A stretch of 61,382 nt of DNA, the filler included, from Basidioascus undulatus (taxonomy: Eukaryota): the NCBI GenBank assembly GCA_000826855.1. It is 4 parts of 4 records of this genome, joined end to end, with 100 filler letters (N's around TTAATTAATTAA, not from the genome) between each part and the next. Parts side by side here need not be neighbours in the genome. Positions count along the whole stretch, not along the records: positions 1 to 15,297 come from JTLS01000650.1; 3 more parts are not named here. The stretch is one strand, 5' to 3'. Shown here piece after piece: positions 1 through 61,382 of the stretch; the stretch's first letter is position 1; each line of letters opens with the position of its first letter. The notes under the pieces are model-generated. The model was not told the DNA's origin. It ran no database searches and saw nothing but the letters and a program-made list of their open reading frames with translations. Made by a program: the position numbers and the translations under genes.

Positions 1-474
1 AACAACGGCACGATGAACCACACCGGAGTCTGAGCCTCAACGATCGCAGTGAAGTTGAACGAGCCAGTCAGAGCCAGTACAACCAGCAGGGTCGCACTCA
101 ACAGCAGTCTGTAGCTGATCATCTGAGCCGTTGACCGCAGACTTCCCAGGAGCGCGTACTTGCTGTTGGCATGACCAGCCGGCGAACAGTGTACCGTAAG
201 TGCCCAGCGAACCGATGGCTAGCGTGTACAGCACATCGAGCGAGTAGTCGCTGATAGCCAGTCCATTGCCGAACGGAATCACAGCCCAGCCAAGCGGACT
301 GACAAGAGCGTGTGATCTCGGGCGCCAAATAAAATAGAGTCTTGTCGGCGTGGGCTGGCACGACATTTTCTTTGACAACTAGCTTCAGGGCATCGGCGAA
401 CGGCTGCATCATGCCGTAGGACCCGACCTTGTTGGGACGACTCGCAGTTGCATCGCGGCTAGCACTTTCCGTTA
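1..474 (-). pseudogene. nad1: Mitochondrial-type NADH dehydrogenase subunit 1 fragment (NUMT-like), disrupted; runs off the contig start
   Basis: Joined frames read [34 protein letters not shown]...[61 protein letters not shown]...FNFTAIVEAQTPVWFIVPL, which are ND1 hallmark motifs. TAA replaces the E of ERK and there are at least 3 frameshifts. Confidence 0.93.
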
Positions 475-708
475 ATGGGTGCACGACTACATTAAATACT
501 TTGGTTGAGATGCCGTGTGTTTCCCTGCGCTGTCGTTCGACGCACCGGAACCTTGAACTGACCTGAGCCGTTTTCAGGGACGAGTGACTCTGTAAGCTTG
601 CGCACACTTGCCGACCCTGACAAAACACTTGGCTGACGAGGATTACTAATCAAGCGGGCATGGCCGAGTAGTGCGCGACAGAGTGCGCTAGGCCAGAATC
701 GGCCTCTG

Positions 709-1161
709 GTGCCACACACGCACGGCGTCCTCGGTCCAACTGGACAGCCTGATCCTGCGCAGTCGTCCGGAAGCGCAGCGAATGCCTACCTCGCGGAGCT
801 TGAGCAGTTCTTTCCGAAGCACGATATCCTCTACATTAGCAGCGAAGACTTCGCCTCCCATGCGGCTCGCTCTTTTCATCATGGCACACTTCGATGCCTC
901 AAGCCGGACGGCTGTGTGACCTATCGCCGGAGCAGCCGCCGCGCCGTCAAGGCATTCTTGACGTCCGTTGAGCCGGGCCGCCTCCCGGAGCTCCGAGATG
1001 TAGTCCTCGATGATGAGATGTTCAGAGAGGATAGTGAGATGGACGAGGAGGAGGTGCAATGGCTGGAGCGGTTGGATGTCATTCTGGCCATGAAGGGCGT
1101 TGCCTTGCTGGATCGCCTTGGCGGTCTGTTTGAGGACATACGGTGGGGATACGAATGGTAA
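709..1161 (+). pseudogene. C-terminal fragment of an F-box/LRR-type hypothetical protein
   Basis: 150-codon ORF with coding-like composition, starting at GTG with no ATG-bearing 5' part. Its tail (LPELRDVVL...LERLDVILAMKGVALLD) resembles the tail of the F-box relic at 18-19.3 kb. Confidence 0.4.
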
Positions 1162-1854
1162 TGAAGGGGGAGGAGTAAATTCCAGGGTAAAATTTTGAAG
1201 TCAAAGCTGCTTTTACCTGTTGTAGGTGGAATGTGGCACAGCGATTGCATAACTGGACCGTTACTCTGAGGCTGCCGAACGGCTGGCTTGTTGACGGTAC
1301 TTCCTGTTGACTCCGTATGATCGGGTTCGCCGCATATCAAAGACCCCATTTCAATCGGTATCAAATTGTTCGGGTTCTCCGAAGCGTTGACTCTTCACTT
1401 TGCCTTGCCGAAATCGGTCGTTTAGGACATGTTGTGTGCGTAGCCTTTGCAGTTAGCCCGAGATCGTGCCAAAAATCCCTTCCGTAGATGTTTTTCCCCT
1501 TTCGTACAGAACACCTTGTGTATAAATGTTACGCGTACTACAAGCTCGAAGTCACGGCGCAATGCATTGTGTGCAAGCACACCATCTCTGCCTGTGCGAC
1601 TGGGTGGGGATTACACTCTGAAAGATGCCTGTGTAGTTATAGTTATGAATTTTCCTCCATACTCATCTTGACCCGCTGTAGCTTTTCGAAGAGAAGAACT
1701 GGATGTCCATCGTGATGAGCTCGGTGAAATGACACTTTCGCAACGTTCCACAAATTCCCACGCTGAGCGCCTTCTTGTGACCTCGAACTGGCGTCATCAA
1801 GGAATGGGCAACTCCTCGTGAAGACGGAGGGCTTGTCCTCTTCAACTCCTACCG

Positions 1855-3366
1855 ATGCTATTCACCCGATCCGCTCTGCGCACACTCACATCAGTTTCCA
1901 GAGCAGCAGCCACGCCTATCGCACTCCTTTCACCCCAATCCACCCCGACACGCACGATGAGCAACAACACGCACACGCACCAGAAGATGCTCGAGCGTGT
2001 CAAGCTCCTCATTCCCCCGCTTTCCGGGAAGCTGCACAAGGGCCAAGCAGGTATGATTTGCCTTGGTTTTATATAGCTTGATGATGCTGAAGGTGGATCT
2101 GCGTGGCAGGCCGTCTTGGTGTTGTTGGAGGATCGGCGGATTACACTGGTGCACCGTTCTTCTCTGCGATGGGCGCGATGCGGATAGTGAGTCCATACCG
2201 CACACATAGACTAAAGAGATTCTGGCCCTGATGGCGAAGTGGGCAGGGTGTCGACCTTGCACACATCATCTGCGAGCCCACAGCCGGAAGCGTGATCAAG
2301 ACCTACTCTCCAGGTATGTCTTCGAGACTCTCGCGTTCTCAAGGCTCACTCTGACGGTTTTCCTTCCAGACCTCATCGTCCACCGCATCCTCGACTTCAA
2401 AACGTCCGTCAGCCCTACTCCAACTGCATTCCTCGGACACTTGCTCACTCGCTCGCCCGTTCCACAGTCCTAAGGCGGATATCGAGAAGACCTTCGCCGG
2501 TCTAATCGAGCGTCTACACGTGCTTGTCGTCGGCCCGGGTCTCGGTCGGGACGACCACATGCAGTCGTGCGCAGAGCTCGCGATCCGGCTCGCCCGCGAG
2601 AAGGACCTCGGGCTCGTCATCGACGCCGACGGGCTGTGGTATGTCCAGAACCACCCGGACGCGATCAAGGGCTACAAGCTGGCCATCTTGACCCCGAACG
2701 TCATGGAAATGAAGCGACTAGCGGAGAAGCTGGTATGTCTACCCCTCCGCCGCCACGAGGACTTGGCTGATATGCTCATTCCCCGGACGGATAGAACCTC
2801 AGCACGGACGAGGACCCTAAGACCCTCGCCTCGCGCCTGTCGAAAGCTCTTGGAGGCGTGACGGTTCTTCAGAAGGGGCCGGAGGACATCATCTCCAATG
2901 GCAAGGAGACGTTGACCGTGGACGTGAAGGGCGGCTTGAAGCGCTGCGGCGGTCAAGGAGACATCCTCTCCGGCGCAGCGGGCACGCTTCTCGCGTGGGG
3001 GCGGACGTACGAGGAGGGTGTGGGCGCGTGAGTCGTTTGTTCTCTCTCTGCTTGGACACACGCTCATCAGTGTACGCTGCTTGAACAGGGACGACAAGGG
3101 CTCGAAGGAGGACAAAAGCATCGCTCTGGAGGACATCTCGCTGCTCGCCGCGTACGGCGCCAGCACGTTCAATCGGACGTGCAGTCGTGTCACGTTCGAG
3201 CAGCAGGGCCGCTCGATGGTCACGGACGACATGCTCCCCAACATCAAGGTCGCGTATGCTGAGGTGTTTGGTGACCCGGTGCGTTCGCCGCCGGCTTTCG
3301 GATATCTGAACTACAGGCGCTAACGATACCCCCTCGACGTTGCAGCTGAAGGATGCGAAGCTCTAA
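1855..3366 (+). CDS. NNR2: ATP-dependent NAD(P)H-hydrate dehydratase (YjeF-C/NAXD/CARKD), multi-exon
   Basis: Motifs [62 protein letters not shown] across GT-AG introns. In-frame ATGs at 1855 and 1957. Last exon 3346-3366 encodes LKDAKL*. Confidence 0.95.
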
Positions 3367-3724
3367 GCAGGGGGTAGATGTGTATGGACTTTGAATGCGT
3401 AACAAATTGACATTGAATGAAAGCGAGATAGACCTTGTATTCGTACAGGCATCGCGTTAGATGATGAACCTGCAAGCCTTGCCAGCCGTTGGCCACCAAG
3501 TGCATGATACTTTATCTTCGCATCTCACGGTCGAATTCCGCCTCCCTCACTTTACCTCAGTTGAAATGCAGATCAACAAATTGAGCTCGTATATAACGAC
3601 TGCATGTCCCTGCCTATTGCTGCAGGCCTAATGCGCAGCGCCGAGAGTCTCTCCATTAATCCATGATACACTTTCCGCCCGGTAGCGATGCTAGATTAAT
3701 AAGTATACGCCCAAGATACCCCGC

Positions 3725-4181
3725 TCATTCCACCTCCATGTCCGGCTCGAGGCCTGCAGCCGTGCTCGGAACGTCCACAGACACATCGAAGTCCAACTCC
3801 GGATTCCAGCTCGCCAGCCGGACGGCGCCGTTCAGAGCTGCCATCGCACGCCTCTCAGCTTCAAGGAACAACCATCGACCTGCTGAGAGAGAGAGACTCA
3901 CGAGTGTTGCGCTTCGGCCCCTTCCTCTTCTTCTTCCCCTTCCGCTTCTTTAAAGCCCGCCGCAGGACGACGCGCACTGCCGCGCGCGCAGAGCGCTGCG
4001 AGAGCTTCGAGGCGAGGCGGAACTGCTCGCTGAGGTGCGGGAGGGCCGCGTCGATCTCGGAGGAAGTAAGGAGTCCGTTGGTGGAGTTTGGCGGGTAGAT
4101 GAGGCGTCGGAAGGGAGGGAGGATGAATGCGGTTGCGTGGAGGGTGGCGCCCAACGCGAAGAGAGCAATATCGCCGAGCAT
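3725..4181 (-). CDS. Small hypothetical protein (hydrophobic N-terminus, basic KKRKGKKKRK stretch), 2 exons
   Basis: MLGDIALFALGATLH...KRNT, then a GTGAGT..AG intron, continuing PERRAMAALNGAVRLASWNPELDF...MEVE*. Confidence 0.5.
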
Positions 4182-4722
4182 CGCTGCGAAGGGAGAGGGG
4201 GAGATTTCGAGGAGGAGGAGGGATGGGTGGGAGAGGAGCATTGGTCTCCTTAAGTGGTCGGGAGGAGAGATGTTGTTTATGAGGCTGGCTGGCCAGCCAG
4301 GCGCTTAGGGGGTCGGAATGCAGTCTGAGACTTCCGGACATGCCACACGTTGAGTGCATAATGGACCAAGTAGGGTGTGCCAAGCTTCCCTATGGAGTGC
4401 CTTCATTTTCAATTGAACTTGAAGTTTTTAGGAGGCTCAGGTAAGAAACAAGCTGGTCGGTGCGCAGTGAGCGGCAACTTGCGAACCCCTAGATGCCGCC
4501 CGACTGCTCTCTGAGCACTGTGTAGGCCAAGAAATCCTACACGTTCATATTTGGGAGTTAATCTTGGATAATCTTGAGGGGGTGATCTGATGCCTCGTGC
4601 ACTTGAGAACCGAAATGGAGCCAGGCACTGCTGCCGTTGGCAACCCCTCGTCCAATGACCAGAATGCCCGGGCTGCCATTTCCGTGTCTAATAAACGCAC
4701 ATCGACCCGCTGCATACCATGC

Positions 4723-4731
4723 TATATAAAA
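4723..4731 (+). promoter_or_regulatory. TATA box of the GH43 gene
   Basis: TATATAAAA about 85 nt upstream of ATG 4812, followed by a pyrimidine-rich leader. Confidence 0.55.
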
Positions 4732-4811
4732 GGAGGCCTGTTCAACTCACTTCCCCATAGCTTTCCTCCCCTCTTTCCTACTCCGAACTACGATCACGAC
4801 CGTCAACGAGA

Positions 4812-6355
4812 ATGCTGTCTTCAGTTGTTTCTCTCCTTCCCCCCTTAACACTGGCCCTCACGTTTCCCGCACCCGCTGGTGGTGACGGGCGGTACTTGGA
4901 CTCATAATCCTGCTGTTGCCGTATTGGACGGGAAGTACTACCTGTTCTCCACGGGCGGCGGCGTCCCCATTCGCACTGCGACGTGCTTGAGCGGGCCATG
5001 GACCAACATCTGTGAGGCGTTGCCGGGGGGTTCGAGAGTCGACCATGGCAAGCCTGAAAAGTTCTATCTTGTTTCTGGGCACAGATCATTGTAGGGACTA
5101 ACAGCCGGTTTGTACAGCCAATGCCGCCGACATTTGGGCGAGCGGGTGGCGTCGTTGCGAACTTCCCGGCCACGATCTGACATATTCGTTTCTTGAACTT
5201 CCAGGCATCGGAATGTCGTATATTGGCCCGTAAACAAGCAGTTATACATGTACTGTACGTGGCAAAGCACCTTTTCATTCGGTTGCCACCGAGTTGCGTT
5301 GGCAGACACCGTATCCTCCTTCGGTAGTCAAAACTCTGTCCTCGGGGTTGCCAAGTCTTCCAGGCTCGCACCCGGCACATGGTCAGGTACGAAGTTTTTT
5401 ACATTTATTTCACTCTTCATAGTTTCTTCAACCACCCCACTCTGTTGGCAGACCACGGCAAGATCTTTTCGTCAGGGCGGGCGACGTCTACAACGCGATT
5501 GACGGTAATCTCGTGGTTGACTCGGCCGGGCATGGATATCTAACCTTCGGCAGCGTCTGGGGTGATTTATTCCAGCTTCCCCTAGCTTCCGATGGCTTGA
5601 GCGTCGAGCGGAACAGCCCGTACGAGCTCAGCTTCAACTCGACGGGGACCCAAGCCCAGGAGGCCGGGTTCGTGTCGGAAGGGGAACTACTATGTGCGTC
5701 ATTAACCTCTAGCATAGGTATAGGAATGTATAAAACTGATCATGAGGGACATGCACTGGATAGTATCTCTTCTTGTCGGGCGGGTCTTGCTGCAGCCTCG
5801 ACGTCAACACGCCCCCAGCTGGGAATGAGTACCACGTAGGCGCTGTCGGGTCCATCAATACTGGAGGAAGACCCTATTTTCACTGTCCTTTCTCAAACAT
5901 AGACTATCGCTGGACGCTCCTCCTCCACGACTCGGTCCGTTTGTCGACAGCAAGGGCGTCGGCCTCAAGGACAACGGGGGCGACATTATCCTGACCAGCC
6001 GTGCGTTATCACAGGACGACTTCGAAACTCTCTTCGGATTCTGACACATAGTGTATAGACGGTCCTTTTACGCTCCTGGCGGCGGCTCGGTCTTCTATGA
6101 CCCAGCCTCCGGCAAAGACGTGTGTTCTTTTTCCATCGTGAGGCCGAAAGCTCGCTCGCTGACACTCCCAACCTTGCAGATCTACGGCTATCACTGTACG
6201 TCTCTCTTTTGCCGAAGTGGTAATTAATATCTGACAACTAGTTCTCTATACTTATTGTAGACAAATCGCCCAGCACCACAACCGATGCGTCGGCGAAAAT
6301 CGTTCTCAACGCGATCGACTTCAGCTCTGGCTGGCCTGTACTGAAAGCCATTTGA
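4812..6355 (+). pseudogene. Secreted GH43 endo-1,5-alpha-L-arabinanase, frameshifted
   Basis: Signal peptide, then THNP (family HDP), YYLFSTG, VSSFGSQNSVLGVA, YNAIDGNL, YLTFGSVW, QEAGF and a terminal IDFSSGWPV. Frameshifts near 4875 and near 5476. Confidence 0.85.
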
Positions 6356-8070
6356 ATCTGCCCGGAGAAAACTATGCTACATGTTTAAGCCAGAATAATC
6401 CCTTTCAATATGGGCCATTTCCGCACCCTTAGGCTTCCATAGGATTTCGTATGCTTTCCTCTCATGTATGGGCATTAAGGGGGTGGCGGATTGTGTGTCG
6501 CGTGAAGTGGGAGAAGATGCAGCTGCCACTCGATCAGTATGTTTGTGAGACACAACAAGTATAGGCATATGCATTCATTTGCCTCCCAAGCTAAAAATAG
6601 CTTGGTGGGTGCTTTGTTGACTCTGGACCTCGTTCTCCAGAAAGCGGGCGACAACTGTGCTCGCGCGTCAACAGCATACGAAGAGCGAGACGGCAACGTC
6701 TCTAATACAGATACAAAGGAGGAAGAACACAATATGGGTTGATGATTCAAAGAGCGTGAGCCGTGAAGGCGTCCATTGAATGCCCTTACCTAGATTGCCC
6801 AGAGTGGCGCCTCTGTAGGCGTCTTCATTCCGAGAAGGTCGCCAGATGTATGGCCGACAAGAAAGGCTTCCATTGAAAGTTGGATAGATATCCAGTCTTC
6901 TCCCGGCCCAGCCCCTGGCAGATTACACTGCCGCCCATAAAAAAATGCAACTGAGTAAGTAGCTCACTCACCCTAACAGTCCGATAGGGCGTGTACATGA
7001 CGGAATGCTTCTGTTTCCTGGGTATGCACACTTATTAGTGTAAGTGCGTTTGAATCTTTACGGCCTGCTATGAGTGGGTTGCTGGTCAGCCAGCTACATT
7101 AACGAATAGCTCGGACTATCAGCTTGCCGCCCTCTACTCTTTATCGAGCCATAAGTCTTCCTTCCCTTATTCTCTACTTACGAAAATATCTTCAGCTCGA
7201 TCCGACTGGGCTCCAGAAACGACAATCACTCGCACTTGGTACGTAGATTTGCGTGCAGGGGCGAAGATCGAAGATCGCCCTCAACGGAGGGGACCTGAAC
7301 ACTATGTGCACCGGCCATGCACGTTTCCTGCATGGTTCAGTTGAACGCGCCCAGTTTGTAAGTGGTGCTGTAGATTTGTGTAGGCCACCTGTGGGTTGTA
7401 CTGGGGAGGCTCAGGTTCGCCAACTTTCGCCGCATGCCGCTGCAGGCCAGGAAGGTTCTGACTTGCATGCGCAAGCGACAGCCGGAGATCGCGTCCGCAC
7501 TCCGTTGAACTTGGTGAGTGTATCGAGCGGATGGCAGCAAACCTTATCGCACCAAGCAATGGAGAAGATGCTCTGGGAGCTCATGGCAGCTGGCGCAACA
7601 TGCCAAGGTCGGATCTTCGGAGGGCGGCTATCAGTGTCCTCGCTCGGTGAGTGAGGGGCGTTCCTGAATCCCTAAATGAAAAACTGCTACCCGTCAACAG
7701 TCACTTATGCTTCGCCTCTCGACGATTTCGCCCATGGTCAGAGGTTGGGCTGTTAAGGGTTTTTCAGAAAGTTGTTGACAAACAGTTGAAGGTCAACGGA
7801 ACAGCAGCACAAAAGACGGACCGAGACAACTGGAAGCAATAGTAAAGTAAGTATTGAGGCGGGCCGCATTTTAATTAATTTCCTAGTGGAAACTGGCGTC
7901 GGGCGGGCCGGGGCACCTCAGCCGGCCTTGCGCCAGCCTGGCGAAGGCCTTCGCACTAGTTTCGCGCTCTTTCTGCACTATCTTTCCTTCTTCTCCACCC
8001 GTTTCATCCTCCCCCCTCCCTCCTTTTCTGCCCCCTCTCCTGTCCCTGTCTTCCATCGACAACGCCCGCG

Positions 8071-10809
8071 ATGGTCGGCAAATTCGCTGCCAGGATCGAC
8101 GACTTCAACGACCGCGTGGCAGACTCCTTCGTCGGCCGCTTCTTCAGGCTCGATGGGTCTGGTGCGCGCTGGACCTCGTCTGCGCGTCACGATCAGTCGC
8201 TGATCGTAGCGGTTTAATGGGCTTACAGGCCACAAGCGGGCGCGTCCGGGTGCCAAGTTCACGACCGAGATTCGTGCAGGCATCACTACTTTCGGTGTGT
8301 AGTCGGTCTGATTGGCGTGGGAGGAAGGCGGAGCGGAAGGCTGATGGGCGTCCTTATCAGTCGCCATGGCCTACATCATCTCGGTGCGCTTTACACCTAT
8401 TTACTACATCAACCATGCGCTCATTATCCCCCTTTTATAGGTCAATTCGCTGATCTTGAAGGACTCTGGGGGGCCTTGCGTGTGCAATCCTGCCGATCCC
8501 ACGGACACCACCTGCAGCAGGGAGTGCGTGCCTCGCCCTCCCGTTCTTTCTTACCCTGCCCCTCGTCCCTGACTCTCATCGTTCACCTCTTCAGTGAGGC
8601 GTACGCTCTCTGCCAGGCCGAGTTCCAGCGCGACCTCATTGTGCGTGTTCGAGGTGGTGGTCACGGGCGCCGTTGAGGAGCTCACGCTTGGCGCGCTCTT
8701 AGACTGCCACTAGCGCCATCGCGTGCATCGGTTCGCTTCTCATGGGCTTCATGGCTAACCTGCCTGTCGCCGTCGCCCCTGGTCTTGGCCTGAACGGTGC
8801 GTATTCATTTTCTATCAAGGCCGCCGCATTTGGTGCTTATGTCCTGTGTGACCAGCGTACTTCTCGTACTCTGTGGTCGGCATCCGCGGCACGGGCAAGG
8901 TTTCCTATGAGGACGCCCTCGGCGCCGTTTGTGAGCGCTCACATCACAAATGTAACGTCTTCGCTTATACTGACGTTCCTCTGCAGTCCTCGAGGGTATC
9001 ATCTTCATCGCCCTCGCCCTCTTCGGTGTCCGTGCCTGGCTGGCGCGCCTCATCCCGCGCTCTGTCGCTCTTGCGGCTGGCGCGGGTATCGGCTTGTACA
9101 TTTCGCTCATCGGTCTGTCCAGCAACGGACTGAGCGTCATTGGCGGTGATTACGATAACCTCGTGCGTGCTCCGCGATATCTCGTTAGTTGTGAACATGG
9201 CTTACCTTGTGTTGGGTGCAGCTTGGCCTCGGCGGCTGCAGGAGCGAAGATCAGGACCCCGAGCACAAGAACTACTGCAGAACCGACATGCTCATGCGCA
9301 GCCCGACGATGTGGCTCGGTATCTTCCTCGGCGGCATCGTGACTGTTTACTTGATGCTCTACCGTGTCAGTCGATTTCGCTCATCCTTTCCCGGATGATT
9401 CCCTAACGGAGCGACTTCATACGTCCAGGTCAAGGGCTCCATGCTCATTGGTATCCTCCTGGTCTCCATCGTCTCATGGCCGCGTAAGAGCGACGTCACC
9501 TACTTCCCGGACACGGCTGTCGGCAGTACGTCTCACTCATCTCACGCACACCGCCCCGGCAGCGCACTGACGCGTTTTATCCAGACTCCAACTTCGACTT
9601 CTTCAAGAAGGTCGTCACGTTCCGCAAGCTCAAGATGACGGGTGCGGTGCTCAACTTCAACTACCGGAGCGGGCACATCTGGCTCGCGCTCATCTCCTTC
9701 CTCTACGTTGACGTGCGTCCTATCTTGTTGCGTTCCTCGGACAGGAGCTGACTATATGTCGTCTGCACCAAAGTTGCTTGACGCGACGGGCACGCTCTAC
9801 TCCATGGCCCGCTTTGCTGGTGTCATGAACGAGCGCACGCTTGACTTCGAGCACTCTACCTGGGCTTGTTCGTCCCTCAGTCATCCCATGGTAGCTGGCG
9901 AGCCTTGCTGACAGCGATTGCGAATAGACACCGCCGATGCCGCGTCCATCTCAATCGGTTCGCTGATGGGCAGCTCTCCGGCTACCGCTTTCATCGAGAG
10001 CGCTGCTGGTATCGCCGAGGGTGGCAAAACCGGCATCACCGCCATCACCTCTGGCTTCTGCTTCTTCATCTCCATCTTCTTCTCCCCTATCTTGTTAGTT
10101 GGTTCTCCTTCGTTCCCGAGAGGTTCAGGCTGGTGTGACTGACACTTCTTCGTCTCCAGCGCCTCGTTTCCGTCTTGGGCCACCGGTGGTACCCTCGTCA
10201 TCGTCGGCTCGTTGATGGCGAAGAACATCGTGGACATCAACTGGAGCTACGTCGGTGATGCGATTCCGGCGTTCCTGACGCTCATCATGATGCCCTGTAC
10301 GTGGCGCTTTTCTCGGGACACTACAACGACCGCGCTGACGGCGTGATTTGCAGTCGGTTACAACATCGCCTACGGCCTGATCGCCGGTCTGTTGTCGTAC
10401 CTCTGCCTCAACCTTCTTCCATGGGGTCTTCGGTGGGTGTCCGGTGGCAGGATCTCCCCTCCCGATTGGGACAAGAAGGTCAGTTTTCCACAGCAATTCC
10501 ATCTCAGAAACCCTTGCTGATCCCCTCGCGCTCCAGGACCCGTACTGGGAGTCTCAGCGCGCGTACCTCGTCCCGGGCTGGCTTCGTCGTCTCATCAAGG
10601 GCGACAAAAAGTTCTGGAGGGGCGACGACTACGACGAGGAGTTCGATGACTACCCGATGGAGGACGGCGAGTCAGTCAACCAGATGCACCGCACGCGCAC
10701 GTCTGGCACGACCGGCACCGGGTCGCTCGATGCGGACGAGAAGCCCGAGACGCCGAGCGCGCTTGCCAGCCCGGCCGCGTACCCTTCCCCCTCCGGCGAG
10801 CGATCATAA
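8071..10809 (+). CDS. azgA: AzgA-family purine (adenine/guanine/hypoxanthine) permease, many introns
   Basis: FVGRFFRLDGSG, KFTTEIRAGITTF, AMAYIISVN, MGFMANLPVAVAPGLGLN, LLDATGTLYSMA, GSSPATAFIESAAGIAEGGKTGIT, DAIPAFLT, YNIAYGLIAG. Confidence 0.95.
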
Positions 10810-11501
10810 CCGCACGAGTTCCTGGTGGACCTTTGCGGCGGACTCGTTCAGGTCGTGCATGCCATTCCCCTCCTTTTCCCCCTCTCATTTGCTCAATCAT
10901 TCCTATCGTTTAGAAGGGCGTCTGTTGTTTTCATTGCATCGTACCGTATCATATCTTCGCTGGGCTCCCGTTATCAAAATCCCTCTGTTCTCCTCTGGTC
11001 GTTTGCAGCTACCTCTTCCGATACACCTGTATCATTTTAAACATTTCGCCCGTCCACTCCTTTATAATGATATTATCGACAACAATTGTTGTGCAATACG
11101 CTGTCGAGGTTGCATGGAATCGGGTTTGCCTCGCAGCCAGGCAGGGCCGGCGGAGGTCACCATCCTCAGTCGCCGTGACCATGTTACAGAGACCGCGTCG
11201 CGCTGATCTATCCTTTTCCGGGGAGATACGGTATGCGAGGGTGCAACCCACTTCGAACTCTGAAGTGGCTTGGAAGCTCAACTGCTAGCAAGCGGACTAG
11301 TTGCAAATGTCAAAAGGAGCGCGTCGCTCGTCTCAGCGGCGGACTTGCGCGTGCGGCCGGCATCTGAGGCTTCCCTCCCCGCCCTCATCCTCCTGGCTCA
11401 TAACTTTCTCGTCCGGCGCTTCCTCGTTTGCTCTGCACCATTCTTTCGGGCCATCCAGGAGCCGATCAGTGTATATTTCTCAATTCTAACATTCCTTCCC
11501 C

Positions 11502-14500
11502 ATGGACGACATCATCTCCATCGGTGAGCTTCGCCCTTACCCTGCTCTTTCGTCCCTTGCGCTGCCCTGGCTGATCACCTGCCTCTCGCCGCCGCCGCAG
11601 TCAACCGGCTGCAGTACGTCCAGCGCTCATTGCGCATCCTGCGCGCTAAGTGCTGACTCCTAGGCTGGAACCGTGTAGGGACACGTTCAATGCCATCGGC
11701 AAGTCGCGGACCTAGGCGGGAAGATGGGCAGGAGGAGCGTGGCAGACTGACGGTGGGCTTGGGCTGCAGGCGGAGACACGGTCGACTTGCCACAAATAGT
11801 CGTGGTGAGTCGAGGTTGAGCAGTGCGGTAAAGGGGAATGGTGCTCAAGGCGGTGGCGGTCGCGTGCAGGTCGGCAGTCAGTCCGCGGGGAAGTCCAGTG
11901 TTCTCGAAACGTAAGGGGCCTTCTCGCTTCGACCGAGGGGTTTGATTGAGGCTCATGTTGCGCTTCTCCACAGTATCGTCGGACGTGCGTTCTCAGGGCT
12001 CCCAGACCTTGGAGCAAGGGCTCTCACATGCTCACATCTTAATGTTTTCTAGGCGACTTCCTGCCTCGCGGGTCCGGCATCGTCACACGGCGACCGCTCG
12101 TCCTCCAACTCATCCACACGCCCCTTCCCACCAACGCTTCCCCCGCCAACGCGCCGTACACCGAGTACGGCGAATTCCTTCACCTTGACCGCCGCTTCAC
12201 CGACTTCTCCGAAATCCGGCGCGAGATCGAGGGCGAGACGTTCCGTGTCGCCGGCCAGAACAAGGGCATCAGCAAGCTGCCCATTCACCTCAAGATCTTT
12301 AGCCCGAACGTCGTGAACCTCACGCTTGTGGACTTGCCGGGTCTCACCAAGGTGGGCAGATGTCGCTTCTAGGTTTGGGCTGTAGGCGGATGCTGAGGGG
12401 GCTTGGCCATGGGCAGATTCCTGTGGGCGACCAACCTACAGACATTGAGCGGCAGATCCGCAATCTCGTCCTCGACTACATCCAGAAGCCCAACTGGTCC
12501 GCTAGCTTGCTTCTCGAGCTCGGGGGCATGCCTAACATCCCGTGCCCCGCAGTGTCATCCTCGCTGTCTCCCCCGCCAATGTCGACCTTGCCAACTCAGA
12601 CAGTCTCAAGCTCGCGCGCTCCGTCGACCCGCAAGGACGCCGAACGATCGGCGTCTTGACCAAGCTGGACCTCATGGACGCCGGCACGCACGCGCTCGAT
12701 GTCCTCACTGGGCGCGTCTACCCGCTCAAGCTCGGCTTCATCGGCGTGGTCAACCGGAGCCAGCAGGACATCAACGCGAGCATCCCGATGTCGGAGGCCG
12801 CGCAGAAGGAGGAGGAGTTCTTCGCGAACCACGCGGCGTACCGCAACATCTCGCACCGCTGCGGGACCAAGTACCTGGCCAAGACGCTCAACACTGTGAG
12901 TAGGAGTCTGCTTCGGTTCGGCATCGGGGGTGCTGTGGGCTGGCGGGAACGGCTACTGACTGCGGGAGGAACGCCTCATAGGTCCTCATGAACCACATCC
13001 GCGACAAGCTGCCCGACATGAAGGCCAAACTGAACACGCTCATGGGCCAGACGCAGCAGGAGCTGAATGCGTTCGGCGACGCGACCTTCCTGGGCAAGCA
13101 GCACCGGGTGAGTCTCCCCGGCTCTTTCTCGACTGGGACATCGCTGACAATGCGTCAATTCCAGGGGTCCCTGATCCTCAAGCTGATGACTCAGTTCGGG
13201 CGCGACTTCGTCTCCTCCATCGACGGCACGTCGCTCGAGATCAGCACGAAGGAGCTCTCCGGCGGCGCGCGCATCTACTACATCTTCAACGACGTCTTTG
13301 GCCACGCGCTCGAGTCCATTAACCCGACGCACAACCTCACGACGCAAGACATCCGCACCGCGATCCGCAACTCGACCGGCCCCCGACCGAGCCTGTTCGT
13401 CCCCGAGGTCGCGTTCGACTTGCTCGTCAAGCCCCAGATCAAGCTGCTCGAGCCGCCGAGTCTGCGCTGCGTCGAGTTGGTGTACGAGGAGCTGATGAAG
13501 GTAGGCAGGCACCCTTCTAGAGTCTGTGTCGCATCCTGAGCTGACTTGGGTGTCGCAGATCTGCCACAACTGCACGAGCGTTGTACGTTACTAGCAGACC
13601 CGGCTTGTTGGCACTTCCGCTGTACTGATGTTTCGACAGGAACTGCAACGCTTTCCCCGTCTGCACGCTCAGCTCATCGAGGTTGTGTCGGAGCTTCTGC
13701 GCGAGCGCCTCGGCCCGACCTCCGATTATGTCACCAGCCTGATCTCAATCCAAGCCGCGTACATTAACACGAACCACCCCGCATTCGTCTCTGGCTCGGC
13801 GGCGTTCGCGAAGGAGGCCCAGCAGCCGAAGCGTAAGGCGGTCGAGGCCAAGCGGAGGGTGCGTGTCACGGCAGTCTTCTGTTTGCCCCGGTGGCTGACC
13901 CGCTTTTGCTGTGTCTTACAGAAGGTCCCGTCAGCGACGGGCAGCCCTGATGGGCCGTCGGGCGAGGAGGACGAGGCGGAGGAGGGCGACTCACCCGTTG
14001 CCAACGGCATCGCCGCCGCCGCGTCCTCGCAGCGGGAGACTCGCTCCGTGTCCTCGACGCTGCACGACCGGCACCGCAACAACGCCTCGCCGTCCTCGAT
14101 CGCGTCCACGCTGCTGCACCCGAACGGGCCCGAGCCCTCATCGAGCCGGTCCGCCGTCGGCCCCTCCGCCTCCGCCTCCTCATCCTCCCACCACACTGCC
14201 CGCGAAACGTTCCTCAACTACTTCTTTGGCGGGCCCGACGGGCCGAACGTCCCCGCCCCCCGCGGCCAGATCCGCGACATCGATGCAGGGAACAAGCCGC
14301 CCTCCGCGAACCCCATGGGCGGCCGCCGCGGGCTGGAGGGCAGCGCCGCCGCGTTTGACATGAAGAGCTTGGGCAAGCACCTCGAACCGGTACGCCACCC
14401 TCCTCCCATTTCCAAACTACACAAACGACCGTGCCTGCGCTGAACTTGGTTAGGCCGAGCAGCACACGCCCACGGACGCGAACGGATTCGCCATTTCGGA

Positions 14501-15068
14501 GAGGGAAGAGATGGAGATCACCCTGATCCGCTCGCTCATCGCGTCGTACTTCTCCATCGTCCGCCAAACGATCCAGGACATCGTCCCGAAGGTGCGCTAT
14601 CCCTCCTTTTCTACTCTCCCTGGGCCTTTTTTTGCGCAGCGTACGGCGGAGGCTGACGAGGATGACTGGTAACTGCTCGCAGGCGATCATGCACCTGCTC
14701 GTCAACTTCTCCCGAGAGTCGATCCAGGACCGCTTGGTTGCGGCGCTGTACAACCCGGATGTGCGTTTCGCTTCGTTCTCACGCCAAGCGCACTGGGACT
14801 GTGTCTGATGGGATAGCTCTATTGTGCGACTGCAGCTCTTCGACGACCTTCTGTACGAGGACGAGAACATCGTCAACGAGCGGAACAGGGTCAAGGCGCT
14901 CATGGATGCGTACAAGGTTCGTCTGGCTTCTTCCCCCTCTCCGCCCCCCTCCCCCCAACCCACCTACACGTGCTCATGTGCGGTTGGGAACACCTCCAGT
15001 CCGCGTTCCAAGTCCTCGCGGAGGTCAACATGCCCAAGTCCCAGCCGACGTACACGCCCTCCGCCTGA
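11502..15068 (+). CDS. DNM1: Dynamin-related GTPase Dnm1 (mitochondrial/peroxisomal fission)
   Basis: [56 protein letters not shown], an insert with ETFLNYFFG (Dnm1-like rather than Vps1) and [18 protein letters not shown]. Confidence 0.95.
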
Positions 15069-15297
15069 TCCTGACGTCCACACCCTCGTTCCTGTATTCC
15101 CCCGTTCTCATTCTCGCTCTCGACTTCACCTATCACTCTTGTATCGCATCTTTGCTTTGGTTCCTTTTTCAGATTGATATGTTGATTCCTTTGACTCTTG
15201 CGCTTTGAGATTTGAGATCTGTATCGCACGCACGAACGTACACGGGTCGCGTGGGGATGGGGACGGGGATGGGGATGAGGAGGGCTGGGGATGGGCT

Positions 15298-15397
15298 NNN
15301 NNNNNNNNNNNNNNNNNNNNNNNNNNNNNNNNNNNNNNNNNTTAATTAATTAANNNNNNNNNNNNNNNNNNNNNNNNNNNNNNNNNNNNNNNNNNNN
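15298..15397. other. Artificial 100-nt contig linker (N44-TTAATTAATTAA-N44)
   Basis: Six-frame-stop 12-mer embedded in Ns; identical at three places. Confidence 0.98.
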
Positions 15398-16163
15398 TGG
15401 GGGCCTTCGCGGAGGTGCGCTTGGGCGAGGGCGCGGGCTCGCGCTCCTCGCTGATCTCGAGGAGGGCGCGGTTGAAGCTGTTGAGGGTTTGGTGATGGTA
15501 CGGCGGCGCGGGGACGACAACGGTCGCCTTCTTGCGGGCCGAGCTGAGCGGGATGGACGACCCGCCGCCGAGGGGCGAGCGGATGCGGTCGGCAGCGACC
15601 GCGGCGTTGGGGCTCAGCGGCGTGTGCGCGGCCTTGCCCTTGCCCTTGCCCTTGGAGGCGGAGGGCGAGGCGGGGATGCACGAGTTCTCCTTGTCGGAGA
15701 AGACGTCCTGTGTGGGGGTGGAAGATGGGTGAGCACGCGCGCGGAGGGGTGGGGTGGCTGGCTGGGCAACGCACGTCGTTGATGGCCTTCAGCTTCATGG
15801 CGGAAGCATGGGCAGCGGCGGTACCCGCACGAGTGCGGCGGCCGGTCGCAGTGCGGCGCGATGGAGTCTTGATGTGCTCGGTGGCGGGGGCGGCGTTGCT
15901 ATCGCAAATGGGAGGGTCGCCGTCGTCAGCTCTCATGAATCAGACACACAAGCTTCCAACATCCACGAGTACGCCCGGCCACCTAATCTCCAAAAGACCC
16001 ATTGAAGAGCGCACCTCGACTCAAATCGCTTGATAAATTCATCGACAAAGTCGCAGCCGTCGGTGACGAGCCCCTCGAGGATGTCCAGCGGGTCAAGCGT
16101 CTCGGCGTGGACGCTCGCGCGGATACGCTCCGCCCACGCGGTCGGTGCGGTAGGCGCGGACAT
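15398..16163 (-). CDS. 5' part of a gene truncated at the contig end; possibly inner centromere protein (INCENP/Pic1)
   Basis: Spliced MSAPTAPTAWAERIRAS...GCDFVDEFIKRFESSNAAPATEHIKTPSRR...KLKAINDDVFSDKENS. Helical N-terminus, a KTP CDK-type site and a KEN box fit fungal INCENP from memory. The C-terminal IN-box is not visible. Confidence 0.45.
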
Positions 16164-17981
16164 TGTATGGTCGAGGATGGCGGTTGTTGGTGTTCTGGCG
16201 GTGCTTGGGTGTTGAATCTGTTGGCGTCGGTGGCGAGGGTGAGTAAAACGGCGAGGCGGGCGGGAGATGATGGTCGTCGGAAAGTCAAAGGGACGACGTC
16301 CGACACCACACAACAAACCCGCAATCGCGCCTGGATGGCGCGCGCGCACGCACGTGACCGCTGCGACCATCCCTCTCAAACGCTCTTGAAAAGGGATTTC
16401 GAAGCAGATGAACTGTCGTTGAGATATTCGGGAATACTTGGGATACTCGCTTGACTTAATCGAAAGCCAGCGGAAACACACATGTTCCCCGGGTTGAAGA
16501 GGTGTATCTGGGTTTTCTCTGGCACCAGAACCAAGCAAGTGATTCCGAAGTTGTTCTGTAAAGGGTTGCTTCTATGCCGTTGCTGGAAAAGTCTAAATAA
16601 TTCTTTGTCCTTGCTTCGTGGGAGTGGGATGATGCAAGCGTCCGAACCAAGCGAAAGCAAATCCTCGGGAAGGGACTGCACCAGCAGCGTGATTTACACC
16701 TTGCTCGCCAGGCAAGCGCGTGAGTAAGCCCGTTGCCTGCTACTTGACTGACATCTTCCCATGAATAAGTAAATTATCTGAAACATTGAGGACGATTCTT
16801 CCAAGGCAGCCCTCGGGCTCCATGCCGAAGAGGTGTTGGACTCTGCCGGCTGCATGGACTCCGAGCTGCCTGCACAGCACAGCACCTTGAGAACACCACA
16901 GCAGACATAATATGGAGATTCATGGGAGTGAATCTTTGGCATAATCCAGAGCTGCGTCGTTTCACGGTAGGGGATGCTTGATTGTCAGGGCAGTGTAGAA
17001 GGAATGCAGGAACAAGCGGCGAAGTGATTGACAATGGTTTCCAACATCAACCACCCGCTGCTGTGACCACACCTCGATGCTTCAATACGAAACTATGGAA
17101 ACTTTCAACGGCTACCTATGGCTTCACCGTAGGTGGATGAAGCTTAGAGGCTTCACCCAACTGATTACGGGGCACGGCTGCCGCCAGCCTGAACCGCAAT
17201 ATAAATGCGGTGCCAGGCACTCTGTCCTCGTGAAGCACCCAATTCTTGAGTAGTTTCACTCAAGACCGACAGAGAAATTACGTTTACCCAAAAAATGCCA
17301 CCTGCGTAAGCAACTTTGATCACTGGCCTGAATGAGGCCTGCTGCCAGAGTCGCAGCAGGCAGATGAGGGATCTTGGCCACGGATGGCCTGTAAGATTTT
17401 TTTGTGGGTTCCAGGAAATCACCTCATATCCAGCAAGAATAATTATTCAGGCTTGTGCGGGGCCAATTTAGGCGTCGGAACATGGCAAAAGAAAATACAC
17501 GGGAATCATGATGTGACGGCACCGGCAGAGTACTGACGGTTTCTGGCAAAGCAGGCGCAGAGCAAGCGCATCGGGACTGATGTTTGACACACCGCTTGCC
17601 ATCAGGACATGTCAGATATCAATCTTCCATCCTCGAAAGCGCGCGTCCGGGTCCATGCCAAGGAAGCCTTGGACGCGCCCGGCTACCTGGACTCCGAATT
17701 GCCGCACAGCACGGCTGGCAGCTCCTTGCAGAACATCGAAGCTGACACAACTCTTTGCGGATCGCCCGCGGAAGCTTCCGTGTGGGCGCGTCAAGCGGTC
17801 AAGCACGTCAAGGCGACAACGTCGCCGGAGCCTCCTGCTCGTCTCGCTCTCCCATCGACTCCGCGGTGTAGCTTTTGGGTGCTCGAATCATTGTGAGCAT
17901 GCCAACAAAGCCCAGGCCAGCCTCCAGATTCGGTGCTGCTTACTAAATTCAAGATCGTGACAGACCAAGCAGCTCACGCTC

Positions 17982-19330
17982 ATGCCTCCTCGGTTGCCTC
18001 CCGAGATCCTCTCGCGTGTCTTCGAATACGCGACCGCCGAGAACCATTCTTCGGACGGTGGTGCAAACACAGCGCTTCAACAACGCGAATGTCCCTCGTA
18101 ATCGTCTGCAAGAAATGGAGCGTGCGTCCACTCTCACAAGAGGCTCCTACCAGGTACCGCTTTCTGACTTCCGAAGCTCGCGCAGTCCCTAGCCATGCCT
18201 TACCTCTACCGTGAAGTCGAAGTCCGGCACTCACCGCACATACTTCAAATTATTCATAATCTATCTGAGGAAGTGCTCAACGGCCGTCGCCCAGGCCACT
18301 TCACTCATCGTCTCTCCATCTGGATTGACCGTGATCCCGACGATCCCGACATCCATAATCTCATCGGATCCGTCGCTGTTTACTTTTCTCGCGTCGTCTC
18401 CCTCGTACTCAAAACGCGATGAGAACATTACTTGCCATATGTTTCGCTTTCTTCGATCAAACTTGCGCTGGCCGCAAGTCTTCGCACAATTCGAAGCCTC
18501 GATCTGTACGGAATCGGACCACATGCCACGAGCACATTCCTCAACTCCCTCATCCTCATGGAGGATATTCAAGCCCGCATCAAATGCGGATAAGCTTCGA
18601 TCTTCACTCCGTTGAGACTGCATTGTCTTGGGGAACTCGATCTCGGGTTCTACGGTGATATCGACCCTGTCCTGTTGCTTCTCGCGGTCTCGGATCTCCC
18701 TGATCTCAAAGACCTGCGCCTTGACTGCGGCAACACTGGACATAGTTTTGATTCACCGAAGCAGTTATTGATCGGTTCGGTCATCAGCTGCACACATTGC
18801 TCCTCCCGCACAGTCTTCCTTACCGTAGCCTGCTCCTTGCCCGTCTGCGCGTCCCGCATCGTCACCTCCTCCACGAACCGGGCTGTCGTGCGCGCTGCGA
18901 ACGTCTTCGGGTCGTCTTTAACAAACTGGTCGGCTTTGACCTGCAAGCCACCTCCCTTGTTCAAAATTATTATTGCTCGGAAAGAGAACAGGTAAGGCCG
19001 GGTGGAGAGCGCACCATCATCTCGGAGTTCCTCCTGCACCGCGTATAGACTTCAGCGCACCGTGTCCAGGCACTCAAACGGTGAGGGCAATGAATGCACC
19101 GCTTGTCCTCCTCCCAAGCCTCAGGAAGCTCCGAAGGGTCGCTCGGTGCCGGTCGCGCATTAGTGACCAACGCACGGCGGTCAGATGCAGCGAGTGTCGC
19201 CGTGCGCCGGCTGGCAGGGAAGCGGACGGCTGAGAGGATGGCTGACATGTTGGATCTTCGATTTAGTGTTGTTTTGGACAGCTTCGATATTGAATGGATT
19301 TGAGAACAGATTGATGAGAGTGGTGGCAAG
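17982..19330 (+). pseudogene. F-box/LRR-like protein pseudogene
   Basis: MPPRLPPEILSRVFEY...(frameshift)...SLVIVCKKWS...AMPYLYREVEV, with LRR-like LGELDL and LPDLKDLRL. In-frame stops near 18420 and 18590 and further frameshifts. Confidence 0.75.
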
Positions 19331-19823
19331 AGAGTGTTGAGGACGGGTTTCCTGCTTTATCGCAGCGAGAGGACGGGAGTGACGCAAGATCCGTCATGTG
19401 CTCATGGCCGTGCAGCCGATTGGAGAACCTTTCCGAGACTCACAGCGTCCTCGAAGCTGATGATAAATTTCAATGTGATTGGTAGTTGGGGGACGCGCGA
19501 GCTATGAGGGAAGGGCGGCACCACATCTTTCGCTAACCTTCGCACGGCGTTTCCAGAGACTTGAACGGCATCGGTCAAAAGATTTCATGATAGACAGTGG
19601 TAGGTCTTTAATGGGAAAGGAACAGCGGCAGCCGAAGAGCTTGCAAGAGCGTTGCGGTCTTCGCCCGCCTGCTGATGATCCCCCTTGGCTGACGGATTCA
19701 ATGGAATACCGACATAAGTAATTCAAACATGATTCAGTATCCCGCTTTTCCAGTATGATCAAAAAGCGAGATCAAGCCCACATGCGTGCCAAAAAAAGCT
19801 CATGCCACACTCCTCCGCCTCGG

Positions 19824-21754
19824 TCAGACCCCGACCCCCCACACCTCCAGCCCCACACACCTGAACCCCGCCTCCTCGCGCTTCCCGGGGGGAGCGCGCT
19901 CCACCTCCGCGCAGAGGACGTCGTTGTCGAACGCGGGGCAGCGCGCCGAGACGCCGCGGTCGAGTTGGTCGTCGAGCCACAGGCCGTACGCGCCGTCGCC
20001 GCCGCCGAAGGAGAGGAACTCGGGGGTGCACAGGATCAGATAGTCATTTTTGCCAGTCCAGCGGTAGATCGTTGGGCTGTCCGAAGAGGAGGGGGGGGGA
20101 AGCTTCCAGAGGAAACTGGTTGGCAGGCACGAAGTCAACGGCAGGGAAACGGAGGAATAGAGAAGAAACGGAAGATATACCAGTCCCCCGACCCATAGTA
20201 CCCCAACTGCGGGCGGATTTCCCCATCGACGAACGCGCCAAACGTGCGCCCCGAGGCGGAGCGCACGGCGAGGACGCACCCGCCGTGGAGGTTCGCGGGC
20301 TGGCCCGGCTTCGGGTCGAACGCCTTGGCGATGCGCGAGTAGAACGTGTGCAAAGAGATGCCGTGCTGGTCGAGCGAGTAGATGAGCGTCCAGTGCGAGG
20401 GGAGCCGGTGCCGCGGGGGGAGGGCGTGGCGGATCTGTTGGGGGAGGAGTGTAGTGGTTGGGACCAGGCGAGATGAAGGAAAGAGGCGAAGAGAGAAGGT
20501 GAAGGGGAACGGGAGGAATGAAAGAACGGACGTTATCTGCGATTGAGGGGGAGAGGACGGGTTCGGTCGTAGAGTACCTCCCGCGGAGGTCGACCGGCCC
20601 GCCAAAGAGATCGTGCTTCTTGTCGAACGTCCAGTGGCCCGTGTTGAGGCTTTTGTCGCCCTCGAACCCAGGCGCGCCCGTGGGCGGGATGTAAGGCTTC
20701 TCAAAGTGCTGTTGGGGGGATGCGGAGGAGGACGGGGAGAAGCTGGGGAGGTGGAGGTGGGAGAGGGAGGAGCGGAGGGAGGAAGCGAGGGATTTGGAGG
20801 GGGATGCCGAGCGGGGAGGAGTGGAGGCGCGTGTGGTGGGAGGGGACACAGAGTGCGCCGGGTGCGTGTGGCGCGGGAGGTAGGAAGAGGGGAAGACGGT
20901 TTGGGTGGAGGGTGTGGAGGAGAAGGAGGATGAGGCGTGGAAGAGGGGCGGCTGGGAGCGCGAGATTGCGGGCGGGGAGGAGGAAAGCATGTTGAGTGTT
21001 GGTGATGATGGGTGTGAATCATCGAGGAGGAGACTGTGTCGCTGGGAGGATTGACGCCTTTGGGCGTGCCGGGGGCGCCCAGAGGAGGGAGAGGCCGAGA
21101 AGGGCGTGTCTGACTGTGGGCAGTTTGACTGTGGAGAGGTGGAATACCGGAGAGGGGTAAGGGGTAGGTTCACAAGGATGGAAACAGACCTTCTCCTACC
21201 TGTTTTGTATCGTCTCCTCGGCTGCCGGACTACGAGATGGCGGCATGAGCGCGGTCCCCCAAGCTGCCTGCCTGCCCCTATCCACGAGCGAACGGACGCA
21301 CCAGATCCAAGTCTCCCACAAGCCCAGCACCCACGATCTCGCCCAAGACCTCCCTCCTCCTCCCCTCGCTGCGCTCCCTTGCCTCCTCGCCCAGGGTTTT
21401 GGGCGACTGAACCGGACTCCACTGGGCGTCCGCGAGCGGGTCCTCGCCCGCCGAGACGCTCACGAATCCCCCAAAGTCGTCGTCGTCGCCCCCGGCGAGG
21501 GGATTGATCGGCGGGGGGAGGCTCGGCGTCGCGCGGGATGTGGAGGGCGTCGTCGCTGGTGGGGTCGGCGGGAAGATGGGCGAGCCAGGGTTGCGCGGTG
21601 TGGGTGCCGGGGAGGGTGTGGTTGACCGTGGGAGGGGGATCAACTGGGATGTTTGCCAGGGAATCAGCCTCGATATTGGCTCCAGCTCGCAGCTTTCTGG
21701 GGGAAAGCATACCGGTGCAATGCCGCTCGCCAGTCTGGGCTGCTCTGAATACAT
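19824..21754 (-). CDS. OXR1: TLDc-domain oxidation resistance protein (Oxr1-like)
   Basis: WTLIYSLDQHGISL, FGAF, YYGSGD-FLWK, YRWTGKNDY, FLSFGGGDGAYGLWLDD, CPAFDND, GLEVWGV*. Start codon uncertain. Confidence 0.9.
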
Positions 21755-22789
21755 CGGCGATGGCGAGCACGCGTGGATGCACGTCGAGGTCGACCGTCAA
21801 GAGCTGCTGGCCGGTGCACTACACTGCATGACGCCGTGGAATCTTACCGTGTCACCAGCAGCCGTCAGCTGTCACGCAGTCTGCTTTCGCATCATGAAAT
21901 TGTAACTTTTTCTAGGGCTTTGTCAAGCCTTTTCAGGACCCAAAAAGATCTCTGAGCACACATGGTAGCCTGTAGGTCCCGCGAACCTGCATGGCTACAC
22001 CTAAGGCTCTTGACGCCGACAGTAAGCCTTCCCACATATCCTCGAAGACCGCCCTGGACCTAGCCAAGTATACCAGCTGCAAAATCATTCAATATCTTGT
22101 ATCTTTAAGATGAAGATACGAGTGCGCCCCTGTTGACTGAATCAAAGAGACTCCTCGATTCCCTGAATGTAGGTGCTCTTCTTCGTATAGTAGCAATACA
22201 ACCGGCCAGAGTTGACCTGCACGAAGTTGTAGTATATGCGAATACAATTCCAAATATCTGTCCAAATCAGCATGAAATTTTTTGAAAAGAGCATCATGGC
22301 GCAGGGGCGGGGTTTTCTGCGTCTCGTGCGGCGAACACGGAAGGGGATCTATGAAGTCGGGGTGTGGAGGACTGGGATAAGAGTACAGGAAGGTGCAGAA
22401 TGCATGGGAGTGACTCTAGAGAGAAGGAGCCGTAGCGAGGACGAGGCGTGCGACAGCGTCGGCAAGCCAGCTGGTCGGGCAAGCGAATGGCACGAGATAG
22501 CCTGGTGAGCGAAGTTGCCCAATGCTTTTCACAAAAAGCTTCGGCATATTCCGTAGTGTGGGTGCGCGTAGGCCAACGGTGAGGGTGTCGAACTTAACTC
22601 GGCGTTCCCGTTGTGTCTGCCTTCGGATCAAGTTGTGCTAGTTAGCGATGAGTGCACTCTTCAACATTTTCCAATTCCAACCCATGTCGAATAAAATTAA
22701 GTGATTATTTTCTTTGTAGTATTGTCGAGGTGACGTGTAGACAGACCCAACGCGTCCTTGTGTCAGTTGCCCAGAGCACGTAGCACATT

Positions 22790-23720
22790 CCCGAGCCTCA
22801 GCAGCATCCGCACCCGCACCCGCACCCGCCTCTTTCGAACTCGCTCGCCACCGCCTCCTTCTTTACCCCCTCGTCCCCACCATCTTCTTCATCCCCTCCT
22901 TCTCCCGACGGTCGTCCCCCCAAGCATCCACCTCCAAAAGCTCCCACTAACGCCTATCAACACTCTGCCGAGCAACCCCTCTCACAGACCGCCTTGCAGC
23001 GGATCAAAGCACGCAAGCTGTTCGACGCGCTCTGAGGAGCCCAATTTCTATTTCCTGTCCTATATTATTGTATATCCCCGCGCTACTTTGTTCCTTCGGG
23101 TACACGAGCTGTGGCGCTGTCGGTCGTTGCGTAGCGCGTAGCGCCCTCGGCACCCCTACTCCTGTCCTCCCCGTCGCCTCCTGAGTCTTCAACGCGCTCC
23201 TTTAGATGTGGTATATTTTATATCGGGATTTCGTGTGTTCCTCCGGGTCACAAGGGCTGCGGCAAGCCCAGTCGTCCCATACCGCGCAGCTCCCTGTCCA
23301 CCACCCTGTTTAAAGACGTCCCTGTTGTCCTACTCAGCCTCGAGCACTCGTGGCATCGCGGTCTTTGCTGAAATTTTGAAGCGTACACTGTACAAGAGGT
23401 CTCCTACAGCTAACATTCTACCCAGGTGCACGACTGACTTTCGCAGGCTGCTCAGTCCTCCACGTCCGCCCAATCCTGTCAACGCAGTCAAGATCGCTCG
23501 CGCCTTTCGACTCTCTTCGACCCTCGTCCGTGCGTTCTCCGGATCGAACGCACTTGCTCACCTGCTTACGCGTAATTCGTGTAAACCATGTGCGTCAGTA
23601 GCGCCTTTGTATCTTCGTGGTCATCAGCGTGTCTCGTTGACCCGGCGACGAGCAAGGAAAAGCGGTAAGGGCGCGAGGTGCTTGCCGTCGCTGCAGGTTG
23701 TTGTAAGGTATTTGGGGCAA
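22790..23720 (+). ncRNA. Candidate spliced non-coding transcript / structured RNA host
   Basis: Pyrimidine-rich leader, branch-point plus acceptor signals (CACTAAC..CAG 22987; GCTAAC..CAG 23425; GTGCGT..GCTCAC..CAG 23530-23597), only two ATGs, several hairpins and an AT-rich 3' end. No known RNA family recognised. Confidence 0.25.
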
Positions 23721-24098
23721 GTAATTTAAAGAATAGAATATGGTAGGGGTCTGTTGTCTCTCGGTGTCACTTTCTCATCCGGTGGCATGAAGCATGCATG
23801 CAGCCAGCCGCGTGCATCTTGCCTCGTACTCTCCGATGCTTCTGGGCAGCCAAGCGCAGCGCATCTACTAACTGGATGTTCGTTTAACTTTTGACTATTC
23901 CTAATGTACATTCGGCCCAACGAAGATGGTCCTACTTTCAACCGAGGCTTCGTATGCACAATCGCCGACAACGGGGTGGAAAGCAGCGCAGTCGTCACCG
24001 TCAGCATGAAATTCAGCACCATCTTCTCTCTTGCCATACAGCCACCCCAAATGTCCCATGTTTCTTGTACTAACTCCACAACTCCTCCTCACCCTCTC

Positions 24099-25812
24099 TC
24101 ACTTCTTCGCAGCCACGTTCGTCTTCCTCTTCTTGGGCTTGAAGTCCTCCTGCCGTACGCCCGTAATCTTTCCTCTCAGCACAGACACTTTCCGAACCAA
24201 CAGAAGGGGCGCAAGTTGGAGAAAGGACCCACCGAATAGTTCTTGAAGAAGTCCGGCAGCTGCAGGGTCTTGGTCCCGAAGAGGGCTTGGAACGCGAGGT
24301 CCGCGACGTACGCGGTCTTGCCCTCCCGCACGAGCGAGTAGTACTCGAGGAGATACTCCTTCTCGGCTGTAGTTTTTTAAATCCCAAGCGTTAGAATTTT
24401 TAACCCTAAGAGCAGGAAAGGTGGGTAGCCGTAGGGCAAGGGGGCGCACCTTCGTCCACCTCGGCGCCTTGGTCGGACGATAGGATCTCTTTCGCTTTCT
24501 CCCTGTGAAGGCAAGATACCGTCAGACTTCCGACTAGAAGTCTAAGGAAAGGCGGGAGACTACGTACTCTGTAATGCTCTCAAACTCCATCTTTGTCCCC
24601 AACGCCTGACTCGCAGCCTCAGCCAGCTCGGGCCCAGCAACCATCGCCGGCCTACCATTCGGTGCCACCATCCAGATCAGCAAGCAATCCCTTTTGGAGA
24701 TTAAAAAATAAGCGTGGCCCTACCCAGTCAGGATGATCACCTGCCCCCTGACGTTGTCCGCGAGCCCGTGCGGGCCTTCACTCGTCAGAACGTACGCAGC
24801 GACTTGGGCGATGTCGCCGAGCGCGACCTGCAATCCAATTCACATCCAATGCAAAGGAGTAGTGAATTCTTCAAGTGTCAACTAAAGAGAAGATAGGGTG
24901 GGAGACGGACGGGCGAGAACTTGTGGTTCGGGTCGATCGGGAGCGGGAGCTTGCCCTCGCCCTGGGCTTGCTTGTTGTCTGACGGTCGAAAAAGGAACGA
25001 AGGAGAGAATTTGTGTAAAGATTCAGTGTGTATTGAAGGGTAGGGCTAGGAGAAAAGGCGACACGCACAGAGGAGGAGGTTCTCGGCATAGAAACTTGGA
25101 CTACGAGTGATTGACGGTCAGCCCCTGAACCGGAAAACGTGAACACTTTCGATGCCTACCGAATAATGCAAGGGGAGTGTCCGGTGTCTCCTGTCTCAGG
25201 GTCCTGCTTAGACTGCGAGACCCCTCGACCAGCTCTTTCAGCCCTACAGTCCGACTGCACGCGAAGGACAGTGGTCGAGCGCACCTCCATCGCCAGCGTC
25301 TCCAGATCTACAAACTCGCGCAGCCGCGGCTGCTTATCGCGCTCCGCGAAGTCGCATGCCGCGCTGCTGAGGAATACGACGTTCGTGACGCTCTTTGCCT
25401 TCTTCGCTTGCTCCAGCAGCTCCTTCGTGAGCTTCGCTTTGTCCTGCTCTTGCATCCCCATCAGCTCACCGCTGTCTCCCTACCGCATCTCAAAACATCG
25501 CATGGGGAGAGGGGATCACAAGCCCACCTTCCTAGCAGGTGGAATCAGCAAGCACGTATCCGTGTCCTTGAGCTTCTCCTGCAGGTCCTGCCCAGGCTTG
25601 TACGGCAGCACAGTGACGCCGAGCTCCTCGAGCTCCTTGTCCCCCTCGGAGAACACCAACGCGGTGATCGTGGCGAACTTGTTGGCGTATTTGCCGTCCG
25701 TCATGAGCAGCTCGATGACGAGGCGCCCCGTGTGGCCCTCGGCCGATGTGATGAGGATGTTGCGCGTCGAGGCGGGCGCTTTGGACTCGGTCGAGGTTTT
25801 TTTGGCGGGCAT
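24099..25812 (-). CDS. NmrA-like NAD(P)-binding Rossmann protein (atypical SDR), multi-exon
   Basis: NILITSAEGHTGRLVIELL, CLLIPPA, VVFLSS, IIRPSFYAENLLLY, PVALGDIAQVAAYVL, YLLEYYSLVREGKT; ends FKPKKRKTNVAAKK*. Confidence 0.88.
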
Positions 25813-26245
25813 GGTGGGGGTCGCGCTGAGTGGTATTGAAGGTTAGAGAAACAGGAAGGTGGGGAGGAATAGTAACGAAGGCTGAAGGGAAAGAACAAGT
25901 GAGTGTGGAGACTGGCGGTGTTGAGAACGGAGGTGCGAAACTCAATGCATGTGACTGTGGCCGTCACGGAAGGGTAATGCGGACGTCACTCGCCGCTGAG
26001 CGTCAAGACCTTGATCCACGATCCAAGTTGGTACCGAAAATTTCAATCTCAATAACGGGGCCTTCAATGGATCGTTTGCAATGCGGAGCGATGCAAAAGG
26101 CTTGTCGCGGGCAGGCCAGCACAACCGACGTTTCGTACCGGGCCGTTATATGCCTCGCCGAGTTCTCATCGTTTGGTGCCCGGAAGTCAACCAGGGCTTT
26201 CAAGAGGGATGATACTATGCACTGGAGGCAGACGGCCGAGGCCTG

Positions 26246-26690
26246 ATGATGAAAGCGCTGCTGAATGCAGTTCGCTTTGCAGTTGCTTTTGCAGTTGCTC
26301 TGCCAGTTGCGCACATTGTGTTCAGCGAAACAGCTCCTAATCGCTCTCTCAAACACTCAATAGCTTTAATTCATAGTCTCCAGGTTTCCTTACCTGCCAG
26401 TGCACGAGACCGCGCAACTCACACAGGGAAGACAAAGGACGAAAAAGCAAGTCCAGAGTACCTGACTTGGACCCCAAACTCGATAACAGTGATTGTATTC
26501 CTGCTCGAAAGGCTTTACCGACAGCTACTCCAATTAGACGCTCTTGAAGGCTGCGGCGTGGAAGCGCATCACAGACGCGGTGCACGATTGGGGTTTGCCA
26601 CATTGACCTGCGGGTCGGACCGCACGGGGACATTTTCACCCCCAGTTACCTGAAGAAATGGTTGCAGCAAGCTTAATGGAAACGTACGTT
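26246..26690 (+). pseudogene. Possible heavily decayed GH35 beta-galactosidase 5' relic
   Basis: Signal-like MMKALLNAVRFAVAFAVAL, then LTWTPNSITV and GHFHPQLPEEMVAAS, collinear with the fungal GH35 N-terminal pattern (V.WD..SL, GEFHP.RLP, KM.AAG). Short matches only. Confidence 0.3.
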
Positions 26691-27985
26691 CTACCATTCA
26701 ATAGCAGGTGAAGGAGAGGCACAGTCGCATGGAGGACGTCAAGCTGAGGACTTCACGCAGGCAGTAATAAGAAATGGGATGGAGGAGAGGCTTGGTTGGT
26801 ATAGGTTCTAAGTAATTCAGTCTTTCTAATGCGATGATGTGCTGGTTATGAGCTGTATGGGGTCTTTGCAGCTGGGACCCAGTTTGCCTGCAGCGCGATC
26901 AAGTTGGCGAACTAGGTCCCGCCACGAGTTTCGTTATCAAGTTCCATCTAGTGTGCAAAGCTAGGAACAACAGGCTATATACCGCATTACAGACGATATT
27001 CGAGCGCAAACGACACGATGAAACTTTTCCACAAATCAGCTTTCACGGACGCGTGCCTGCGGTCGGGTTGATTCCGGACTCTCCACAAACATCCACAACC
27101 ACTCACCATTCTACACTCTCGCCTTCCACAGTCACTCTTGCTCCTTCTGCTGTCCCAGAGTCCCCCTAATCCGGAACACTATTGGAAGGAACAAGCGGTT
27201 CGCTGCTGACACCGCTGCCGAGGGCGGCGACGGCGGCGCTCGTTCCGTTGCGCAAGCAGCCGCGTCCGGAACGGGACACGGGACAGCGCCAGAGACTCTT
27301 CGCCTGGCAAACGCAAGGCTCCATAACATAATCCTTAGAAGACGGAGAGAGCATCTACAATGTTCAAGTGCCGATGTTCGATCGCTGTTCGATCGTCTTT
27401 TGACTGACATTCCGGGACGCAAGCGATTTCCTCTTTTCCTTTCCCGACTGCAGCATTGTCTGCCACCGTGCTTCTTTTCTTTCGACGTTCCCGTTGTCAT
27501 CTTCTGTCTTCTGCAAAGACGCATTTGCTCTCCCTTGGTTCATATCAGTTAGACCCCGCTTTTTCGTGTGTCCCGGCTGGCCATGCATGAACTAGCAGAC
27601 GCATTCTCCTCGGGCTGAAACTTGAGCTGTTTGAATGGCGCGGATTCCCAACAAAACCAGCCTGGCTAAGAAGGGTGATCCCATGTGTAACGGGGAAGCT
27701 CATGGCGGCGTCCTCGTGTGAAAGAAAACACGGTCGAGGCGCTCTTTCTTTGGCAATATAGCCAATCGTTGCGAAGTGGGCAAGGACATCCGGCTGCTTT
27801 TGCCATCCACTCGCCGTGTGCCGAGCCTCGCCGCTCAATTGCGGCCCGGCGCCGGCCTGATCGGTTACCGGAAATCCAACCTCTGCCGTTGCACGGTAAC
27901 AGCACAAGAATCGAAGCACTGCTCTTGACGTTCACCTTGCATCCCTACAGTTCACCCCAACAACGCCTCTACATCACCCCAAATC

Positions 27986-29413
27986 ATGCCCGACCTCAGC
28001 GTGCCGACCCTCTTCTCTGTAGAGGGCAAGACCGCCGTTGTGCGTACCCTTCTCCTCTGCCTAGCGTTCGCACTTCAACTGACCAAGGCCCCCCTCTCGT
28101 CTTCCCACAGGTGACCGGCGGCGCCTCGGGGCTCGGGCGCATGATGGCGGAAGCTCTGATCCAGAACGGAGGGCGAAAGGTGTACATTGCGTCGCGGAAG
28201 GAGAAGGAGCTCCAGAAGGCCGCGGACGAGATGAACGCGCTGGGAAAGGGGAAGTGCGAATATGTCGTCGCGGACTTGGGGGTACGTCTTGTCATTTGGA
28301 GTTGAAATTTGCGAAAATCCTGATAATAGAGATGAAATTTGCGAAGATCCTGATAATGGAGATGGGATGGGATAGAGCAAGGCTGGTTGCGATAAGCTCG
28401 TGCAGGCGATCAAGGAGAAGGAGGACAGGCTGGTAAGTCCATCACTTACCGGTGAGCTATCCTGGGGTACTGAAGTCGTGTCACTACAGGATATCCTTGT
28501 GAACAATAGCGGTAAACTATTTCGACTATTCTCAGCTTAGGCTTTCATCCTGAGCTGGCCTTCGCATTTTCAGGCGCGACGTGGGGCGCCAAGTACGACG
28601 ACTTCCCAGAGGTGCAAGGCTGGGACCGGGTCATGGCGCTGAACGTCAAGTCTCTCTTCTACGGTGGGTACCTTTCCTCCCGCTCCATCCCCTTCCTTCA
28701 TGCTGATGTGCCTCTCCCGGTAGTGACTTCCGGGTGCGTCCCACCCGTAGCCGTTACTTCGCGACTGCATCTAACTGAAGCTCCGCAGGCTCACCGAGCT
28801 TCTCGCAAAGGGCAAGAGCAACACCGACCCTGGACGGGTTATCAACATCTCGTCGGTCGCGGGGCTCTCGACGCGCGCGGAGGGGACGAGCCTCTCTGAG
28901 CAGGGTCATGGCTTGTGGAGCTGTGCGTCTGACCCCTTGCTTCATCCTTCTGTCTATTTTCACATTGCTTCGTCTGACATGGTTACTGAGGATTACAGAC
29001 AACACCAGTAAGGCGGCGGTCAACAGCTTGACGCAAACGCTCGCGGTCACGCTTGGAAAGCGTTTCATCACGTTCGTGGCTTATCCCCTTTCCCCCCAGC
29101 CCCCTCAATTTCTTTTAACAGTTTGCTTCACAGGGTCAACGCGATCCTGCCTGGCGTGTTCCCTTCAAGAATGACGGCCTTTGGTATCAAGACCGGGGAG
29201 GACGAGATGAACAAGCGGCAGCCCATGGGTGAGGCCGCTCCGGTCCTTCCGCCTTCTCCTTTTGTTGTTTGCGGCTCAACGCTTGTTTCCCTACTCACAG
29301 GACGCATTGGAACCACAGAGGACATCGCCGGGCTTATGCTGTTCCTTGTCAGCCGCGGCGCTGCGCATGTGACGGGGAACCTGGTCGCCATCGACGGTGG
29401 GGCGAGGCTTTGA
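27986..29413 (+). CDS. Classical short-chain dehydrogenase/reductase (RhlG-like fungal group) ending in PTS1-like ARL
   Basis: VTGGASGLG, DILVNNSG, VINISSVAG, YNTSKAAV (YxxxK), VNAILPGVFPSRMT, IDGGARL*. Includes a 10-nt micro-exon at 28724-28733. Confidence 0.93.
28303..28362. repeat. 30-bp tandem duplication inside an SDR intron
   Basis: TGAAATTTGCGAAAATCCTGATAATAGAGA followed by TGAAATTTGCGAAGATCCTGATAATGGAGA. Confidence 0.9.
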
Positions 29414-30614
29414 GAGATCCTGTAGAGGATCTTCCCTTCTTCCCGGCAGCCATCTGTACTTCTGAACAATTTTGAAATATACCAACATATGGCGCTTTTG
29501 GACCTCAGATTGACGGCGTTCATTGGGACCGCCGACTTGAGGGTGAGAACTGGCATCGTATCGTTGTCGCCTCACGCTGGGGAAGCTAGATTCCAGGAAT
29601 TGCTTTGAAAATTTAAACGCCCGCTGACTGTCACTAAGTGCCGTTGAGGTCGAAGATAATTCAGCAATGGCACTCGGCCGTAGGTTGACGGGAGAACCAG
29701 AGCACTGCCTGCGACTCGCAGACGTTGCGTGTTCGGTCGCGAAGGCACAGCTCGTCTTTCTCAAGGAGTCGAGACTGATGCGATTAAATCTTTGCACCCT
29801 ACAAGCGCGGCGACAGAATGCTCAACCGATCGACGTCTTGCGATTCAGACCTTTGATGTGCACACGTACACACCCGAACACGTAATGAAAAGCAGCTTGT
29901 GTCATTTTGCAGTGGGACAGCGAGGAAGGAACATAGTAAAGCAAAACTAGGTCGATATGAACGTGCGGCACCTGTAAGAAGAGAAGGGGCATGGGGAGGA
30001 TGGGGTGGCATCGAAAGTGGGCGGGCAAGGGAGAGAGAAAAGGGGGAGAGGGTGTAAAGAAGCGGAGTTGAATAAGATGCGGTGCGCGAGAGGATGGAGA
30101 GGGGAGATGGAGCAGGAGGGAAGGGGGGCGAGGTGGGAGAAAGGCGGAAAGGAAGAGAACGGAGAGTTGGGGGAGCGAGGCGGAGGTAGTGGAAGTAGGA
30201 GGTCGGGCGGATTCAAGAGACGAGGAGGATGGTAGGGTAGGAGGGAGAGGGAGGCAGAAAGGAGGGTCAAAGCCTGTAGACGAAGGTCGTGTGAGCCATC
30301 GATCGCAAGACCCGACACAGAGAACGCAAGGACATACGGGAGTGAGAGGCGAAGAGAGCGGGGTAGAGAGATAAGGAATGCAAGAGGTACGGACGGGACG
30401 GGCCAAGCCAATTTTGGGGGTTTCTGTGCGTTGCGGGCGTAGAACGACGACGACGACGACGACGACGAATCAAATCAAACAAGAAGAAGAGCATCACCAC
30501 CTTCCTCCTCTCCACCCTCTCACCCAAACCACGCTCATCTCATCAACCCCCCACCAAACCCAACCCCCCAACACGCTTCTCCCTCTCATACAACATCAAA
30601 CGCAGCGTCCCAAC

Positions 30615-30669
30615 CTACGCCTTGCCCGCCGCGGGCGCAGCGGCACCCCTCGGCGCGCCGCGGCCGCGC
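30615..30669 (-). CDS. 3' end of a gene truncated at the contig end (RG-rich tail)
   Basis: RGRGAPRGAAAPAAGKA*, followed on the minus strand by a long pyrimidine-rich 3'UTR-like tract. Confidence 0.4.
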
Positions 30670-30769
30670 NNNNNNNNNNNNNNNNNNNNNNNNNNNNNNN
30701 NNNNNNNNNNNNNTTAATTAATTAANNNNNNNNNNNNNNNNNNNNNNNNNNNNNNNNNNNNNNNNNNNN
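30670..30769. other. Artificial contig linker
   Basis: N44-TTAATTAATTAA-N44. Confidence 0.98.
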
Positions 30770-31266
30770 TGGGGTTCTGTTGTACTCCGTTGCGCATCTA
30801 CGCTAATTGCATCGGCATTGATATGCCTGTTTGAGGTGGATCTTCCCGATTGTGCTCCTGGGCCTCCAAATCTTACAATGTACTGTTGCTTTCTGCTTTT
30901 AGGACGACGACTCGAAGACATGGGCATGAAGGTAGTCGCATTCGATGCATGCAAAGCTTGCTCGACAAGTTCCGGTTCACGACTCGCAGCGCAGGAAAAC
31001 AACACAGCGCAATCAGAGGTGTTCTTAGACATGCTTTGCATTGACGGCGATACTAGGCCGAGTTGAACATGAGATATCCCAAGTCTGTTGTACCTTGCTG
31101 GATGAATCACTCCCTTGTCGCTCAGAGATCTTAGCTGCAGTGCTCACTTCGTAGTAATTTGTTCGAGGGACCAAGAGGGACAAGCAAAGCGAGGCACATA
31201 GGTCTTTCGCAACCCCACGTCAGTTTCTCATCCGTAAAGAGAAAATGTTTTGAAGTAGTTCTCACA

Positions 31267-32043
31267 TTAGTTGGCCTTGGACAAGCGGACGTGCGCTGTG
31301 TAGCCGCTGTTCTTCACATTGAGGTCCCCATCCCCGTTGACATTGACGGCCGAGCCGGTTCCCGGTTGGAATGTGTCGCCAAAACGCATGCCATATCTGA
31401 ATATCCCATAATCATAAAAGTCCTAGTTTCGGTAAGAGTTCAGACGCACCCTTCAAAGCCGTTGACGGGGTTGTCGATGCGCGGGAAGCTGAGCTGTGTC
31501 GCCTCAGACTGGTCCGCCTCGTCGCCGTCGACGTAGACCCAATCACCGGAGCGGCTGATGAGCTTGCCGAGGGCACTTTACAAACATCATGAGAGTATAT
31601 CCTCTCTAAAGGTGCTCAGAGAATATGGATAGCGGACGTACACAGACTTCAGCCTGACGGCGCTTTTGTCCGCTTGCACGATCTGCGGTCATTGGAGCGC
31701 CCAGTAGTTAACGATATGCCAGGGGACCACGTAGGCATTTTCAGTCTGTTGAAGCACACCTCGAACTTCGCCTTGTTCCCGCAGTCCCCGATCCCGAGGT
31801 ACGGGGCCCCGCCATTCCCATCAACGCCCTTTTCGACGACGCACTCGTTCCGCTGACGACACCGACAAACTTGCGGCCGATGTAGATGGACACTTCGTCC
31901 CCTACGGCAAGAGTGTCGAAGGACTGCGTGTCGGGCACGGCAGCCTGCGTGAATGGTTGCGGGGGGGGACCGGGCAGTGGGCTGGCGGCGGCTGAGCCGG
32001 CGCTGAGGGCAACGGTGAGTGCGGCGAGGGCGGTGGGACGCAT
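31267..32043 (-). pseudogene. Small secreted protein (4 exons) with a single 1-nt frameshift; recent pseudogene or assembly error
   Basis: Signal peptide MRPTALAALTVALSAGSAAA. Restoring one base near 31850 gives VVSGNECVVEKG...DCGNKAKFE, and canonical introns then join IVQADKSAVRLKSV, ALGKLISRSGDWVYVDG and YGMRFGD...VRLSKAN*. Confidence 0.65.
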
Positions 32044-33110
32044 CGTTTCCGTGGAGGCTCTCGGAGAAGTTGTGTAAGGGGTGATGTGGGAGAGTGAGTT
32101 CAGAGAAGTTTGGAGGAATGGGGGCACTTTAGGTACGTAGGCAGGCCTTTTATCCTCTTCACTCTTCAGCGACGCGGGGCCCAATCCTCCGTGTCTCACT
32201 TCGTCATTCGCACAGACATCACTGCATGCCTTAGACTGCAGAAACTAGACCAAAGCTCTCAATTTATGGGATAGATTTCAGAACGGTTTGGAGAGTGGCA
32301 ATATGCGCACGGGGAGCAGACCCAACAAGTCGGGACAACCTGCTGTTGTATTGCCTCCCTGCGTTACTTCCAGGTCTAAAAATAATAATACACATTGCCC
32401 ATTATTCTTCCTGGCTCATCGAAACGTGCTGGACAACTAAAAGCGCAGTCCCAGGCCGTCGACCCCAATTGAAGCGAAGAGGCCTGCAGGCCCACTAATC
32501 TCACAACGGTAGCTGCACGGGTACTTCTTTTCACTTACACAAGCTACGGACACCATGATAGAAGTATTCTTGAAGGAGCTCGACTCAGATGGGCTTTCAT
32601 CAAGCTGCAGGCGCTCCGCAACGTACGTACCCATTGGAAGTGCGGGTGGCTGGCTGCGTTAGACTGCGTGGCCCGTCCGCTGGCCTCTGCAACGGGCCTT
32701 CTCGGTGGTCACTTCTGAACGGCTCTGGCCCTATTTCCCATTATTTCGGGGCTGTAGTTTTTCCATCAAGTCCTCTTCGCGGCATGATAGCACGAGTCAT
32801 CTCGATCGCACGCCGACGGAGCTTCTGAACATGATCTCCAACGACTATGAAGTCGTTCCCGAGATTTGATGCAATGCAATGAACGAGGATGGGTTGTAAC
32901 GATACAATTGATTTGTGATCCTTGTCTTCGGAAATCGCCCAGCTTCCGCAGCCACACATAACTGAAAAGTGGACGAATGCATTGCGAAAAATATGGAGGT
33001 CGGGACGCAGACTCCGCCTCAAGAGCTTATATCAAATAATTATATATTATGAGTGATTTAGGTAGAAACGAAGACTATGCAGGAAACCTGGGCGAATTGT
33101 AGACCGCGGC

Positions 33111-35162
33111 TCAGCCGTAGAGCTGCCAGTCATAAGGCACGTCGCCGCCCCAGAAGGGCGGAGCGGCGTCCGAGGCTTTCCCGTCGCCGAGCACGCGTAT
33201 GCGCAGATCCGCGGAGCTCGCCTTAGTCCAGCCTGAATACTGGCGAGTGTTGGGGTTTGACGAAGAGACGAATGCGGCCCAACGGGCGGTGACTTCCTTG
33301 GCGAGCGAGGAGGTGCCCGGCGTCGTGCCGAACTGTTGAAAAAGAGCAGGAGTTACAAAGATGTGATAAGAGAACGAGTGAGCGCTTACGGTAAGGTAGA
33401 TATCGTCCTCGTGGCAGACCTGGTTGAAAGCGCGCAAGCGTTAAGCACGTGTGGTTCGACCATGTCAAAGATTCGCGAGGTCGAACGCACCTTTCCAGCG
33501 CAGAACGCAGTGTTGGCGTTGGACGGGTACGTCCACCCAGCCGTGAACTCGCCAACGAATACAGGGTGTCCTCGCCCCACGAACATCTTGGCCAGAGAGT
33601 GCGTCGGAGCGCGCCAGACGTAGTCCGTGCCGAGCGTGTTCAAGGCGTCCCTCACGCCGTCCAAGCCCGAGCTGACGGCGTAGGCGCCAGATGCAAGCAC
33701 GGTTTGCGCGCGGTCCGAGCCCAGGAATTGAGTGACGATGGGGACATCTGCATCCACCTTCCCGTCTGATCTGACGCATGGGAGTTAGTGGGCAGAGTGA
33801 CGTACAGTACGGGGATGGCAGCGGCACCGACGACATGCCAGCGATGGTGGGACCCGCTTCGTCACGAACAGTCATGATGAGCAGGGGCTTGGACGAGTCC
33901 AGCTCGCTGAAAGACGACGAAGCGATCTCTCCTGAAATGAGGCCCCCGGAAGTAAGAGTTGGGCGGAACGGCAGCGCGAGCGGGACGCCGGTTATGCCGG
34001 GCAGCGACTGCTGGAGCGAAGCTTGGGCGGAGAGGATGTCGTTGACCGAGAGCGCCGAGAGGCACGCCACGTCCGAGCAGTTGAGCGCCGAGAGCATGGC
34101 AGCCGACGTGGATTGCGCCAGAGCCGTGCTCTGGTACGAGCTGTAGTCGGTCGGATCAGACTGCATGATGGCCGAGCGGAAGAGCTTGGACGCAGACGGC
34201 GTGGAGAGAAGAGCTGTGGACGTGCAAACGCACTTCCAGTAACTATCCGAATCTCGAGCAACAATGTCAGGGGAACGTACTGCGGACATAGGTTGCACCA
34301 GAGCTCTGGCCGGCAATAGTGACCTGCGGGTACGAGGTCAGTTTCCGCTGTATAGGGGACGGTGCAAGCAAGATAAGGCACCTTGTTCGCGTCTCCACCA
34401 AAGTACTTCATCCCAACTTGCACCTCCTTGAGAGCGAGGAGGATGTCTTCGAGAGCCAGGTTTTGCGGGGCCGGGGTCGGCGGGAGACCAAGCTGAAACT
34501 ATGAAGTTAGCCACGCGTACGTCCCGGAGCCGGCCACGTGCATGCGTACGATTCCAAGCCGATACTGAAGCACGACGACGACAATGTTGTGCTCTCGGGC
34601 AAGTGTAGAACCGTCAAGCCCCGGAGCACTAGCGCTGCCGTACACGTTCGAACCTCCCTGTTCGAACGGAGACATCAGCCGAGAACTTCAGAGCAGCGGA
34701 GGTGGGCCTAAAGTACTTACGTGAATCCATACCAGGACGGGAAGGTTTTTGGGGACAGGATACGGAGCGTAGACGACTGCGTAGAGGCAGTCTTCCGACG
34801 TGTTGGACGCGTAGAAGGAAGACGCTTGCGGGCAGGCCGGAGGCAGAGCCGTGCTGTCGTAGCTATGGAGGAGATTAAACGTGTCAGTACTGGGTGCCCG
34901 CCGGCCACGTGCGAAAGAGCCCAACATACCCACTATCGCTGCGGACCACGTCCGAATGACCAAACCTCTCCGCGGTCGCGTATTGCACGGTCCAGCGCGC
35001 GACGCCGTTGTCAATGTGAGCGTCGAGGGAGCGCAGCCCGGGGAGTGTAACACTCGCGCTATCCCGCGTGCGATGGAAATGCAGCCAGTCCCAGCCCCAT
35101 AGCGGCTCAGCCGAGGCGATCGAAGCAAGAGCAGCGACGGAAAGGAGCGAGAAGGATCGCAT
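33111..35162 (-). CDS. Secreted type-B carboxylesterase/lipase (alpha/beta hydrolase)
   Basis: Signal peptide, PPACPQ, SEDCLY, VLVWIHGGS, QYRLG, nucleophile GQSSG, acid DEAG and histidine CHEDDI. Confidence 0.93.
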
Positions 35163-36879
35163 AGCGCGGAACGAGCGTGAGGAGTAAGTGAGTGGGGAAG
35201 CGAGGCGGTCCGGTTTATGCTGGTGCTGGCACTGTGTCCGAAGTCCGCGCGGGATAAGGGGCGTTGCGATCGTTGGAAGGCTGCACTTGGCTTTGAAGGT
35301 GAAGGGATAAGTCGAGGTACGAAGAAGAAAGCCCGGACTTTGACGGCGCGAAGAGCACAAGGGACACGTATGTAAGCGCACATGTTAAAACTAGTATCTA
35401 CTGTCATGAAAGAGCTTCTGAAACAGGGGTGAAGTCAGGTACCCGTGGAGGACAAGATGAAAGGAAGGCAAGCGGAAGCGAGCGGAGTGAAAGGAAGCCC
35501 CGTTGACAGGTAGAGTTTAGACGCGTGATGCGCGTGTGCGTGCTGACGTGCGAGCGACTTAGTTTGTGAGTCTTGCATGGCATTGGTGTACATGAACTAG
35601 CAATCGCACATACATTCACTGTAATCTGCATGGTCGGAAACGGCTTGCAGTAGGTAGTCGGCGTTCCGGTACCACCCAACCTGCACAAGAGTGCGCCTCG
35701 GAGTATTCGCTCTCGGCTGCGTCTCGACCTGGATGCTCTTCAGGAATGTGCAAAAGCATTGCACATGAAGCCATGGCTCCAATAGGTTAATCAAACCTCG
35801 AAGGTTCAAGATATTGGCAGGCAATGCATGGCTTCCTGCAGTAGGTAATGTCGCTCGCTGTTCGACGCGGCAGTGCTGTCCCAGGGCCGGCAGCAGAGCC
35901 TGCGGGTCGACGCGGACGGCTGTTGCGGGTTGAAGAATATTATTGAGTTTGAGGGTCATCCTGTCTTGAAGGTTTATGAAAGGTGAGACCGGGCTTTTAC
36001 CCCTGCGTCGACTGGCACAGGCCTGTATCGCTTATGAAAGGAACTTGGAATCCACCCGCTCCCCATCGGGACTGAGCCTCGAGCTTTTTCGCTGGTCGTT
36101 CCAGAGCAAAAAGAAGTATAACGAGAGTTTTACAACTGTCAAGATCAAGCCAAATGATTGAATCCAAACGTGTCAGTACTGAGCGAGCTGCAGTTTCAAC
36201 GTGACTACCGCTTGTGGTGAGCGCGCAGGAAGGTACACCCCACAGTGTTTTCCGATGGCCACCGAGCGTCCGGCGGAACGCAACTAACCTGTCTTGCCTT
36301 CCCTCGCGTCGACAGTCGCCCTCCGCCAGGCGCATTCCTAGCTGCTTTCTCCCTGTCTCGCCGCGTTGGCATAGGTGCACTTTCTCCGCGCAGTCGTCTG
36401 CATCGGACTCGACTGACAGACCCTCACTGTCCTCCCTCTGCAGAGACGATTCACGCAGGATTACGGAGTTGCGTGAACTCGTGCAGTTCAGATGCGCAGA
36501 TGCTGGTAGGCTCCCCCTTCGCGTTTCAAACTGGGACAGTCTTGGCTGACCGCCGCGCCAGCAGGCCGCAGAATCGAGCGCGCCGCTCTCCCTCTCACTC
36601 CCTTGTCCGCGTCAGCTGTGGTGGTGAGTACGCTGTTCGCTCCTGGCTGCCCAGCTGGGCTGGAGCTTAGCTGTGTCCTGACTTGGCAGATCTCTCTCTC
36701 TCTTGCCTCCTGGCTGACCGCGGTGACGAGACTGAGCCGCGCTGTCTCTCAGAACTCTACCATCCTGCGCGTGCGTCGAGCTTCCCAGGCTGTGGTGGCA
36801 GTCCTTCTGAGAGAATGTGCGTATGGGCTTCCTCAGTCTGGACACAGTCGCATTCAGTGGGCTCATAGTTGGATTGGAG

Positions 36880-38890
36880 GATAGTCTAGCACCATCTCTT
36901 TCCCTCTGCCGACGCTACGGAGATCTCCGAGCCTCTCCCTTCTCACTGATGCGTCATATTTGGCAGACATAGCTCGGTACAGGCAGGGTGCTCTGTCAGC
37001 AGCCTCCCTGCCTGGATCGCGGTCCATCAGTTCGGCCACTGCCAGCTCTCAGTGTATGTCAACAACAATTTTGGCATCAAGCATGCAACTAACCTCATCC
37101 GCTACAAGGGAATCCACTGCTCCCGGACGCAGTCCAGCCTCCTCTTCATGTGGGACTACCTCGGTGTCCCCTGGGAGGAGGAGAAGCAGCTCTTCAGCCT
37201 GGAGGTCGAGGTCACTCCTTGTCTCTACCTGTGACTTTGCCATCACTGTCCATATCCAAGCCACTCCAATCTTGTCACTATAGTCTGCAAGTTCCTTGGC
37301 CACCCCATGCGCGAGCTGCCGCTTGTCAAGTGGCAGCAGCTCCTTGGTCATGCGAACTCGTTCCTGAATGCGGCGCCATGGGCCCACCTGGCGCTCACCA
37401 AGATGTACCTCAAGACCGCCAGCCTCACAATGCGCTCTCTCAGTGTCCCGATCAACGCCACCAGCTGTGCTGACCTCAAGTGGTTCCTCATGACCCTCGC
37501 ATCCTTGCTGGGTGTGCACATGCTCACGACGCTTGTCTAGGAGCCAAGTGAGGTGGACTGGTGGTGACGTGTGACATGTGCATGTCAGTGACAGGGGCAG
37601 ACACGCCTGCCAACATTTTCTTCCATGAGTCAGTCACTGACCTTGCTGCGATTGAGTATGGCACCTGCCACCGCTTCTCCGTCTGCCACCTCATGGTCTT
37701 CACCGATGGGATGGACATGATCAACACTTTTCAACTCCCTCCGTGGGTCCAGTGTCATCAACGAAATGCTCTGCTCTGCCAGCGCTCTCCTCAACGCAGT
37801 GCACATTGATTTGCATTTTCCACATCCACGGTACTGCCAACCCTGTCAGTGACACCCTCTCCTGCTTTAACTTTGACATGGTCAGCATGATTGCCCCCCA
37901 CCTCTCCATCTCCCCATATCCCACCCCTGTCAGCATCTCAAAGGTGAGCACCATGCTTTTAGGGTCTGGAGGTGGGCAGGGTCTGTCGGTACCCTGCATG
38001 CTGATAGAATGTCACTGACCTGCGCACGTGAGTGGGCCCACTCCAAGTCCTCTCACCCAAGTCCTCTCACTTGACCCCTCCACACCTGCCATGTACACCA
38101 AAGGTGCCTATGACTACTTCTGTTTTTGTGCCATGCACAACCTCGACGCCAACCCCACCGTCAGCATGCTCTCCCTCCACATTGTCCTTCACCTGCAAGT
38201 ACGTTGCTTCCGCCAACAAGTACTTGACTGGCCTGCGCCAACACCTCCTCCCACTCTACCCCCACTTCAATGAAATCCACCAGCACCCAGACATCCAGTC
38301 TGTGATTGTCAGCACCAAGAAATGGCAAGGCAACGCTGTCTTGTGCAGAGTATCCCCTGCATCCGTCACCTCCTCCTTGTCATCACCCATGCCTTCTCCT
38401 CCCGCCACTACAACGACATGCTTTTTGCCATGTTGCCGCATTTTTTTGGCATGCACCATGTTGGCAAGCTCATATGGCCATCCACATGCAGAGAGCGCAA
38501 CTGGAGGAAGGTTGTCAAGTGCTGGTCCCTTACACTCTCAGTGAGGACGTTCAAGTACAAGCTGCCATACCACAAGACTGACAAGAACTTCTGCAGGTTG
38601 CATGTCATCCTACAGCAACAGTCAGGCAAGCTTGACCCCATCACATCCCTCTGGTCCTTCCTCTCCCTCCACAACAAGACCATTGGTGCCACTGCTCCGC
38701 TCTTCACTTATGCTGACAGGTCTGTACCAACATGATCCTGGTTTGACACGTGTTTATGTGCCTTCTTCCAGTGGGAGTTTACTGGGCACAGCCTGAGGTC
38801 CAGTGGTGCGACCTACCTCACCAAGCTCAGCATCCCAGGTGAGATCATTGCCACACTTGGGTAATGGTCCTCTGAGGCATTCAATCAACA
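36880..38890 (+). mobile_element. Degenerate tyrosine-recombinase retrotransposon (DIRS/Ngaro-like): RT-RNaseH remnant plus YR
   Basis: YVNN (from YVDD), WDYLGVPWEEEKQ, WQQLLGHAN, CDMC (from CDAC), VFTD, HIHGTANPVSDTLS. Then YR motifs FFGMHHVGKL, LPYHKTD, GHSLRSSGAT, G*WSSEAF. Many stops and frameshifts; ends not defined. Confidence 0.88.
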
Positions 38891-40663
38891 CCAACACTGC
38901 CTTCCTGCCGCTCTGCGCCCCAGTGTCAACGCCTCAGTCCTCTGATTGCTGTCCACAAGCCTCCACATCTACGCATCATCTACACCACCAGCCCACCCCC
39001 CAGCTTCTCCTACACCTCCTCTCTGGCCATTGGCTTCTCAATCATTGCCATGCAGCTGCCAATTGCGAGTGCGGATTGGGCCGCAGGAGCTGCATCGGCG
39101 CCTTGCGAACTTCCCCTCGCGGCCAGTCTTCCTGCTACTCCACTTGTGTGCCTCATATGACCTGTGCAAGGTGGCAGGTGCGTCAGGATTTTCCTTCCAA
39201 CTGGCTGTAGGGGACGCTGTTGAGTTTCACGGATGAGGTCAGCAGCCCCGTCAAACCGCGGTTTGTGTTCTTCCTCTTCTGCATTTCCCCATTTCCTTCA
39301 CCATTTCCTCGATCCCTTCCGTGCTTGTACTGCTCAACTACCCGCAGTGACTTGCCAATAGTCGTCGTCCGAGTTGGGACTGTCGTACTGAAGCCAAACT
39401 AAGTTCACTGGCCCGTCGCAGCTCGAACTTGGATGCTACCGTCCTCGTCCTCTTGATTGTGCTCCTCGAACGAGACCGATCTCACCTCGCGCCTGAAAGA
39501 CACTGCAGCTGCGCGAAAGCATGCCGAACGAATCGACATCGGGGACTTGCGGAGCTGCCTTGACTCGCTTTTGTCGCTGCGGAGGCGCGCAAGCTCTTGC
39601 CCAAATGGAGGACACGTCCAGTGAACTCGGCTTCGCACTTCGGCCCCAGGAGAAGCAAACTCAGATTCCGCAATTGGGTCGAGAGTATCACCAAGCTCGC
39701 CCTCGAAATGCTTCCTACCACCGCGAGTTCTCATCGATGCAGCGATGCGTGACAGCGCTCCTCGAGGCTGAAGTGCGCCTCCACGATGTTTCGAGCACAA
39801 TTGTCGTTTGGAGCCTTTTCATGCACAAATCCTGGTTCTCCCAATTGCAGCACCTCTACGCCCGTCAACTCAGTAATATCAAGGCCTAAATCTTTCTCTA
39901 CACAAGTTTGGTGAGCGCTAATGCAGCTTCCGCAACAGCCTCTACTCGTTCCTCAAGCGGAGCATCGCTTCCGCAAAAGTCTCGCATATGGAAGTCTTTG
40001 ATGCCCACGTTGCAGATATCTCCAAGAAGATCAACGGTGCTCTTATGTAATACACCTACCCCTTTGTGATACTTTGTCCTGGCTACATCCGATGATGTCC
40101 CTTCCACCAGATCCCGCTGCTTAATGGAGTACCTTCATCCGCTCACCAAGCTCGTTGAGCTCAACTTCGATTACTCCCAGTCATTCCTCAAGCCACAAGC
40201 TTCCCCTGACGTGACAGACCTTCTGTCAACTCCCAGCTTTGTCGAGAAGTAGTTGGGAGTTGGAGATGTAGTGGCATTGGAGGCGTATGCGAGCAAGGAG
40301 GATGCGGTAAAAGGAACCTGATGATCCAGCGTCGCGCACAACCGGAAGCGGATCAGGTTCAGCGTGCGCCTTCCCGTGTCCCAGATCATTACCATTTCCT
40401 GTAAGAGAGAAAAATATCTTATATTTATGGATCCAATGTGTCGACAGATTATTTACGGTCTTACAAGTTAACTGCGCGTTACTAACAGAAGCTCGAGAGT
40501 CTTGGACCACCTCTGTGGACAGAAGCGAGCCTGCAGAGTCATGCAAAGAAACCACATCAGTAAGTTCTATACTCCAGATAATTCGTCCAAGATCAATACG
40601 GTAAGAATTTGTTAGAAAGCTTTTAAATGCTACAGCCTTCGCCCGCTGCGCCGACCAAATCTC

Positions 40664-41301
40664 TCATTTCCCGATCTTCCCCGTAACCGCAAAGTCGACC
40701 TCCGCAAGCAGACCATCCACCACGGTGATGATGTCCCACCCTCCAAGTAGCCACCTTCCTGTGTCCGGCATGTCCGCGATGTCAAGCAAGAACTGCGAGG
40801 CGGTCGCGAGTCCGAGCGTGAGCAGCGCTTCGCGGTCGAATGCCGTGTCCCCCTTTGTCTCGGGAAGAGCGGGAGGGGGTGAGGACTTCTTAATGGGCAG
40901 GATACTGAGCCACCGGCGGAGGTGGAACGCCAGGCGCAGAACCTCGAGGAGCGCGACGGAGGCGTTGAACCCGCGCAGGAAACGGAGGATGTCGAGCGTG
41001 TGCGGGATGTGGACGGGTCGCGGAGAGTCGAGCTAGATGGTTGAATGAGGGATTTGGTAGTTCTGTGACCCGGACTCTTAGGTAGGAGATCTATTTGGGC
41101 GCATTACTTCTTCAATCCCGCGGCCTTTGAAGGAAGTAGTACGCTGCCGCCAGAAACCAGCTGGCGTTCTGTTGAACAGACAAGCAGACCGTCATACTGT
41201 CAGTCATTTCCGCCAATTCTGTAATTGAAATCCGGGTGTACCCCTGCATATACAACGCTCAGTGAAGCGGAAGAAGAAGAGGGCTTGAAGAGGCTCGACA
41301 T
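40664..41301 (-). CDS. Hypothetical protein; 123-codon terminal exon 41032-40664 missed by the ORF track
   Basis: Open frame after an AG acceptor: LDSPRPVHIPHTLDILRFLRGFNASVALLEVLRLAFHLRRW...LLAEVDFAVTGKIGK*, with GC-ending codons. 5' exons from MSSLFKP (41301) could not be joined cleanly. Confidence 0.45.
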
Positions 41302-41382
41302 GCTGGGAGGTCGTGAATGTGTGAGAGGCGGATAGGCTAAGATAAAGGTGAAGCAGGGGTCAACTGATATGTTCCCAGGAAA

Positions 41383-41472
41383 GCGGTATTGAGTAACAGG
41401 ATGAAAACGTATGCGGTATTGAGTAACAGGATGAAAACGTATGCGGTATTGAGTAACAGGATGGAAACGTAT
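41383..41472. repeat. 30-bp x3 tandem repeat
   Basis: GCGGTATTGAGTAACAGGATGAAAACGTAT three times, one substitution in copy 3, no spacers. Confidence 0.95.
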
Positions 41473-42734
41473 GACAGCTAAGCGGTGTGGCCGCGCACTT
41501 TCACAAGCCGATCGTCCACAAGCTGAACGCCGAACGCCGAGGTCGGGGGTAGGCAAGGTAACCGCTAAATCAATTTTCTCACTTATAAGTGCCTTTTAGG
41601 TTGGGCTGATGGACATGGAAGGTATGATGAGAGGCTGGAACCCGATAAACGCTTGGAGAGAAAGAGTCGAGTATGACAGTCGAGCTGGAGAGCTATGAAC
41701 TCGACGAGATTGCATGCAGGACCAGCCACTTGGACAAGAACTTTTAGGTAAAACATTAGGGAAAAAAAGAACTTAAAGCAACATGTATCGTGAATAACAG
41801 GCATCATTATCCTTCCCGGCCCACACAAACATTAAGAAAAGAGAGCAACGGCAACGGCTCGCCCGCAAGGAATGGGCCTGCTTTCTCCACTTGCCCTGTC
41901 AATCTCCGTCCGAGCTAGCCAACTTGATGCTGCGCTCAATGGACTCCACACGAGATTCAAGAGTCCTCCATACCATGCCGTCTGGGTTGGAAGGATCGAG
42001 AAGAGGCAGGTTGTCGAGGTCGTCGGACCAGACTCTTCTAGGAGACCAGCTCGACGCGGCGGACGAACTGACTCTCATGCACGGAGCTGAACCAACCAGA
42101 ACCGCTCCAGATTGAGGGGCTATGTAGGGTGACGGTGCGTACCCGTAAAGCTGCGAAGTTCAGCGGCGCCCTAGGACGCGGCGGGAGTCCTGAACATGTG
42201 AGTGAAGGTTTCCATAAACTTCAGAGTGTGACGCGGCACCTGCTGCTCATGCGGTCAACTCTCATTTGCAACACTGCTCGCTCATCAAGCAGGGACGATC
42301 CCTTCTCCCACCAAATCTTGAGTGTTTTTTAGCAATAAGTTGCGCCGTGAGTACCTTTACACTGTCCAACCGTGATGGGGCTGGCGCCTACAGGGCAGTG
42401 CCCACTGAGGCTCGTCACCACTGGAACAACTGATTAAGCCTTTATTCGTACCTGCAGCTAACAAGAGCTTCATTCTAATTCGATTTCCTGCATTCCCCTT
42501 CCTGGCAAGAAGAATCGTTGTGCCACGGTGTAAGGCAGGAAGCCAAGAGGAGTTGTCTGGCCGGAATATCCTTGACTGGTCCGTGGTTCGTCCCTCCCCT
42601 TCCCGGCCTGCGCGCTCAGGTGCCTCGCCGGCAGCTCCTCTCGTACAACATCCAAGCCCCCTCCTACCTTCTCCCTTCCTCCCCCCACCTTGTCTCCTCT
42701 TTCCCCTTTACCGCCCTCCTCCTACTGTGGCGGA

Positions 42735-44184
42735 ATGGAGACCCCGCACGACCCGTCTTCGCAGCTGATCCTGCGGCTGAACCTCGACCTGCGCGGCTCG
42801 CGCTTCACCGTCGAGCGCGAGACGCTCATGAACCTCCCCGAGAGCGTCCTCCTCTGCCTCTTCCCCAACGGGCTCGTCCTCTCCCGCCAGGCGGGCGAGG
42901 GCGCGGACGGCGAGGAGGAGGAGGAGGACGTGTATTTCGTTGATGTACGCCCGTCCCTCTTCTCGGTCGACGCATGGAACGCCAGGCTGACACGGACGAG
43001 GCGCAGTTCGACCCGCGCTGCTTCGCCTTCGTGCTCGACTTCTTCAAGAAGTCCTCGGAGGACTTCTACGGCACGCCGACACAGCCGGGGATATTCCATC
43101 TGCAGCAGGCGCTGCTGTCCCCGTCCTCGCCTGGAGCGGACCCCGCGCACCTCGCGTACGAGCAGCAGAACCCGCTGTTGACGAAGCAGGCGATCATCGT
43201 TCTCCGCGAGGAGCTCGAGTACTTCGCGATTCCGCCCAAGGACGGCGCGGCGCGCACCCTCACCGATGGGAGCGCCAACAACGCGCTCGCAGACCTTAAG
43301 AGGGATGCGGGGCGCGAGTTGCTCGCGAGGACAAAGATCTTTACGGCCCTGCAGAGGAACGTGAATAAGGAGAATAATATCGCGGAGCAGCATCTGATCG
43401 ATATGCTGTGTATGAGGTGCGTCTTTGGGCGAGGGTGGGAGGAGCCGGAGCCGTCGTGACGTAGGCTAATGCGATGGTGGTGGTGGTTCTGGTGGTGGTG
43501 GTGGTGACGGGCAGTGGGTTCAACCGCGACGATGCGTGGGGGTACCGCGCGCTCGAGCCCGCGCGCTGCTGCATCGCGTCCATCGCGCTCGTCCTCCTCA
43601 ACACCGGCGTCGTCCACCACGAGGATGGCCGCCGGCCCGAGATCGACCGCGAGCAGATGCAGACGGCCCAGAAGCTGCTTCTGTTCTGGCGGAAACCGGC
43701 TGTGGGTCCCCGCTTCTTCCTCCTCCCCATCTTCTTCCCCTATCCCCCATCCCATCGCCCCCTCCTATTCCTCACATCACCCCATCCCACACCCTTAACA
43801 ACTCCTCTCCCACCTCACTTTCTACCCCTCTTCTCTCTCGCCGAAACTGACTTTTCCGGCCGCACAGCGCAAATGCTGGTGGGACGGTGTCGACGTCGCG
43901 CTGAACAGCGAAGACTCGTCAGAGGCTCCCGCAGACGCGCCCGCCAACGCAGCCGCAGCAGCGACGGAAGCAGCGGAGGCGGGCGAGGCCGGGAAGAAGG
44001 TCGACGAGGACGCGCCGCCCACCGAGGAGGCCGTCAAGGCGGGCAAGACGGTCCGCGTGTGGGCGAGGAGGGTGTGGACGCTGGAGTTGTCGCTGGTACG
44101 TTACGTTGTATTGTGTGCGGGCTCGTGTGTGGGGGAGGTGGGCGGGGCGCTGACTGGGGCGCGGGGCGATTGATGCAGATCTGA
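42735..44184 (+). CDS. WHI2: Whi2-like BTB/KCTD protein (stress and growth regulator)
   Basis: LDLRGSRFTVERETLMNLPESVLLCLFPNG, FDPRCF, IIVLREELEYF, EQHLIDMLC, WGYRALEP, KLLLFWRKPARKCWWD, RRVWTLELSLI*. Confidence 0.93.
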
Positions 44185-45421
44185 GCTTGCCAGCCACCGC
44201 CCGACCGCTCTCCCACATGCCCGTCTTATATCCTTCCCGCCGTACTCCCGACCGTCTCTCTCCACCTTCACCCCTCGCCCCTCCCTCCCGCTCATCCACA
44301 TCTCCGCTCATTTCACCCTATCTGCATCCACCCCCCTCCCTCTCGAGTATCTCATTCACATCCCACACGTTCTCGCACTCACCTCGTCTCATCTCATCTC
44401 GTTCCGTTCCGTTTCAGTTCAGTCTCGCACACAAAGATACCCCACTTTCTCTTACTCGACTTACGCTACACTACACTATCCTGCTTGCCTGCCATTTGAT
44501 TGATTGATGTCTGTAATATCTACGCCTACACGTTCAGGCTTGTGTTTCTTGCTGCCTGCAGATGTGAGAAAGTGCCCGTGCCCAGCTGCGACATGCGAGG
44601 GTCGGCAAAGGCTCGTGTGTTGATGGAAGACCAGCCGTCCAAGCGTAACACACCCACGAGCCCGAGAACGGACGATGCAGCTGGACTTCCCAACACCTCG
44701 GAGAGACTTCGACCATCCCTCCAAGGGTCGATCGAGCAAGATCGAGCAAGGTCGGTCGAAGTTCCACTCCGCCCTGGTGCCTGCCAACCGCCGCTTGTCC
44801 GCCGTGCAGTCTTGCGCTTTCATATGATAGTTGCTAGTCGCTTCTTGTCTCTGCTCCACCACCCAGCAGCGTCTTCGTCCTTCGCCTTCACCTCCTCACT
44901 CTCCCACATCTTCTCCCCTGATCAGAGGAGCATCGCGAGGTGGCGGATCAATAGGTGAGTTGTTGTTTTGGGGCACGAAGGCAGGTGAAAGGACGGGAGG
45001 AAAGAGGAAGAGGGAGATCGGCCCGGGGGTTTGGGTTACCTTCCGGTCGGGCGCGATGAGCGATGAGCGTTGAGCGAGCTTGTTCGGGGAACGAGGAGAT
45101 GGAATGGATAGATGGGGTTGATCATGGCGAGGTCGTTGTACTTGACATGCTAGCTCACACCGACGAACGCACGCAGACTGTAGACAGCCAAACGACCGCT
45201 GCACGGCCAGCAGCAGAACGCTCTCCTGCCTTCCTCGCTCGCCTCGCGCGCTCGCATCTCTTCTAATTGCGTCCCCCGCAAAACCCACTCTCATCCTCAT
45301 CCGCTCCGAAACACCCTCCGTGATCGGGCCTAACACAACCCCCTCCTCCGCACCCGGGCACGCCATCCCCCAACCGGATCCTTCCATCTTCGCCCGTCCG
45401 GGAACAAAAGCGCAGCCCAGG

Positions 45422-46037
45422 ATGCCTGGCCCGCGCGACCGCCGGCTCTCGCACTCGAGCCTGCAGCCGACGAGCGCGGATCTGCGCGCGTTCCAGCACC
45501 AGCAGCAGCAGCAGCGACGGAGGAGCAGTGGCTGGAGTCGCTTGAGCGCGACGACGTCGAGCAGCAGCGCGAGCGTGCATAGCGCGCAGCACCACGGGAC
45601 GCCGGCGGGGGAGGACGTTGAGAGTCTGGCGGTGCCCACTGCACCGGGGCAGAGAGAGGGGGAGAATCTGCAGGGGAGAAGCTTGTGAGTTGCATCGTTT
45701 TGGGATCGTTTGTGCTGCGAGGGAGATGCGGGCGTGCAGGAGTGGGATTGGGTGTTGTAGATGGCACGGGTGGGATGGGTCCGGCATACGTTGTGGAGCG
45801 TCTTGCGATGCGGGCGACGGTCTTTACATGTGTGCCGTCCAAACACCCAAGGATCAAACGGGGCCGAGGTCCTGAGGTCCTTATCTCTAATTGCGCGGGC
45901 GCCCACCCCTCAAGTCTTGCCTTTCCTCCTCTCATCCCACCCCCCTCCCCTCCCCCGCTCCTCCCACTGACATGCTCCCTCTCCCATGCCTTGCTGACGA
46001 CCCCCTGCAACGTAGGGATACCTCATCGCCGAATACC
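45422..46037 (+). CDS. First exon(s) of a gene truncated at the contig end
   Basis: MPGPRDRRLSHSSLQP...QQQQQRRRSSGWSRLS...GRS, then a GTGAGT donor near 45685 and a possible acceptor near 46014. Confidence 0.4.
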
Positions 46038-46137
46038 NNNNNNNNNNNNNNNNNNNNNNNNNNNNNNNNNNNNNNNNNNNNTTAATTAATTAANNNNNNN
46101 NNNNNNNNNNNNNNNNNNNNNNNNNNNNNNNNNNNNN
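46038..46137. other. Artificial contig linker
   Basis: N44-TTAATTAATTAA-N44. Confidence 0.98.
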
Positions 46138-46155
46138 CGTGTGCTCTTCCGATCT
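46138..46155 (+). other. Untrimmed Illumina TruSeq adapter
   Basis: CGTGTGCTCTTCCGATCT, the 3' end of the TruSeq read-2 primer/adapter, at the contig start. Confidence 0.95.
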
Positions 46156-47672
46156 AATGCGGGGGGGGTAAGGGGAGCCGGAAGAGAAAGCGGCGGGGTC
46201 GAGAGGAGGGAGTGCGCGGGGGGTGACGGTCTGCCAGCTTGGCTGGAACGGCCCGGAGGGCACGGCGGGCGTGATCTCCGGGAGGGCGGTGTACTGGAGG
46301 TACGGCGCGCCGCCACGCTCGTAGAGCGCCCAGAGGGTCGGGTACGGGTTGAGTGCGGAGGGTGGGGAGACGCGGATGTCGCGGAGGTCGGCCGCAGGCT
46401 CTGCGTACCGCTCAGCGACGAGCGCGATCTCGCCGAGCACGCCGCTCTCGTCCGTCTCGACCGAGTAGACGAGGAAGATGGGCGCGACGTACTCGGGCAG
46501 GCAGACGACGACGTAGGCCGCGCCCTCGGCCTGCGCCGGATCGCTCACGACGCGGAGGAGCGTGCGAGGGTCGCCCGCGAGCGGGGACGCGTCCTCGGAC
46601 GCGGAGGAGAGCAGGATGGTGCGCACGCAGGCTTGGTGCACAAGCGACCAGATGCGCAGCTTGCGGTCCCGCGAGAGCGTGAATGCGTACGCGGCGGAGG
46701 CGGTGGTGAGGCCTGCGATGGAGAGCGCTTGGGTTGGGGAGAGATGCGCGGCAAGGGAAAGAGTGCGGGAGGAGCCGAGGGAGGGGAGGAGGGAGCGGAC
46801 GGAGGAGAGGATGGAGGATTGGCGTAGGGTCGCTTCGGACCATTGGTCTGCGGAAAAGGCATAAACAGCTAAAAAGGCGGCCAAGATGGGTGAAAGTGAG
46901 CGCACCATGGTAGAAGGAAAACAGTCCTCCCCCCTTCATCTCGCGCATCCCCCGAAGCTGCTCAAGCTTGACGAGCGTCCCATCCGTCATGCCCACGAGC
47001 ACCGTTCCCAGATCCACGACCTCCACCGTGCCCGGCGTCCGTCCCTCCGTCTCAACCGAGCGCAAGATGAACTCGCTCGCCCAGCCATCGGGGAGGGTCG
47101 CGCCCCAGCAGAGGGCGGGGAGGGCGAACGCGAGGCGGAAGAGCGACCCATCGGCGGTGAGGAGGATGATGTGCAGCGCCTCTGCCTCTGCATCGTGGAA
47201 GAGCCCGATGGAGGGGACCGCGGCTGCGGGGAGACGGAGGTGGACTGGCGGGAGGTTGGAGGGGAGTTTGGAGGACGCGGTGGTGCTGATGAGGGAGAGG
47301 GCGAGCACGGTGGACGAGGAGAGGAGCCGGGCGAGGATGAGCGTCGTGGGGTCGTCAGGGTGTGGGAGGGTGGTCGAGTTGGACGCGTGCACGTCGTCTG
47401 CCGAGGAGACGCTCGCATAGTTGTCTGCGGGCGCGGGCTGGCGCGAGGGGACGCTATACTCAACCGGCTGGGCAGACAGCGCGGAGAAGTGGGCCGTCTC
47501 CGTCGCCAGCGGGAGGAACGGATCGGAGACCTTCATTATCTCTGCGGAGGGCACGAGTGTCAGTATAAGCCCAGGTACGCAGCGGAGGGGGTCAGTCCCG
47601 GCCCTCCTGGCACCAGCGCTGCCGCCTGCGATCCTTCCGTTCCCTGACCGTCTCAAGCTTACCTTCGCCCAT
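46156..47672 (-). CDS. NUP160: Nucleoporin Nup120/Nup160, N-terminal beta-propeller region, truncated
   Basis: MG-intron-EIMKVSDPF...LHIILLTADGSLFRL...VLVGMTDGTLVKL...AFTLSRDRKLRIWSL...PTLWALY; D-x-KLRIWSL is typical of the family. Confidence 0.78.
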
Positions 47673-48500
47673 TTATTCCAATATCCGTTTCACCGCGTTG
47701 TAAAGTTTCCTGCAATGAAAGATACTTGTGAGCTGCGCGCCGAGCAGAGAAGACGCCTGGACCGGCTCGCGCACCTCAAAGGTCCGCGTGCGTCCAACCG
47801 CTCCTAGAGCCCGTTAATGGCCCCCGATTAGGACGTCTTTGGTGTGAAAGAGTTAAAGTGTGGTCGCGCTCAAGGCGCTGTGGGGCAGCGATGTTGAAGG
47901 CTGGACGCGAACGCGGTTGTGAGGTAAGGTCGCGCCTTACGCCCGAAAGAAACAGGGACGCCCCTTTCGGACAGTGAATTCGCCAGCCAGGTTACTAAAG
48001 CGTAGCCGGCGATTCGCAGCATGTTGACTGTACCTACTGAAATTTCACAAGAAGAAATTGCTCAAAAGCAATGACAGTTGCCCTACAGAAGGACAAGACG
48101 AAGTCAGAGAAGATGCTCCAAACGAGCCGTCGCTGCGACCTGAACAGCCTGCCGCCACTTCAAGTTGCCTTCCGTCCTTTCACCTTTTACCCTCTTCACC
48201 CGCCCTCACCCTTCCCAAGCTTCCTGTGCGTTATGGAACTCGTCAATTACCCTTCGAGGAACGATCACGCTTACAATCTTCACAAAATCCTCGTCTGATG
48301 CTCTTCGTCTTTCGGCTCTCTCGCTCGCTGTCGATCATCCCGAAAATTCGCACTCGCATCGAATGTCACTCGATCATCTTCGCCCTCGACCATCTCACAC
48401 TCACGCACGTCACTCAACCCTCGACACGGATTCTATTCCCATCCTCTCCATCGCGAACCCTTCATCCTCCAGCAGCAGCGCTGCCGCCCCTCACGCTAAG

Positions 48501-51396
48501 ATGCACGTCGTCGGCCTCCTCTCCGGCGGAAAAGACAGTGTCTACAACCTCCTGCACTGCGTGAAGCAGGGGCATGAGCCCATCGCGCTCGCGACGCTCA
48601 GCCCGCCCGAGGGCGTCTCCGAGCTCGACAGCTACATGTACCAGGTACTCCCCTCCGGCTTCCCGCTATCCGCTCCCTTCCCCTGCTCTTCCGTCTGACT
48701 TCCCTTGCGAAGACCGTTGGCCAAGACGCAGTGCACCTCGTCGCCGCGGCGCTGGATCTTCCGCTCCACCGAAGGACGATCACGGGCAAGGCCGTCGAGC
48801 TCGGGTCGGAGTACGGGTCGCGCGCGCCGGGGGGGCAGGGCGGGGCGCGCGGGATCGCGGGCGACGAGACGGAGGACTTGTTTGAGCTTTTGTCGGCGGT
48901 CAAGGTCCGGCCCTCCCTCTCCTCTCTTCTCGTCCCTTTTTCTGCTCCTACTGAATCGAGAACCCACCTAGGCCGCCCACCCAACCATCACCGCGCTCTC
49001 CGTCGGGGCGATACTCTCCTCCTACCAGCGCGCGCGGGTCGAGCACGTCTGCGCGCGCCTGGGGCTCACGCCCCTCTCGTACCTCTGGCAGCGCGACCAG
49101 TCGGCGCTGCTGGCGGAGATGGTCGGCGCGGGGCTCGAGGCGGTGCTAATCAAGGTTGCGGGCGTGGGCTTGGAGCCGGACCGGCACCTCGGCAAGACGC
49201 TCGGGCAGATGCAGGGGACGCTGAAGAAGCTGGTAGGTCTTTGGGAGGAAGGGGTTGGATATTGTGGGAGCTGATGAGGAGGGAGGGGATAGAACAGCAT
49301 ATACGGGAGCCATGTGTGTGGGGAGGGAGGAGAGTACGAGACTCTCACGCTCGACTGTCCGCTCTTCAAGAAGCGTATTGTCTTGTTCGTGTGCCTCCGC
49401 TTCCACCGCCCTCCCGTTTCCCTCTCTCTATTCCGATAACTCACACATACGTCACTCCCTCCGCAGCGACGAGACCGAAATCGTCCTACACGACCCCTCC
49501 CCGATGGCGCCCGTCGCGTACCTGCGCATCAAGCGCGCGCACCTGGAAGACAAGTCCGTCTCCCCCCCCGCGGCGGAGGAGATCGACGTTGCTGTCCCTT
49601 CAGTGCTGGATGAGGAGGGCGAGGTGATGCTGGAAGAGCTGAAGGTCGTTGCGACTGGGACGGGGGAGGCGAGCGGTCCCGGCCCGAGGGAGGAAGGCCT
49701 CGGTGCCGCTGAGGTCACGATTGGGCAGAGGGGCGACTGGGTCGCGGTGGGGAATGTTACAGCTTTCAACGGGCCCACGTCCGCTCCTCCGTCCGGCTAC
49801 CCGACCCTCGCCGAAGAGCTCACAGCAGCGTTCCACTCGCTCTCCTGTTCGTCCTCTCCCTCCCTCTCACCGCGTTCAACCTCTCACCTTTCCTCCTTCT
49901 CTAGACCACCTCGCCAACCATTCGCTCTCCCTCCCGCACAACACCCTCTCCCTCACGCTCCTCCTCTCCTCCATCTCTTCCTTCGCCGCCGCCAACGCCG
50001 CGTACGCCTCCTTCTTCGGCACCGCCCCGCCCGCGCGCGCGTGCGTCACCGCGCGCCTCCCCGCAGGCGAGCGTGTCCGCCTCGCCGTCCTCGCGCGTGC
50101 GGACCCGCGGGCGGGAGACCTCGCGCGCAAGAGCCTGCATGTCCAGGGCCTGAGCTACTGGGCTCCTGCGAACATCGGGCCTTACTCGCAAGCTATCAGC
50201 GTATGTCTTCTTTTCACTTTTCCTTCCTGGTTTCATTTTCCGCAAGCCTTCTGACCGTCTTCGCACACCGAGCGATAGATCGCCAACCGCCACTTCATCT
50301 CCGGCCAAATTGGCCTTCTCCCGCCTACGCTCGCCCTACCCTCCCCGCCCAACCTCGCTCTTGAGGCCGCCCTCAGCCTGCAGCACGTCCGCCGTGTGGC
50401 AGCTGCGATAGCTTCCCCGGACAGCGCATGGCCCGAGTCTTGCGTGTGCTGGGTGGACTCTTCCGCGGCGTTCCCCGTCGCGCGCAGAGCATGGGAAGCT
50501 TTCGTGCGTGTCCTTCCCTTCCTTCCACGGGGCCTGCCCGAACAAGATCTGACGTGCCGACATTGGGTGCGGGCAGGTGAACGTGCGCTCGACCGCCGCT
50601 CGCCCACCGCCATTCCTGCTCGTCGCTACGCCCGAGCTACCAAAGGGCGCTCAGATCGAGTGGCAAACCGCGTGGCACTCCGGCGAGCCCGTTCGAGCTT
50701 TGGATGACGCGGACGAAGACGACGAAGAAGAGGAGGCCGACACGGGGCTGCCGGTTGTTTCCACCGGTACGACACCCGCTCGAGCTGCCGCTTTCCCTGC
50801 GTTCTGAACTGACCGCGCGTCGAAACTTGCTTTGGACCCATTTGGAAGGATCAACCCCCGATGCGCAATTCCATACGCTCGAGTACAACGCCGGCGAAGC
50901 GTTGCAGGCTCTCGTCCTTCTTCGCACCGCCGGTGCGTCCCCCAGACCCCTTCTACCTCTCATCCACCCTCTTTCTTTTAAATCGATGCCGGCTTACTCA
51001 CGACCTGCGACGTCCAAACACCCGTCTTCTCCTTCAGAACCCGCGCCGCTGCGATCCCTTCTCCGCTTGAACGCTGCGCTCGAGCGTTTGACGAACTCTG
51101 CTTTCTCGCTTGAGGTCTTCCACACCGCTGCCGTATCGCAGCAGAGTGGTAAGCCTTCTGTTTTTTCCTGCATTCACTTCACCTTCGCCATTTTGACTGA
51201 CGCTCGCACCTTATCTCAATCCTCTTCCTCCCCTTTGCACACAGTGCTCGACCTTGCGCACTCCATCCACGCCTCCGCAGACGCAGGTGATAGCAGCAAG
51301 TCAGGTATCGCCATCACGCCTGTACCGGTCGATGCACTGGGGTCAGAGCCCGAGTCTGAGTGGACTGTTGCGCTCCTTTACCTCGGTGCTGCATGA
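48501..51396 (+). CDS. DPH6: Diphthine--ammonia ligase with C-terminal YjgF/RidA-like domains
   Basis: VVGLLSGGKDS, ELDSYMYQTVG, GDETEDL, GAILSSYQRARVEHVC, LSYLWQR, HVCGEGGEYETLTLDCPLFK, LHVQGLSYWAPANIGPYSQA, LPKGAQIEWQ. Confidence 0.95.
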
Positions 51397-51804
51397 ATGC
51401 ATTTTTTGCGGCGCCTTGCGTTGCATTGGTTGATTGATAACGAGCTCAAAAAAGGGATCGCGTTGAACGAACAGTCCGAACTTGAGTCAATACTCGTTAT
51501 TCTTTCCTAGCAGAACATGCTCGTCTCGCCAATCTGTGGGAAATGAGGGACGCTTCCGGAAACGTGAAGAACTGTGTTGGAAACGAGTGAGATCACCGGT
51601 CCGATAGTCTCCCCTCGAGCTGAAAGCCACCGACCTTCCACAGAAAATTTCACACTCAAGTTACTCCCCAAAGAGAGAATTCGGAGACCAGACAATACTA
51701 CTCCCACCCTACAGCTCGAGAAGCCCGTCGATTCGAGGCAACAGTCGATGCTGCGCTACTGTGCGACCCGGGCGTCCCACTATTCTCATATCTCGGCCCG
51801 GCCC

Positions 51805-53221
51805 ATGTCACCACCGCATCCGACCTCCTCCTCTATACCGAACACTCTTGCTGAATGGCGCCGAAGCCCTCAAGTCGGTGATGCCTTGCTTCGTCCGTGG
51901 AATGCGTTCGTGTTGCCCAGCCCGACATCGTCAAATGCGGCTAAACGTATCCCGCCGGGTCAGCCTCCGCCCATTCTTCGAAGAGCGCGGATACAGGCTG
52001 TTCCAGACCCGTCCAGAAACGCCTGGTGAAGCTAGCTTGCCGAGCGTCTACCCGCCTGGAGATGCGACTTCTTCCGTGGGCGTCCCAACGCACCGCGAGC
52101 CGTGGCCATATTATACCATTGGGCGCTGGGGACCTTTTGATGGAATGTTCAATCAGACAGTGAGCACTGAATGTGTTGCTCCTGACAGCATCAACCCATT
52201 ACTGAAGCGAGCTCCACAGCGAATGTCGACCTTCCCCGCGCTCAACGCCTCCTCCGACTCGGCCCTGATCAAAGTGGTCCGACAGGGACACTCTTCCGGC
52301 GTTGGGCCGGGCGCACACGAGCTTGAAATTCTCACCTTTCTCAACTCCGAGCCTGAAAGGTCGGATCAGCGAAACCACGCTATACACGTGCTCGAGACGC
52401 TCGAGGATGAGGGGGGCGACCGGACGTTCGCGGTGATGCCGCTGTGGGCGGGTAATGCCGGGATGTGGCCTTGGTGGGCGAGTGTGGATGAAGTACTTGA
52501 TTTTTGGACACAGTTGCTGGAGGTGCGTCCAAATTTCCAATCAAACACTGTAACTGGCTCACTGACAGTTGCATTCCCCCAGTGCCTGGCTTTCCTGCAC
52601 TCTCGCCGTATAGCTCATCAAGTAGCGCTTGCTTCTCTGCTTTCTTTGACGCAGACAGACCGTCTTACCCCCAGATTCTTCCAGGACATCGACATATCCA
52701 ACATTGTCCTCAACCACGGGGGCCCACGTCCCTCGCCCCCTTCCTCTACGCCCTCCCAACCCGCCGCCTTTCGCTCGACTTTCCCAGCGCGCTATGCGCT
52801 TATCGACTTTGGGCTCAGCGTACGATACGAGCCCTCCGAAACCCCTCGGTCAACAGTTGTTACAGATAGGGAGAGCAATCACGCCCCCGAAGTGTCCGAC
52901 GCACGTCCATACGACCCGTTCTCCGCAGACGTGTTCGCAGCAGGTCGGGTGCTACAGACCAACTTCGAGGCAAGTAGACGGCCTTTTATCATTTCCATTT
53001 ACCGGCCTTGGACTCACGATATAATAAGCAACTAGTCATTATTTTTAGACTTCCCCGAACTGGAGCACATTGTGGTGGTCGGGATGTTGCAGCACGACCC
53101 GGAGCAGCGCGCCACAGCCACGAGTGCGTTGAGGCAGCTGGGCGATTTTCGGACTTCTCTTACGCCAAAACAACTTGCGGCTGTACCGGTACCAAGGGGA
53201 GGAGCACAGAGGGAGCCGTGA
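51805..53221 (+). CDS. Protein kinase-like protein of the basidiomycete-expanded AgaK1-like type
   Basis: LRPFFEERGYRL, ALIKVV, ELEILTFLNS, DQRNHAIHVL, LAFLHSRRIAHQDI..SNI, YALIDFGLS, APEV, YDPFSADVF, DPEQR. Last intron is GC-AG (52970-53035). Confidence 0.88.
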
Positions 53222-53582
53222 TTTCCCGTGACATAAGAAACGGCTGCCCGAATGCGATGTGCGCCAGGGTGGCATCGTGATGTCCCTTTAAAGCGGTTCT
53301 GCTGGAAGTCTTTTCACTGTTCCTGCCGAGATGGACCTTTCTATTCTCAGAAATCATCCGGTTAAACTTGCGATAGAGGGATTGGCTGAGCAGAGCTCAA
53401 GCATGCGAAATGCCCTGGGTCAGAGTCACGACAGAAAGCGAGATAGACAGTGGAAGTGCAGATGAATTGTGTAACAAGCGAATATGAGGGAAAAGTACAC
53501 ATAAAGACAAAAATGACACAGAAGAAGTGTTCGCACAGTCGCAGCGCGTGTTCCAAGACCAGTGCAGATTCGCCATCCACCG

Positions 53583-56136
53583 TCAACTCCATCCCGCACG
53601 GTCCTCCGCCTCCTCATACTCTCCCAAACCCAGCCACACGACCCTCCAGTCGCCGACGAGCTTACACGCGCATGCATACATGCCCAGCGTGTCCCTCGGG
53701 CGTGCATGAGCTGCAAACGGCGCGACGGGTCGTGGGTTGGCGGGCAGGTCGCTCGCGCTGCTGGCGTTCGACAGCGCCGACTTGAACGGCCCGAGACCGC
53801 GGCTACCGTCATCGTCTGCGCAAATTGCTTCAGAGCCGTGAGCGTTCCACCTGCCGCCAGGGCAAAGGTACGCGGTCTGTGAGCCGTACGCGCTCGTGCC
53901 GGGCTCCTCCGCCCCGGGCGTCGAGACGCGGATGAGGCGAGGATACTCGTCCGTCGCCGTCGTCGGCGACTGCGAGAGGGGAGACGGAGCGCTCGAAAGG
54001 GGCTTGAAGGCCTGCTCGCGCGCCTCGAAGCCGTCCTCGGTAAATGCTGTGGCGGTGAGGACGAGCGTCTCGCCATCGTCGGCAGTGTGCACCCGTGGGA
54101 CGACGTCCGTGGGCGGGATGGCCCAGCTAAAGACGTGCACGGCTGCGTTGGTCAGATGTCGGGCGGGCAAGGGCGAGAGGACGACCCATGTGTGCTGGCC
54201 GCGCGTGAGGAGGAACAGTGAGCTCGGCAGCGGCGGCGTGGTCGGCGGGCCGCTGCCCAGCGGTATCGCGACCTCCCGGCACGGCAGCCACGCGTTCTCC
54301 GGTGGCCCGTCGACGAGCGAGGAGGTCGAGAGTCGATGGTGATGGTGGTGGTGGTGCGTCAGGCTGCGGTGACTGGAGGAGGACGACGAGTGGTGGTGTG
54401 TCGCAACGGGCGGTGCGTCCAGCTCCGTCACGACGCTGTCGGCTACGCGGCAGATGACGGCTTTCGAACCAAACGAGATGAAAAGGCTGAGCTGCGCCTC
54501 GGCCGGTCGCGAAGACGGGTTGAATATAGACCGCCGGCTTGACGTGGTAGAGGTTTGCGGGGCTGCTGGGGATGGAGGCGGAGGGAGATGCTGCACGAAG
54601 CTGATCGAGCGAGCGGGAAAGGGTGTATAGAACTCCTGCTCTTGCACCCAAATTGTAAGCTTCCGCAGACGACCTGGATACCACAGCCCAACGCCAGTGC
54701 GGACCTTGTCGAACTGGAAACTCTTCCGCCCTTCCTTCAGCTCGTACAAAAGCACCGTCGCTTTCGTGGCCACCGCTAGTCGGATCATCTCCCTCGACCC
54801 GCGCTCGCGCGTCCGGTGCGTCTCGAACAAGATCACGCTCCCGGCCTGCGCGAGCTTGCTCCCCGGCGCGGCGAGCGGGACGTAGTCGGACGCCCACGCG
54901 ACGGGCAGCGACGCCTCGACGAGGGACCACGTCGATTCGTCGTCGCTGGACGTCGCGGGCGCCATGGGGGACGGCGGCCGCAGGTGGGTCGTGGATGAGG
55001 AGGAGGTGCCGGCGGAAGAGGAGGCCGTGTAAGGTGTGACGTGGGACGAGGAGGGAGCGTAAGAGTCGTAGAAGAGGCTGCGGATGCCAGCGCGGAAACC
55101 CGAGTGCCCCCGCTTGTGCGTCGCTGAGCGCGGGGGCGTCGTTGAGGTGCTTGGCCAAGACGAGTGCGCTAGGTCGAGCGGCGGAACGTCTTGGTGCGTT
55201 GCCCATCTCGCAAGCTGGATCAGTGAGGAGAGGGTGTCTGTAGGCGCGCAAATCGCAGAATGTCATCAGCCAGACGTTCGGTTTGGGTGGGTCTACTCGT
55301 GACGCACATATTCGGAGTTCCTTTGTGCCGGGTTCACCTGGTGTTCGGCCGGTATCGACCCCGACAAGCGCGAGCACGAGTCCGTCCTCGCCGCCCGAGA
55401 GCATCTCGAGCGCACACACGCCGAGCCCCGTCCAGATGGCGCGGCCGCGAGCGTCGCCGAGACCGCCGTCTACGCCGTTAGCGCTGCGCAGAGCGGACGA
55501 GCCCGAAAGGAAGGGGACGAGGTCAAGGACGTGGAGTGAAGTGACTGTTCCGAGAAGAAGGAAGCGCGCGCCGCCGTCTGATACGGGGAGTGCGCACAGG
55601 GGGCGGGAAGGAGTGCTGAGTGCCTCGTAGCGTCAGCCAAAGTACCGGCGTTTGAGGATCAAGGCTGTATAGCGGACGCACTCCGAGATGAACCGCGATC
55701 CTAGGGGAAGCAGGGTCATTGCTGTTGGAAGCAGCCTGACCTGGTGCGGCCTAGCCATGGACGGGCTCGTGGACGGGAGCTGGCCCCTACTGAGCACCTC
55801 CCTCTCGTCGCCGTACTCCCTCTCCTCTCCGTCACCCACGCCATCTCCCCACCCCGTCCGTACCCCGCTTCCAGCACTGTTCTCTCCGCTCTCTCGCACG
55901 CGCTTCTCCACCCATGTCTTCCATCTGCCCCAGCGCGAGTTTCCGCGCGCCTCCTCGGCCGCAGCGAGATCCGCGTACGTGGGCGGAGCGTTATCGTCGG
56001 TTGGAGGGAGGAGTGGGGCGTCGGAGGAGATCGTGTGATGTGAAGAAGCCGTCGCGTACGTGCTCGAGTCGTATGTGAAAGGATTATCTGTTGGAGGCGA
56101 GCGTAGCGTTGCCGACGAGGAAGATGAAGAGGTCAT
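53583..56136 (-). CDS. Conserved-looking hypothetical protein, CNH-like beta-propeller with low-complexity inserts
   Basis: Long spliced frames: PPTY and RWGRWKTWVEKR, GSRFISE, IWTGLGVCALEML, IRLAVATKATVLLYE, KEFYTP, KLVGDWRVVWLG; His-rich insert. Domain call is an impression only. Confidence 0.65.
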
Positions 56137-57132
56137 GTCGAGTAGTGAGAGGAGCTGGCCTGCAGCTCGCTTCGGCGTGTCTGATCCACGCCGCCGCAGC
56201 AAGAAGTCAGTATCGTTCGATGAAACGCGAGAGTTCGATATTGAGCGAAGATGGTAGAAGAGGTGAGAGTTGTTTATGTGGAAGCGCGGAGGCAAGGCCA
56301 TGACAGGCCAAGCAACTTCGGCCACGGTCCGAAACGCACAGCCTTAAACCAGTGCTGATTTCGCTCGAGGCCCGCATACCGAGGAATACAGAACCTGGTG
56401 CGTCCAGAGTGATTCCGCCAGGGCTCGAGAGTCTCGCAGCCTGGACGAGAGTGAAGCACAAGCTCGCATGCATGCTGCAGAGCGCAGAGCTGACTGCGAA
56501 TGCGAAGGAGGCAGCTGTCGATGCGTTGGAGGAGGAGGTCAAAAGGGAGATTTCCACCTCCTTTCACGACAAAGGCCGGAAGGAGATCGTCAAGGCACTG
56601 GACCAGTTTTGGGAACAGTTGCACGAGCTGCCGGCGAAGATTGAGTTGGAATAACGGCCAGCTTTTGGGAATGCCTCAAATCTGTGAGACACGTGGGCTC
56701 GAGTGGGAACACCCACTCGATCCACGAGTCCGACTTGATCATGCGTTTTGGACCTCGACGAGCAGGAGCTCTCGCAGGGTCAAGCTTGCCGAGCTACGCC
56801 ATGTATCCTCGATAAAGCCTCAAAAACTTCAAAAGAAACTATCATTCTAATGAGTAGATTAGAATGACTGGCACAATATGCAGCACACGACAGCCAGTTG
56901 AGCCAGGAGATGTGAAGCCATAGGTCTAAGTACTGCAAATAGGTACAAACGAGGCCGCCAGGTACCGACGGCTCAATCCAACGCGATCGCATAAACGCAC
57001 TCTCCTCCCAACACTCATCATCAACATCCACTGCCCATAAACCAAAGCTGGTGTCTCGTGCAACTGTCAGTATCGCGAAATCTTTATCCACCGAGGGTCT
57101 CGCGCAGGTTCGGTAGACACGGTGCGTTGCAA

Positions 57133-57783
57133 CTACCCGCGGGCATGCAGGCCGGGGCGACAAAGCTCATGCGGGCACTGTGTGCAGTGGTCGTTGTAGA
57201 GCGAGTCATAGAATGTTGTGCCGAAGAAGACATGGGGGACAGAGTGCGGATTCTCAGTCTTTGATGTGGGAGTGTGAAAGAGGTAGTGCGAGATGTTCTC
57301 GTGTGCATGCGACATGTTGTACTTGTCTATTGCGTGGATGAGGTTGACCCACTTGGACGGGTTGCAAAGGAACAGTGTGAAGTTACTGTCCGTCTTCGAA
57401 AAGCTCCCAGATAGATGAAGCGAAGCAGAGTGTCGATGATGAGGGCTGTCTCCGTGAGGGGAACAGCGGGCGGAGGTGCAGGTGCGAGATGTTCAATCGA
57501 GGAGGACGGGGGTCGACATCGACGGGGTTCGGGGGAAGGGATCGAAAACATGTCGAAGACGGGCGAGGCAGCACGCAGGTATTTGCGATGTACCTGCGGC
57601 CGGACTGCTATGAGCGACTCCCATGTATCTTCAGCAGGGGACGTCAGGGCTCACATTGAACGTGAAAACATCTGACGACACGAGGAGGAGGTCGGCGTCT
57701 TCCGCACGGTACTTCTCGTGGACCTTGGGCACATTAGGCAGCCCCTTCTTCGCTGGACTCGGAAGGGCGCTTCGAAGCGACAT
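57133..57783 (-). pseudogene. BTB/POZ-domain protein, frameshifted
   Basis: DADLLLVSSDVFTFNVHRKYLRAASPVFDMFSIP...VPLTETALIIDTLLRFIY, then a frameshift before LIHAIDKYNM. Confidence 0.8.
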
Positions 57784-60512
57784 ATTCGAAAGAGTCGGCG
57801 TGACCGCGCAAAAAATTTGACGCAAGTGAGCGCTATTGAGTCAGTAAGGATGCGGTGAAGCTGGTCGAAGGGGTTGATTGAGGGCGACAAGAGACAAGGG
57901 GCGAAGAGGGTGCTTGTCGCATGTTGCGTCCAGTCGTGTCTGTGGCTGCGGCACAACCGCGGACGAACGCTGGACGAAGCCCCACTTGCCCTTGCAGCTT
58001 GCCTTGCAAGAAATGGCTGCTGCGACTGTAAGAAAGTAGTGGGGGCCCTCTCGAGAAATTGTGCCTCAGACCAGTGATGCTCAAATGATGCCCATCGACT
58101 GAGCACGGCGCTTGTGAGAATACGGCGAACACATCCCCTTCACACAACGCATCCCCTTCATAAAAGTAGACAGACCTTGCCATGAATGTACTTAAGCGAG
58201 GAGGATATGCAAGGCCTCAGATTATCAAGCGTGAGGAAGCCACTTGAGGGCCTTGGCCAGGAGTGCGTTGAGTGCGAGGCTCGACCCGAGTAAGATGTTG
58301 CAGCAGTCCAGCAGGTTCACCCCTGCACGGCTTTGAAATCGCCTGCCTGCGTGCAAGTTTGTCTCAAAAAGCCAGTAGACACAGTGCATTCTAACTCCAA
58401 GCGGCCAAGTCTCTGTAACTATACTGCCAGAGATCATCAAGCCGACCTTAACTCGCAGTGACTGCTCTTATCCCTTCCCCGAGTCACAGATGGCCGCAAG
58501 TATCTCGGTCTGCCCGGCCTAAAGAGTATGTCATCCAGCTTGCTTCTTTTAGAACTCCATACCTGAGATCTCTGTGGAACGTGGGCAGCATATGACCCAA
58601 TCCCTCCTGCGGCGTAAGCACGCTCGCTCATTGCTGCAGTGTGTGCCAACGCATGCTAGTCGCTCGTGTTGGCTTGCTAGCAGGCCTCGTGTCAATCTGA
58701 ACATAATTTCCATTATTTTCACTTCTGCATGACTAGGGCTCTGACAAGTCCACTAAAGAAAGCACAGACGATTACACACTTGCGCCAGCCTTAATTGGGG
58801 CTCGTCCAAAACCATCTTCTCCAGGTTGCCACCGCTTCTCGGCTCGGTCTTGTTTACATTTCCAGGTGTAGGAGGGACTGCAACAAAATTTTGCGACTGA
58901 AAGTACCCCCAGATTGGAGGCGGCCGTCGGCGGGTTTTCAGTAGTAGTCAACTAGCCGACACGGCGATCGAAGGTGCCGACTTGGCTGTCAATAGCCAAG
59001 CGAACCGGTCCGATACATCGAGTTCGTGTTATCCTCATGACTGGGTGTCTGCTTGGGTCAAGCAATACAGACCAACAAATGAGCAGCGTATTCCTCGGCG
59101 AAGCCGGGAGAGGAAGAAGAAAAGCTAGCTTCGAGGTAATCTCGATTCGACTATGGCAAATTTTACAGCATTGTCCCGTATTAACCCACAAGGATTGATT
59201 CATGTATGTCGGTCGTTGTTTTAACGGACGTTCGCGAGTAGCTGCGACCCACTTGAAGCCTGCATGGATGTGCCCTCAGTTCCTCATTACACACTGAAGT
59301 GCACAGCGCTGGCAGGCAGTCGGTGCAGTCGTAGTTGGTCGTAGGCTGTCGTCGCCAGCGCCTACAGCAAGATGGGAAGAAAGCTTGAAGAAGGAAACGT
59401 GTCAAGGCACATCCCGACTCCGCTCGCTCCCCGGTGCGCAGCAGATCGGAATCGCTTTAATTCGAGCGAGCGGGTATAGTATCAAACATGTCCATCACGG
59501 GGGCACGAAGCTCCTTGGCAGGAGTTGCTGCACATGCTACACTTCTCGCCGCGACTGCTCGAAATGGATCAGAAGCCGCTTGCAGATGTGAAAACACTGG
59601 CAAGGTATATCGTTGCCGTCGAGAAAAGGGCGTTGCAAAGGATCTGTGCCAAAATGTCGCTCATCTTGCAGCACACGTGCACGAGCCCCGGGACTGCTAA
59701 TCTTAGTGTAAAGTCAATTCATAATCCAAGCTCGATAGCGTGCCGATAGCGGCATCTCGAGTGCTTGTCAGCAGCGGAGTGACAGCTTTCCAGTCGGCGG
59801 CCATCCCAGCCTTGAGGCAATATAGTTGAAAGGAAGGAACAGGTCTTCTTGAGGCTGAAAGCTGTATTTTGTGTTGGCGGTGCAGTCCGACATGGCCTCG
59901 CGGCGTTCGGAGGCGGGTGCGGCGTTTTGAAACGGGGGGTGTGGGCTGTCATAGAGTCCGACTGATGAACTGTCTGTCGTTGTCGGTCCGCTGCGAGCGC
60001 CCGCCATGGCCTCCATCCAACCCCTGGCGCACTCTGGTCTGGTCTGCTACTCTCCTTCACCATCCTCCTCTTCCTCGCCATCCTCGTTTCTCTTTGTTTT
60101 TTCTCCTTTTCCTCCGCGTCTCCCCATCCGTTCGACGCCCTAATTCACCCCCGACGCCCGCCGCACACCGACTCGCCTACCCGGCACACACACTCGCTTG
60201 CTCGCAACCGCACAATCATCCATCTCCGACCCCGTGCTCGCTCGCTCGCTCGCACGACTCGCCTTTCCCTTCCGGCAAGGATATCCGCACACACACACAC
60301 AACGCCTTGTTGCAATCCGCATTGTACTACCGCTTGATATAAACCTGCGTGAGTAACCTGGGGTCTGACAGTGTCGTTTGTGCGAGATCGAAACGCGAAA
60401 CGCTGACTGACTCGCAAACCCTGCTCTTCAGCGTAATCGTCGACGGACAACCCTCTGCACCTGTTTTCTGTACACCACCACCGCATCCATCTTCTACCGA
60501 CTGCACCCCACG

Positions 60513-61382
60513 ATGACCACCCCCCTCCGCACGCCATACGCGCCCGACCCCGGCTACCCGGACGTCGAGCCCCAGTCGTACCAGCAGCACCTCCGCACCC
60601 ACGCTGAGAAGGCGAAGGACAGGATGACCAAGGACTCCCGGGATAGCGCCTACAAAGTGTAAGTCCATCCTCTCTGTCCATCCGCGACCTCAGCGCGAAG
60701 GCGGGCGGGCTGGAAGGGGACAGGGGCAGGCAGGGGCGTCAGGGCGGCAGGGCGGCGGCATGCCTCGGTTGGGAACAGCTGCATATTCGTGGTCGGCCGC
60801 GGATGTGCGTTCGGCGGATCAGGCACGCGCTCGTGATCGCGTTCGTCTGAGCCAGGTGGATCCCTTGCAACGAGACTCGCCGCTACAGCCTGCACGGAGC
60901 TCAGCCGCCGCTCCCTTCTCACTTTCCTCCTCTATTCACGCCTCTCTTCCACTTTCACACACCTGCATGAACAACACTCATTCAACTGACCTCACACTTC
61001 TTGCTTTCTCACAAACAGATACGACACGTACTTTGAGCGCAAATCCGCCTTCTACCCCGCGTCCGCCATCCCGCCCGATCCCGACGCCTCGCGCGACTCG
61101 CAAGCCTTCACAGGCCTCGGCAACCTCATGCTCGGCAACGGGCCCGACTCAGAGCCGCAAGGCAACCAGCGCCTCTCGGTGCACGAGACGATCTCGTTCG
61201 GCGCGGGCTCGGGCGAAGTGACCAAGACGGAGCGGGGCATGCGCGGCGCTGCCCCGCCCGTCCGCCCCATCATCGGCCTGCCGTCCCACCCCGCCCAGCA
61301 AAGTCATCTGCCCACGCGCGCGGCCGGCCCGCCAACCGCAGGCGCGAACGTGTCGTTCGCACCCGACCCGCGAATCATCGGC
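60513..61382 (+). CDS. Hypothetical Pro-rich protein, 5' part (runs off the window)
   Basis: MTTPLRTPYAPDPGYP...DSRDSAYKV, a GTAAGT intron of about 360 nt, then YDTYFERKSAFYP... open to the end. Likely 5'UTR intron at about 60349-60431. Confidence 0.6.

Follow-up and report, generated by a model that had tools for sequence, protein, structure and literature searches.

A single-copy NAD(P)HX dehydratase gene of Basidioascus undulatus with candidate peroxisomal and mitochondrial targeting signals

In plants, NAD(P)HX dehydratase (NAXD) genes employ alternative translation starts for organelle targeting. The human enzyme occurs in mitochondrial, cytosolic, and ER forms according to the consulted sections of PMC9804276, which agree with a premise of the preliminary description of the present locus, namely that animals also use alternative NAXD starts for this purpose. 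The same sections report that dehydrogenases are inhibited by hydrated NADH (PMC9804276). Peroxisomes maintain a separate pool of NAD(H)/NADP(H) (excerpts of PMC9549241), and peroxisomal isoforms derived from splicing, as had been presumed, and from stop codon readthrough are likewise known from fungi (excerpts of PMC9549241 and PMC4207609). The clearance of NADHX in peroxisomes is unaddressed in the literature that we searched. The current study describes a NAXD gene from the basidiomycete Basidioascus undulatus, which bears candidate targeting signals at both of its ends.

The window, i.e. the whole stretch of 61,382 nucleotides that was analyzed, includes N runs at positions 15298–15397, 30670–30769, and 46038–46137, and only positions 1–15297 map to the assembly contig G000:C2604. 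The gene rebuilt from the window consists of 8 exons and 7 GT-AG introns of 56–67 nt on the plus strand (Table 1), and its exons join into an uninterrupted 360-codon frame that runs between ATG1855 and TAA3364–3366 and has the C-terminal end LKDAKL. All of the features noted previously, including the 34-aa acid-free extension, ATG1957, the 67-nt last intron with its signals, and LKDAKL, were reproduced in the rebuilt gene. The identification as NAXD was upheld as well. Exons 5 and 6 both match Pfam PF01256 (Carb_kinase) above the curated cut-off, the model aligns with the Cryptococcus enzyme of PDB 6EFW over 340 positions, and it contains the complete set of family motifs (HKGQxGR, GGSxDYxGAP, GPGLGR, DADGL, TPNxxE, KG, and GGQGD), which are invariant or nearly so in our alignment. 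We take these motifs to have catalytic roles. The nearest named matches are from Wallemia, with 66% identity to the Wallemia mellicola NAXD, and the closest relatives in the metagenome scan reach about 60% protein identity at best. By its domain, structural match, and motifs, the gene product is a predicted ATP-dependent (S)-NAD(P)HX dehydratase and the sole copy of the genome. Since the genome yielded a single NAXD match, any compartment needing this activity would have to obtain it from the same gene. An apparent fusion of Wallemia NAXD to guanylate kinase (P0001 and P0007) was rejected as an annotation run-on, as the P0001 cluster has a 312-aa member and the P0004 cluster has 313-aa members.

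Table 1. Positions of the features of the rebuilt NAXD gene within the window
Feature	Position	Strand	Basis or remark
Five-codon upstream ORF	1804..1821	+	Relevant only with a transcription start above 1804
First ATG, in frame and weak in context (C at -3), with the presequence-like extension of 34 aa	1855..1956	+	
Internal ATG (A at -3), start agreeing with fungal orthologues	1957..1959	+	
Coding exon 1	1855..2050	+	Gene model
Exon 2, GGSxDYxGAP	2110..2186	+	Gene model, motif
Exon 3	2247..2313	+	Gene model
Exon 4	2370..2403	+	Gene model
Exon 5, GPGLGR, DADGL, TPNVME	2468..2732	+	Pfam PF01256, 62 bits (cut-off 27)
Exon 6, QKG, GGQGD	2795..3027	+	PF01256, 44.6 bits; PDB 6EFW, E 7.9e-16
Exon 7, final helices of domain	3089..3278	+	Gene model, alignment
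Introns 1 to 7	2051-2109, 2187-2246, 2314-2369, 2404-2467, 2733-2794, 3028-3088, 3279-3345	+	Rebuilt gene model
Intron 7, 67 nt, GTGCGT...GCTAAC...TTGCAG	3279..3345	+	TAA 3321-3323 in frame if retained
Terminal micro-exon, LKDAKL-stop with PTS1 -AKL	3346..3366	+	

Our preferred reading, to which we assign a probability of roughly 0.55, is that splicing of intron 7 is the default and that leaky scanning adds a minor mitochondrial isoform to an enzyme otherwise shared between the cytosol and peroxisomes. In the normal mRNA, intron 7 would be spliced out. Most ribosomes would bypass the weak ATG1855 and initiate at ATG1957, and the resulting product ending in -AKL would undergo Pex5-dependent import into peroxisomes, probably incompletely, leaving the remainder as the cytosolic pool. 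Presumably, a PTS1 signal of moderate strength would set this sharing between the two compartments. A minority of ribosomes would initiate at ATG1855, with the added presequence directing the product to mitochondria, and the spliced long isoform would then bear both signals. Retention of intron 7 may yield an extra form lacking the PTS1, which is not needed for this scheme. Its components differ in strength. A cytosolic and peroxisomal enzyme, and with it the existence of a peroxisomal isoform, is highly probable from the sequence features described below, and a minor mitochondrial isoform generated by leaky scanning is reasonably likely, whereas the chances that peroxisomal and mitochondrial isoforms both exist are about even.

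One of the key issues is the status of intron 7, as the preliminary description had portrayed the PTS1 as a cryptic splice product and ascribed the cytosolic pool to retention of the intron, in which case the protein would end in ...GYLNYRR and carry no PTS1. The signal is more convincingly interpreted as the regular terminus of the protein. The spliced, -AKL-ending form is probably the usual NAXD product, because intron 7 surpasses the other six introns in its branch point and alone has a full CTAAC, most of the splice alternatives preserve AKL (donors 3219, 3249, and 3264; acceptor 3351), and the genomic NAXD loci of agaricomycetes and ascomycetes reach the tripeptide uninterrupted by an intron. 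Likewise, retention is not required to explain a cytosolic pool, since incomplete peroxisomal import suffices. Two further options for intron 7 were rejected: an acceptor at 3316 would create a 38-nt intron, which is below every intron of the gene, and acceptors at 3360–3377 would abolish the PTS1, but no new CTRAY-type branch point is visible for them.

It is nonetheless conceivable that the enzyme has three destinations with its cytosolic form arising from intron 7 retention as a real, possibly regulated switch. A precedent of sorts is found in locus L003, which lacks the internal introns, yet retains a terminal GT-AG intron of 53 nt, its protein ending in GAA, whereas protein P0175, identical to it in 320 of 322 residues with the final two as the exception, ends in GRL, exactly the spliced reading. 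Both cluster with Ceratobasidium proteins, and we take L003 to be a transcript and P0175 to stem from a spliced contig. The annotated NAXD ends of the Ceratobasidiaceae are similarly divided (n = 25), with 9 GRL, 13 of the intron-read-through type, and 3 GRV/GRT/GRA, and alternative splicing of the Trichoderma naxe gene depends upon blue light, as described in the consulted part of PMC12232718. However, the L003 intron has a different position and phase (11 nt vs 21 nt before the end for intron 7), so that homology between the two introns is not shown, and most orthologues are intron-free there. The divided annotations may simply be noise from gene callers missing a micro-exon, and a single retained contig can be an unfinished pre-mRNA. 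Given these objections and the quality of the intron 7 branch point, we consider a retention switch unlikely as an account of the three destinations, and physiologically meaningful retention of intron 7 in B. undulatus is doubtful.

A separate peculiarity was encountered in a Tilletia-like NAXD (L005:2940–2960, L006), which ends FGDP-TAG-AAL-TAG, as compared to FGDPQAAL in its relative P0127. The TAG preceding AAL could mean that the PTS1 is reached by readthrough or that it was lost recently. The Ustilago trichophora entry P0144 ends at the position of this stop, and the L005/L006 NAXD frame also features an 87-aa basic upstream extension.

At the opposite end of the B. undulatus gene, the extension initiated by ATG1855 contains 4 Arg, 5 Ser, and 7 Thr among its 34 residues, with no Asp or Glu and a net charge of +4. 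There is no further ATG between ATG1855 and ATG1957, the latter of which has the strong context of the two. The short isoform places 26 residues before HKGQ, as compared to 18–33 in most fungal orthologues. Among 5000 shuffles, 2.1% produced an AUG-started extension of 15 aa or more that was basic and devoid of acidic residues, and such an extension precedes 37 of the 1656 ATGs in the window (2.2%). The amphipathic moment of the extension (0.70) was attained by 4.4% of shuffles. Using our own pattern, we detected no TOM20-type motif in the NAXD extension, nor in that of its partner enzyme, the epimerase NAXE. The Arg located two residues ahead of Met35 presumably agrees with a mitochondrial-processing motif, although this is a weak point. 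From its composition, a NAXD presequence is plausible. It would be lineage-restricted at best, because it is absent from nearly all of the 59 distinct starts among the metagenome NAXD loci (5 have a long AUG extension, of which a single animal-like one is acid-free) and occurs in Rhizoctonia only in a short form, as a basic 8-residue extension in 10 of the 12 entries among the matches listed. In one other locus (L007:10–100), the NAXD ATG is preceded by an extension that contains Arg, lacks acidic residues, and begins with an in-frame CUG (A at -3), a possible near-cognate mitochondrial start.

The extension could also be a chance feature of a pyrimidine-rich leader, with ATG1855 lying outside the mRNA or remaining unused and the enzyme confined to the cytosol and peroxisomes. 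Extensions of any composition with at least 15 aa appear in 21% of shuffles, the feature was chosen after the fact, and hardly any of the fungal NAXD loci examined possesses it. Furthermore, human cytosolic NAXD restored NADHX levels in patient fibroblasts (consulted sections of PMC9804276). Even so, such an exclusively cytosolic and peroxisomal distribution seems improbable, as an extension both acid-free and basic is found in just 2% of shuffles, short basic extensions characterize most of the aforementioned Rhizoctonia entries, and an acid-free extension recurs in NAXE, both in the same genome and in Wallemia.

The NAXE gene of B. undulatus (L002:885–2013, G000:C2602) encodes a 262-aa model, in which a 22-residue acid-free basic extension leads to an internal ATG that coincides with the start in orthologues, and which terminates in -ANL. 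The acid-free character of the extension was matched by 2.7% of shuffles, its amphipathicity is ordinary (matched by 49% of shuffles), and the second ATG has T at -3 and no strong context. In the Wallemia mellicola NAXE annotation, an Arg-rich acid-free 14-aa extension precedes the second Met. The C-terminal ends of NAXE relatives exhibit a pattern of their own, with 86/117 ending in x[KR][LM] (55 of them QKL) as compared to 1.2% of internal positions; only 3/117 fit the strict PTS1 consensus. This sample comprises the 117 relatives of <300 aa among 120 matches listed and is mostly from Agaricomycetes. Since the NAXE gene is built like that of NAXD, the repair pair probably acts in mitochondria, the cytosol, and peroxisomes. 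For the multi-destination targeting originally proposed from the NAXD gene, this layout provides independent support as far as the peroxisomal and mitochondrial isoforms are concerned, whereas retention is not required for a cytosolic form.

Returning to the NAXD C-terminus, its -AKL fits the strict PTS1 consensus [ASCP][KRH]L as quoted in the consulted part of PMC13343957, and AKL is found together with ARL, GKL, SNL, and SKF among the PTS1 dodecamers of candidate Ustilago maydis cargoes (PMC9133605 Table 1, consulted in excerpt). These sources corroborate its designation as a genuine fungal PTS1 type. Of 5000 shuffles, 0.32% placed a canonical PTS1 behind a YAG acceptor 45–100 nt past the donor. 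A Pex14 domain is encoded in the genome. To gauge conservation, we counted both the strict consensus, which has a background of 0.4% at internal positions, and a relaxed PTS1-like pattern, which was written after data inspection and matches 2.5% of internal positions. Named proteins were hand-picked complete entries, excluding fused, partial, and near-duplicate ones, and 81 metagenome loci were examined, of which 8 were excluded (self, truncated, or fused) and duplicates were merged. Strict signals are found in 19/28 distinct ascomycete-like metagenome loci, in 3/5 named ascomycete proteins, and among basidiomycetes in 1/26 Pucciniomycotina and none of the remaining groups. Basidiomycete ends are mostly GKL/ASL/GSL, and the relaxed pattern captures 21/22 Agaricomycetes outside of the Ceratobasidiaceae (15 of them GKL), 8/9 Tremellomycetes, 17/26 Pucciniomycotina, 13/25 Ustilaginomycotina, 1/2 Dacrymycetes, and 0/2 Wallemia, where the ends are KNL/DNL. 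With a similar pattern, 6/23 Mucoromycota and 0/4 animal proteins have PTS1-like ends; those of Malassezia-type and Mucoromycota NAXD are mostly devoid of a signal. Across eukaryotes, 134 complete representatives at 50% identity include 7 strict and 29 relaxed matches. As the counted relatives share kinship, all of these counts exaggerate independence. The conservation anticipated among orthologues was thus largely observed, by the strict consensus in the ascomycete-like loci and mostly by the relaxed pattern in basidiomycetes, although Wallemia is without a canonical signal.

Two further aspects of these ends bear mention. Firstly, the tail ahead of the tripeptide can be as short as 6 or as long as 32 aa while the small-x-Leu end is maintained, as would be expected from selection acting upon a terminal signal. 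Secondly, most basidiomycete NAXD combine a weak tripeptide with Lys/Arg at -4, and the NAXD of B. undulatus, like many ascomycete-like loci, combines a strong tripeptide with Asp/Glu at -4. That no meaningful peroxisomal pool exists, with -AKL after Asp being too weak or buried in an oligomer and the enzyme being effectively cytosolic, with or without mitochondria, is quite improbable: Asp occupies -4 in only 1/121 of the PTS1-like ends collected, Wallemia as the nearest named relative has no canonical signal, and the enzyme names are absent from two peroxisome-proteome supplements, but ESKL, DSKL, and DAKL ends are frequent in ascomycete-like loci and a small-basic-Leu end kept over varied tails, in both enzymes and two phyla, would otherwise be hard to explain.

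Several observations were also made elsewhere in the window and genome. Upstream of the NAXD gene, positions 637–1161 (+) contain a 174-codon open frame with no Pfam match. Positions 4800–6000 (+) contain an intron-containing gene resembling, by eye, a secreted GH43-type arabinanase. Positions 1–473 (-) hold a frameshifted nad1 fragment that shares 93.9% identity across 475 nt with an intact nad1 (G000:C2989; L085, L092), and the fragment appears to be mitochondrial DNA that was copied into the nuclear genome. The intact copy resides on a 10-kb contig with tRNA-Pro and with nad4L-, nad5-, and rRNA-like sequence, the latter three named by eye from translations. Among C2989 (L092), C2990 (L094, L095), and C1477 (L086), the mitochondrial-type contigs are unusually GC-rich with many short repeats, the GC content being 55% in C2989 and 48–49% around cox1. 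To our knowledge, a GC-rich mitochondrial genome is unusual for fungi. A contig of 22% GC, which may be a contaminant, carries a second nad1 together with a nad4-like gene.

The conservation of PTS1-like ends in both repair enzymes suggests an unrecognized peroxisomal repair function, and judging from the ends compared here, the peroxisomal address is apparently widespread in fungi and common to both enzymes. We found no report of peroxisomal NAXD or NAXE in the literature searched, which was mostly open-access. NAXD may well have been listed earlier among predicted PTS1 proteins in subscription literature such as fungal peroxisome inventories. NAD(P)HX repair terms had no matches in the consulted main texts of PMC9549241, PMC4207609, and PMC10906886. 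NAXD/NAXE terms were likewise absent from the supplementary material to PMC13343957, PMC9513677, and PMC7049704 (including Histoplasma and yeast peroxisome proteomes), whose tables may use identifiers only. The yeast gene names for NAXD and NAXE are absent from the main text of PMC6582344. Several budding-yeast-like NAXD representatives, identified as such from their sequences, lack a PTS1, which is why the peroxisomal function may have been missed. More speculatively, many fungal peroxisomes might hold full NAD(P)HX repair (dehydratase and epimerase) by means of a deliberately weak PTS1, with each gene of the Basidioascus lineage serving three compartments and the share being tuned per lineage through terminal-intron retention (this species and the Ceratobasidiaceae) or stop codon readthrough (L005/L006); we regard this extended scenario as tentative and rather unlikely in its entirety.

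When compared to the described systems, the preferred reading of a spliced default product with leaky scanning at its start has parallels to each of them. Like mammalian NAXD/CARKD, the B. undulatus locus would, as one gene, use a presequence at the N-terminus together with an internal start that gives rise to the cytosolic form; unlike it, the third address is C-terminal, whereas animal proteins end FES/LEN and a peroxisomal isoform is unmentioned in the consulted sections of PMC9804276. The Cryptococcus neoformans NAD(P)H-hydrate dehydratase (PDB 6EFW/6EFX) shares 53% identity and the same motifs and ends in GKL, but its annotated start lacks a presequence. The Cryptococcus leaky-scanning genes (aminoacyl-tRNA synthetases and Glo2) similarly combine a weak AUG, a presequence, and a strong in-frame AUG, although they serve only the cytosol and mitochondria and have no PTS1 according to the excerpts of PMC7049704. 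In U. maydis GAPDH and Candida albicans 6PGD, a PTS1 is contingent upon a 3' RNA event, either splicing or readthrough (PMC9549241, PMC12232718, and PMC4207609, each in part); there the PTS1 form is cryptic, whereas in Basidioascus NAXD it looks like the default. Ptc5 and other dual-signal proteins have mitochondrial and peroxisomal signals at opposite ends, as would the spliced long NAXD (excerpts of PMC10906886). Unlike Ptc5, NAXD shows no evident membrane anchor after the candidate presequence. The transit route of Ptc5 to peroxisomes is reportedly linked to such an anchor, and a transit of this type is therefore unlikely for NAXD. The enzyme and each of the targeting devices are already known from these systems, and what is new is apparently the peroxisomal compartment and the combination of the devices within one gene.
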